Shown piece after piece: positions 1-50,756 of a DNA stretch of 50,756 bases. Position 1 is the stretch's first letter, and every line of letters starts with the position of its first letter. This stretch comes from Minisyncoccia bacterium. Its GTDB lineage: Bacteria; Patescibacteriota; Minisyncoccia; Phycocordibacterales; UBA5272. Below the pieces are notes generated by a model that was not told the DNA's origin, searched no databases, and saw only the letters and a list, made by a program, of their open reading frames with translations. A program made the translations under genes and the position numbers. The stretch is taken from positions 1 through 50,756 of the forward strand of contig JBDHUS010000003.1 of NCBI GenBank assembly GCA_039809325.1, given 5' to 3'.

Positions 1-1
1 G

Positions 2-94
2 AGTATAGCTCTTGGAATGTGTGTGGGTATGAGTAAATATGGCTCTATAGCTCATAAATCGCGATTTAAGCAAGAATTTTTAGGCTTAGAGTAA
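2..94 (+). CDS. 3' end of a probable RodA/FtsW (SEDS) family protein, partial
   Basis: Open frame SIALGMCVGMSKYGSIAHKSRFKQEFLGLE* resembles the last TM helix and tail of RodA; only 30 codons visible. Confidence 0.45.
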   Translation, partial: SIALGMCVGMSKYGSIAHKSRFKQEFLGLE

Positions 95-118
95 AGTATG
101 TTAAAATGTTAATTATTT

Positions 119-1399
119 ATGGGAGAAAAGATTAAAAAGTATACAATAAAGTCAAAATTATTTGTGAAAAGTAAATTTGAAAAAGAAGATGGTGCTGGAT
201 GGCTCTTACTTCAGCAGATTATTATAGCTCCAATGTCGCTTTTGACTACTGTATTACTTGCAAAAGTCCTTTCAATAGAAACATATGGATATTATAAATA
301 TATTCTTTCTATATATGGAGTTATTTCTATTTTCAGTTTGTCTGGATTTTATTCTATTTCATTTTTAAATGTGCAAAGGGGGCAAGATGAATTTTTTAAT
401 ATTGGATTTAAATATAGAAAGCTTTTAAGATGGATACCTGCTATCATTACACTATTTCTATCTTTATACTATTTTTATAATAATAATAATTTTCTTGGAT
501 TATTATTTTTAATAACTATATTTTCACATCTTTTTGTAGATCTATATGATTTATATCTCATAGCCACAAATGGAAAAGGCGATTTTAAATTAAATGCAAA
601 GCTTGCTATTTTGAGTTATTTTGTATCATTTTTTCCTTCTATATTTGTAGCATATTTCATTTCTCAAAATCTATATCTGGTATTTGGGACAATGTTTTTC
701 TTCCAATTTTTGTTTAGATATTTTGCATTTCAATATGTAAAGAAAAAGTATAATTTTCATTCTAATAAAGACTTTATTTTAGATATAAAAAAGAAAAAGG
801 AATTCGAAAGAGAATCTCTCTCACTTTCTTTAAATAATGCCCTTGCTGGAATAAATGGCAATGCTAGCAATGCTATAGTCTTTAATAGGCTCGGTGCAGA
901 GGCGACAGCAATATATTCACTTGCTATCACTTTTGCTGACTTTATTTATGGTATTATTTCTGCTCCTCTTTCAAAGACATTACTTATATTATCAAAAATG
1001 ACAAGGGATGGAGTAGCAAATATAGAAAAGATAAAATTAATAAAAAGTATGTCAAAAAATTATTTCTGGCTGGCATTTCTCGGCATGGTGCTTTGTATGA
1101 TATTTTTACCATTTGTTTATAAATTTTTATTTGCAAAATATCTCTTTTCATACAAATATGCAGTAGTCTATTCACTCTCAATTCTCGCTGTAGCACTATA
1201 TCCAGCATTTCAATATTTTTATGAAGCTAGAAATATTAAATTATTAAATACAGTACAAATCATTACATTAATTATAGGTCTTACTGCATTATTCTTTTCT
1301 TCTTGGCATTTTGGTCTTTGGGGTGCTATAATAGTGGCAATGATAATGCGATTTGGGAATAATGTAACTTGTTTATTATTTTTAAATAAAGAAAAGTAG
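119..1399 (+). CDS. wzx: Wzx-type oligosaccharide flippase
   Basis: 426 aa, many TM segments, N-terminal LLAKVLSIETYGYY typical of polysaccharide flippases; heads a glycosyltransferase cluster. Confidence 0.8.
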   Translation: MGEKIKKYTIKSKLFVKSKFEKEDGAGWLLLQQIIIAPMSLLTTVLLAKVLSIETYGYYKYILSIYGVISIFSLSGFYSISFLNVQRGQDEFFNIGFKYRKLLRWIPAIITLFLSLYYFYNNNNFLGLLFLITIFSHLFVDLYDLYLIATNGKGDFKLNAKLAILSYFVSFFPSIFVAYFISQNLYLVFGTMFFFQFLFRYFAFQYVKKKYNFHSNKDFILDIKKKKEFERESLSLSLNNALAGINGNASNAIVFNRLGAEATAIYSLAITFADFIYGIISAPLSKTLLILSKMTRDGVANIEKIKLIKSMSKNYFWLAFLGMVLCMIFLPFVYKFLFAKYLFSYKYAVVYSLSILAVALYPAFQYFYEARNIKLLNTVQIITLIIGLTALFFSSWHFGLWGAIIVAMIMRFGNNVTCLLFLNKEK

Positions 1400-1405
1400 A
1401 ATATT

Positions 1406-2413
1406 TTATATTTTTTTTATTATTTTATTTTTTAAATATTTGATTAGTTTTGGCCAAATATAAATATAAGTTTGTTTTAAAGATAATGCTGTCCAAGGAA
1501 TCTTTTTTCTAGTTCTTACTTTTTCTAGTTTATTTTCAAAAATAAGACTTCTATTTTCTTGATATTCTATCTGATTTTTTTTTAAAATATCCGTTAAATA
1601 TTTGGTTAGAGAAAGCTCGGTTGCTTTTTTATAATTATTCTCAATAGCCTCTAGATTATTTTCAAAAGCTTTATTTTTGATTGTTTCTTTAATGATTTTT
1701 AGAGCCTGTTCCGGATATTTAATATCAATTTTTACTATAGATCTATTATCAAAATAATCATAGATATTTTCACAACCATAATAAAATATAAAGCATTTCA
1801 TACGCATAGCATCAGTTAGTTTTTCTGACCAATGATCTTTAGCTAAAGTATTTTCTAAAACTATAGTATATTTATAATTAAATAGACCATCTTCCATAGG
1901 AATTAATTTCTTAAAACCAAAGATATCTATACTTGATTTTATCTTTTTTAAATATTTTACAAATCTAAATCTATATGGATGAGTAGCATAAAAGAAATGA
2001 TCAGTCGTAAGCAATGAGATCTCTTTAGTTTTAATCGTTACTGAAGTGCTCGCCTCAGATATTTTAGTTTTATCTTTAATCCAAGTCTGAAAACATATAG
2101 GGGTCAGAGCTTTAATAATTTTAGTTTTTAAATTTTTATATCTATAATCTTTATTGGTTAGAAAATATCCAAATTGGTTAATGTACTCATTTTTAAAAAT
2201 CCTTATATCTCCTATTTCCGTATCCCAGAGAATAACATTATTTTTAGAATGATTTAATATCGGGTTTTCTTGATCAATATAATCGACAACCACTACTAAG
2301 TCGTTATTTTTAACTTTTGTATTAAAAACTATATTAGAGTTTATATTATTTTTTATATTGTTTAGATGATTTATATTTCTAAAATAAGGAGTATTAATAT
2401 TTATAAATTTCAT
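1406..2413 (-). CDS. Glycosyltransferase family 10 (alpha-1,3/4-fucosyltransferase-like)
   Basis: YKYTIVLENT..KDHWSEKLTDA...FIFYYG matches the GT10 YKF.LAFEN....Y.TEK..A...P.Y.G motif. Confidence 0.8.
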   Translation of the reverse strand: MKFININTPYFRNINHLNNIKNNINSNIVFNTKVKNNDLVVVVDYIDQENPILNHSKNNVILWDTEIGDIRIFKNEYINQFGYFLTNKDYRYKNLKTKIIKALTPICFQTWIKDKTKISEASTSVTIKTKEISLLTTDHFFYATHPYRFRFVKYLKKIKSSIDIFGFKKLIPMEDGLFNYKYTIVLENTLAKDHWSEKLTDAMRMKCFIFYYGCENIYDYFDNRSIVKIDIKYPEQALKIIKETIKNKAFENNLEAIENNYKKATELSLTKYLTDILKKNQIEYQENRSLIFENKLEKVRTRKKIPWTALSLKQTYIYIWPKLIKYLKNKIIKKI

Positions 2414-2415
2414 TA

Positions 2416-2445
2416 ATATATTATAGCATTTATGCTATAATATAT
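2416..2445. promoter_or_regulatory. Back-to-back extended -10 promoters (TGCTATAAT on each strand)
   Basis: ATATATTATAGCAT-TT-ATGCTATAATATAT inverted repeat in the 40-bp gap between divergent genes. Confidence 0.7.
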
Positions 2446-2453
2446 AAAATTAT

Positions 2454-3266
2454 ATGAATTTTCAATATAAAGTCATATTAATTAATCTGGATAAAGATAG
2501 AGATAGGTTAAATTTTATGGAAAATCAGCTACATAAGTTAGGTATAAAATTTGACAGATTTTCTGCAATTCATGGTAAGAATCATTTGATGAATAATTTT
2601 AAAATTTACAATCCTCAATTAAGTATTGAAAAATTTGGTAGAGAATTAACGGCTGGAGAATTTGGATGTGCTCTATCTCATAATATTTGTTATAAAAACT
2701 TTTTAGAAAAAGAAGAGTATAAGGATACAAAATATTTATTAATTTTAGAGGATGATATTATTCTGGATAAAGATTTTAAAAATATTTTAGAGAGAGAGAT
2801 AGATAAAAATGAAAATAAACCTAAATGGGATTATTTACAATTTAACTACTATGATATTTATAAAATAAGTCTAATTTTTTCTTTGTTTATTAAAAAATTT
2901 AAATGGAATTATGTTATTTTTTCTAAAACTAAAAATTTAAAATTAAAAGTTATAAATTTCTTTAAAATTTTTATTTCTCCCTTTTTTTCACTTTTTACAG
3001 ATATTAGAATGTATTTTTTATCTAAAAAAGGTGGAATATATAAACCTTTTCCTAAAAATTTAGTTTTAACTGGTGCTTATATTATTAAAAAAGAAATAGC
3101 TATTGATTTATATAATATTAATAAAAATATAATTTATCCTGCTGATATCGTCACTTCAGTAGAAATATGTAAATATAAAAAGTATAAATTTGGATTTTAT
3201 ACTCCTTTAATAGCTAAACAGAGAGAAGACATATTATCCAGTATAGATAGTATGGGTAAAAGATAA
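2454..3266 (+). CDS. Glycosyltransferase family 25 (Lex2B/LgtB-like)
   Basis: INLDKDRDRL, RFSAIHG, GEFGCALSH and LILEDD motifs. Confidence 0.9.
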   Translation: MNFQYKVILINLDKDRDRLNFMENQLHKLGIKFDRFSAIHGKNHLMNNFKIYNPQLSIEKFGRELTAGEFGCALSHNICYKNFLEKEEYKDTKYLLILEDDIILDKDFKNILEREIDKNENKPKWDYLQFNYYDIYKISLIFSLFIKKFKWNYVIFSKTKNLKLKVINFFKIFISPFFSLFTDIRMYFLSKKGGIYKPFPKNLVLTGAYIIKKEIAIDLYNINKNIIYPADIVTSVEICKYKKYKFGFYTPLIAKQREDILSSIDSMGKR

Positions 3267-3293
3267 AGTAAATATTATTAGTAAAGATATATT

Positions 3294-4442
3294 ATGCCAA
3301 CTTATTTTAAAAATTTTAACAGCCTTAGATTTTATGCTTTTCTATCAGTATTTATAGGACATGTTTTTACGGGATTCCATTTAAATAGGTCTTGGGCAAT
3401 ATGGTTTTCAAATCATTTTGATTTGGCTTATTATGGGGTTATCTTTTTCTTTGTATTATCTGGATTTTTAATAACTAGTATTTTATTGAAACAAAAAAAA
3501 GATTTTGATAATATAAATATAAAAAATTTTTATATAAAAAGAATACGAAGAATTTGGCCAATATATTTTATAGTATTAATAGTTGGTTTTTTCTCAGTTC
3601 CTTGTATTATATTTATAGCAGATAGATTGGGATTAAACTTAAACTCATTAAGTGGAAATAATTTTAATGCTATACCTTGGTTTTTATTTTTTGTAGGTAA
3701 TTTATATATTTCATATTTTGGTTTTTTTACTCCCATAATTGGTGTTTTATGGTCAGTAGCTATAGAAGAACAATTCTATATATTGTGGCCATGGTTTGTA
3801 AAGTATATAAATAATGCAATACTTGTTGTAGGATTTTTATCTGCAAGTTTTTTATTTTCTATATGGTTTAGATATTTTAACTATGGGACTTTATCTGAAC
3901 ATTTACATACTTTAGCTTGTTTAGGGTCATTAGGGGTTGGTTGTTTAGGAGCATATCTTACTTTTTATAATCAGAAAATATTGAACTTTTTTATTAATTT
4001 TAAAAAGACTTATTCTTTTATTATTTATTTTTTAACAACTATCTTATTTATAGGTATATGTCTCAAAAAAGAATTGCATTTAGATAATGCTTTAGGTATG
4101 TCGTCTATTTATGCTTTTTTGACTATATTATTTGTAATATTTATCCTTGAACAAGGATTAGCTACAAAACCTTTAATATCTTTTGGAAAAAATAAAATAA
4201 CAGAATATCTAGGTAAAATATCTTATGGATTATATGCTTATCATATGGTAGCCTTTACTATTATTATTACATTGATGAAAATAGCACATATAATAATTGG
4301 AGAGGATGTATTATTATATATAAGTTCTATTACTTTAGTTTTCATAATAACGGTTATAATCTCTCATTTATCATATAAATACATTGAACTTCCTATTATG
4401 ACGAAGAATAGATTATTATCTAAAAATAAGTTATTATTATAA
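3294..4442 (+). CDS. OafA/YrhL-like membrane O-acyltransferase (acyltransferase 3)
   Basis: NSLRFYA, GVIFFFVLSGFLIT, RIRRIWP, LWSVAIEEQFY, LGKISYGLY and SYKYIELP motifs. Confidence 0.92.
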   Translation: MPTYFKNFNSLRFYAFLSVFIGHVFTGFHLNRSWAIWFSNHFDLAYYGVIFFFVLSGFLITSILLKQKKDFDNINIKNFYIKRIRRIWPIYFIVLIVGFFSVPCIIFIADRLGLNLNSLSGNNFNAIPWFLFFVGNLYISYFGFFTPIIGVLWSVAIEEQFYILWPWFVKYINNAILVVGFLSASFLFSIWFRYFNYGTLSEHLHTLACLGSLGVGCLGAYLTFYNQKILNFFINFKKTYSFIIYFLTTILFIGICLKKELHLDNALGMSSIYAFLTILFVIFILEQGLATKPLISFGKNKITEYLGKISYGLYAYHMVAFTIIITLMKIAHIIIGEDVLLYISSITLVFIITVIISHLSYKYIELPIMTKNRLLSKNKLLL

Positions 4443-4500
4443 ATACATGAAGGATTTTAAAAACAAACTAGATAAATTATTATAATATCCTTAATATCCT

Positions 4501-5068
4501 ATGAAAAAAGATCTTAAAAGTTACAAAAAACACAATAAGCAATATTATACAGAACATAATTCTTATGAAAATACTCTAAGAATAATTGAAGAGTATAACA
4601 AGGAAAATGTTTTTAGAAAGTTAGGTTTTAAGTTAGCTATAAAATTATCTAAAGATCTTCCATCTACTCATGTAGATATATCGGCTCTGGGACTGGCTGG
4701 CTTTTAAGAAAAACATCTCCGATTTTTGAGAAAGTTATCGCTGTGGAACCTTCCGAGAAAGCTTTAAAAATCTCTAGAAAAATAAATAAAGATAATCAGA
4801 ACATATTTTAGATAGTAATATTAATTTTCCATTGTGGCACATTAGAAATAAATCTTGGAGGATTAAAAATCTATCAAACTAGCAACTCATTTTTCTTAAT
4901 TTAGAAATGGCTGGATATGCTAGTGGAGTTTTTGGGATAAAGGTTGAGCGAGAGAAACTAGTAACTCAATATAAATATGACTTTTTTACTAAAATTGTTT
5001 GGAAGATAAATTTTGTATATAATATAATTATTAAGATATTAAATAAGATATGGAAGATAAAAAAATAA
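4501..5068 (+). pseudogene. Decayed class I SAM-dependent methyltransferase
   Basis: Motif I HVDI/GSGTGW is split by an extra AT near 4678-4682; shifted frame continues KVIAVEPSEKAL to TAG at 4809; a third frame reads WHIRNKSWRIKNLSN*QLIFLNLE with TAG at 4880 and ends at 5068. Confidence 0.75.
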
Positions 5069-6243
5069 AGATAGCTTTTATAAAATATGGGGGACTTGCT
5101 TCTTCAGGAACTGAGAAATTTTTACAAAATATAGCTATTTTATTACCTAAAGATAAATTTGAAGTGGATTATTATTATTGTGATGCTACACCATATATTG
5201 GTTCAGATTTTAAACACCCCACTACAGATATTCTTAATATAGAACCAATGAAAAAAGCTGGAGTTAATTTAATAAAATTTGAAGTTGAAAAAATAGATGC
5301 TAGAAAAAGAAGTCTGCCTTGGATAAATACTAATTTTTTTAAGATATTTAAAAATGATTATGATCTTATTCAAACTGGAAAAGCAGGAAATCCAGTTTAT
5401 CCATTTACTAAAATAAGAAATATTCCAATTATCGATTCTATTCATATTATGGGTGGAATAGACAATCAATATAATATTTCACGAGTTATGCATATCACAA
5501 AATGGAGTAGGGATAGATGGATTTTTAAAGGTGGTGATAAAAATAGAGCAGTGTTAGTTTCACATCCTATGATAATAGATGAAAAAGATAGTCACTCCAT
5601 GAAAAAGGATATTGGGTTGGAAAATAAGTTAGTATTTGGTTTTCACCAAAGAGATGATGATGGTATATTCTCTCCAATACCTCTTGAGTCTTATAAAGAT
5701 ATAGAAAGTGAAGGGACACATTTTATAATTTTAGGTGGTTCTAAATTATATCGAGAGCAGGCCAAAGATCTAGGTATTAAAAATATAACTTTTTTAGATC
5801 ACACGGGAGATAAGGTAAAAATTTATTCATTTCTAAAGACTTTAGACGTTTATGCTCATGGTCGTCGTGATGGAGAAATAAACTCAACCGCTATGGCCGA
5901 GGCTATGTATTTTGGTAAGCCGATCATCAGTCACACTTCAGATATTCATAATGGTCATATTGAATGTATTGGAGAAGGTGGGTTGGTGGTTAATAATTTG
6001 TCTGAGTATATTAAAGGGTTAAAATCCTTTTTTAACCCAGATTTTCTAAAAGAGAAATCTAGATTAGCTAAGGAGCAATTTGAAAAATTATATAATTCAA
6101 AAAAACAAATTGAAAATATTATAAATATATATAATGATGCTTTAAATAATCCTTATCCAAATAAATTTAAAAGATATATCTCACAGTTTCGAATTAGATT
6201 TTATATATTTAAAATTTTACAAAAACTAGGAATTTATAAATAA
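5050..6243 (+). CDS. Glycosyltransferase family 4 (GT-B)
   Basis: SGTEKF N-terminal loop and LDVYAHGRRDGEINSTAMAEAMYFGKPII (EX7E motif). Confidence 0.88.
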   Translation: MEDKKIKIAFIKYGGLASSGTEKFLQNIAILLPKDKFEVDYYYCDATPYIGSDFKHPTTDILNIEPMKKAGVNLIKFEVEKIDARKRSLPWINTNFFKIFKNDYDLIQTGKAGNPVYPFTKIRNIPIIDSIHIMGGIDNQYNISRVMHITKWSRDRWIFKGGDKNRAVLVSHPMIIDEKDSHSMKKDIGLENKLVFGFHQRDDDGIFSPIPLESYKDIESEGTHFIILGGSKLYREQAKDLGIKNITFLDHTGDKVKIYSFLKTLDVYAHGRRDGEINSTAMAEAMYFGKPIISHTSDIHNGHIECIGEGGLVVNNLSEYIKGLKSFFNPDFLKEKSRLAKEQFEKLYNSKKQIENIINIYNDALNNPYPNKFKRYISQFRIRFYIFKILQKLGIYK

Positions 6244-6246
6244 AAT

Positions 6247-7143
6247 ATGATCTCTATTCATACTTATACAAGCAATATCTTTAAAAAAGAGTTTTGGAAA
6301 TATACTCTCAAAAAAATAATTGGGAAATATTCTGGCCCAGATGCGGTTCGTGATAGTTTACTTCGTGGACTAGAGGAGCTAGAAATTCCATATGAATTAA
6401 ATGCTAAAAATCCAAAATACAAATATATTTGTGTCTTATCTGGAGTTGAAGTTTTAAGAGAGAGAATTAAATGCAAAAAAGAAGATCAGACAATTATCGC
6501 TGGTCCTAATCTAGTTATTACCCCAAATGATCATAATAGTCTCATCTTAAATAATAAAATTAATTTAGTTATAACTCCATCTAAATGGGTAGCTGATTTT
6601 TATTTAACTCTTGCTCCTGAGCTTAAGTCAAAAATAAAAGAATGGCCAGCCGGTGTAAAAATTCCTAAAATAGAAACTGATAGGTCGGGTAAAGTTTTAC
6701 TTTATAAAAAAGATATATCAAACGAAATATATTCAAAAGTTAAAGATATTTTAGATAAGTTAAAGATAAATTATGAAGTTTTAGAATATGAAAAATTTTC
6801 ACATAAGGAATATTTAAACAAATTGAAGAATACCCCGTATATAATTTATCTCCAAGCTTCTGAAAGCCAAGGACTCGCCCTACAGGAAGCTTGGAGTTAT
6901 AATGTCCCAACACTTGTTTATCAGAATGAGAAAATGGTCTATAAAGGATATACTATAGAAGCCGAGAAATTATCAGCCCCATATTTAACGAATGAAGCCG
7001 GACAATTTTTCACTCTAGATAATTTGAAAGAGATTTTAAGCAATTTAAATTTAAATAATTTTGATCCTAAAAGATATTGTGAAGATAATTTGTCAGACAA
7101 GAAGTCAACTCAAAAATATCTTGCTATAATAAGAAATATATGA
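6247..7143 (+). CDS. GT-B fold glycosyltransferase-like protein
   Basis: ESQGLALQEAWSYNVPTLV EX7E motif; inside the glycan operon. Confidence 0.7.
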   Translation: MISIHTYTSNIFKKEFWKYTLKKIIGKYSGPDAVRDSLLRGLEELEIPYELNAKNPKYKYICVLSGVEVLRERIKCKKEDQTIIAGPNLVITPNDHNSLILNNKINLVITPSKWVADFYLTLAPELKSKIKEWPAGVKIPKIETDRSGKVLLYKKDISNEIYSKVKDILDKLKINYEVLEYEKFSHKEYLNKLKNTPYIIYLQASESQGLALQEAWSYNVPTLVYQNEKMVYKGYTIEAEKLSAPYLTNEAGQFFTLDNLKEILSNLNLNNFDPKRYCEDNLSDKKSTQKYLAIIRNI

Positions 7144-7868
7144 AAAAGCTAATTAAGGGTGTGTTTAAAATACTATTGACTCCGTTTATTTTGAGTGATT
7201 ATTTTGAATTTAAAAAGTTTTACAAAGGTGAGCGATTTCCATTAAGTTGGAGGAATTTTAATCCGCAGATCTTAGACAAAACTTTAAAAACTAATTTTGA
7301 TAGACACTATATTTACCACACTTCCTGGGCAGCCAGAAAAGTGAAAGAAATAAATCCTGTTAAACATATAGATATTTCTTCTAGTTTATACTTTGCAGGA
7401 ATAGTTTCCGCTTTTATAGATATAGATTTTTATGACTATAGACCAGCAGATTTGCAATTAAGTGGGCTTAGGAGTTTAGAAGGGAATTTGCATAGTCTTC
7501 CTTTTGAATCTGGTTCTATTAATTCAATCTCATGTATGCATACCATAGAACATGTGGGACTAGGTAGATATGGAGATCCGATTGATAGTGAAGGAGATTT
7601 AAAAGCAATAGAAGAGTTAAAAAGAGTGGTAAAACATGGTGGTAATATTCTTTTCGTGACACCAGTCGGTAAACCAAAAATAGAATTTAATGCACACAGA
7701 ATATACTCATATGAACAGATAATTTCTTACTTTGAAGGATTTGGATTAAAAGAATTTTCTTTAATTCCAGAGAATTCTGAAAAAGGGGGAATTATAATAG
7801 ATGCTGACCCAAAATTAGTAAAAGAAGAAAATTACGCATGTGGTTGTTTTTGGTTTGTGAAAAAATAA
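7140..7868 (+). CDS. DUF268-family SAM-dependent methyltransferase-like protein
   Basis: SCMHTIEHVGLGRYGDPID..GDLKAIEELKRVVK.GG and FNAHRIY; ATGA overlap with the upstream gene. Confidence 0.8.
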   Translation: MKKLIKGVFKILLTPFILSDYFEFKKFYKGERFPLSWRNFNPQILDKTLKTNFDRHYIYHTSWAARKVKEINPVKHIDISSSLYFAGIVSAFIDIDFYDYRPADLQLSGLRSLEGNLHSLPFESGSINSISCMHTIEHVGLGRYGDPIDSEGDLKAIEELKRVVKHGGNILFVTPVGKPKIEFNAHRIYSYEQIISYFEGFGLKEFSLIPENSEKGGIIIDADPKLVKEENYACGCFWFVKK

Positions 7869-7872
7869 TTTT

Positions 7873-8769
7873 ATGATCAAAGTTAAAATCCAAGCTGGAC
7901 TTGGGAATCAAATGTTTCAATATGCTCTAGCTAGATCTATAAAAGAAAAAACTAATAAAGAAGTAGTCTTGGACTTGTCTTTTTATACCGATAGCGGGGT
8001 TGCTACTGGAGACACAGTAAGAGGTTTCGATTTGGATAAATTTAATATAGATAATACTTTAAAATTTGACTACAGTTCTACACCAAAAAAGATTTCTATT
8101 TTTGAAAAAATAAAAAGAAGACTATTAAATGAATCAGCATTTGTCTTTTATAAAAAGTATTTAAATCCTAAAGAAAATAGTTACTTAATAGGTTTTTGGC
8201 AATCAGAGAAATATTTTAAAAGTATAGAGTATATAATTAGAAAAGAATTTACCCTTAAAAATAAAATAGAAGACAGGGAGTATGATGATGAATCAAAAAA
8301 TATTTTAGAAGAAATAGAGAATTCTTCCATATCTATTTCTATAAATGTGCGTAGGGGGGACTATGCTACAAATCAAAAAGTTCGTAGACATCACGGACTT
8401 ATTTCAAAAGAATATTATACTGATGCTATAAATTTTATCTTAAATAAACTGAATATAGATAAAAATTTAATAAATTTTTTTATTTTTTCCGATGATATTG
8501 AGTGGTGTAAAGATAATTTTAAAGATTTAGAAAATTCTTTAAAGATATTTTATGTATCAAAAGATATTTCTGCCACAGATACTTTGTATTTGATTAGTAA
8601 ATGCAGTCACAATATTATAGTAAATTCTTCTTTTTCTTGGTGGGGAGCTTGGCTTAATGAAAATAAAGATAAAATTGTTATAACTCCAAAACATTGGATG
8701 AGAGTAAAAATGGATATTAGAGATGTTGTTCCGGAAGAATGGATAAAATTAGAAAATGGATTTTATTAG
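7873..8769 (+). CDS. Glycosyltransferase family 11 (alpha-1,2-fucosyltransferase)
   Basis: GLGNQMFQYA, GFWQSEKYF, NVRRGDY, FSDDIEWC and NSSFSWWGAWL motifs. Confidence 0.93.
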   Translation: MIKVKIQAGLGNQMFQYALARSIKEKTNKEVVLDLSFYTDSGVATGDTVRGFDLDKFNIDNTLKFDYSSTPKKISIFEKIKRRLLNESAFVFYKKYLNPKENSYLIGFWQSEKYFKSIEYIIRKEFTLKNKIEDREYDDESKNILEEIENSSISISINVRRGDYATNQKVRRHHGLISKEYYTDAINFILNKLNIDKNLINFFIFSDDIEWCKDNFKDLENSLKIFYVSKDISATDTLYLISKCSHNIIVNSSFSWWGAWLNENKDKIVITPKHWMRVKMDIRDVVPEEWIKLENGFY

Positions 8770-9474
8770 TCTATAAGTAGATATAATTCTAACTCTCATA
8801 GCTGCTAGTTTCATTTTTGTTTTTGTAAAAAAAGCAGACCTGCTTGAACTATTTTGATGTATCCTATATTTTACTAAGTATTTATTTATATTTATAGATT
8901 TATTTTTATGAATATATTTTGTTATAAATTCGTAGTCTTCACACAATCTCATTTTAGGATTGAAGAGTTTATCGTTTTTTAGTATATCTTTTTTTATTAT
9001 TAAAGAAGATGTTATAAAAGGATTCTTATAAGAAGAAGATATTTTTATTTTTCTATTAGATAAAGGAGGGTATGTAAAATATCCAATATTAGTGTTATTT
9101 TGATCAATAACTTCTGCCCATGTTCCACAAATTTTTAATTTAGTATCTTTTAAAAAGAAGTCAATTTGAGTTTCTAATTTATTTGTTGTCCAGATGTCAT
9201 CCGCATCAATAAAAGATACATATCTTCCAACCGAAGAAAGGATACCCGTATTTCTACTGGTTGATACACCCCTATTTTCTTGGTTTATTATTTTTATTCT
9301 ATTATCTTTTTCTTTATATTCACTTATTATGTTTAAGGAAGAATCGGTTGAGCCGTCATTTACTATGATAAATTCAAAGTCTTTGTATGTTTGATTTAAA
9401 ACACTTTCAATAGAATCTTTTAAAAATTTTTCTGCATTATATACTGGCATTATTACAGAGATTTTAGAGTTCAT
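8749..9474 (-). CDS. Glycosyltransferase family 2
   Basis: ISVIMPVYNAE, VNDGSTD, FIDADD and ED motifs. Confidence 0.93.
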   Translation of the reverse strand: MNSKISVIMPVYNAEKFLKDSIESVLNQTYKDFEFIIVNDGSTDSSLNIISEYKEKDNRIKIINQENRGVSTSRNTGILSSVGRYVSFIDADDIWTTNKLETQIDFFLKDTKLKICGTWAEVIDQNNTNIGYFTYPPLSNRKIKISSSYKNPFITSSLIIKKDILKNDKLFNPKMRLCEDYEFITKYIHKNKSININKYLVKYRIHQNSSSRSAFFTKTKMKLAAMRVRIISTYRLIKSIF

Positions 9475-9478
9475 ACTT

Positions 9479-10837
9479 TTATATTCCTGTTTTTCCTATT
9501 AAATTTTTGAGAGTTCTCAAAGTCAAAGACACATCCAACAAAATAGATCTGTGTTTCAAATAATAAATATCATAAGAAAGTTTTTCTTTTGTAGCATCTG
9601 TTGCTATACCAAACTTTGGTACTGATTTTTGCTCTTGATATATTTGGGCGTAACCTGAAAGGCCAGGGGTAATGGTGTGACGGATACCGTAAAAAGGTAT
9701 TTGGTTAGAATATTCTTTTACAAGAGGTGGTATTTCTGGGCGAGGACCAATTAGTGAGAGTTCTCCGTTTATAATATTTATAAGTTGTGGAAGCTCATCA
9801 ATTCTTGTTTTGCGTAAAAATTTGCCAAATTTTGTTACTCTGCTGGCTTCATCTTTACTTGTGCCGTCTGAATTCTTTACTTGGGTCATACTTCTAAATT
9901 TATAAATCTCAAAGACTTCATTATTTTTACCCACTCTCTCAGACACATAAAATAAATCTCCTTTATCCTGAATCCTGAGTCCAATATATACAAAAGGATA
10001 GAAAATTAATGATACAAAAAAGGCGGGGACTGAAATAAGTAGATCAATAAATCTTTTACTTTTTTCATAAAAATTTCCTTTCTTTTGGTAAAGATTATTA
10101 AAGAACCATCCAGCATCTATATTTTCTAATGGAATTTTCTGCAAGACTTCTTCGTAGAGATCTGCGAAATTTACCACATCTACTTTTTCTAAAAGTAATT
10201 CGTAAAAGAGGGAAATAGAATTTTTGATATGTGGGTGATGCATATTTATGGCAAGCATATTAAAATTCCCTTCATGAACTTTATTTTTAATCCTTGTGTA
10301 TAAATCTAACTCTCTATTATCAGAAAGATCTATAAAATCTATTTTATTAATACCTAAAACTTTATTATTTGCCATCTCTTCTTTTAATTCTTGTAATTCA
10401 CTTCCTTCGGCGACAAGTAGTAAGTTTGTGGTCTTTGGAGCTTTTATAAATACTCTCACATATCTTCTCCAGCCAAATATTAGCCCACTAGATATTAGTA
10501 TATATATGATTAAAATTGTTTTTGGAGCGATAGTAAAAGAGGGTGAAGTGTAGAAAATAATTGCTCCAATTACCGAAGAGAGTATTTGGCTAGTTATTAT
10601 TCTTTTATTTAATTCTGTGTATATTTTGACAGACATTTTGTCATACAGGCCGTAAATGTAAAAAGCTAAAAGATTGATAATAATGATTAATAGAAAAGGA
10701 TAAAAGACTTTAGCAAATTCCGCTTCACCGATTATAGATAGATTTCTTATAGATAATGATATGTAAAGAGATAGGGAAAGGATAAAAAAATCGCAGAAAG
10801 CTACGAATATTCTCTTTGTGATTTTGGTTGAAATCAT
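9479..10837 (-). CDS. Priming polyprenyl-phosphate sugar phosphotransferase (WcaJ/WbaP-like)
   Basis: N-terminal TM helices; KRFIDL, YKFRSM, LRKTRIDELPQ, SLIGPRPE, PGLSGYAQ and DIYY motifs. Confidence 0.93.
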   Translation of the reverse strand: MISTKITKRIFVAFCDFFILSLSLYISLSIRNLSIIGEAEFAKVFYPFLLIIIINLLAFYIYGLYDKMSVKIYTELNKRIITSQILSSVIGAIIFYTSPSFTIAPKTILIIYILISSGLIFGWRRYVRVFIKAPKTTNLLLVAEGSELQELKEEMANNKVLGINKIDFIDLSDNRELDLYTRIKNKVHEGNFNMLAINMHHPHIKNSISLFYELLLEKVDVVNFADLYEEVLQKIPLENIDAGWFFNNLYQKKGNFYEKSKRFIDLLISVPAFFVSLIFYPFVYIGLRIQDKGDLFYVSERVGKNNEVFEIYKFRSMTQVKNSDGTSKDEASRVTKFGKFLRKTRIDELPQLINIINGELSLIGPRPEIPPLVKEYSNQIPFYGIRHTITPGLSGYAQIYQEQKSVPKFGIATDATKEKLSYDIYYLKHRSILLDVSLTLRTLKNLIGKTGI

Positions 10838-10888
10838 GTATATTTGTTTATAAGCATATTATACAGATTATTCTAAAAAAATAAAAGT

Positions 10889-11980
10889 ATGAAAATACTA
10901 TATATAATCACCAAAAGTAACTGGGGAGGAGCGCAAAAATATGTCTTTGATTTGGCGAAAAATATAAAGTCGGAAGAGCGGGAGGTGAAAGTGGCTTTTG
11001 GTGGAAACGGACTTCTTTCTCAAAAATTAAATGATGAGAAAATAGAAACAATACACATAAAAAATCTTGATAGAGATGTAAATATTTTAAAAGAATTTTC
11101 TGTGGCGAGCGAACTTTATTCTGTTCTAAAAAAAGAAAATCCAGATATTGTGCACCTTAATAGCTCTAAGATTGGAGCCATTGGATCACTTGTAGCGAGG
11201 CTTGCGGGGATAAAGAAAATAATTTTTACAGCACACGGTTTTCCTTTTAGAGAAGAAAGGCCTTTTTTACAAATAATTTTGATTAAATTTATTTCTTGGC
11301 TTTCTATAATTTTTTCTCACAAGACAATATGTGTATCAAAAAAAGACTATGAGGATGTAAAAGATTGGCTATTTGTACAAGATAAAATCATAACTATTCA
11401 TAATGGAATAGAGATAAATGAAAGTGTAAAAGAAAATAATAAGGAAGAAGGGGAAGTAAAAATAGTTTCAATAGGAGAATTAAATAAAAATAAAGGATTT
11501 GAATATGCTTTGCAAGCGGTAAACTTCTTAAAAGAGAAGGTAAAGAATTTTAAATATACAATTTTATCTTTTGGTGGAGATGAAAGAGAGAGTTTGGAAA
11601 AGCAAATCTCAGAATTGTCTTTAGAAAAATATGTAGATCTTATAATAACTAAAGAAAAAAGCGATAAACTTTTGAAAAATTTTGATATATATTTTATGCC
11701 ATCTATAAAAGAGGGGCTACCTTATGTTTTGCTTGAAGCTGGGATGAATTCTCTACCTATTGTAGCAAGTGATACAGGAGGTATAAATGAAATAGTAGAA
11801 AATTATAAAAATGGTTTTTTAATAAAGCCAAAAGATATAAATGGATTTTTACTTTCTTTAGAAAGATTGATAGCAGATAAAGAATTAAGAGAAAAAATGG
11901 GGCGAGAGGCCAAAGAGAAAGTACGGAGAGAATTTGATTTAGAAAAAATGTTAAAAAAAACAAAAGACATATATTTTTAA
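10889..11980 (+). CDS. Glycosyltransferase family 4
   Basis: WGGAQKYV, PDIVHLNSSK, FTAHG and EGLPYVLLEAG motifs. Confidence 0.93.
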   Translation: MKILYIITKSNWGGAQKYVFDLAKNIKSEEREVKVAFGGNGLLSQKLNDEKIETIHIKNLDRDVNILKEFSVASELYSVLKKENPDIVHLNSSKIGAIGSLVARLAGIKKIIFTAHGFPFREERPFLQIILIKFISWLSIIFSHKTICVSKKDYEDVKDWLFVQDKIITIHNGIEINESVKENNKEEGEVKIVSIGELNKNKGFEYALQAVNFLKEKVKNFKYTILSFGGDERESLEKQISELSLEKYVDLIITKEKSDKLLKNFDIYFMPSIKEGLPYVLLEAGMNSLPIVASDTGGINEIVENYKNGFLIKPKDINGFLLSLERLIADKELREKMGREAKEKVRREFDLEKMLKKTKDIYF

Positions 11981-11984
11981 AAAC

Positions 11985-12013
11985 TTGCAATTTTTCTAGC
12001 CTAATGATATAAT
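11985..12013 (+). promoter_or_regulatory. Sigma70 promoter of sRNA unit 1
   Basis: TTGCAA-N17-TATAAT with TG extension. Confidence 0.75.
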
Positions 12014-12019
12014 ATAATA

Positions 12020-12085
12020 AGTTAAGGAATTAATTTAGGTTTGGTAAGGATAAGGTTGGCCGAGTATTTCTATATTCGGCTTTTT
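12020..12085 (+). ncRNA. Candidate small RNA, array unit 1 (about 65 nt)
   Basis: Own promoter, C-free 5' segment, hairpin GGCCGAGTAT-TTCT-ATATTCGGCT followed by a T run; no ORF. Confidence 0.6.
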
Positions 12086-12087
12086 AT

Positions 12088-12115
12088 TTGCATTTGAATT
12101 GTATAGTAGTATAAT
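12088..12115 (+). promoter_or_regulatory. Sigma70 promoter of sRNA unit 2
   Basis: TTGCAT-N16-TATAAT directly after the unit 1 terminator. Confidence 0.7.
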
Positions 12116-12120
12116 GAAAT

Positions 12121-12186
12121 AGGTTTAAAGAATTATTAAATTGTTAATGGTTAATGAAATACCCCTGTTTCTACAGGGGTATTTTT
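12121..12186 (+). ncRNA. Candidate small RNA, array unit 2 (about 65 nt)
   Basis: Own promoter, C-free 5' segment similar to unit 1, perfect hairpin AAATACCCCTGT-TTCT-ACAGGGGTATTT with T run. Confidence 0.62.
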
Positions 12187-12200
12187 GATAATACAATCGC

Positions 12201-12229
12201 TTGCATTAATTTTTTTTATATGCTATAAT
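12201..12229 (+). promoter_or_regulatory. Sigma70 promoter of sRNA unit 3
   Basis: TTGCAT-N17-TATAAT with TG extension. Confidence 0.75.
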
Positions 12230-12234
12230 GTATT

Positions 12235-12295
12235 TGGTATTAAATGGATAGATGGCTTTAAAGGATAGGCTACAATATGTAGCTTATCCTTTAAA
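12235..12295 (+). ncRNA. Candidate small RNA, array unit 3 (3' end uncertain, may reach about 12332)
   Basis: Own promoter, C-free 5' segment, 18-bp hairpin TTTAAAGGATAGGCTACA-ATA-TGTAGCTTATCCTTTAAA. Confidence 0.52.
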
Positions 12296-12320
12296 AATAT
12301 CCTCTATATTTAAAATTTAA

Positions 12321-12388
12321 ATATTTTTTTTTCATATAAGCAGTTAGTTTTGAGTAGCCCTCCCGTTTCTACAGGAGGTCTTTTTTTT
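12321..12388 (+). ncRNA. Candidate small RNA, array unit 4
   Basis: T9-CATATAAGCAGTTAGTTTTGAGTA then hairpin GCCCTCCCGT-TTCT-ACAGGAGGTC and T8; promoter weak (TAAAAT 12311-12316), so it may be co-transcribed with unit 3. Confidence 0.55.
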
Positions 12389-12425
12389 ATTTTATTTTAT
12401 GATATTATTTATTAATAATATTATT

Positions 12426-12496
12426 GGGTCTATAGTTCAGTGGTAGAATAGCGGTCTCCAAAACCGTTGACCGAGGTTCGAATCCTCGTGGACCCG
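12426..12496 (+). tRNA. tRNA-Trp (CCA)
   Basis: Cloverleaf: acceptor GGGTCTA/TGGACCC, anticodon arm GCGGT-CTCCAAA-ACCGT, T arm CGAGG-TTCGAAT-CCTCG; 3' CCA not encoded. Confidence 0.97.
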
Positions 12497-12507
12497 CAAA
12501 ATTATAT

Positions 12508-13089
12508 ATGAAAGTATATTTCTGTTCACAACATATAAATATTACAGATAAATATTGGCAAAATAAAGCTTGCACTTTGTGTACTCTTTGGATGGCTTTA
12601 AAGTCTTTAAATGATGATTTTAATCTATCTCCAGATGAGCTTTTAAATGAAGCATTATTAATTAATTCTTTTATTGATCCTGGATATTGGAATCATTTAA
12701 AAATAGCAATACTTGCTCACAATCACGGCTCTCCAGCATACAATGAAGAATTTAAAAGTTTTCCTTTTGGAAAAGAGACAAAATATGCAGAATCAATAAG
12801 GGACTTTGGAGTAGAGAAGATTTTTAATTTTATAAAAAATAAAGAAGGATTTGTTATAGCTTCTGTACCAAAAGATTTTATACATTTTGATAAACCACAT
12901 TCAATATTGATTCATAATATAGAAGAGGTGGAGGATGGAGGTGAAATTAAAAAATATTTTATATATAATGATAGTGAAAAATTAAATGAAGAAGATGGGG
13001 CAAATTTAAAAGTATCAAAAGAAGAATTTAAAGAAAAATGGCGAAGACTTGGTATATTTATAAATAAAATTAATAATCAATATAAATAG
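12508..13089 (+). CDS. Peptidase C39-like (papain-fold) protein
   Basis: SQ...ACTLCTLWMAL, PHSILI and IYNDS match the Q/C/H/D layout of C39-like proteins. Confidence 0.65.
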   Translation: MKVYFCSQHINITDKYWQNKACTLCTLWMALKSLNDDFNLSPDELLNEALLINSFIDPGYWNHLKIAILAHNHGSPAYNEEFKSFPFGKETKYAESIRDFGVEKIFNFIKNKEGFVIASVPKDFIHFDKPHSILIHNIEEVEDGGEIKKYFIYNDSEKLNEEDGANLKVSKEEFKEKWRRLGIFINKINNQYK

Positions 13090-13090
13090 A

Positions 13091-13125
13091 AATAAAAAAG
13101 TCGCACTAATTGATTTTGGTGCGAC
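13091..13125. terminator. Intrinsic terminator between convergent genes
   Basis: GTCGCAC/GTGCGAC stem with an upstream A run. Confidence 0.65.
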
Positions 13126-13136
13126 GAATTATTTTA

Positions 13137-13613
13137 TTATATTTCTGGTTTATAATACTGTATACCAAGAGAACCTTTTTTCTCGGTACCATCTGGAAGA
13201 TGGTATAGCTGATCTCTTATAGATAAAGAAAGTATAGATCCAGGAATAAGGAGAATATTTTTAAATTTCTCCTCATCAATATGCCAAAGCATAGTGTCTA
13301 GGATATCGAGAAATTCTAATTCTCCATCTCCTTTTATTCTTTCGAATTTATAGACATCGTCTCCAGTCACACCAGTGTCTGGATAAATTTTTATAATTTT
13401 CCATTTTTGGTTTTCGTTTATTATGTCTAGATTCTCTAGGGCTTCAACAATTTTTGAATCTCCAATAATCGCATGACTATTTAGAGTATTCAAAAGATCT
13501 TTCTTAAGTTTTTTAGCTTCTTTATATTTATACAAATATAAATATATAAGAATAAAAAATAAGAAGAAAAGAACAAAAGCACTGAAAATTAATAGAATTG
13601 CAGAGATGAACAT
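13137..13613 (-). CDS. Hypothetical protein with N-terminal membrane anchor
   Basis: 158-aa ORF with hydrophobic N-terminus and own TTGACA-N17-TATATT promoter (13656-13684, minus). Confidence 0.65.
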   Translation of the reverse strand: MFISAILLIFSAFVLFFLFFILIYLYLYKYKEAKKLKKDLLNTLNSHAIIGDSKIVEALENLDIINENQKWKIIKIYPDTGVTGDDVYKFERIKGDGELEFLDILDTMLWHIDEEKFKNILLIPGSILSLSIRDQLYHLPDGTEKKGSLGIQYYKPEI

Positions 13614-13777
13614 TTTTTTAATTTTTTTGTGAAAGGATAAATTTTTATCTATTTGAATATATTATATTTAATTTACTTTGTCAAATTTTATTTTTTTATT
13701 ATTTTATTAAATAAAATATCTTCTTATAAGAATATACTTATGATATAATCTTTTAAAATAAAGCTATATTTATATAT

Positions 13778-15628
13778 ATGAATATTAATCAGATAAGAAA
13801 AAAATATTTGGATTTTATGAAGTCAAAAGGGCATATTATTGTCCCTTCTAGCTCTCTTATTCCAGAAAATGATGCTACCACTCTTTTTACTGCTGCTGGA
13901 ATGCAGTCAATGATAAATTATATTTTAGGAGAAAAACATCAAGCAGGAAATACAATAGCAGATACTCAAAAATGTTTTCGCTCACAAGATATAGAAGAAG
14001 TTGGAGACAACAGACATACTACATTTTTTGAAATGCTTGGTAATTGGAGTTTTGGAGATTATTTTAAAGAAGAACAAATAGATTTTTTGTATCAATTTTT
14101 AACAGATAAAGAAGTTGGGCTAGGTCTTGATTTGAATAGATTATATTTTTCTTATTATGCTGGCGATGAAAAATTAAATATAAAAGAAGATATTGATATA
14201 AAAAATTATTTATTAAATAAAGGAATAAATGAAAATCATATTTATAAATATGATAATAAAAAGAATTGGTGGAGCCGTGCTGGAGCTCCAGAGAATATGC
14301 CAGAAGGCGAGCCTGGTGGACCTGACTGCGAAGTATTTTTTGATTTTGATCCAGATGGAGAAATGAAAATTCATAAAAATAGCGAATTTAAGAGTGATAT
14401 ATGTCATCCAAATTGTGATTGCGGTAGATTTCTAGAAATAGGAAATAGTGTCTTTATACAATATAAAAAAATAGGAGATAAATTGATAGAGCTAGAGCAG
14501 AAAAATGTGGATTTTGGTGGAGGGCTTACAAGGCTCGCTGCAGCGATTAATGATGATGCTGATATTTTTAATTTAAATATTTTTGATAGAGCAAAAGAGA
14601 TATTAGAAAATCTTGCAAATAAAAAATATAATGAAAATGAAGAAGTTAAAAGAAATTTTAGAATTATTTTAGATCATATACAGGCTGCTACATTTTTAAT
14701 AGGAGATGGAGTAATGCCTGGAAATAAAGATCAAAATTATTTTGTAAGAAGACTTATAAGAAGAGCAATAGTTGCAGGCCATAAATTAAATATTAAAGAT
14801 AATTTTACAAAGAGTATAGCAGAAACTTTTATAGAATATTATAAAGAAGGAGAAGAATATCTTGGAGATAATTTATCTAAAAATAAAGAAAAAATATCAG
14901 AAGAATTAGAAAAAGAAGAAATAAAATTTAAAAAGACACTTCAAAACGGATTAAAAGAATTTGAGAAAGCGAGTGATAATGGTATTTCAAAAGAAGAAGC
15001 TTTTAATCTTCTTCAAACTTATGGATTTCCAATAGAATTAACAATAGAATTAGCCAAAGAAAAGAATTTAGAAGTAGATTTAGAGGGGTTTAATAAATTA
15101 AAAGAAGAACATGCAGAAAAAAGTAGAACTGCAAGTAGTGGAATGTTTAAAGGAGGTCTCGCAGATAATAGTGAAATTACAACAGCTCTTCACACAACTT
15201 GTCATCTTATGCTTGCTGGTATGAAAAAAGTACTTGGAGAGAATGTTTCTCAAGCAGGAAGTAATATCACAACTGAAAGATTAAGATTTGATTTTAATTT
15301 TGATAGAAAAGTAGAAGAAAAAGAGATAAAAGAAATAGAAAATTATGTAAATAATACTATCAAAAGTGGATTTAATGTCAGAATAGAAGAAATGCAAAAA
15401 GAAAAAGCAAAAGAAGCAGGGGTGACAGGGTCATTTTGGGAAAAGTATCCAGATATAGTAAAAGTTTACAATATAATAGGAAATACAGGAGAAATATATT
15501 CAAGAGAGCTTTGTGGAGGTCCTCATGTAGAAAATAGTAATAATTATTTGAAAGGAAAAATTTTTAAAATTATAAAAGAAGAGGCAGTTTCAGCTGGTAT
15601 AAGAAGATTTAAAGGTGTATTAGTATAA
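13778..15628 (+). CDS. alaS: Alanine--tRNA ligase, short form without C-Ala domain
   Basis: LFTAAGMQ, RHTTFFEMLGNWSFGDYFK, editing motifs HTTCH and ELCGGPHV; ends at AGIRRFKGVLV. Confidence 0.97.
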   Translation: MNINQIRKKYLDFMKSKGHIIVPSSSLIPENDATTLFTAAGMQSMINYILGEKHQAGNTIADTQKCFRSQDIEEVGDNRHTTFFEMLGNWSFGDYFKEEQIDFLYQFLTDKEVGLGLDLNRLYFSYYAGDEKLNIKEDIDIKNYLLNKGINENHIYKYDNKKNWWSRAGAPENMPEGEPGGPDCEVFFDFDPDGEMKIHKNSEFKSDICHPNCDCGRFLEIGNSVFIQYKKIGDKLIELEQKNVDFGGGLTRLAAAINDDADIFNLNIFDRAKEILENLANKKYNENEEVKRNFRIILDHIQAATFLIGDGVMPGNKDQNYFVRRLIRRAIVAGHKLNIKDNFTKSIAETFIEYYKEGEEYLGDNLSKNKEKISEELEKEEIKFKKTLQNGLKEFEKASDNGISKEEAFNLLQTYGFPIELTIELAKEKNLEVDLEGFNKLKEEHAEKSRTASSGMFKGGLADNSEITTALHTTCHLMLAGMKKVLGENVSQAGSNITTERLRFDFNFDRKVEEKEIKEIENYVNNTIKSGFNVRIEEMQKEKAKEAGVTGSFWEKYPDIVKVYNIIGNTGEIYSRELCGGPHVENSNNYLKGKIFKIIKEEAVSAGIRRFKGVLV

Positions 15629-15715
15629 ATATAATTATAATAAAATTTGACTTCGTTTAAGTTTTTTAGTAGATTTAATTTGGTAATTATATTTTCAAAC
15701 TTAAACTTTTTTAAA

Positions 15716-16339
15716 ATGAATATTTCAGATTCAAAAATAAAAAATCTTGGAAGTCTAGAAATACTAGAACCATACACTAGAAGTGGCTTAAAAAAATTTT
15801 TTAGAGAAAGAGAGTTAAAAGCTGGAGAATTAAATAAAAAAATAGAAGAATTAGAAAAAGAAATTCATGATTTTTTTAAATATGGAAAAGAAAAAGTTCT
15901 TCTTTTTTTAGATTATACTAAAAATGAAAATAGAGTATATGTTAAACCAAATAAATGCTCTACGAGAAGTATTAATCCATATTTGGATAGCACAAATTAT
16001 GATTTAAAAAAAGGAATTGTTTTAGAGTCCATTACATTAATTCGAAAAGAGTTTCTATCATTACAAAAAATAGAATATTCTTATGTATTAAAATTTTCAT
16101 TTGAAAAAAACTCTAGCAGACTAACACCTACTCTATCATTCCAATTCTCAAGATTTTATTTTATGAGTTCATCCCTTTCTTTTATAGAAAAAAGAAGGAG
16201 TTTATTAGGTACATTAGCAGATTGTGAATTATCATTATCATTTTATGACAAAGATATTTACAATAATACATTAAAAATCTTGAAAAATAATTTTAATTTT
16301 TTATTTAATAAAGAAAAAAAAGATAAATGCCTCATTTAA
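15716..16339 (+). CDS. Hypothetical protein
   Basis: Long ORF (ATG 15716 preferred over TTG 15647) followed by a terminator; no recognisable motif. Confidence 0.55.
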   Translation: MNISDSKIKNLGSLEILEPYTRSGLKKFFRERELKAGELNKKIEELEKEIHDFFKYGKEKVLLFLDYTKNENRVYVKPNKCSTRSINPYLDSTNYDLKKGIVLESITLIRKEFLSLQKIEYSYVLKFSFEKNSSRLTPTLSFQFSRFYFMSSSLSFIEKRRSLLGTLADCELSLSFYDKDIYNNTLKILKNNFNFLFNKEKKDKCLI

Positions 16340-16353
16340 AAGAGGCATTTTTT
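16325..16353 (+). terminator. Intrinsic terminator
   Basis: AAATGCCTC/GAGGCATTT stem with T run. Confidence 0.7.
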
Positions 16354-16369
16354 ATGTTAAAATATAATT

Positions 16370-16855
16370 ATGACTTATCAAGGGTATATACAAAAATATT
16401 TAGATATTAAAGTTTATAAAGATAAAACTATTATAAAATATTGTAATAATAATAATATTTGTTTTATACATGAATACCAATTAGGTATAGATAAAATAGA
16501 AAAAGCATTGGTAAGTGAAATTATTATGAGTAATTGGATAGGTGAAGTTATTTATACATTAGATCAAATATCTTTAGCAGACAGAGTCCCTACCACTATA
16601 TATTTATATACAGAAAAATACAGCACTATATTTGAGAAGTTTTTAAAGGATAAAAACACTTATTCACAATTTTATATAGAAAATAAAGAAAATATACATT
16701 CTCCTCGTGTTATAATAAAAAAGATAAATTATGCAATTATTAATTCTCACATAGAGAGCTCTCTCTCGCATAAAGATTTAAAAGAAAACAATCTAAATCA
16801 AAAATCAAAAATATATGAGAGATATACGAAAGCGATATCACAATTCAAAATCTAA
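16370..16855 (+). CDS. Hypothetical protein, overlapping the baseplate-J-like gene
   Basis: 161-aa ORF with TGtTAAAAT 6 nt before the ATG. Confidence 0.6.
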   Translation: MTYQGYIQKYLDIKVYKDKTIIKYCNNNNICFIHEYQLGIDKIEKALVSEIIMSNWIGEVIYTLDQISLADRVPTTIYLYTEKYSTIFEKFLKDKNTYSQFYIENKENIHSPRVIIKKINYAIINSHIESSLSHKDLKENNLNQKSKIYERYTKAISQFKI

Positions 16856-18272
16856 TAATGAGATAAAAATAGTTAGAAGTAATAGAAATATTTCTGACGA
16901 ATTTGATAATAAATTTTTAGATAGAAGAAATATTTCTGAAAAGGCTGAGATGTTTGAAAAAGGAGAGTATCAAGATATTTCTTACACAAGAGAAGGAAAG
17001 CCTATTATGAAAGCTTCTTCTCATTTTGATTTGAAAAATTCTATTTCTAAAAAAAGAAAAAGAGATGATTTTGATGTTTTAAAAAGAGGAGAATTTTTTA
17101 ATTCTAAAAAAAGAGATTTTGATGAAGAAGATATTAAGATTTATAAAAAGGCTAAAAATAAAAAGAATAAAAGAAAAAAAGTATTTTGGTATTCAATTTT
17201 TATAATACTAATATTAGGATTTTTATCTTTAACTTTCATTTTTGATAAAGCTACTATTAATATTAATCCAAAATATAAAGATATAGATATTTCAGATCAG
17301 TTTTTATTTTTTAAAGACGATATATTAGTAGATATTGCTTCCACTACATTGTCTAAAACTATTTTAAGATCAGAGCCAAAAGAAGTTAATCAAAAAGCAC
17401 AAGGTGAAATAACTATTTATAATAATTATTCAGATGCTCCTCAAGTTTTAATTAAAAATACAAGATTTCAAACTGAAGATGGAAAAATTTTTAGAATAAG
17501 CGACAGCATAACTGTACCAGGAAAAAATGGAAATAATCCAGGAACTATAAAGATTAAGGTATCAGCGGATACTTATGGAAAAGAATATAATATAGGCCCT
17601 ACAGATTTCAAAATACCAGGATTTAAAGGTACAGCAAGATATGATGCCTTTTATGCTAAATCTGATACTCAAATGTCTGGTGGAGCCTCAGGTATTGTGC
17701 AAATAGTTTCAGAAGCTGATATAGAAAATGCAAATTCAGAATTAAAACCAAAGCTTGTTTCAGACTTATCTTCTATTACAAACAATATAATACATGATGG
17801 ATATTATACTTTATACGGAGTTCCTATAATTACTTTTTCTGATAATAGTAATATTTTACCAACAGCAGAAGATAATACATACTATTTATCTGGATTTTCT
17901 ACCATATTTTCTATCAAAAAAGATATATTAGCTAAAATGATAGCAAAACAAGCTTTAAAAGATGAATATAATGAACAAGATCTAGTCAGACTTGAAAATA
18001 TTGATAATTTATCATTTTCTTTAGCGGAAGATACAGACTCAAATTCTAATATTTTAAAGGTTAAAATAGAAGGAAAAGTTAGAATTGTTTGGACATATTC
18101 AGATAATGAATTAAAAAATGATTTAGTAGGTCAAAAAGTTAAAAATTTTACAAAAATACTAGAAAAATATAATTATGCTATACTAGATGTCACTTATAGT
18201 ACAAATCCAAACTGGATGAATAGTTTTCCAGATTCTTTAAATAAAATTAAAATAATAGAAGAAATTAAATAA
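16815..18272 (+). CDS. Membrane-anchored baseplate J/gp47-like domain protein (CPR type)
   Basis: Charged N-terminus, one TM helix, then KAQGEITIYN...TRFQTEDGKIF....ITVPG...ADTYGKEYNIG...MSGG. Confidence 0.7.
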   Translation: MRDIRKRYHNSKSNNEIKIVRSNRNISDEFDNKFLDRRNISEKAEMFEKGEYQDISYTREGKPIMKASSHFDLKNSISKKRKRDDFDVLKRGEFFNSKKRDFDEEDIKIYKKAKNKKNKRKKVFWYSIFIILILGFLSLTFIFDKATININPKYKDIDISDQFLFFKDDILVDIASTTLSKTILRSEPKEVNQKAQGEITIYNNYSDAPQVLIKNTRFQTEDGKIFRISDSITVPGKNGNNPGTIKIKVSADTYGKEYNIGPTDFKIPGFKGTARYDAFYAKSDTQMSGGASGIVQIVSEADIENANSELKPKLVSDLSSITNNIIHDGYYTLYGVPIITFSDNSNILPTAEDNTYYLSGFSTIFSIKKDILAKMIAKQALKDEYNEQDLVRLENIDNLSFSLAEDTDSNSNILKVKIEGKVRIVWTYSDNELKNDLVGQKVKNFTKILEKYNYAILDVTYSTNPNWMNSFPDSLNKIKIIEEIK

Positions 18273-18289
18273 AATAAATTAAATTAAAT

Positions 18290-18502
18290 ATGGATGATGA
18301 ATTAGAAATAAAAGAAGGAAGAGTAATAGAAGCGCTACCAGCAGCTCTTTTTAGAGTTAAATTTAATGATGATGGTCGAGAAATGGTCTGCTTCTTAAAA
18401 GGAAAAATTAAAGTATTTAAAATTAAAATTTTAGTAGGAGATAAAGTAATAGTTGAAGTAGATCCTTATAGCAATAAAGGGCGTATTATTCGTAGGATTT
18501 AA
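18290..18502 (+). CDS. infA: Translation initiation factor IF-1
   Basis: EGRVIEALPAALFRV...GKIKVFKIKILVGDKV.VE..PY..KGRIIRR. Confidence 0.95.
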   Translation: MDDELEIKEGRVIEALPAALFRVKFNDDGREMVCFLKGKIKVFKIKILVGDKVIVEVDPYSNKGRIIRRI

Positions 18503-18539
18503 AGTTTTATTTAAAAATAATAAATATATAAATAATTAC

Positions 18540-18568
18540 TTGCATTTATTATATTTTTGTAGTATACT
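18540..18568 (+). promoter_or_regulatory. Sigma70 promoter upstream of rpmJ
   Basis: TTGCAT-N17-TATACT. Confidence 0.7.
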
Positions 18569-18617
18569 TCTCTAACAAACTAAAAACTAGTTTTATTTTT
18601 TTGCTCAATCATAATTT

Positions 18618-18731
18618 ATGAAAGTAAAATCATCAATTAAAAAAATTTGTTCAAATTGTAAGATGATTAAGAGAGAAGGCACTCTTCGTGTTATTTGTGT
18701 CAATCCTAAGCATAAACAAGCACAAAGATAA
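18618..18731 (+). CDS. rpmJ: 50S ribosomal protein bL36 (missing from the ORF track)
   Basis: [37 protein letters not shown] with C/C/C/H zinc ligands; between infA and rpsM. Confidence 0.96.
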
Positions 18732-18752
18732 TTATAATTAAATATTCATAAT

Positions 18753-19133
18753 ATGCGTATAGCAGGTATAACAATTCCAGAAAATAAAAGATTAGAGATA
18801 GCATTAACTGCTGTTTATGGTATTGGGCGAAGTAGAGCAAAAATTATCTTAAATAATTTAAATATAGATATAGGTAAAAAAGTTCCAGAATTAAGCCAAG
18901 AAGAAGAAAAAGATATTAGAAAAGAAGTCGAATCTTTTAAAATTGAAGGAGATTTGAGAAGGGATAAACAATTAAATATAAAAAGAATAAAAGATATTAA
19001 AACTTATAAAGGTATAAGACATATTAAGAATCTACCAGTTAGAGGTCAAAGAACAAAAACTAATTCTCGTACTATAAGAGGCAATAGAAGAGTAACTATG
19101 GGTTCAGGTAGAAGAAAGACAGAAAAAACATAA
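18753..19133 (+). CDS. rpsM: 30S ribosomal protein uS13
   Basis: MRIAGITIP, ALTAVYGIG, LPVRGQRTKTNSRT. Confidence 0.98.
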   Translation: MRIAGITIPENKRLEIALTAVYGIGRSRAKIILNNLNIDIGKKVPELSQEEEKDIRKEVESFKIEGDLRRDKQLNIKRIKDIKTYKGIRHIKNLPVRGQRTKTNSRTIRGNRRVTMGSGRRKTEKT

Positions 19134-19152
19134 AAATTTATTTATCAAATTT

Positions 19153-19587
19153 ATGGGAAAAAAACGAGTAGTAAAAAAAGTAGGTGCAGGATTAGACAAT
19201 GCTTTAAAAGCAAGAAGTCTTTCAAAAGCTCTTAAGAGAAAAATCTCCGAAGGAATATTATATGTTGAATCAACATATAATAATACAAAATTAACATTAA
19301 CAGATACAAGTGGCAATGTTATGACATGGTCAACTTCTGGATCGCTTGGATTTAAAGGGGCAAAAAAAGGAACTCCTTTTGCTGCTGGAAAAATAGCAGA
19401 AGTTATTGGAGAAAAAGCTTCACAAGCAGGTGTAAAAGAGGTTAAAGTTATTGTTAAAGGAGTAGGATCAGGAAGAGAAGCAGCTATTAGAAGTTTTGCA
19501 GCTTTTGGTATGGATATTACTTCAATAGAAGATCAAACCCCAGTTCCTCATAATGGTCCAAAACCTAAAAAACCAAGAAGAATCTAG
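19153..19587 (+). CDS. rpsK: 30S ribosomal protein uS11
   Basis: STYNNT, GFKGAKKGTPFAA, GSGREAAIR, DQTPVPHNG. Confidence 0.98.
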   Translation: MGKKRVVKKVGAGLDNALKARSLSKALKRKISEGILYVESTYNNTKLTLTDTSGNVMTWSTSGSLGFKGAKKGTPFAAGKIAEVIGEKASQAGVKEVKVIVKGVGSGREAAIRSFAAFGMDITSIEDQTPVPHNGPKPKKPRRI

Positions 19588-19602
19588 AATTATTTAAAAT
19601 TT

Positions 19603-20160
19603 ATGGCAGAAAAAACATCACAAAAAACAAATACAACAAATAAATCTCAAATTGAAAGAAAACATAAAACAAATCTTTCTGAGTATGGAATTCAAATGAG
19701 AGAGAAACAAAAAATCAAAAAAGACTATGGAGTTTCTGAAAAACAATTTGTATCATATGTTAAATATGCACAAAAATCTACAATAAATACAAAAATACCT
19801 CCAGCATTAGGTATTTATAGAGGTCTTGAAACTAGACTTGATAATGTTATTTTTAGAATGGGGCTCACAAAAACAAGAAGAGCTGCAAGACAAATGGTTT
19901 CTCATGGACATATACTTGTAAATGGGAAAAAGATTAATATTCCTTCACATAAAATTAAAATAAATGATATTATATCAATAAGAGAAGGGTCAAAAAATAC
20001 AAAATTATTTATAGAGATTCCTCTAAAAGAAAGAGATTTTTCTACTTCTGATTGGATAGATTTGAATATTTCAAAACTTGAAGCAAAAATTTTAGCTTTA
20101 CCAAAAGAAATAGAAGCCGGATTTGATTTTGCAAAAGTCCTTGAATTTTATAGTAGATAA
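19603..20160 (+). CDS. rpsD: 30S ribosomal protein uS4, N-terminally shortened
   Basis: SEYGIQMREKQK, LETRLDNVIFRMG, ARQMVSHGHI, VLEFYSR. Confidence 0.96.
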   Translation: MAEKTSQKTNTTNKSQIERKHKTNLSEYGIQMREKQKIKKDYGVSEKQFVSYVKYAQKSTINTKIPPALGIYRGLETRLDNVIFRMGLTKTRRAARQMVSHGHILVNGKKINIPSHKIKINDIISIREGSKNTKLFIEIPLKERDFSTSDWIDLNISKLEAKILALPKEIEAGFDFAKVLEFYSR

Positions 20161-20179
20161 TATTTTAGCTTTAATAGAC

Positions 20180-20209
20180 TTGATTTTTATAGACTTTTTG
20201 TGTTATAAT
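20180..20209 (+). promoter_or_regulatory. Internal promoter upstream of rpoA
   Basis: TTGATT-N18-TATAAT with TG extension. Confidence 0.6.
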
Positions 20210-20272
20210 TTAAACTATTAAATTCGTTTATTTATTAGAACAATAGGTCAGAAAATAATAAAAATAAAATTT

Positions 20273-21244
20273 ATGCATTCACAAAATATCAATTTACCAT
20301 CAAAACCAAAAATAATTAAAGAAGAGGGCAATAAAGGTACTTATGAGATAGACGGTCTATATCCAGGATATGGATACACTTTAGGAAATTCAATGAGAAG
20401 AATTATCATCTCTTCTATACCAGGAGCAGCCATAACTTCTTTATCTATAGAAGGAGTAAAACATGAATTTTCTACAATAGAAGGAATAAAAGAAGATGTG
20501 ATAGGTATTATTTTAAATCTTAAAAATATTAATTTTACATTACATTCAGATGAGCCACAAAAGATTTTTTTAAAAGTAAAAGGTCCTAAAGTTATAACAG
20601 CTGGAGATATAGAAGCAAATTCTTCAATTTCTATTTTGAATAAAGATGCATATATATGTGAAATTACTGGTAAAATTTCTCTTGAAATGGAGATGACAGT
20701 AGAAAAAGGTATAGGATATATTTCAAAAGAACAAGTAGAAAAAGAAAGAACAGCAATAGGAGCCATTTCTCTAGATGCTGCATTTACTCCTGTACGAAGA
20801 GCTGGTTATGAGGTTGAAAATATGCGTGTGGGAGATAGAACTGATCATAATAGACTAAGAATAATTATTGAGACTGACGGTACTATTTCACCTAGAGAAG
20901 TTTTAGAGCATTCAATAGAAATAATGATAAAACAACTTCAAGCTATAGTAGGGTTTAAAGAAAATTTAATACAACAAAAAGAAGAAGGTATAATGTCTGA
21001 TGATATTACAGAAATAGTTATGGATAAAGCAGATTCACCAACCAAAATAAAAATAGAAGAATTACAATTTTCTACACGTACAGAAAATGCTTTAATAGCA
21101 GGAGGAATAAAAACTTTATCGAATCTTTTAAAAAAGACAGAAACTGATCTTAAAGCATTAGGTGGTCTTGGAGACAAAGCAATAGAAGAAATAAAAGAAT
21201 TATTAGATGGTAAAGGTCTTTCTTTAAAATTAGAAAAAAAATAA
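20273..21244 (+). CDS. rpoA: RNA polymerase alpha subunit
   Basis: GYGYTLGNSMRR, HEFSTIEGIKEDV, alpha-CTD STRTENAL...GLGDKAIEEI. Confidence 0.98.
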   Translation: MHSQNINLPSKPKIIKEEGNKGTYEIDGLYPGYGYTLGNSMRRIIISSIPGAAITSLSIEGVKHEFSTIEGIKEDVIGIILNLKNINFTLHSDEPQKIFLKVKGPKVITAGDIEANSSISILNKDAYICEITGKISLEMEMTVEKGIGYISKEQVEKERTAIGAISLDAAFTPVRRAGYEVENMRVGDRTDHNRLRIIIETDGTISPREVLEHSIEIMIKQLQAIVGFKENLIQQKEEGIMSDDITEIVMDKADSPTKIKIEELQFSTRTENALIAGGIKTLSNLLKKTETDLKALGGLGDKAIEEIKELLDGKGLSLKLEKK

Positions 21245-21289
21245 ATTTGCAAAAAAAGACAAAAAAGTGTATAAAATACAAATAAAATC

Positions 21290-21643
21290 ATGAAGCATCA
21301 TAAAAACTTTAGAAAATTTGGAAGAGAAAAAAATCAAAGGCAAGCATTTATAAAAGGTTTAGTTATTAATCTTATTCGTAATAGCAAAATAGAAACTACA
21401 GAAGCTAGAGCAAAAGAAATTAGACCTTTTGTAGAGAGACTTATTACTTTAGCAAAGATAGACTCTGTATCAAGAAGAAGGCTTGTTTCAAGCAGAATTT
21501 TTAATCAAGAAAATGAGACTAAAAAACTTTTTAGTGAATTAGCGCCTAAATATAAAGAAGTAAATGGAGGATATACAAGAATTACAAAACTTGGTCAAAG
21601 AATAGGTGACGGCTCTCCAATTGCTGTAATTGAATTTGTATAA
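21290..21643 (+). CDS. rplQ: 50S ribosomal protein bL17
   Basis: IETTEARAKEIR, GGYTRITK, GDGSPIAVIE. Confidence 0.97.
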   Translation: MKHHKNFRKFGREKNQRQAFIKGLVINLIRNSKIETTEARAKEIRPFVERLITLAKIDSVSRRRLVSSRIFNQENETKKLFSELAPKYKEVNGGYTRITKLGQRIGDGSPIAVIEFV

Positions 21644-21647
21644 AAAT

Positions 21648-22013
21648 ATGACAACTTTAAATATTAAAAAAGAATATACTATAGATGCAGAAGGAAAAAC
21701 TCTAGGAAGACTTTCTACAGAGATCGCAGCTATTTTGAATGGTAAAAATAGTGTAAATTTTGCAAAAAATAGAGTCTCTCTCGTAGAAGTAAAAGTATTA
21801 AATGCTTCAAAAGTAAAATTAACAGGAAACAAAATGAAAGAAGTTTTTCACAAAAGATATTCTGGTTATCCAGGAGGACAGAAATTTCTTAATCTTGCTA
21901 TGGTAGCAGAAAAAAAGGGTTATAAAGAAATAATTCGTCATGCAGTAGAAGGAATGCTTCCTAAAAACAGATTACAAGACAAAAGAATGAAAAACCTTTT
22001 AATAGAAGAATAA
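21648..22013 (+). CDS. rplM: 50S ribosomal protein uL13 (short form)
   Basis: IDAEGKTLGRLST, YSGYPGG, AVEGMLPKNRL; ATG 21648 preferred. Confidence 0.96.
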   Translation: MTTLNIKKEYTIDAEGKTLGRLSTEIAAILNGKNSVNFAKNRVSLVEVKVLNASKVKLTGNKMKEVFHKRYSGYPGGQKFLNLAMVAEKKGYKEIIRHAVEGMLPKNRLQDKRMKNLLIEE

Positions 22014-22031
22014 TAAATAATTTATAAATTT

Positions 22032-22424
22032 ATGAATAAATATATAGAAGCAATAGGAAGAAGAAAAACATCTACAGCAAGAGTAAGATTAACTCCAGCT
22101 AGTAAGGCTTCTTTTATAATAAACGATAAAAATGTTCATGATTATTTTCAAACATCTGAATTACTTGCTATTGTAAACGATGCATTTACTAAAAGTGGAA
22201 TAGCAAATAAGTATACTATCACTGTAAAAGTTTCAGGATCTGGTATTCATTCACAAGCAGAAGCTGTTCGCCATGGTATTACAAGAGCATTAGTAAAAGA
22301 AGATGAATCTTTGAGAAAAGAGCTCAAAAAATTAGGTTTCTTAAAAAGAGATCCTAGAAGTAAAGAAAGAAAGAAATTTGGACTTAAGAAAGCTAGAAAA
22401 GGCCCAACTTGGTCAAAGAGATAA
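22032..22424 (+). CDS. rpsI: 30S ribosomal protein uS9
   Basis: GRRKTSTARV, RDPRSKERKKFGLKKARKGPTWSKR. Confidence 0.98.
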   Translation: MNKYIEAIGRRKTSTARVRLTPASKASFIINDKNVHDYFQTSELLAIVNDAFTKSGIANKYTITVKVSGSGIHSQAEAVRHGITRALVKEDESLRKELKKLGFLKRDPRSKERKKFGLKKARKGPTWSKR

Positions 22425-22460
22425 AAACAAAAAAACTGCGTAAAAGCAGTTTTTTGTTTT
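22424..22460 (+). terminator. Terminator of the ribosomal protein cluster
   Basis: AAAAAACTGC/GCAGTTTTTT stem with T tract. Confidence 0.75.
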
Positions 22461-22799
22461 AGTCATATTGAATTGTTTTCTGCAACTTAAAGACATAATT
22501 AACATATAATATTTTTATATAAAATGCAATATTTTATTAAGAATAATGGTTGATAAAATAGAAAATCTCTTATTTTTCAATTTTTCATAAATCTTGACAA
22601 AAATTTTCCTTTTCGCCGCGACCTTACTTTATGGAAAAATAATAATGGAAAGGTTTGCTCTATGGCTTTATGACATGTGCTCGGCGTATTATATGTGAGA
22701 ATAAAAAGAATAAAAATGAATGAACTTGAATTTTTTGGTTGGTCTGTTGCCTGTGTTCGCAAAGTTCCAAAACATGTTTAATTTTTGTTTATATTTTTT

Positions 22800-22834
22800 A
22801 AAACCCTATCAAATATCATAGGGTTTTATTTTTT
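22800..22834 (+). terminator. Intrinsic terminator upstream of the grpE promoter
   Basis: AAAACCCTAT/ATAGGGTTTT stem with T-rich tail. Confidence 0.6.
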
Positions 22835-23012
22835 AATAACTATTTTTGCCCTAAAAATTATTTTATGATATTATTTAATTAACACTAAATCTGGGTGAAT
22901 TTATTAAAATACAAGAAATGAAAATAAGTTAGTGTTTTGTTGTTTTCCACTTATGCAATAATTTATTTGTGAAATTTAATAAAGATAAAAAGCTTAGGTG
23001 GATTTAAAAAAT

Positions 23013-23687
23013 ATGAAAGATAAAAATTTAAACAATGATAATTTAGATAATATAGAAAACTTAGAAGATTTTGAAAGAGAGGAGGATGCCACTTCTAAAA
23101 GTGAAGATTATGTTAGTGACGATGTTGTTTTCGAAGAATTAAATGCTGAAGGAGAAGAAATGAGTGAAAAAGAAAAGGAGAAACATCATAAAGATAAATT
23201 GAAAGAAAAATTTGAAAATAAAATAAAAAGGTTGGAAAAGGAAAGAGATGAATATTTAGCTGGATGGCAAAGAGCTCAAGCTGATTATAAAAATCGCGAA
23301 AAAGAAATAGAAGAGTATAAAAAAGATATATTAAAATTTGCGAATACAAATCTTATTAGAGATATTATACCAGTATTTGATGGTTATGATATGGCTAGAA
23401 ATAATAAAACTTTATGGGAATCTGTAGATGCAAATTGGAGAGTTGGGGTAGAATATCTTTTTATGCAATTAGAAAAAGTTTTAGAATCAAATGGAGTTCA
23501 AACTTTTGGAGAAATCGGTGAAGTTTATGACACGGCTTTTCATGAAGCTGTAGAAAAAATAGAATTAGACTTTACAGAAAAAGATAATAATGGTAAAATA
23601 TTATATGTACTTCAGAAAGGCTATAAGATAGAAAATAAAATATTGAGAGAAGCGAAAGTAAAAGTCGGATATTTTGAAGAAAAATAA
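23013..23687 (+). CDS. grpE: Nucleotide exchange factor GrpE
   Basis: [19 protein letters not shown]....ILREAKVKV; ATG 23013 or GTG 22998. Confidence 0.95.
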
Positions 23688-23740
23688 TCTTATTAAAAAT
23701 TAAATTAATAATTAATAAAATTAAAATAAAAATAAAAAAT

Positions 23741-25669
23741 ATGAGTAAAATTATAGGTATAGATTTAGGAACAACAAATTCAGCAGTGGCTATTATAGAA
23801 GGAGGACATCCAAAAATAATTGAAAATGTAGAAGGCTATAGAACAACACCTTCTGTAATATCTTATGCTAAAAATGGTGAAAAATCAGTAGGAGTTACAG
23901 CAAAAAGACAAGCTGTTATTAATCCAGAAAATACTATTTATGGAGTAAAGAGATATATGGGCCACTCTTTTAAAGATAAAGAAGTGCAAAATGATATTCC
24001 TAATGTAGCATACAAATTAAAAGAAGGACAAAATGGGTCAGTACTTATCACTTTATCTGGAAAAGATTATAGGCCAGAAGAGCTTTCTGCTATGATACTT
24101 CAAAAAATAAAAGGAGATGTAGAAGCAAAACTTGGTGAAAAAATAACAGAAGCAGTTATTACAGTACCAGCATATTTTAATGATACACAAAAGCAAGCCA
24201 CAATAGATGCAGGAAAAATAGCAGGTCTTGATGTTAAAAGAATTATTCCAGAGCCTACAGCAGCAGCTTTAGCTTATGGATTTAATTCAAATAAAAATGA
24301 AAAATTAGCAGTTTATGACTTTGGAGGTGGAACATTTGATATATCAATTTTAGAAGTAGGAGATGGTGTTGTAGAAGTAAAATCAGTAGATGGGGACTCA
24401 CATCTTGGAGGAAGAGACATTGATCAACAAATCATAAAGCATATAGCTGATAAATTTAAAGCTGAAACAGGTATAGAAGTATTAAATGACACTTTAGCAT
24501 TACAAAGAATAGATGAGGCAGCAGAAAAAGCAAAACATGAACTTTCTACCCAATCAGAATCTGAAATATTTTTACCATTTCTTGCAGCGGGGAGTGATGG
24601 ACCAAAAAATCTTCAAATGAAATTAACTCGTGCAGAACTTGAAAATCTTGCTCGTCCATTTATAGAAAGAACAATAGAAATAACAAAAAGAGCATTAGAG
24701 AATTCTCCATTTAAAAAAGAAGAGATTCATGATGTAATTTTAGTTGGGGGACAGACAAGAATGCCAATGGTAATAGAAGCTGTTAAAAATCTTTTTGGTA
24801 AAGACCCAAATAGAAGTATAAATCCAGACGAAGTAGTTGCTATGGGTGCAGCAGTACAAGCCGGAGTTCTTCAAGGAGATGTAAAAGATATACTTCTTCT
24901 TGATGTGATACCTTTATCACTTGGTATTGAGACTATGGGTGGAGTAGCTACAAAGATTGTAGAGAAAAATACGACTATTCCAACTCAGAGATCACAAACA
25001 TTCTCAACAGCAGCAGATAATCAGACATCAGTAGAGATTCATATAGTTCAAGGTGAAAGACCGCTTGCAGTAGATAATAAATCTCTAGGAAGATTTATCC
25101 TTGATGGTATTCCACCTGCACCACGTGGTATGCCACAAGTAGAAGTATCTTTTGATATAGACGCAAATGGTATTTTAAATGTAAAAGCAAAAGATAAGAC
25201 AAGTGGTAAAGAGCAATCTGTACGTATAGAGGCCTCATCTGGACTCACTGATGATGATATAAAGAGAATGCAAAATGAAGCAGAAGCAAATGCTGAAGCA
25301 GATAAAAAGAAAATGGAATTAGTAGAAGTAAAAAATTCTGCTGATCAAATGATTCATACTGCCGAGAGAGCTCTCAAAGATGCAGAAGGGAAAATTTCTG
25401 ATGATATTAAAAATGAAGTCACTCAAAAGAGAATTGACCTTACAAGTATTAAAAATAATCCAGATTCTACTCTTGAAGCTATTAAAAAAGCTACAGAAGA
25501 ACTTTCAGAATCTATGATGAAAATAGGTGAAGCAATGAAGACAGCAAATGATAATTCTGGAGCATCAAATACAAATACAGAAAACTCTAATCAAGATTCT
25601 AATTCTAATCAATCAAATTTTAATCATGATGATGAAGATTTGAATAAAAATAATGAAGAACAAAAATAA
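23741..25669 (+). CDS. dnaK: Chaperone DnaK
   Basis: [44 protein letters not shown]. Confidence 0.99.
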
Positions 25670-25674
25670 TTAGA

Positions 25675-25721
25675 GTCTTTATGTAGTAGAGAATAAATAA
25701 ATTCTCTATTATATTAAAGAC
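25675..25721 (+). terminator. Long imperfect hairpin after dnaK
   Basis: GTCTTTATGTAGTAGAGAAT / ATTCTCTATTATATTAAAGAC; no clear T tract. Confidence 0.5.
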
Positions 25722-25755
25722 TTAGATTGTGGTATATAATAAATAAAATAAATAT

Positions 25756-26085
25756 ATGGAAAAGTTTGATTTAGAAAAACGAAAAGGAAATGATAAACAA
25801 TATAAAACTTTAGAAGTAATTCCAAGAACTAGTTTAGGAGGTATAGATTGGTATAAAGCTTTAAAAGAAAGTGCTATTGAGAAACTTTTAAAACATTACA
25901 ATGATATAGTAGTAGAAAGTTATATGAATCCAAATTGGATAACTAAAGATCCAAAAGTTCTTGATGGGTGGCATCTAGCACTTAATGATGTTGAGATTTT
26001 TCCAAATAAATTTATAGATATATATCATATAGATACCAAAGAGAATAAAGGCACATTTCATAGAGTGTTAATACATGAAAAATAA
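25756..26085 (+). CDS. Hypothetical protein between dnaK and dnaJ
   Basis: 109-aa ORF preceded by TATAAT; no recognisable motif. Confidence 0.65.
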   Translation: MEKFDLEKRKGNDKQYKTLEVIPRTSLGGIDWYKALKESAIEKLLKHYNDIVVESYMNPNWITKDPKVLDGWHLALNDVEIFPNKFIDIYHIDTKENKGTFHRVLIHEK

Positions 26086-26097
26086 TATATAAAAATT

Positions 26098-27216
26098 ATG
26101 TCAAAAAAAGATTATTACAAAATATTAGAGGTATCAAAAGGAGCTTCAAAAGACGAAATTAAGAAGGCTTTTTATAAGTTGGCTGCAAAGTATCACCCAG
26201 ACAAAAAAACTGGTGACGAGGCTAAATTTAAAGAAATAAACGAAGCATATCAGGTACTTTCAAATGATCAAAAAAGAAAAGAATACGATACATATGGCCA
26301 GACATTTTCTGGTGCTGGATCACAAGGAGGGGCAAACGGATTTGGACAAGGTGCAGGATTTGGAGGATTTGATTTTTCTGGATTTAATCAAGGAGATTTT
26401 CAAAATATGAATTTTGATTTTGAAGACTTAGGAGATATTTTTGGAGATATTTTTGGTGGCTTTGGAGGAAGAGGTTCTACTAAACAAAAAAGAGGAAGAG
26501 ATATGCAACTCGAAATGGATATTTCTTTTGAGGAATCTATTTTTGGAGTTGAAAGAAATGTACTTATTTCAAAAGTTTCTACTTGTAAGACTTGTCATGG
26601 TAGTGGTGCTAAAGCAGGAACAAAAATGGATACTTGTTCTAAATGTAATGGAAAAGGAAAAATAAATGATATTAAGAGAACTATTTTTGGAGCAATGCAA
26701 TCTATTAAAACTTGCGACACTTGTCATGGTAGTGGAAAAGTTCCAAAAGAAAAATGTGATACATGTCGTGGGGCTGGAGTTCTTAATACAAAAGAAGATA
26801 TTAAAATTTCTATTCCAGCAGGTATAAATAATGGTGAAGTACTACGTATGAGTGGTATGGGTGAAGCAGTGAGTGGAGGAGTTAGTGGAGATCTCTATAT
26901 TAAAATTTTAGTTAAGAAAGATAAAATATGGAATAGAGAAGGAAATGATCTTGTAATGACTCAAGACGTTAAGCTAACAGATGCTTTACTTGGTGCAACT
27001 TACACTATTTCTGGTATTGATGGAAAAATAGAATTCCAGATTCCAAAAGGAGCTTCTACAAATGATATTTTAAGAATAAAAGGTAGAGGAGTGCCAAATT
27101 TTCATAATAAAAATAATAGAGGAGATGCAATTATAAAATTAAATATTATAATACCTAAAAAATTATCTAGAAAAGTAGAAGGTCTTATAGAAGAAATGAG
27201 AAAAGAAGGATTATAA
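26098..27216 (+). CDS. dnaJ: Chaperone DnaJ
   Basis: J domain HPD, G/F region, four CxxCxGxG repeats. Confidence 0.99.
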
Positions 27217-27255
27217 AATAAACCGGGCGACAACGAAGCTGTAGCCCGGTTTATT
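27217..27255. terminator. Bidirectional terminator
   Basis: AATAAACCGGGC/GCCCGGTTTATT between convergent genes. Confidence 0.8.
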
Positions 27256-27262
27256 CTATAAT

Positions 27263-27568
27263 TTATTTAGTAATAATATCTCCGCCATTCATATAAGCAA
27301 GCATAAAGAATAAAAGTATAAGTATAAGCAAAGTGAAAATAATAATAAAACCACCTCGCAAAACGTTTCCACCTACTCCTTGATATATAACATTATTTGA
27401 GTTTACATTATTTGAGTTTACATTTTTACTTTTATCTAGATTTTCTAAGTTTTCAAGAGAAGAAGCTTTGTTTACTTCTTTTAATATTTCATCAGCTAAT
27501 TGATTATTTGAAATATTATTTTCTGAGATAGCATTTTCTTTTTCTTCTATATTATTCTCAATTGTCAT
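27263..27568 (-). CDS. Small protein with C-terminal TM helix
   Basis: Asn/Glu-rich N-terminus, one hydrophobic helix, short tail MNGGDIITK. Confidence 0.7.
   Translation of the reverse strand: MTIENNIEEKENAISENNISNNQLADEILKEVNKASSLENLENLDKSKNVNSNNVNSNNVIYQGVGGNVLRGGFIIIFTLLILILLFFMLAYMNGGDIITK
27390..27424. repeat. 15-bp tandem repeat (about 2.3 copies) encoding NVNSN
   Basis: ACATTATTTGAGTTT twice plus ACATT. Confidence 0.85.
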
Positions 27569-27637
27569 ATTAATATAATATTTAATATAAAAATTATATC
27601 ATAAATTAGATAATTTTTGTTTATATATTTTTTAGCT

Positions 27638-27898
27638 TTATGCTCTATTCACTATTTCAGAACCATTAAAAAATGAAATAGCGAATAAAATAATAATAAA
27701 AATCAGTATAATTATAAGTATTGCAAAAATAAACATAAAAATAGTAATGTTTTTCTTATTATCTTCTTCATGATTATGAGGATCAGCATATATTATTCTA
27801 TTATTTGAATTAATAATAGTGCTATGCTCTATATTTTGATTCTCATCTGGTGTATTTATTTCTTTATTTATTATTTTTTCTTCTATTTCTCTTTCCAT
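27638..27898 (-). CDS. Small protein with C-terminal TM helix, probable paralog of 27263-27568
   Basis: Same architecture; INSNNRIIY versus VNSNNVIY; tail FFNGSEIVNRA. Confidence 0.7.
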   Translation of the reverse strand: MEREIEEKIINKEINTPDENQNIEHSTIINSNNRIIYADPHNHEEDNKKNITIFMFIFAILIIILIFIIILFAISFFNGSEIVNRA

Positions 27899-27966
27899 TT
27901 TAAATATTATATCATATAGAAATTATAGAAATTAAAATATTTTTAAGGTATAATACTTTAATATTT

Positions 27967-28037
27967 TGCCTGATCGTCTAATGGTAGGACAACGGTTTCT
28001 GGCACCGTTAATTGGGGTTCGAATCCCTGTCAGGCAG
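27967..28037 (+). tRNA. tRNA-Gln (CTG)
   Basis: Acceptor TGCCTGA/TCAGGCA, anticodon arm ACGGT-TTCTGGC-ACCGT, T loop TTCGAAT. Confidence 0.96.
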
Positions 28038-28099
28038 CCCAAATTCAAAATAATATAATAAATAGTATTTAATTAAATAAATGCTATGATAAAATTATT

Positions 28100-28436
28100 A
28101 TGAAAAAGAAAAAGCAAATTATTTTAATTTTATAAAAGAAAATCCGGTTTCCCAGACATAGCTCAAATAACAGGACATTATTCATTTGGAGGACATTCAT
28201 TTTCTTATATAAATGTATTTATTAATAATAAAGGTAAATTAGAATTTTATGCCAGAGCTCCTTTGAGTTATCATGGCGATATAAGAAAAATTGAATTTGA
28301 TAAAGGCATATTAAGGATAGTTGAGTATACCGATCCCTGGGGATTTTATATTAATTGTTGTAAATATTTAAGATAGATTATAGAATACAAAATAAATGAT
28401 GGAGAACTCATTAAAAAAATAAATTTAGAATATTAG
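28100..28436 (+). pseudogene. Decayed gene of a probable exported beta-rich protein
   Basis: Coding-like pieces in different frames: FPDIAQITGHYSFGGHS, then SYINVFINNKGKLEFYARAPL...DPWGFYINCCKYLR*IIEYKINDGEL. Confidence 0.5.
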
Positions 28437-28511
28437 AGAATTTTAATATAGTTTTTCTTTTTTTAATAATATATTATAATATAATTGCATTTAAAGTTAT
28501 ATATTATAAAT

Positions 28512-29051
28512 ATGAAAGAATATTTTGATGTGCCAAAAGATGATCAAAGAAGAAAAGAAGAAGCTTTTAAAAAAGCGCATGAAAGAGTAAACGGTGATGA
28601 AAATATAAAAAATTTAATTCTCTATGCAGAGGATAAAGATTCAACAATTAGAATTGTAAACATAATTGACAATTTTGTTTTTAAAAATCAGAAACAGTTT
28701 TCTCAAGATTTTTTAGCTTTGCTTGCAGAATTAAAAACTAAGTATTTTGAAAAAATTGAAATACAAAAATTAAAATCAGAATATGTAAATATTAAATTGT
28801 TAAAATATGATACTAATAAATATCCTGGTTTTACAACAGTTTCAGAAACAAGAATATTCCAACCAGATTATGTTCAAGAATATAAATCAAAAAAAGATGA
28901 ATATAAAGAATTTGCTGATAAAATAATGAAGAATGAAGCTAATATAAATGAAAAAATTATAGAAAAAATTAGTGAAATAAAAGAAAAATTTCCAGAAGAA
29001 TTTGATATTTTAGCAGAAATAGTAATTAAAACACATAATTCTTATAATTAA
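28512..29051 (+). CDS. Hypothetical charged helical protein
   Basis: Long K/E-rich ORF; ATG 28512 preferred over TTG 28485. Confidence 0.65.
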   Translation: MKEYFDVPKDDQRRKEEAFKKAHERVNGDENIKNLILYAEDKDSTIRIVNIIDNFVFKNQKQFSQDFLALLAELKTKYFEKIEIQKLKSEYVNIKLLKYDTNKYPGFTTVSETRIFQPDYVQEYKSKKDEYKEFADKIMKNEANINEKIIEKISEIKEKFPEEFDILAEIVIKTHNSYN

Positions 29052-29091
29052 ATAATATTTTTATTTATGCTATAATTTTAGTTAATTTATC

Positions 29092-29727
29092 ATGCAATAC
29101 TTTAATGATGTAATGAATATTTTAGATAGCAACAGCACATCTTTTTTATGGATGTATATTACTTTATTTATAATATCTTTTTTCGATACTTTAATAGTTG
29201 TTGGAGCATTTTTCCCGGCTAGCTTTTTTGTTATAGCTGCTGGTTTTTTTTCTTTACATACAGGTCTTGATATTTGGATTTCTATAATTGTAATCACTCT
29301 TGGAGGGCTTATAGGAGACCTTTTAAGTTATCTTATTGGAAGTAAAGGACTTGATTGGTTTAAAGGAGAGAAAAAGCTTTTAAAAGCATCTTATCTTGAT
29401 AAAGGGGAAGCTTTTTTTGAAAAGTATGGAGATAAAAGTATTATTATAGGTAGATTTTTAGGAATTATAAAATCAATAATTCCTTTTGTTGCTGGGCTTT
29501 ATAAAATGAAATTAAAAAAATTTTTATTTTTAAATATTGTAGCAGGACTTATATGGACTATAGCTCATATAGTTATTGGATATATCTTGGGAAGAACTTT
29601 AGATGTATTAAACATTTCAAGATCTGTTAAATTTTTTATTATATTAATTCCTTTTGTATTATTTTTTGCTTGGACATTATTTGAATATAGAAAAAAGATT
29701 TTTTCTTTTTTAAAAAAGAAAAATTAA
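29092..29727 (+). CDS. dedA: DedA family membrane protein
   Basis: GAFFPA, IGDLLSYLIG, FFEKYGDKSIIIGRF, PFVAGLYKM. Confidence 0.92.
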   Translation: MQYFNDVMNILDSNSTSFLWMYITLFIISFFDTLIVVGAFFPASFFVIAAGFFSLHTGLDIWISIIVITLGGLIGDLLSYLIGSKGLDWFKGEKKLLKASYLDKGEAFFEKYGDKSIIIGRFLGIIKSIIPFVAGLYKMKLKKFLFLNIVAGLIWTIAHIVIGYILGRTLDVLNISRSVKFFIILIPFVLFFAWTLFEYRKKIFSFLKKKN

Positions 29728-30689
29728 TCTCTAACTATTACAGTTGTACCGATAGGTGCCCAGCTATAAAGCATCTCAGCATCAATAGGCCTAAGATTGA
29801 CACATCCATGGCTCCACGGTACACCGAAATTATTATGCCAATAAGCACCATGTATAGCAGCTCCTCCGCTTGTAAAATACATAGTCCAAGGCACACCAGG
29901 TAAATCGTAATAATCATCAGAAATGTTTGGTAGAGGACCTTGCATATATCTGCTAGGAGTTTTTTCAAAGATTTGAAAAGTTCCTCGTGGAGTAGGAAGG
30001 CTTTCAAGTCCTGTTGATATGCTTATTTCCATAAAAAGATTATCTTCTTCATAAGCATAGAGTTTTTGCTCACTTCTATCTACTATAATTTTTTTATTAG
30101 TTTTATTTTTTTCTAAAACTCCTTTTTTATAAGTTTCTTTTTGAGATTCTATTAAATAAAGATAATCATTTGCAACATAAAATTCATTAGGTAATCTATC
30201 ATCATATCTTCTCCATTCATCAAAAATTATTTTTCTCCACTCTATATTATCAGCAAAAGTAATTTCTCCAGTTGTTTTTAAGACTATGTTGTTTCTAAGA
30301 CTTGTTATCGTTGGACAATTTAAAGATGGACAAGCTCTAGCTCGTACGCAGCTACCACCAAAATGCTCAGAACAGCTATTAATAACTTTTACATAAAGAC
30401 CTTTTTTAATATTAAGTAATTGATTTTCTTCTTCATTTTTTTCTTGAGCTTCTTTATTTATAATTTCATTACTACTAGTAGATGCTAAAGCAGTGTTTAT
30501 GTCATTAGAATAATAATTTTCATTATAATCCTTTGTTTCTAATTTTCTTTTTTCCAATTTGTCATTAAAAAGATCTGAAAAAAATATAAATATAATAAAC
30601 AATATAATAAGTATTAAAATAGTATTTGCTATGAAATATGGAGATTTATTTTTAATAATAATCTTAATATTTTTTTTGATCTTTTTCAT
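29724..30689 (-). CDS. L,D-transpeptidase (YkuD family) with TM anchor and SH3-like domain
   Basis: IVDRSEQKLYAYE, ISTG...PTPRGTF, AIHGAYWHNNFG.PWSHGCVNL. Confidence 0.93.
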   Translation of the reverse strand: MKKIKKNIKIIIKNKSPYFIANTILILIILFIIFIFFSDLFNDKLEKRKLETKDYNENYYSNDINTALASTSSNEIINKEAQEKNEEENQLLNIKKGLYVKVINSCSEHFGGSCVRARACPSLNCPTITSLRNNIVLKTTGEITFADNIEWRKIIFDEWRRYDDRLPNEFYVANDYLYLIESQKETYKKGVLEKNKTNKKIIVDRSEQKLYAYEEDNLFMEISISTGLESLPTPRGTFQIFEKTPSRYMQGPLPNISDDYYDLPGVPWTMYFTSGGAAIHGAYWHNNFGVPWSHGCVNLRPIDAEMLYSWAPIGTTVIVRD

Positions 30690-30771
30690 TATATTTTTAG
30701 TTTAATTATTTAATGAGTATTATATCAGAATATATAAATAAAGACTAAAAATAAAGATTAAAATCATATTT

Positions 30772-30845
30772 TGGCTGCCAGACCTGGAATCGAACCAAGA
30801 TTCACAGCTTCAAAGGCTGCTGTCCTACCATTAGACGATCTGGCA
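30772..30845 (-). tRNA. tRNA-Gln (TTG)
   Basis: On minus strand: TGCCAGA/TCTGGCA acceptor, GCAGC-CTTTGAA-GCTGT, TTCGATT loop, encoded CCA. Confidence 0.97.
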
Positions 30846-31110
30846 ATAGGATAAAATTATAACATAAAAAAGAAGTCTTTTCAAAATAAGTAAAAGATTT
30901 AATTTAATAATTCAAAGACTCTTTAAATATAAAGTTAAATTTATTTTAAATTAAAAAAGATTTTTCTTTTGTCAAATTTTTATATTTCGACATAAAAAAA
31001 TATTTTTTCTAGTTGCATTATAATTTTCTTTTAGAGTATAATATTAATATTAATATTAAAAATTTTATTATTAAGAGTTTCCTTTTTTATTAAAATAAAT
31101 AATTAAAAAT

Positions 31111-31362
31111 ATGTCATTAGAAAATTTTTCAAATAAAGATAATAATGCTGAGAATACTTTTTTTTCTCCCGAAAAAAATAAAGAAAAAATAATTAAATTT
31201 AATTTAAGTCAAAAATATAAAGATCCAGAACCTATTATAGAAAGATTCAAAGAAAAAGGTTATCCAGGATCATTGGAAAGTTTAAAAAGACTAAATAATG
31301 GTATTATAAAAATGGTAGAAGGATATTTCAATAATAAAGAAATAAATAAAAATATAGCTTAA
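31111..31362 (+). CDS. Hypothetical protein
   Basis: 83-aa ORF with A-rich start context; may be a truncated remnant. Confidence 0.5.
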   Translation: MSLENFSNKDNNAENTFFSPEKNKEKIIKFNLSQKYKDPEPIIERFKEKGYPGSLESLKRLNNGIIKMVEGYFNNKEINKNIA

Positions 31363-31369
31363 TTTATAA

Positions 31370-31378
31370 TGTGGATAA
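31370..31378 (-). promoter_or_regulatory. Perfect DnaA box (TTATCCACA)
   Basis: TGTGGATAA in an intergenic promoter region; single copy. Confidence 0.4.
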
Positions 31379-31424
31379 AAATTTAATATAAATTTTAAGC
31401 ATGATATTATAAATATATAAAATT

Positions 31425-31739
31425 ATGGATGAAAATAAAGAAGAAAAAGATTTAAATGTAAGAATTAAAAATATTCTTTATAAATCAGAATTATCTTTTG
31501 ATGAAACAAGAGCTTTTTTTGATGGACTTCAATATTTATCAGATGAGGATAAAGAAGAATTTATTTCCATTTTAGAAGAAGAGCCAGATTTAATATATCC
31601 ACTTTATATTAATTTTAAAGCAAAGCTTGCTGCTCTTGAAGAAGAAGAGGAAGGCAGTAATAAAAGTTGGGAAGAAATAGTAGAAAATGAAATAGCAGAG
31701 CTTGATAAATATCTAGAAAATAAAGGAAAAAAAGTTTAA
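31425..31739 (+). CDS. Acidic hypothetical protein
   Basis: 104-aa ORF, first gene of an apparent operon. Confidence 0.7.
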   Translation: MDENKEEKDLNVRIKNILYKSELSFDETRAFFDGLQYLSDEDKEEFISILEEEPDLIYPLYINFKAKLAALEEEEEGSNKSWEEIVENEIAELDKYLENKGKKV

Positions 31740-31756
31740 TTATTTTATTTAAAAAT

Positions 31757-31945
31757 ATGGCACATCTAGCAAAGATTTTATTAATTATAGGAGGTCTTAA
31801 TTGGGGGCTTATTGGTTTAGGAAAATTTATAAATAAAAATTTGAATTTTATAGATTTATTATCTGCTTTTTATCCAGATCTTCCAGCTATTATTTATTCT
31901 ATAATAGGGCTAATTGCTATATTTTTAATTTTTAAAAAAGATTAG
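31757..31945 (+). CDS. DUF378 family small membrane protein
   Basis: LLIIGGLNWGLIG...IIYSIIGL. Confidence 0.9.
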   Translation: MAHLAKILLIIGGLNWGLIGLGKFINKNLNFIDLLSAFYPDLPAIIYSIIGLIAIFLIFKKD

Positions 31946-31949
31946 AATT

Positions 31950-32624
31950 ATGTCTTTTTTAGATTTATCAAGTTTTTCTGGGACTGCAAAAAATTTTGCA
32001 AGATTTATTTTATTTATTATTATAATAGTAATTTTTTCTAAAATTATTATTCTAGGAAAAGATTTTTTAGTATCAAAAAATTTTTTAAAAGTAAATATTG
32101 ATAAGAAAGAGATTTTAATAAATAATTTATCATTTGATTATAAAGTGGTAGATGTAATAGATGGTGACACTATAAAAATAAAAAGATTAGATGGGGGAAA
32201 AATAGAAGGAAAAGATAAAATAATTGTAAGACTTATAGGAATAAATACTCCAGAAGTTGTTGATCCGAGACGTCCAGTTGAATGTTTTGGAAAAGAAGCA
32301 AGCAAATATATGAAAAGTATAGCAGAAGGAAAAGTGGCCGCTTTAGAATTTGATTTATCCCAAGATAAATTTGATAAATACGATAGACTTTTAGCTTATG
32401 TCTTTATAAAAGAATCAGGAATTTATCCAAATAATGTTCTTTTTTTGAATGAAAAAATGATTAAGGAGGGATATGCTTATGAATATACTTATAATATCCC
32501 TTATAAATATCAAATAGAATTTAAAGATTTAGAAAGATGGTCTAGAAAATATGAAGTTGGACTTTGGGCAGCAAATACTTGTAATGGCCTTAAAACACCC
32601 ATTTCTTCTCCTCCTGAGATGTAA
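31950..32624 (+). CDS. Membrane-anchored thermonuclease (SNase-like)
   Basis: VIDGDTI, VRLIGINTPE, DKYDRLLAYV, GLWA. Confidence 0.93.
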   Translation: MSFLDLSSFSGTAKNFARFILFIIIIVIFSKIIILGKDFLVSKNFLKVNIDKKEILINNLSFDYKVVDVIDGDTIKIKRLDGGKIEGKDKIIVRLIGINTPEVVDPRRPVECFGKEASKYMKSIAEGKVAALEFDLSQDKFDKYDRLLAYVFIKESGIYPNNVLFLNEKMIKEGYAYEYTYNIPYKYQIEFKDLERWSRKYEVGLWAANTCNGLKTPISSPPEM

Positions 32625-32643
32625 ATGATATAATTTATTATAT

Positions 32644-33363
32644 ATGGCTAACTTTTTTAAAATAATGTGGAAGACTGGACTTAAGATTTTATTAATCATA
32701 ATAATTATATGGCTACTTTTTTTCACTATAAATTTTATATATCCTAATTTTCTCAGTTCTTTAAAAGTTAAAAATTCTTATCCAGGGGAGAGTGTTGAAC
32801 GGCAAGAATCAATACCACTTCGCTTCAAAATATATAATTTATTTTTTAAAAATTCTCTTAAAAATCCTTTTGAGCTCAAGCTATCTACTTCTTCTAAAGA
32901 AGATAATATGGAAATCCCAAAAAATATACCTTATGTTTGGGGTCAGAGCTCATCTACTCCAATAAGAGATAAAAATAAATTAAGCATGGAAGATTATTAT
33001 ATTTTCCCAAACAAAGAAGGCTCTCCCGCTCAAAATTTTAAGATAGACGGAATTTTAGTAAAAGAAAATAGTATTAATAATTTAAGTCTAGATAGCATTA
33101 TAACAGGGGAAATTGATACAGATTATTTAATATCTTATTATTTTAATATAGATATTTATGATTTAAATGGCAATTATATTTATTCTTTTTTAGGTACGGG
33201 GCATAGAGATTTTAAAGAAGAAAATGTTTTAAATATTACAGGAATAAGTGATAAGAATTATGATTATTCTAACTCGGATTATAAAGGAAATGGATTTATG
33301 GTGATTTGGAGTGATAATAATCAAATAGAAAATGTTTTACTTTTAAAAATAAAAATTAATTAG
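32644..33363 (+). CDS. Membrane-anchored protein, possible degenerate Gmad2-like Ig domain
   Basis: N-terminal TM; ITGE...FNIDIYDLNGNYI...GFMVIWSDN resembles the Gmad2 pattern by eye. Confidence 0.45.
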   Translation: MANFFKIMWKTGLKILLIIIIIWLLFFTINFIYPNFLSSLKVKNSYPGESVERQESIPLRFKIYNLFFKNSLKNPFELKLSTSSKEDNMEIPKNIPYVWGQSSSTPIRDKNKLSMEDYYIFPNKEGSPAQNFKIDGILVKENSINNLSLDSIITGEIDTDYLISYYFNIDIYDLNGNYIYSFLGTGHRDFKEENVLNITGISDKNYDYSNSDYKGNGFMVIWSDNNQIENVLLLKIKIN

Positions 33364-33376
33364 ACACACTTTGTCT

Positions 33377-34042
33377 CTATAATGAATTATTTATTATTCC
33401 GTCATCAGAATTTTTATTAAATTCTTCTCCAAAGTCTATAGAGATTTGGTTATTTTCTTTTTTTATTTTATTATTTTCTTTTTTTTCTTCCCAAAAATAT
33501 TCTTTTAATTCTTTTATTAGATTTTCTTTTCTCTTTTTAGCAGCATTATTTTTTCTTATTTTTGATAAATATGCATCTATCAATTTTCTTGCAGCAAAAT
33601 CTACCCACCAAGCATAATCTCTTTTAAAATCTTTTGTATGTCTTTCTTTTTCAAAATTATATTCATTAAGAATAAAATCAGAAGTAAACATTTTTTTTGT
33701 ATCTTCAAAAAGTCTTTTTTCTTCTTTTTTTAATTCTTGCTTTATTTTTCTAATTACTTCTTGGTCGTTTGCTTTTTTTGATTCTTTATCTATTTCTGGA
33801 GGATTATTTAACATTTCTATAAATTCTTCTTCTGATTTTTGAATTATATAATCTTCATATGCTCTTAAATATTCTTCTTGTGTATGCTCATCTCCTTCAA
33901 ATTCCTGAGCTAAAATATTTTTAAAAGTATCTTTTGGATAATTTTCAAAAAGCCACTCTATTTGTTCTAAAATGCTTAATTCTTTTATATTATTAGGCAT
34001 TATGCCGACCTTTTTTCTTGGAGGAACACCTTCAAAATTCAT
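33377..34042 (-). CDS. Hypothetical charged helical protein
   Basis: 221-aa K/E-rich ORF downstream of the YqeY gene. Confidence 0.65.
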   Translation of the reverse strand: MNFEGVPPRKKVGIMPNNIKELSILEQIEWLFENYPKDTFKNILAQEFEGDEHTQEEYLRAYEDYIIQKSEEEFIEMLNNPPEIDKESKKANDQEVIRKIKQELKKEEKRLFEDTKKMFTSDFILNEYNFEKERHTKDFKRDYAWWVDFAARKLIDAYLSKIRKNNAAKKRKENLIKELKEYFWEEKKENNKIKKENNQISIDFGEEFNKNSDDGIINNSL

Positions 34043-34049
34043 ATTAAAA

Positions 34050-34496
34050 TTATTTGATCAATTCATCTATAATTTCTTTTACTAAGACTCCATCAGCTCT
34101 ATCACCTAATTCTTTCATTATCATTCCTATAAATTGACCTTTCTTATTTGGATCAATATTTTCATTTTTTAATTTTTCAGAAATTATTTTTCCAATCTCT
34201 TCTTTACTCATCATTTCTGGTAGAAATTCTTCTATAATTATCATTTCTGATTTCTCATCTTCCGCAAGTTCTGGTCTCTCAGCATTTATATATTGTTCAA
34301 TAGAATCTTTTCTTTTTTTAACTTCTCTTTTTAACACTTTCATTACTTCTTCATCAGACAAAGTATCAGTAGGAGTTCTACCTAAAGTTACTAATTCATT
34401 AGTAAAGCTAGCCAAAAGCATACGCAAAGTATTTACTCTTGTCATATTTTTATCCATCATTGCCTTTTTTAATTCTGATTTTATTTGTTCTTGCAT
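34050..34496 (-). CDS. GatB/YqeY domain protein
   Basis: LKKAMMDK, REVKKRKDSIEQY, RPELAEDEKSE..IIEEFLP, RADG. Confidence 0.93.
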   Translation of the reverse strand: MQEQIKSELKKAMMDKNMTRVNTLRMLLASFTNELVTLGRTPTDTLSDEEVMKVLKREVKKRKDSIEQYINAERPELAEDEKSEMIIIEEFLPEMMSKEEIGKIISEKLKNENIDPNKKGQFIGMIMKELGDRADGVLVKEIIDELIK

Positions 34497-34566
34497 AGTT
34501 TTTATTGATTATTTTTAAATTATAGCATAAAAATAAATATTTTATAATATGTTATAATCTCTAAAT

Positions 34567-35685
34567 ATGGACACATTATCTCTAGTTTTAATAATTATTA
34601 TAGCTGTTTTGCTGATTAGTATTATTATATTTTTGATTGTTTTTAATAAAAAAATATCTAGCAAAGACGACAGAAAAGATTTAGCACTTCTTTCTGAAAC
34701 TTTAAAATCTTTAAAAGATGATATTAAAACAGATATTCGCGAAACTCGCCGTGAACTTGATCAAAAAATATATTCTGGACAAAAAGATATGAATGAAAAT
34801 GTTAAATATCAATTTGAAGCCTCACAAAAATTAATTCGTGATATTAATGAACATCTCGGAAAAGTAAATGAATCTGTAATAGAAGTAAAAGAAGGTAGTA
34901 AGCAAGTAGTCTCTATGACAGAACAACTTTCAAATCTTGAAAAAGTATTAACGAATCAAAAAACTCGCGGGAATTGGGGAGAGGGATCTTTAGAATTAAT
35001 TCTATCTAATTTCTTACCTAGTGGAGTATATCAAATGCAATATAATTATAAATCTGGAGAAGTTGTCGATGCTGTTATTTCTATTAAAGATAAAATACTT
35101 CCTATAGATTCGAAATTTTCAATAGATAATTATAGAAGATGTATTGATGCGTCAAATGAAGAAGATAAAAAATATTTTGCTGATGAGTTTAAAAAAGATA
35201 TTAAAAAAAGAATAGAGGAAACAAGTAAATATATTAATGAGATAGAGGAAAACACATTACCTTTCGCATTTATGTTTATACCAAGTGAAGCTATTTATTA
35301 TGATATTCAAGCAGGAGTTAGTGGCGGACTTAAAATAGAAACAGAAAAGCTTTTAAATTTTGCGCAAGAAAAAAAGGTAATCATAGTTTCTCCTACTTCT
35401 ATACTTGCATATTTACATTTAGTATTATCTGGAATAAAAGATAGCAATATAGAGAAAAATTCTAAAGAAATAAAGAAAAAAGTGGAAGAACTCGGTAAAC
35501 ATATTCAAAAATATGAAGATTATATGCAAAAGCTTGGCAACGCTCTAAATACTACCGTCAATCATTATAATGCATCATATAAAGAGTTAAAGAAGATTGA
35601 TAAGGATGTGTATAAGATAACAGAAGGTACAAATGAAATGAGTGTAGAGCCAATGCTTTTAGATAAAGTGAATATAGAAGAATAA
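34567..35685 (+). CDS. rmuC: DNA recombination protein RmuC
   Basis: N-terminal TM, RGNWGE..LE.IL, PIDSKF, FAFMFIPSEAIY, VSPTS. Confidence 0.95.
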   Translation: MDTLSLVLIIIIAVLLISIIIFLIVFNKKISSKDDRKDLALLSETLKSLKDDIKTDIRETRRELDQKIYSGQKDMNENVKYQFEASQKLIRDINEHLGKVNESVIEVKEGSKQVVSMTEQLSNLEKVLTNQKTRGNWGEGSLELILSNFLPSGVYQMQYNYKSGEVVDAVISIKDKILPIDSKFSIDNYRRCIDASNEEDKKYFADEFKKDIKKRIEETSKYINEIEENTLPFAFMFIPSEAIYYDIQAGVSGGLKIETEKLLNFAQEKKVIIVSPTSILAYLHLVLSGIKDSNIEKNSKEIKKKVEELGKHIQKYEDYMQKLGNALNTTVNHYNASYKELKKIDKDVYKITEGTNEMSVEPMLLDKVNIEE

Positions 35686-35687
35686 AT

Positions 35688-36389
35688 ATGGAAGGATTAA
35701 ATAATATAAACAAAATAGAATCTAAAGTAGAAACTTTGCCAATAGTAGAACTTGAAGAATTTAAAAGTAAAAGAGATGTAAGAGGGAAGGAAAGTGATAA
35801 AATATTTAAATTTGTAAGAAAAGTAGGAATGGAAGATGGTACTGGAAATAAAAGAGAAATAAATTCATATTTTTTAAATGAAGACATTGGAGAATTTAAA
35901 TATTCATTTGAATTAATAGAAGATTATCTACCTCATAGAAGTGGTAATTATCAGTTTTCTTTTGAGACAGAGTATGAATGGTCACGAACCAAAATAACTA
36001 AAGAAGAAAACAATAAACTATTTTCAAAAATAAAAAGCTTTTTTGAAAGTGTATATAATGATAATAAAGAAAATTTTAAAAATATTTGGATGATTTTCTC
36101 TAATACTGGAAGCACAAAAGAAGAAATGGATACATGTATTAGTGAAATTTTAAAACTAAATAAAAGTAAAACTAAAGAAGAATTATTAGAGAGAGGAAAA
36201 ATTATTATACAAGAAGAGTATAAAAAATTATATGGAGAAGATTTTAATTTTACTAAAAGTAGTAAAAAATACGAAAATTTAAGAATGAGACTTTTTAATT
36301 CTATTTTTAGAGAAAGATTTCATAATTGGGAAACTAATATTTATGAAGATCCATATGAAAGTACCAAACTTATTTTATCTAGAAAATAG
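35688..36389 (+). CDS. Hypothetical protein
   Basis: 233-aa ORF tightly packed between rmuC and murD. Confidence 0.7.
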   Translation: MEGLNNINKIESKVETLPIVELEEFKSKRDVRGKESDKIFKFVRKVGMEDGTGNKREINSYFLNEDIGEFKYSFELIEDYLPHRSGNYQFSFETEYEWSRTKITKEENNKLFSKIKSFFESVYNDNKENFKNIWMIFSNTGSTKEEMDTCISEILKLNKSKTKEELLERGKIIIQEEYKKLYGEDFNFTKSSKKYENLRMRLFNSIFRERFHNWETNIYEDPYESTKLILSRK

Positions 36390-36399
36390 TTAAAATATT

Positions 36400-37866
36400 A
36401 TGAAAAAAATTAATTATCAAAAATATTTTGAAAATAAAAATATAACTAAACAAGGCTTTGGGATTTTAGGAAGAGGGCTTGGAGTGGTGAAGTTTTTATT
36501 AAATAATGGAGCAAATGTTTTGATAACAGATAATAAAGAAGAATCTTTTTTTACTGAGCAGATTTTAGAATTAAAAGAATGGATGAAGAATAAAAATATA
36601 AATGAAGATAGGATTAAATTTATTTTTGGTGAACATAGAATGCAAGATTTTATTTCTCCTCATTATATAATATCTGCTAGTGGTGTAGCAAAGAATAATA
36701 TTTATATAAGGGGTGCAAAAGAAAAACATATATCAGTTTATCAAGAAAGTTCTTTATTTTTAAAAATTATAAGAGATTTTAATCAAAATTTAGAAGAAAA
36801 AAATAAGATAAAAATTATTTCTATAACTGGCACAAGAGGCAAAACTACAACGACACAATTAATATATAAAATATTAAAAGATTATTTTGAATTAAATATA
36901 AAAGACAGAAATATATTTTTAGCTGGAAATATACAAGGAATATCTACTATTGAATTATTAGAAAAAGTAAATGAGAAAGATACTATAGTAATGGAAGTTG
37001 ATTCTTGGCTCGCCCAAGGTTTTAGAGATATAAAATTTGCTCCAAATGTGGCGGTATTTACAAATTTAATGCATGATCATATGAATTATTATAATGGTGA
37101 TATGTCAGAGTATTTTTTAGATAAAGCTCAAACCTTTTTATATCAAAATGAAAAAGATTTACTAGTTGGAACTTTCGAACTTCCAAAATATATTAATGAA
37201 TATTTAAATAAAGAAGACATAGAAAATTATAAAAACTCAAAATCTAGAAAAATTTTCATATCAAAAGAAGACATTTTAAATGATGAAAAAATTTTTGAAA
37301 GTAAATTAATTGGAGAACATAATAAAATAAATATTTCTATAGCGAAAGAAGTAGCAAAAGAACTAGGAGTAGAAATAGAATCTATTAAAAATTCTATAAA
37401 AAATTTTTCTGGAGTTTCTGGAAGATTAGAATTTGTAAAAGAAGAAAATAGAGTAAAATATTATAATGACACTACAGCTACTACTGGCGAAGCTACTATT
37501 GCTGCAATTAATGCTTTTAAGGATGATAATAGTAAAATAATTTTAATTACTGGTGGGCGAGATAAAGAGCTTGAAATAGAAAATTATACAGAAAAATTAA
37601 TTTTAGAAAAAGAAAATAATAAAATAAAAAAGATAATTTTTTTGAATGATAATACAACAACAGGTACAAAGAAAGTTTTAGATTTAATGAAAGAGAAGAA
37701 TTTTAAAGATTATCTTTTAGCAGAAAATTTAAAAGAAGCAATTGATTTGGTAAAAGAGCTTTTAGAAGATGGGGATATAATATTATTTTCACCTGGATTT
37801 GCTAGTTTTGGAATGTTTCTGAATGAATATGATAGAGGTGAGAGATTTTTGGAATTGATAAAATAG
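36400..37866 (+). CDS. murD: UDP-N-acetylmuramoyl-L-alanine--D-glutamate ligase
   Basis: ITGTRGKTTTT, DHMNYY, GRLE, YYNDTTAT, GGRDK, FSPGFASFGMF.NEYDRGERF. Confidence 0.95.
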   Translation: MKKINYQKYFENKNITKQGFGILGRGLGVVKFLLNNGANVLITDNKEESFFTEQILELKEWMKNKNINEDRIKFIFGEHRMQDFISPHYIISASGVAKNNIYIRGAKEKHISVYQESSLFLKIIRDFNQNLEEKNKIKIISITGTRGKTTTTQLIYKILKDYFELNIKDRNIFLAGNIQGISTIELLEKVNEKDTIVMEVDSWLAQGFRDIKFAPNVAVFTNLMHDHMNYYNGDMSEYFLDKAQTFLYQNEKDLLVGTFELPKYINEYLNKEDIENYKNSKSRKIFISKEDILNDEKIFESKLIGEHNKINISIAKEVAKELGVEIESIKNSIKNFSGVSGRLEFVKEENRVKYYNDTTATTGEATIAAINAFKDDNSKIILITGGRDKELEIENYTEKLILEKENNKIKKIIFLNDNTTTGTKKVLDLMKEKNFKDYLLAENLKEAIDLVKELLEDGDIILFSPGFASFGMFLNEYDRGERFLELIK

Positions 37867-37894
37867 TGATGCAATAATAATAGATATTCAAAAT

Positions 37895-38125
37895 TTGTCG
37901 ATTAACAAAAAATCTACTTCATTTATTGAAAGAGAAGGAGGACAAGGTTTTGTGCTTGCTGTAGAATATAAAGCTTCAGAAGATTATATTAAAAAAATGC
38001 TAACTAAATTTATTAAAAAAGCAGGATTTAAAATGGTTTCAAGTAAAATCTCTGATACAGAAGATGTTTATATTTGTGAAGTGGAAAGAAAGTTTGAATT
38101 TGCTCCTCCTCCAGGAATAGATTAA
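37895..38125 (+). CDS. Small hypothetical protein or 5'-truncated remnant
   Basis: Coding-like frame open from 37862 with only a TTG start. Confidence 0.4.
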   Translation: MSINKKSTSFIEREGGQGFVLAVEYKASEDYIKKMLTKFIKKAGFKMVSSKISDTEDVYICEVERKFEFAPPPGID

Positions 38126-38168
38126 GAAATTATTGTTTTTACACCCTGAAAAAATTATGGTGTTTTAT

Positions 38169-38197
38169 TTGCAAAAATCTTTAATCTGTGCTAATAT
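38169..38197 (+). promoter_or_regulatory. Promoter of rplU
   Basis: TTGCAA-N17-TAATAT with TG extension. Confidence 0.6.
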
Positions 38198-38242
38198 TAT
38201 ATTATTAAAAAACTTTAATTTATTAATAATTTATTGAAAAAT

Positions 38243-38560
38243 ATGACTAATTTCGCTGTAATGAAAACTGGTGGAAAACAATATAAAGTTTCAGCAGGAT
38301 CAAAACTTAAAATAGAAAAGATAATTGGAGACTATAAAATAGGGGATAAATTATCTTTTGAAAATATTCTTCTTCTTGCTAATGGTGATGATGTAAAAGT
38401 TGGAGCACCATATCTATCTGGTGGAAAAGTAGAAGCAGAGATTATAGATATTGCGAAGCATAAGACTGTAGAAGTAGTAAAATATATGCCAAAGTCTAGA
38501 TATTTTAAGAAAAATGGTCATAGACAACCATATTTTGAAATTAAAGTTTTATCTATATAA
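38243..38560 (+). CDS. rplU: 50S ribosomal protein bL21
   Basis: FAVMKTGGKQYKV, VGAPY, GHRQPY; ATG 38243. Confidence 0.97.
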   Translation: MTNFAVMKTGGKQYKVSAGSKLKIEKIIGDYKIGDKLSFENILLLANGDDVKVGAPYLSGGKVEAEIIDIAKHKTVEVVKYMPKSRYFKKNGHRQPYFEIKVLSI

Positions 38561-38584
38561 TTAATTTTATAATTAAATTATAAA

Positions 38585-38628
38585 AAATAAAAATCTCTCA
38601 ATTATTTTAACTCGAGAGATTTTTATTT
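38585..38628. terminator. Bidirectional terminator between rplU and recR
   Basis: AAATAAAAATCTCTC/GAGAGATTTTTATTT. Confidence 0.75.
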
Positions 38629-38642
38629 ATACATATTACTTT

Positions 38643-39275
38643 TTATTCTCTATGATTAAAAGCTTCTTTAAATGTATTTTTATCTACATATTCAATATCT
38701 AGTCCAGTAGAAAGTCCCCGAGCGAGAGTAGACATTTTAACTTTATCAATTCCTACTATTTGAGAAAGAGTTTTCTTTAAATAGTTTATTGTGTTTTCTC
38801 CTTCATCTGTTGCTGGGAGCGCAAAGATTATTTCAGATATTTTCTTTTCTTCTTCTTCATTTTGCAAATTCTTGTGAAGAAGATTTACCAGCTCACGAAT
38901 ATTTATAACTTCACTTGGCTTTTCTGTTAAAAATGGTAATACATTTCCCAGAACAAAATATTTTCCATTATAAAATCCTGTCTTTTCTATAGCATCTATA
39001 TCAAGTTCTTTTACTATTATCATCAACTTTTCATTATCTCTATTTATATTTTCACATATAGAGCAGAGAGATGTATTTGCTCCATTTTTACTAAAAACTC
39101 GCAAACACTTTATACAAATATTTGCTGAATCTTTTAAAGCTTCAATATTTCTAGCTAATTCACTTTTATATTCATTTTTAGTACGAAGTAAATAATACAC
39201 AAAACGCGCGGCTTGTTTAGGACCAATGCCAGGGAATTTTAAAAATAATTCTTGTAATTTTTCTGAAGGGTTCAT
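38643..39275 (-). CDS. recR: Recombination mediator RecR
   Basis: HhH PGIGPKQAAR, C4 zinc finger CIKC...CSIC, Toprim region, LARGLSTGLDIEYVD. Confidence 0.95.
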   Translation of the reverse strand: MNPSEKLQELFLKFPGIGPKQAARFVYYLLRTKNEYKSELARNIEALKDSANICIKCLRVFSKNGANTSLCSICENINRDNEKLMIIVKELDIDAIEKTGFYNGKYFVLGNVLPFLTEKPSEVINIRELVNLLHKNLQNEEEEKKISEIIFALPATDEGENTINYLKKTLSQIVGIDKVKMSTLARGLSTGLDIEYVDKNTFKEAFNHRE

Positions 39276-39280
39276 AATAT

Positions 39281-40765
39281 TTAAAATTCATGAGAATTAA
39301 TATTTGGCATTTCAAAATCACCAAATTCATTTTTGTCGATAGACAGAAATGAGGTTTTCTTATTATCAAAGTATAATTCCACTATGCCAGTTGGACCATT
39401 TCTATGTTTTTCTATTAATATTTCTACAACATTTTTTTTATCAGATTCTCCCTTATCCCCATATTTATCTTCTCGATGAATTAGCATTACCACATCAGCA
39501 TCTTGCTCTATAGATCCAGAATCACGAAGATCAGATAGGCGAGGTTTGCCTCCACGAGACTCCACTGCACGAGAAAGCTGGGAAAGAGCAATCACAGGCA
39601 CATTAAATTCTTTTGCGAGACCTTTGAGTGAACGAGAGATTTCTGTTACTTGATTTACAATATTGTCATAACTTTTTGAAGTTCCCATAAGTTGCAGATA
39701 GTCTACAATAACAAGTCCAACTGGTTTTTCATGACTTATTTTTCGTAATACTGAGCGCATATTCATAGCTGTATTTGCAGGCTTATCATCTATATAAATA
39801 GGAGCTTGCATAAGTTTATGCATTCCTTCTTGAAGTCTTTCTATTTCTTCATCCATATTAAGTTTTCCAGTACGAAGCTTCCATCCATCAACTTGTGCTT
39901 CTGCTGAGAGCATTCTATCTACAAGTTGCTGTTTACTCATTTCAAGAGAAAATACTACAGTAGTCACACCTGATTTAACAGCTGCATTACGAGCAATGTC
40001 GAGAGCAAATGAAGTTTTACCAACAGATGGACGAGCTGCTAAGATTATTAAGTCAGATTTTTGAAAGCCAGATAATTTATTATCAAGATCTTTGAAACCA
40101 CTAGGAACTCCACGCACTTCATGTTGATTTTCTGCTAAATGAATAAAGCGAGATATCGTCTCTTCTCCTAAATCTTTCATAGAAGTAAAGTTTGAATTAT
40201 TATTTGAGCCAAATGTAATTTCAAAAATCTTTCTTTCTGCTTCTTCTAGTATTGCTTCAAGCTCTTCTTCCTCACGAAAAGCAGATTCTCCAATATGACT
40301 TCCTGCTAATATTAATTTTCTTAAAATAGACTTCTTTTTTACTATTTCCGCATAATAAATAATATTTGCAGCAGAGCCCACGAGTCCAAGTAATGAAGAT
40401 AAATAATCAGTTCCACCAATTTGTTCTAATTCTTTTTTTTCACGAAGCTTTGCCGAAACAGTTAAAAGATCAACAGGATCTTTTTTGTTTATTAAATCAA
40501 CAATAGTATCAAATATTATTTTATGTTTTTCAGAGTAAAAATCATTTCTATCTACAATATGTCCAATTTCAAAAAAAGAATCTGACACAAGCAGAAGTGA
40601 ACCTAGTAATGCTTTTTCAGTTTCAAGATCTTGGGGAGGAATACGAAGTGAAGACAATTCATCAAAAGGCGAAAGAATATCTTTTTTTTGCCAGTCTTTT
40701 TTAAAATTATTTTTACTTTTATTTTCTTGTTTATTATTGCGAGCAAGATCTTGTGGAGTTAGCAT
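39281..40765 (-). CDS. dnaB: Replicative DNA helicase DnaB
   Basis: PPQDLETEKALLG, AARPSVGKT, VDYLQLM, SQLSRAVE, LRDSGSIEQDAD, KHRNGPTG; ATG 40765 or TTG 40774. Confidence 0.98.
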   Translation of the reverse strand: MLTPQDLARNNKQENKSKNNFKKDWQKKDILSPFDELSSLRIPPQDLETEKALLGSLLLVSDSFFEIGHIVDRNDFYSEKHKIIFDTIVDLINKKDPVDLLTVSAKLREKKELEQIGGTDYLSSLLGLVGSAANIIYYAEIVKKKSILRKLILAGSHIGESAFREEEELEAILEEAERKIFEITFGSNNNSNFTSMKDLGEETISRFIHLAENQHEVRGVPSGFKDLDNKLSGFQKSDLIILAARPSVGKTSFALDIARNAAVKSGVTTVVFSLEMSKQQLVDRMLSAEAQVDGWKLRTGKLNMDEEIERLQEGMHKLMQAPIYIDDKPANTAMNMRSVLRKISHEKPVGLVIVDYLQLMGTSKSYDNIVNQVTEISRSLKGLAKEFNVPVIALSQLSRAVESRGGKPRLSDLRDSGSIEQDADVVMLIHREDKYGDKGESDKKNVVEILIEKHRNGPTGIVELYFDNKKTSFLSIDKNEFGDFEMPNINSHEF

Positions 40766-40901
40766 ATATTTCAAATATATTATTTAATTAATAATAATTA
40801 AATGATAACAAAATTATTACACTTGATTCCAATTAGATTTTATTGCGATATAAGTGTAAAAAGTGGATAACTAATTTTAAGATATATTTAATAAGAATAT
40901 T

Positions 40902-42152
40902 TTAAGATAGATTTAATCTAAAATATTTATCAAAAAATATTAAAAGAGTATATTTTTCCTCGTTTTTGATATTTTTATCATTTATGAGAGCCCACATTTT
41001 TGAAAGAGCTACAGATGTATTAAGATCATCATGCATAGCAAAAACAAAATCTTTTTTATATTTTAAAGACTCTCTTGATAAATTCTCTAATGTTATTCTT
41101 TCTTTTCGATTTTCTGAAATAGATATAAATTTCTTTTTTAATTTTTTAAAAGCATTGTCAGCAGCCTCAAGTGATTCCCAAGAAAATTTTAATTCTTTTC
41201 TATAATGAGTCATTAAGAGTAGATATTTATATGAAATAGGAGAAATATTTTTATCTAAAATAGAGTTTAATCTTAAAAATTCTCCTGAACTTTTACTCAT
41301 TTTACCTTTATCAGAATTAAGAAAATTAACATGCATCCAATAATTTACGAATCTTTTCTCATCTTCTAAAGAACATTCACTTTGAGCTATTTCATTTGTA
41401 TGATGAACTGGTATAAGGTCAATCCCGCCAGTATGAATATCAATATGATTTCCTAAAACAGCTCTACTCATTGAGCTACACTCTATATGCCAACCAGGAA
41501 AGCCTATTCCCCAAGGAGAATCCCACTCCATTTGTCTTTTTCCATTTTTAGAAGAAAATTTCCAAAGAGCAAAGTCTGTTTTATTTTTCTTTTCATTTTT
41601 TTCATCTTCTACTCTTTTTCCTTTTTGAAGTCCTTCTATATCAAGATGAGCAAGCTCTGTATATTTTGAAAATTTTGAAGTATCAAAATATATCCCATCA
41701 CTTATTTTATATGTATATCCTTTTTCTTCTAGAATTTTTACCATATTTATTTGCTCTTCTATATAGTCAGTAGCACGAGTCCAAATAAATTTATCCTTAT
41801 CAATATTTAAAGAAAGAATATCAGAAAAAAATGCATCTGTATAATACTTTGCAATATCCCAAACATTTTTACCTTCTCTTTGTGCACCTTTTTCCATTTT
41901 ATCTTCTCCATCATCAGCATCAGAGACTAAATGCCCTACATCTGTAATATTTATTTGATGTTTAACATTATATCTAGCTTGTTTTAATGTATTATTTAAA
42001 ATATCAGCAAATACAAATGTTCTTAAATTTCCTATATGAGCATAATGATAAACAGTAGGACCACAAGAATAAATTAATACTTTGCCTTCATTTATTGGTA
42101 GAAATAATTCTTTTTCTCTAGAGAGAGTATTGTATAGATAAATTTTTTCCAT
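40902..42152 (-). CDS. cysS: Cysteine--tRNA ligase, C-terminally short
   Basis: YSCGPTVY, HIGN, GFPGWHIECS, HHTNEIAQ, KMSKS, DDLNT. Confidence 0.97.
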   Translation of the reverse strand: MEKIYLYNTLSREKELFLPINEGKVLIYSCGPTVYHYAHIGNLRTFVFADILNNTLKQARYNVKHQINITDVGHLVSDADDGEDKMEKGAQREGKNVWDIAKYYTDAFFSDILSLNIDKDKFIWTRATDYIEEQINMVKILEEKGYTYKISDGIYFDTSKFSKYTELAHLDIEGLQKGKRVEDEKNEKKNKTDFALWKFSSKNGKRQMEWDSPWGIGFPGWHIECSSMSRAVLGNHIDIHTGGIDLIPVHHTNEIAQSECSLEDEKRFVNYWMHVNFLNSDKGKMSKSSGEFLRLNSILDKNISPISYKYLLLMTHYRKELKFSWESLEAADNAFKKLKKKFISISENRKERITLENLSRESLKYKKDFVFAMHDDLNTSVALSKMWALINDKNIKNEEKYTLLIFFDKYFRLNLS

Positions 42153-42230
42153 ATTAATTATAATAATATATTAACATAATTTAATATTAATACTATTTTT
42201 TGAATATTATGATATAATTATAATATTATT

Positions 42231-43487
42231 ATGGGTTTAAAAAGTTTTTTTTATCGCAAATTTAATAATAAAAATACAAAATATATTTATTTTGTAGTTA
42301 TTGCGTTATTCTTTTTTACATTTGGATATTTTTTTAGTAATTATACAAATTCAAGTTTGCTTTCTTCTGCATCAGCAGCAGAAGAAAAATATAAAGTTAA
42401 TTTAGATAAATTATTAAATGAAGTCCAATATTATTTAAATTCTGATTTTATATCCTGGAAAACTAATTATAAATCTCCAACAAATAATGATTTATTATAT
42501 GGAATGTTAAAAGGTTATGTTAATGCATATAATGATCCATATACAGAATTTTTTACCCCTACTGAATCAAAACAATTCGAAGAAGATATTAAAGGTAGTT
42601 TTGGAGGAATAGGAGCTATGATAGGGTATAAAGATAAAAATCCAGCCATAATGTCTGTTTTAAAAGACTCGCCAGCTGAAAGATCAGGATTAAAAGGTGG
42701 AGATATATTGATTTCTGTAGATGGTGAATTTGTACAAGATAAATCTATTGATGAAATAGTTAGAATGGTAAGGGGAGAGATTGGTAAAATAGTATCATTA
42801 GAAGTTGTACATAATGGAGATACTAAAATAACTAAATTAGAGATAAAAAGAGAAGAGATTAAAACTCCAATAATAGATACAGAAATTCGTGATGATGTAT
42901 TTATAATTCACTTTTATTCTTTCACACAAGATTCTGCTTCTAGATTTAAAAAGGCTCTTGAAGAATTTTATTCTTCTCATAAAAAATATTTGATTATAGA
43001 TGTTAGAGGAAATGGTGGAGGATATTTAGATTCTGCAATAGATATAGCATCATTTTTCTTGCCAAAAGATAAAGTTGTAGTAGTAGAAAAAGGCTCTAAA
43101 AAAGAATCAAACAATACAGATTTTTCAAAAGGTTATAATTATTTAATAGATAAAAATACTAAAATAGCTATTTTAATAGACGGAGGATCAGCCTCAGCAT
43201 CAGAAATTTTAGCAGGAGCTTTGAAAGATAATGGAGTAGCGATAGTAATAGGAGAGAAATCTTTTGGAAAAGGTAGTGTTCAACAATTAGTAAAACTTTC
43301 TGATGGGTCTGATTTGAAATTAACAGTGGCAAAATGGTTTACTCCAAAAGGTGTAAATATTTCAGAGGAAGGTATAGAGCCAGATATAATAGCTTCTTCA
43401 ACTAAAGAGATAAAATTCGATAAAGATAAAAATATAATAGATACTCAATTAGATGAAGCTATTAAAATAATTAAAAAGATAAAATAA
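42231..43487 (+). CDS. S41 family carboxy-terminal processing protease (CtpA-like)
   Basis: DPYT, PDZ domain GIGA...SPAE, DVRGNGGG, SASASEI, FGKGSVQ. Confidence 0.95.
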   Translation: MGLKSFFYRKFNNKNTKYIYFVVIALFFFTFGYFFSNYTNSSLLSSASAAEEKYKVNLDKLLNEVQYYLNSDFISWKTNYKSPTNNDLLYGMLKGYVNAYNDPYTEFFTPTESKQFEEDIKGSFGGIGAMIGYKDKNPAIMSVLKDSPAERSGLKGGDILISVDGEFVQDKSIDEIVRMVRGEIGKIVSLEVVHNGDTKITKLEIKREEIKTPIIDTEIRDDVFIIHFYSFTQDSASRFKKALEEFYSSHKKYLIIDVRGNGGGYLDSAIDIASFFLPKDKVVVVEKGSKKESNNTDFSKGYNYLIDKNTKIAILIDGGSASASEILAGALKDNGVAIVIGEKSFGKGSVQQLVKLSDGSDLKLTVAKWFTPKGVNISEEGIEPDIIASSTKEIKFDKDKNIIDTQLDEAIKIIKKIK

Positions 43488-43489
43488 AA

Positions 43490-43513
43490 ATTCTCGCTTT
43501 TTAAGGCGAGAAT
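43490..43513. terminator. Bidirectional terminator
   Basis: ATTCTCGCTTT/AAGGCGAGAAT between convergent genes. Confidence 0.7.
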
Positions 43514-43516
43514 ATT

Positions 43517-43801
43517 TTAGAATTCTTTTCCACAAGAGACACAAGTTTTATGTACTTTTCTAAATAGATTAAAAGGATTCAAAGAAAACTCTATATCAGA
43601 ATAATAGTCCAAATGTGGACATATTTTCTGAATTTGAATAATAGTCTCTTTTATCTTTTTTAAAGAAGGAAGAATTTCTTCTTTATCTTTATTTATTAAA
43701 GTAAATAAAAAGTAATTTTGTAAAAGACCTGGAAAGAATTTTATTGCAAATTTTAATTCTTGAATCTGAATATTTTTTTCAGATATTTTTTCAGGGTTCA
43801 T
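43517..43801 (-). CDS. Small hypothetical protein with a possible zinc site
   Basis: CPH...CVSCG at the C-terminus; own TTGACA-N17-TAAAAT promoter (43845-43873, minus). Confidence 0.6.
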   Translation of the reverse strand: MNPEKISEKNIQIQELKFAIKFFPGLLQNYFLFTLINKDKEEILPSLKKIKETIIQIQKICPHLDYYSDIEFSLNPFNLFRKVHKTCVSCGKEF

Positions 43802-43901
43802 TATTGTATTTTATATTTGTGAAAAGAAATAATTATCTTTTAATATTTTATTAAATTAAAATATTTTTGTCAAAAATAAATTATTTTGATATATTTAAAA
43901 T

Positions 43902-44366
43902 ATGAAAGTAATTTTTATTCAAAATGTAGCAAAACAAGGACAAATAGGAGAAGTAAAAGATGTCTCAGATGGATTTGCTATAAATGTGCTTATACCAAAG
44001 AGTCAAGCCATAAGAGCTACAAAAGAAGCTATTTTAAAATTAGAAAAAGAAAAAAAAGATAAAGAATTAAAAAAAGAAATTAATAAGAATCTTTTCTTAA
44101 GTGCTATTAATGATTTAGAAAAAGAATTAAAAGAGAATAGTAATGGATTTTTAGAGATTGAAGTTAAAAATAAAGACAAAAATGGAAATCTTTTTGCGCA
44201 AATAAAGAATATAGATATTATAGATAGTATATATAAAAAAATAAAAATATCTCTAAACCAAGATCAGATAATATTGCCAAAAGAACATATTAAAAAAATA
44301 GGGGAATATGAGGTGGAAGTGAAAGATAAAGAGAATAGGAAGAAAATAAAGGTGATGGTGAAATAG
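43902..44366 (+). CDS. rplI: 50S ribosomal protein bL9
   Basis: MKVIFIQNVAKQGQIGEVKDVSDGFAINVLIPK, GNLFA, IKKIGEYEV. Confidence 0.95.
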   Translation: MKVIFIQNVAKQGQIGEVKDVSDGFAINVLIPKSQAIRATKEAILKLEKEKKDKELKKEINKNLFLSAINDLEKELKENSNGFLEIEVKNKDKNGNLFAQIKNIDIIDSIYKKIKISLNQDQIILPKEHIKKIGEYEVEVKDKENRKKIKVMVK

Positions 44367-44405
44367 AATTCAGGGGCGGTGCCTCCGGCACCGCCCCTGA
44401 ATTCT
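44365..44405. repeat. GC-rich perfect inverted repeat (19-bp arms), REP-like or terminator
   Basis: AGAATTCAGGGGCGGTGCC-TCC-GGCACCGCCCCTGAATTCT. Confidence 0.85.
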
Positions 44406-44420
44406 CACTCAAAATCTTCC

Positions 44421-44449
44421 TTGACAAATATATTTAACTATGATATACT
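44421..44449 (+). promoter_or_regulatory. Near-consensus sigma70 promoter
   Basis: TTGACA-N17-TATACT with TG extension. Confidence 0.8.
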
Positions 44450-44498
44450 GATAAGTAGTGTTAAATTCATTTATTTATAAAATTTAAAAAATATTGTA

Positions 44499-44954
44499 AT
44501 GAAAAAAATATTCTTCTTTGTCTTTTTTATTTTTTCTTTTGATTTTGCATTTGGTCAAATCCAATACTCACCAGAAAAATGTATTTCTTTCTGGAAAGCT
44601 GAGCTTTCTAAAAAAGAAATCCAAAGTATGAATACTTCGATACAAGAGTATTCGCTATTTGGGGAAAGATATTTTTTGGTAGCCGGAGAGGAAGGATTCA
44701 ATATCGACCCAAGACCTTTACTGGTAAAGCCGGTAGATAACAAGCTTGGATTTATTGAGATTCAAAATCTTTACCCTGAACCAGGTAATGCTGCGCCAGA
44801 TTCAGAACTTATTAAAGAAATGAGAAAGAAAAACACCATTGAAATCCTTCGTGGTTGTTTTGTGGTAAGAGTACATTTCTTTAGTGAAGCAAAACTTATT
44901 GGTTTTATCTGGAAGAAATTTCCAAATGCAGACTATTGGAATTGGCAATATTAG
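44499..44954 (+). CDS. Hypothetical exported protein
   Basis: Signal peptide MKKIFFFVFFIFSFDFAFG; own promoter and terminator. Confidence 0.7.
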   Translation: MKKIFFFVFFIFSFDFAFGQIQYSPEKCISFWKAELSKKEIQSMNTSIQEYSLFGERYFLVAGEEGFNIDPRPLLVKPVDNKLGFIEIQNLYPEPGNAAPDSELIKEMRKKNTIEILRGCFVVRVHFFSEAKLIGFIWKKFPNADYWNWQY

Positions 44955-44977
44955 GTTAAAAAATTAAAGAAAAAAAT

Positions 44978-45010
44978 AAAACCACTTTACAAGAAGTGGT
45001 TTTTTATTTT
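44978..45010. terminator. Bidirectional terminator
   Basis: AAAACCACTT/AAGTGGTTTT flanked by A and T runs. Confidence 0.75.
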
Positions 45011-45283
45011 TTAGATAATGTTTACAACTTTTTTCATTATTGTAGTATTATCAAATTTTACTTGTCTTTTATTTGAGAATGATACTTTTCCTTCCTTTAA
45101 TGCAAATAGAGTATGATCTTTACCTATACCTACATTTTTACCAGCTAGGAATTTTGTTCCTCTTTGACGAATAAGTATATTACCTGCTTTTACAGATTCT
45201 CCAGAGCCTTTTTTAAGACCAAGATACTTTGGTTGACTATCTCTCAGGTTTTTTGCGGTTCCGGCCGCCTTTCTTGTTGCCAT
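45011..45283 (-). CDS. rpmA: 50S ribosomal protein bL27
   Basis: [35 protein letters not shown]. Confidence 0.98.
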
Positions 45284-45309
45284 ATTTTTAGTATATAATT
45301 AATTTATTT

Positions 45310-45657
45310 ATGAATAAAAGTATAACAGAAACTTTAAAAAAAATCAATACCGAGATTACTTTTTTAGATATTATTATTATAATTTTTAATATATTTTTAA
45401 TATCAGCTTTTTTAATATATAAAATAAAAGTTTCAGACTATTTTTCAAATACAGAAGATTTTCAATATATAAAATCTAATATTATTTTAAATGAAGAAAA
45501 TACTAAATCTTTACATTTTATTTATGCTTCAAAAAGAGGAAAAAAGTATTACTTTTATAATTGTAAATCAAGTATAAAAGAAGCAAATAAAATATATTTT
45601 GATTCTGAAGCTTCAGCACAAAAAGCCGGATATACTCTATCTAAAACTTGTAAATAA
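45310..45657 (+). CDS. Membrane protein with Ada metal-binding-like C-terminal domain
   Basis: TM helix then YASKRGKKYYFYNC..IKEANKIYFDSE..AQKAGY...TC. Confidence 0.75.
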   Translation: MNKSITETLKKINTEITFLDIIIIIFNIFLISAFLIYKIKVSDYFSNTEDFQYIKSNIILNEENTKSLHFIYASKRGKKYYFYNCKSSIKEANKIYFDSEASAQKAGYTLSKTCK

Positions 45658-45747
45658 ATTAGTTTTTTATTACTTTACTTTTATTTTTAATAGGTATATT
45701 ATTTAAAGTGATAATAATATTTTTGTACTTTCTAAAACTATAAGCAT

Positions 45748-46200
45748 ATGAATCCTAATTCTAAATTATATCCTTTATATGAAAATAAATTTACAGCATT
45801 ATGCCACTGCGATGAGTGTAAAGGTAGTTCTTTCTCTGATACAGATATTTGTATTATTTATGATGATAAAAATAGAGACTATTATCAATATACAATATCA
45901 TATTTGATGAAAAAGATGCCATGTATTAATATTAAAGAAGGTGTCACTCCTCACATATTATGTTTTGAAGCATTTCAATCAATATATATAGGGGAAGGAC
46001 AATATTATAGTTCTAAAATAGGCTATATTAAGATTTGTGGTATATGCCAAATTGAATTATCACACATTGATTGTAATAATAAACTTGTCTATAGTTTTAA
46101 GCAAGTTGATAATAAAGTAGTAGATAAATTCTATGCATATAGAAATGAAATAAATTTTAGAGATTGGCTAAAAATAGTACCAATACAAATATCACATTAA
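45748..46200 (+). CDS. Cys-rich hypothetical protein
   Basis: CHCDEC, CGIC and further Cys; followed by a terminator. Confidence 0.6.
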   Translation: MNPNSKLYPLYENKFTALCHCDECKGSSFSDTDICIIYDDKNRDYYQYTISYLMKKMPCINIKEGVTPHILCFEAFQSIYIGEGQYYSSKIGYIKICGICQIELSHIDCNNKLVYSFKQVDNKVVDKFYAYRNEINFRDWLKIVPIQISH

Positions 46201-46228
46201 GAATTATTCCCTAAAAACATATTACTTT

Positions 46229-46254
46229 AAATCTCTCATTTTGAGAGATTTTTT
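46229..46254 (+). terminator. Intrinsic terminator
   Basis: AAATCTCTCA/TGAGAGATTT with T run. Confidence 0.7.
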
Positions 46255-46284
46255 ATGTTATAATTTTTATATAAAAATAAATTT

Positions 46285-46353
46285 ATGGCAAAAGGAAATT
46301 TTTCACAAAGAAAAGAAAAGAAAAAACCAAAAAAAGAAAATAAAAAAGATTAA
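46285..46353 (+). CDS. 22-aa lysine-rich microprotein (missing from the ORF track)
   Basis: MAKGNFSQRKEKKKPKKENKKD; TGtTATAAT at 46256-46264, AAATTT-ATG start context as in rpsI and rpoA, terminator directly after the stop. Confidence 0.7.
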   Translation: MAKGNFSQRKEKKKPKKENKKD

Positions 46354-46389
46354 AAAATAAAACTGCAAAATATTTTGCAGTTTTATTTT
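46354..46389. terminator. Perfect palindromic terminator
   Basis: AAAATAAAACTGCAAAAT/ATTTTGCAGTTTTATTTT. Confidence 0.75.
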
Positions 46390-46417
46390 ATTTAATTCTA
46401 CTTAAAAGTTATATTTA

Positions 46418-46603
46418 TTATTTACTTTCAAATATCATTTTATTTGATCCTTGTTCTAGAGTTAAAGTTTTTCCTGAGATTGTAACTTTTGCTCCAGCAT
46501 CAAGCATTTTGCTAAATGTTGATTCTGCATCCATGAGTCCATCTTCTGCTATAGTTTTTGTTTTTATATCTTCATTATTTTGAGAAGTAGTAGAAGAATA
46601 AGG
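46418..46603 (-). pseudogene. Remnant of a META (HslJ-like) domain gene
   Basis: Open frame SSTTSQNNEDIKTKTIAEDGLMDAESTFSKMLDAGAKVTISGKTLTLEQGSNKMIFESK* lacking a proper 5' start. Confidence 0.5.
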
Positions 46604-46736
46604 TTATTTTTTTAGAATTATATTATAAAGGAGATAAAGAAAATGAGAATAGGGAACTATATCAAAATAAATTAAAAGAAATTTTAAGAAAAAATTAAAA
46701 ATTAAATTATTTAATTAGAAATGCTATAATTACCTC

Positions 46737-49700
46737 ATGAAAAATGATATTTTGGAGGAAAATAATAAAATTTTTGAAGAAAGATATAATAAGCTAAACC
46801 AGAAGCAAAAAGAGGCTGTAGAGGCTCTAGAAGGGCCTGTAATGGTCGTAGCAGGGCCAGGAAGCGGAAAGACAGAGATTATAGCACTTCGTATTGCAAA
46901 TATTATTTATAAAGGCCTAGCGAGAGGAGAGGAGATACTTTGTCTTACTTTTACAGATTCGGCTAGCAATAATATGCGAGAAAGACTTCTCAAAATAATG
47001 GGCTCTGATGCATATAAAGTTCGCATATTTACTTTTCATGCATTTTGCTCGGATATTATAGGAAGATATAGAGAATACTTTTTTGATGCACAAAGATTTG
47101 ATCCAATAAGTGAGCTTAAACAAAATGAAATACTTGAATCTTTATTTAAAAAATTTAAATATGGAGAAGCTCTTTATGGTTATAGAGAAGAGAGAGGCTA
47201 TACTTATTTTAAAGATGCAAAAGAAAGAATAAAAAATTTTAAAGAAGCGGGTGTTACTCCAAAAGAAGTATTTGAAATATTAGAAAGAAATCAAAATGAT
47301 ATTTTAAAAATAAAGCCATTATTAAAAAATATTCCTCCGAATCTACGAGCAAAAGAAGCAAAAGAAAAATTCAAAAATATTTGTATAGAAATAGGAGAAA
47401 AAGGTGGAGAGCTTGGAAAATCTTTATATCAAAGATTTGAACCATATTTAGAAGAAGAAAATTATTCTGATATAAAAAAGAATTTTTTTAAAAAAGATGA
47501 AGATGATAATGAAGAATTTATCTTAAAAGAAGAAAAATATAGAGAAAAATTATTTTCTGTGGCTAAACTATATGAGGATTATCAAAAAGAGCTTTATAGA
47601 CTCGGGTATTTTGACTTTAATGACATGATTATATATGTAAAAGACGAACTTTCAAAAAATAAAAATCTAAGAAGTGAAATAGAAGAAGAATTTCAATATA
47701 TACTTGTTGATGAATTTCAAGATACAAATCTCGCACAGATAAAATTAATAGAGTCTATAACAAATAATCCAGTATTGGAGGGTAAAGCAAATGTATTTGC
47801 GGTAGGGGATGATGATCAATCTGTATTTAAATTTCAAGGAGCAGAGTTAAATAATATATTTAATTTTCAAAAAATGTATAAAGATGTGAAGTTTATAGTT
47901 TTGACAAATAATTATAGATCTACTCAAAGAGTGCTAGACTTTGCAAAAGAAATAATAGAAAAAGTTGATGAAAGACTTGTAAAGTATAATACAGAGCTAG
48001 TAAAAGAACTCATTTCAAAAAATGATAAATTGAAAAATGGAAATATATTTATAAATGGCTTTAATGAAAAAGAAAAAGAATATCTTTTTGTAGCAAAGGA
48101 GATAAAAAAATTAATTGATGAAGGAATAGATCAAAATGAAATAGCTATTATTTCAAGAAAACATGACTCCATACAAGAAATACTTTCTTATCTTGATAAT
48201 GAAAATATTTCTTATAATTATGAAAGAAAAGAATCTGTTTTTGAACAAAGACATATTGAAATACTTATTAAGATTTGTCAGTTTTTAGAATCTATAGCGG
48301 ATCAAAAAGAAGGCGAAGCAGACGAAATTCTTCCAGAAATACTTTCAAATGAATTTTTTGATATTGATAGGATTAATATTTGGGAAATTGCAAGAAGAGC
48401 AAGAGAAAGTAAATCTTCTTGGCTTGAAATAATGAGAAATCATGAAAATGAAAAAATAAGAGAAATAGCAAAATGGTTTATAGAGCTCGGAGTAGCTAGC
48501 AAGTCTATGAATTTAGAAATAATACTTGATACCATTATAGGTAGTAAAGATTTTGAATTATCTGGCGCTGAAGAAGAAGATGAATATTATAATAATAATA
48601 TTTTAAAATTAAAAACTAAATTTATATCAAATTATAAAAATTATTATTTTGGAGAAAATGTCTTAAAAGGAGATCTTGCTTCATATATACATTTTTTATC
48701 AAGCTTAAGAGTATTTATTAAAAATCTTCGCGAGTATAAAAATGGAGAAAAATTATTGATAAGTGATTTATCTACTTTTATAAAACTACATAAAACATAT
48801 AAATTAGCATTACTTAATAAGACAAGCTTTGTAGGAGATAAAAAGGCAATAAACCTTATGACTGCACACAAAGCAAAAGGATTAGAATTTGAATATGTAT
48901 TTTTAATTTCTTCAGAAGAGAAAATATGGAAATCAAAAGGTAATTCAAATATTTTGCCACTTCCAGCTAATATGCCTTTTGATAGAAGTCTTGATAATGA
49001 TGATGATTTTTTGAGATTATTTTTTGTAGGTATTACAAGAGCAAAACATACAATTTATATTACTTATACAAATGATATACTTTCATTTTTAGCTGATAAT
49101 AATAATCATGATGTGAAAGAAACGAATATAGAAAATACAGATTTAAAAAATGGATTAAAGATATATAATATTCCTCCTTTTGCTAAAAATGAAAAAGCAC
49201 TTCTCTCTAAACTTTTAGAAAATTATAAATTGTCTCCTACACATTTAAATAATTTTTTAAATGTTTCAAAAGGTGGTCCAAAATTATTTTTAGAGCAAAA
49301 TCTACTTTTATTTCCACAAGCAAAATCTTCATCTGCTGTCTATGGATCTGCTATGCATAAAGTGGTAGAAACTATGTATCTTGAGACTAAAAAATTAAAA
49401 AAAGTACCTTCTCTTAAAGAATTAGAAAATCTTTTAAAGAAAGAAATAGAAAAAAATAGACTTTTAAAAGAAGATGAGGAAAATGAGATTAAAAAGGGGA
49501 TTGATGCTTTAAATGTTTTTTATAAATTAAATCAAGAAAGAGTAGCAAAAGAAGCAGAAAAAGTAGAAACAGAAATAGATTTTAAAAATGAAGGAGTGCA
49601 TATTGAAAATGCTCTTTTAACAGGAAAAATAGATAGAATATTAGTGGATGAGGAGGATATAAATATTATAGATTTAAAAACTGGAAAATCTTTTAAAAGC

Positions 49701-50057
49701 TTTAATCTTAATAAAGTGAAAGAAGATAAGGATTATGAAAATATTAAAAAGCATAATTATAAACAACAATTAATGTTTTATAAAATTCTTTTAGAGAATA
49801 GTAAAAAATATAAAAATAAAAATATAAAAAATGCCTCTTTAAATTTTCTTGATGATAAAAATAATTTAGAAATAAATATTGATCTTGAAAATGATATTAG
49901 TAAAGAAGAGTGGAATAATTTTAAATTATTACTTGTCAGAGTTTATAATATAATAAAAGATATAGACTCCCTTCAAAAAATAGACATTTCAAAATATGGA
50001 AAAAGTATTAATGGTATTTTAGAATTTGAAAAGGATTTAATAGAAGGAAAATATTAA
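46737..50057 (+). CDS. UvrD/Rep-family helicase fused to a C-terminal PD-(D/E)XK nuclease
   Basis: AGPGSGKT, LTFT, VDEFQDTN, VGDDDQS, NYRS, TAHKAKGLEF, VGITRAK; nuclease LSPT, YGSAMH, GKIDRI, IIDLKTG, QLMFY. Confidence 0.95.
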   Translation: MKNDILEENNKIFEERYNKLNQKQKEAVEALEGPVMVVAGPGSGKTEIIALRIANIIYKGLARGEEILCLTFTDSASNNMRERLLKIMGSDAYKVRIFTFHAFCSDIIGRYREYFFDAQRFDPISELKQNEILESLFKKFKYGEALYGYREERGYTYFKDAKERIKNFKEAGVTPKEVFEILERNQNDILKIKPLLKNIPPNLRAKEAKEKFKNICIEIGEKGGELGKSLYQRFEPYLEEENYSDIKKNFFKKDEDDNEEFILKEEKYREKLFSVAKLYEDYQKELYRLGYFDFNDMIIYVKDELSKNKNLRSEIEEEFQYILVDEFQDTNLAQIKLIESITNNPVLEGKANVFAVGDDDQSVFKFQGAELNNIFNFQKMYKDVKFIVLTNNYRSTQRVLDFAKEIIEKVDERLVKYNTELVKELISKNDKLKNGNIFINGFNEKEKEYLFVAKEIKKLIDEGIDQNEIAIISRKHDSIQEILSYLDNENISYNYERKESVFEQRHIEILIKICQFLESIADQKEGEADEILPEILSNEFFDIDRINIWEIARRARESKSSWLEIMRNHENEKIREIAKWFIELGVASKSMNLEIILDTIIGSKDFELSGAEEEDEYYNNNILKLKTKFISNYKNYYFGENVLKGDLASYIHFLSSLRVFIKNLREYKNGEKLLISDLSTFIKLHKTYKLALLNKTSFVGDKKAINLMTAHKAKGLEFEYVFLISSEEKIWKSKGNSNILPLPANMPFDRSLDNDDDFLRLFFVGITRAKHTIYITYTNDILSFLADNNNHDVKETNIENTDLKNGLKIYNIPPFAKNEKALLSKLLENYKLSPTHLNNFLNVSKGGPKLFLEQNLLLFPQAKSSSAVYGSAMHKVVETMYLETKKLKKVPSLKELENLLKKEIEKNRLLKEDEENEIKKGIDALNVFYKLNQERVAKEAEKVETEIDFKNEGVHIENALLTGKIDRILVDEEDINIIDLKTGKSFKSFNLNKVKEDKDYENIKKHNYKQQLMFYKILLENSKKYKNKNIKNASLNFLDDKNNLEINIDLENDISKEEWNNFKLLLVRVYNIIKDIDSLQKIDISKYGKSINGILEFEKDLIEGKY

Positions 50058-50084
50058 TCATGTTAAAATCTATATATTAAAATT

Positions 50085-50756
50085 ATGCTTGATAAATATA
50101 AAGCTATTTGGCTCTCACACTCATCTATAAATGACTTTCTCTCTTGCAAGAGGTTATATTATCTTAAAAATGTATTTAAAGATCCAGCGACTCGCAGAAA
50201 AATAAATATAGCCTCTCCATATTTAACTCTCGGTATTACAGTTCATAAAGTTATTGAAAATTTAAAAAATATAAAGACAATAGATAGAGAAAAAGAAATA
50301 AAAGAAAATCTTTTAAATAATTTTAAAGAAGAATGGAAAAAATATAATATTAAAAAAGGTGGATTTGAAAGTGAAGAAGAAGAAAAAGTATTTTTTGAAA
50401 GAGGGATAGAAATGATAAAAAAAGTTATAGAAAATCCAAATGTATTATTAAATAAAATAATACCACTTTCTTATTTTTATACTGGAGATATGATACCAAA
50501 TTATTTTATCTCTCCAGAGGAGAATTTAATTCTTTGTGGCAGTATAGACTGGATAGAATATTTAGAAAAAGAAGATAGTTTGCGTATAATCGATTTTAAA
50601 ACTGGTAGAAATGATGAAGATGAAGACTCGTTTCAATTACCGATTTATTATTTACTTCTTACAAATTTGCAAAAAGAGAATGGTAAAAATAAAATATATA
50701 ATATAAAAGAAGCTGCATATTGGTATCTTGATTATGAAAATAAAAAAGAAAATACT
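50085..50756 (+). CDS. PD-(D/E)XK (RecB-like) nuclease family protein, partial at window end
   Basis: WLSHSSINDFLSCKRLYYL, LGITVHKVIE, LCGSIDWIE, IIDFKTG, FQLPIY; frame open to the window edge. Confidence 0.9.
   Translation, partial: MLDKYKAIWLSHSSINDFLSCKRLYYLKNVFKDPATRRKINIASPYLTLGITVHKVIENLKNIKTIDREKEIKENLLNNFKEEWKKYNIKKGGFESEEEEKVFFERGIEMIKKVIENPNVLLNKIIPLSYFYTGDMIPNYFISPEENLILCGSIDWIEYLEKEDSLRIIDFKTGRNDEDEDSFQLPIYYLLLTNLQKENGKNKIYNIKEAAYWYLDYENKKENT

Follow-up and report, generated by a model that had tools for sequence, protein, structure and literature searches.

A putative, tandem-expandable family of genes for small non-coding RNAs, so far seen in a single genus of Minisyncoccia

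What fills 445 bp of DNA without an evident protein gene, in a genome whose ORF-free gaps have a median length of 70 bp? The question is raised by a spacer in a Minisyncoccia genome (G000; 511 kb in 33 contigs, 72% complete), one contig of which, C3, is the window analysed here, that is the whole stretch of 50,756 nucleotides, with a G+C content of ~26%. The spacer (11981-12425; positions are those of the window) runs from the stop codon of a GT4-family glycosyltransferase (10889..11980, + strand; Pfam Glycos_transf_1, E 1.3e-35) to tRNA-Trp(CCA) (12426-12497, +; detected by ARAGORN, Rfam 70.1 bits) and ranks 11th in length among the 393 ORF-free gaps of the genome. The first-pass annotation of this DNA had pointed to some 400 bp free of ORFs beside the tRNA gene, and this holds: the spacer has no ORF of at least 60 aa and one 27-aa TTG frame (12185-12268). 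Its downstream boundary is tRNA-Trp together with the promoter of that gene (12400..12497), which stand outside the family described below; the promoter is of the extended -10 type (TG at 12400-01, TATTAT at 12403-08, +) and lies in a block that is conserved at 12 loci of the genus.

The neighbourhood has some features of its own. Upstream, the spacer adjoins the edge of a glycan locus (9479-11980), where a Bac_transf sugar transferase on the - strand is divergent from the glycosyltransferase. Downstream, on the 3' side of tRNA-Trp, a 193-aa protein (12508-13089, +) has no Pfam match and resembles papain-like proteases of the Peptidase_C39_2 / C70 kind (Atlas features 0.97, structure TM 0.81); its nearest Atlas clusters are mostly Minisyncoccota, and no loci related to it were found in the genome contigs. 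DNA runs that contain at least half of the sampled words of the stretch come from activated sludge and bioreactors.

The spacer holds three promoter sequences of the form TTGCA(A/T)-N16/17-TATAAT, each of them exactly where it had been placed at first sight. A pattern scan gives P1 (TTGCAA-N17-TATAAT, 11985-12013), P2 (TTGCAT-N16-TATAAT, 12088-12115) and P3 (TTGCAT-N17-TATAAT, 12201-12229), all on the + strand, with TG-n in front of the -10 element of P1 and P3. For a pattern that was defined post hoc, after inspection of the data, TTGCAW-N16/17-TATAAT occurs four times in the window against 0.37 expected, a number that 0 of 100 shuffles reached; genome-wide (511 kb) there are 12 matches, three of which lie in this spacer. 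A generic sigma-70 scan shows no enrichment in the spacer, with 3 sites vs 3.2 expected. In fact, a TTGCAW-type promoter that abuts the T tract of a terminator also precedes ordinary genes, that for L32 on contig C2 among them, so that this type is the normal promoter form of the genome.

Four hairpins accompany these promoters, again as initially described, and three of the four are intrinsic terminators, with a G+C-rich stem-loop followed by a run of T. All are read on the + strand. The terminator hairpin of unit 1 (12058-12081) has the loop UAUUUCUAUA and then a U tract; that of unit 2 (12157-12184; inverted repeat I11) has the core CCCCUG-UUUCUA-CAGGGG; and that of unit 4 (12359-12378, by folding) has T8 shortly after it, at 12381-12388. 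The apical sequence (G)UUUCUA(C) is common to these three and sits on differing stems. The remaining hairpin, that of unit 3 (12257-12295; inverted repeat I1), is long, with 18-bp arms that are 94% complementary, and as it has no T tail it is no terminator. Folding z-scores are -5.2 for unit 2 (-22.6 kcal/mol) and -6.2 for unit 3. On the + strand of the spacer, our automated terminator scan reports unit 1 only; units 2 and 4 miss its tail/mismatch rule, yet they fold as a hairpin with a U run.

Together, these elements probably make up three independent sigma-70-type transcription units, which would produce small non-coding RNAs of ~70, ~68 and ~155 nt. The RNA predicted for unit 1 from its fold and terminator (12020..12089, +) would start 40 nt past the stop codon of the glycosyltransferase, and its leader contains AAGGA motifs (AAGGA occurs twice) and GAUAAGGUUGGCCGAG. 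Unit 2 (predicted RNA about 12121..12188, +) is supported by its fold, by the direct repeat D1 and by inverted repeat I11; it scores 59.7 bits with our model R1, of which it is a training member. The third RNA (about 12236..12390, +; from the fold and inverted repeat I1) would run through units 3 and 4, in the order 5' leader, hairpin 12257-12295, AU-rich linker, a leader motif that we call type C (12338-12352) and terminator. Four RNAs of 60-70 nt had been envisaged here, the last with its own start near 12322. Neither that start nor position 12338 has a convincing -35/-10 in front of it, and a single transcript of ~155 nt is more likely than two RNAs from units 3 and 4. The description of the locus as a series of self-contained modules thus applies to three units, which run from promoter to terminator, and fails for the fourth, which lacks a good promoter.

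The three units of the spacer are related to one another. They have in common the loop and the junction at which a T tract meets TTGCAT, and they are further linked by repeat D1 (78% identity over 23 nt; the only other direct repeat in the spacer is a 10-nt pair) and by alignment A1. At the junction, the unit 1 terminator and P2 overlap, the U tract of the one running into the -35 element of the other, and the same T-tract/TTGCAT junction is present in a relative, G004. The locus thus has the layout of an array of sibling sRNA genes, with three promoters and three terminators on one strand within 445 bp and with paralogous units. The leaders of the units have mostly diverged. Between paralogues they are mostly unalignable, with 5 of 171 leader pairs above the 99th percentile of the null, and the likeness of the unit 1 and unit 2 leaders, which had first suggested duplication, is outside the best 18 of these 171 pairs. 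A similar caution applies to composition. The C-free, G/U-rich leaders noticed at the outset are real as runs (58 and 70 nt without C in the spacer), but such runs are ordinary in AT-rich DNA, the window having 12 of at least 74 nt, and they are no trait of the family, since as many as 9-10 C per 45 nt occur in the homologous leaders of other species. We dropped C-free composition as a signal on these grounds.

What does the same spacer look like in relatives? We compared 14 other genomes (species) of the genus, labelled here with G numbers, and the spacer between the glycosyltransferase and tRNA-Trp is readable in ten of them. The number of modules at this one site ranges widely: none in G011, two in G009, four in G004 and, in G010, about nine by eye, with seven distinct same-strand terminators in the automated scan vs 0.5 expected. 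Six more spacers (G002, G003, G005, G006, G007 and G014) have one promoter-to-terminator unit each, with another loop. The modules of G004, G009 and G010 have loops of the form GUUUC(U/C)AC, and their stems differ from one another by paired changes. In an alignment of 15 modules, both partners have changed in 8 of 9 stem pairs, and the U-A pair that closes the loop is the same throughout. Pairing is built into this alignment, its hairpins having been selected as hairpins; its informative part is that the loop stayed fixed while the stems diverged and the leaders became mostly unalignable. Modules 3 and 6 of G010, a G002 module beside tRNA-Thr and the G013 modules stand outside all of our alignments.

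For a non-circular test, we searched the 15 genus genomes with the leader motif alone, the terminator being left unused. Leaders of different species can in fact be very similar, and 27 of 30 positions agree between the leader of the first G004 module and that of the first G010 module. We distinguish three types. Type A, GGUUUUUCAUAGGAUAUUGGAUU, is matched exactly in G002 (upstream of efp), in G004 and in G010, and with 2 mismatches in G011; the 72%-complete genome of the window gave no type A match. Type C, AAGCAGUUAGUUUUG, matches exactly in the window (12338-12352), in G010 (upstream of nusA) and in G014. The third type is GAUAAGGUU..GGYCGAG; the GATAAGGTT..GGYCGAG of unit 1 is also found in module 3 of G004 and in a G010 module upstream of nusA, which amounts to 3 matches in 15 genomes vs 0 in a reversed control. 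The sites that were new lie at unrelated places, namely 5' of efp in G002, 5' of nusA in G010 and after other genes in G011 and G014, where G014 holds a tandem pair, so that leaders of these types stand before genes as different as efp, nusA, a membrane-protein gene and tRNA-Trp. Every new site has a promoter at the expected distance, and each, except the second G010 module upstream of nusA, has a terminator with a UUUCUA, UUUUCUA or UUUUUA loop on a new stem.

The alignments by type, small as they are (5 and 4 sequences, from related genomes), repeat the picture. In type A, no variation is seen in ~20 of the first 23 columns of the leader, and both partners have changed in 8 of 9 stem pairs; in type C, both have changed in 4 of 7. 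Conserved motifs predicted to be single-stranded, together with a fixed loop and a compensated stem, form a pattern that is typical of functional small RNAs and that would be unexpected of decaying duplicates. Thus the idea of a duplicated, paralogous family, which the likeness of two leaders could not carry, is supported by stems that covary under a fixed loop and by leader motifs that recur across species at unrelated loci.

The family appears, so far, in one genus only. At least one member was found in 8 of the 15 genus genomes, with some uncertain assignments such as that on contig C6 of G013. G+C-stemmed UUUCUA hairpins were not found elsewhere in the window's own genome, where a TTCT tetraloop occurs in 2 of 180 terminator-like hairpins, and the other UUUCUA pattern matches that we inspected in the 15 genomes all lie within coding sequence and lack a stem. 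Model R1 yields ordinary terminators beyond its training loci, and a wider distribution was not seen in 26 relatives beyond the genus, where models R1-R3 return only ordinary terminators or marginal scores. The best new R2/R3 matches were rejected, one being the 3' end of a gene in G002 and the other coding sequence on contig C10 of G000. Among 80 metagenome loci around homologous glycosyltransferases, modules are present only in a few loci of the same genus; R1 gave no convincing match there, its best (L044, 31.1 bits) being a type-C-like module 3' of the orthologous gene.

To explain these results we propose, with moderate confidence, that the spacer belongs to a genus-restricted, tandem-expandable family of small non-coding RNA genes that act in trans. 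Each member would consist of its own promoter, a short and mostly unpaired 5' region of one of a few cross-species types, and an intrinsic terminator with a G+C-rich stem of 8-10 bp, compensatory variation and the conserved pyrimidine-rich loop UUUCUA. Copies may be gained and lost by tandem duplication of a terminator-plus-promoter unit, in which the U tract runs into the TTGCAT -35 element of the next promoter. We envision the RNAs as trans-acting riboregulators, in which the conserved 5' motif would serve as a base-pairing seed or a protein site and the UUUCUA loop as a second pairing site for a Shine-Dalgarno-like sequence, or as a handle for a common RNA-binding protein. In predicted folds the seed-like leader motifs are partly unpaired, and type A presents AGGAU in the loop of a mini-hairpin of 4-5 bp. 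By inspection, UUCUA of the loop is complementary to UAGGA with one G-U pair, and the loop could pair with purine-rich, Shine-Dalgarno-like sequence. Scans for mRNA targets in G000, at 72% completeness, gave duplex energies against 496 start regions that were no better than those of shuffled leaders, and a k-mer seed scan that equalled its reversed control; a single seed match near a start codon on contig C12 was rejected, the frame being spurious and in the same sense as a real gene.

Expression data came from four public RNA runs in the form of assembled contigs, which give no starts, ends or strand. One metatranscriptome contig of 151 nt matches 11943-12093 without differences and thus spans the glycosyltransferase stop codon, P1 and unit 1, in a library that may contain DNA. 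This contig fits read-through as well as it fits an sRNA and is no proof of a discrete small RNA. If it does represent RNA, the unit 1 terminator serves the glycosyltransferase mRNA as well, which probably stops there. In the same four runs no assembled contig covers 12094-12425, and the contigs that match the tRNA region are from other organisms and have loose ends.

Could the modules be neutral debris, that is, functionless leftovers of unequal crossing-over or slippage of the terminator-plus-promoter junction beside a tRNA gene? We consider this unlikely. A copy number between zero in G011 and ~9 elsewhere, together with paralogous leaders that mostly do not align, does fit weak constraint on many of the copies; tandem repeats on the 3' side of the G010 tRNA-Trp mark the locus as recombinogenic, the scans yielded no targets and the RNA contigs gave no evidence that the predicted RNAs are expressed. 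Against this stand leader motifs kept at ~20 of 23 positions across four species and three loci, and a loop that remained fixed while its stems were rebuilt by compensatory changes. Moreover, 0.4-1 kb of junk is seldom retained in genomes this small (0.5-0.7 Mb) and this compact (median gap 70 bp).

Less likely still is a role purely in cis, in which the terminators would keep transcription of the glycan locus from running into the tRNA-Trp promoter, and the promoters, with conditional read-through, would tune downstream genes. The layout is suggestive in this respect, with a terminator directly 5' of the conserved tRNA-Trp promoter at 10 of 12 genus loci, two G010 modules directly upstream of nusA in the same orientation, an RNA-library contig that spans the 3' end of the glycosyltransferase gene through unit 1, and a sub-threshold Rfam match to the rimP leader (E 0.013, 29.4 bits vs a gathering score of 47). 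But a single terminator would suffice as an insulator, six species have no more than one unit, and tRNA-Trp has its own conserved promoter. Insulation also needs no conserved 5' motifs, and the same leader types precede the unrelated genes efp, nusA, the membrane-protein gene and tRNA-Trp.

A bolder version of the trans-acting family, to which we give only a slim chance, is an array of cassettes, each joining a different 5' 'address' to the common UUUCUA 3' 'handle'. The handle would be read by a dedicated protein, perhaps the small RRM protein or the KH protein, the repertoire would be tuned by gain and loss of cassettes, and some addresses could be aimed at transcripts of a host or competitor. 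Life in attachment to host cells is generally assumed for these bacteria, and addresses of this kind would explain why no target was found in the bacterium itself.

The first-pass annotation had also considered protein sponges, RNAs that would titrate a binding protein through several single-stranded sites of GGA or G/U-rich sequence, and the chance of this is slimmer again. The AGGAU loop of the type A mini-hairpin, which we take to resemble CsrA sites, and the two AAGGA of unit 1 could be such sites, and all five genomes that were tested encode both a small RRM protein and a KH protein of the KhpA/B type (the RRM_1 gene of G000 is at G000:C2:5816-6025). Neither CsrA (PF02599), for which control genomes do match, nor Hfq was found in any of the five. 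The suggested co-occurrence with an RRM protein also gives little to build on, because the RRM gene is present in 35 of 41 related genomes, with or without modules, and its presence is nothing specific. Known sponge RNAs carry many binding motifs, whereas each RNA predicted here has 1-3, and the lack of C is neither unusual nor conserved. Scarcely credible, finally, is the reading of each module as a gene for a peptide of 13-27 aa, for although a TTG frame of 13 codons comes after AAGGAUAAGG in unit 1 and module 3 of G004 has a 27-codon ATG frame at the same place, the phase in which a frame passes through the loop differs between units 1 and 2, short frames show no conservation (those of G010 and G011 stop after 2 codons), and the paired substitutions in the stem fit RNA structure and not codons.

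Returning to the family of trans-acting RNAs, arrays of sibling sRNAs are already known. The NsiR1 RNAs of Nostoc sp. PCC 7120 are ~60 nt long and lie head to tail with a promoter for each copy; there are 12 copies, 7 of them identical, with one developmental promoter motif and known targets, and diverged copies at the edge of the array regulate different targets (PMC9045159). Our predicted units are likewise arranged head to tail with their own promoters, a build that recurs in G004, G009 and G010. Unlike NsiR1, the spacer copies have diverged in the leader, have a common terminator loop and have promoters that look constitutive, and Rfam scans gave no sequence relation between the two. The FopS RNAs of Bacteroides thetaiotaomicron are multicopy sRNAs with a single-stranded 5' stretch and a Rho-independent terminator, associated with an RRM-1 protein in a bacterium without Hfq; their 5' seed R1 is conserved and their copies are dispersed (PMC11697453). 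The likeness lies in the predicted single-stranded 5' part and terminator, in the encoded RRM protein and in Hfq not being found; the differences are that here the terminator loop is the common element, there are several seed types, and copies are in tandem. The link to FopS/RbpB that had been suggested found no backing in Rfam, where no such family reached threshold in the window and seven homologous loci, in a copy of the database that may lack a FopS model. At the gathering threshold, only tRNAs were found in the whole window, and permissive scans of 11800-12600 and the seven homologous loci likewise gave only tRNAs above threshold, the best Bacteroides sRNA match being BTnc060 (20.2 bits vs a gathering score of 228.9).

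Other classes offer partial parallels. LhrC1-5 of Listeria are tandem copies with their own promoters and terminators, and sRNAs of the LhrC type use pyrimidine-rich hairpin loops, including that of the terminator, to pair with Shine-Dalgarno regions. The tandem predicted units of the spacer, each with promoter, terminator and pyrimidine-rich terminator loop, are similar, but their loop is UUUCUA and not UCCC, and no target pairing was found here. DapZ and MicL are 3'-UTR sRNAs with their own promoter, which lies inside the gene; unit 1, 40 nt past a stop codon and probably with a terminator in common with the glycosyltransferase mRNA, is comparable, except that P1 lies after the stop codon. 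Sponges of the CsrB/RsmZ type are set apart by their CsrA/RsmA partner, whose domain (PF02599) is in 0 of the 5 genomes. Thus, the variant described here differs from the NsiR1 and FopS families in three features: the terminator loop as common element, several seed types, and a copy number from 0 to ~9 at one syntenic site. The pattern is unusual in that the terminator loop and not the seed is common to all members, and in that the copy number changes fast at one site. In a brief full-text literature search, no account of small regulatory RNAs came up for Patescibacteria, the Candidate Phyla Radiation or Saccharibacteria. For this large uncultured group with very small genomes, a family backed by comparison between species could open a way to study post-transcriptional control.

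Several other identities of the spacer were rejected along the way. A housekeeping RNA (SRP or 6S) shows no similarity to the spacer, and the modules are not conserved across the genus; a dispersed palindromic repeat of the REP/BIME kind does not fit G+C-stemmed UUUCUA hairpins at one locus in G000 and a handful in the genus; a guide array of the CRISPR/TIGR type would have a regular repeat family, which is missing, and every unit here has its own promoter and terminator. The modules were also rejected as tRNA remnants. Two further clusters of same-strand terminators in the genome (C2:7.8-8.3 kb and C15:8.7-9.6 kb) belong to ordinary genes and tRNAs.

Some observations concern other parts of these genomes. 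The SRP pathway was undetectable: the RNA models RF00169 and RF01854 and the Ffh M domain (PF02978) have matches in 0 of 5 genomes, and the SRP54 GTPase (PF00448), sought in 41 genomes of the order, gave short P-loop pieces and no real match, with a single piece just at the cut-off (22.5 bits); matches were obtained in all 14 control genomes. A brief literature search turned up no obvious report of this. In another genome of the order, an RRM gene (G031:C10:6933-7351) lies directly upstream of tRNA-Trp. The window also contains a candidate structured RNA (22560-22830, +), with a TTGACA promoter, ~230 nt of ORF-free and G+C-richer DNA, a terminator at ~22803-22826 and no Rfam match; right after it, at 22858-22882, the promoter block of tRNA-Trp recurs. 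The longest ORF-free gap of the genome, 1000 bp at G000:C6:24483-25482, contains a promoter as well as stretches rich in G+C; a large structured RNA, for instance RNase P RNA or tmRNA, may be encoded there.

Finally, G010 appears to read UGA as tryptophan. Its contig C2 (locus L017) carries a tRNA with the anticodon UCA that is 80.6% identical to tRNA-Trp(CCA) and lies ~640 bp downstream of it (the two are at 797-869 and 1503-1576 of the locus). Its alaS gene (L174) has 3 in-frame TGA, of which two fall on a conserved WW in the AlaRS of the window and the third on F, while alaS has no in-frame TGA in four other species. Between the two G010 tRNAs, on the reverse strand of L017, there are tandem 3' ends of tRNA-Trp, each followed by the same stretch of ~300 bp, partly N-masked, and these copies look like scars of repeated integration or duplication.
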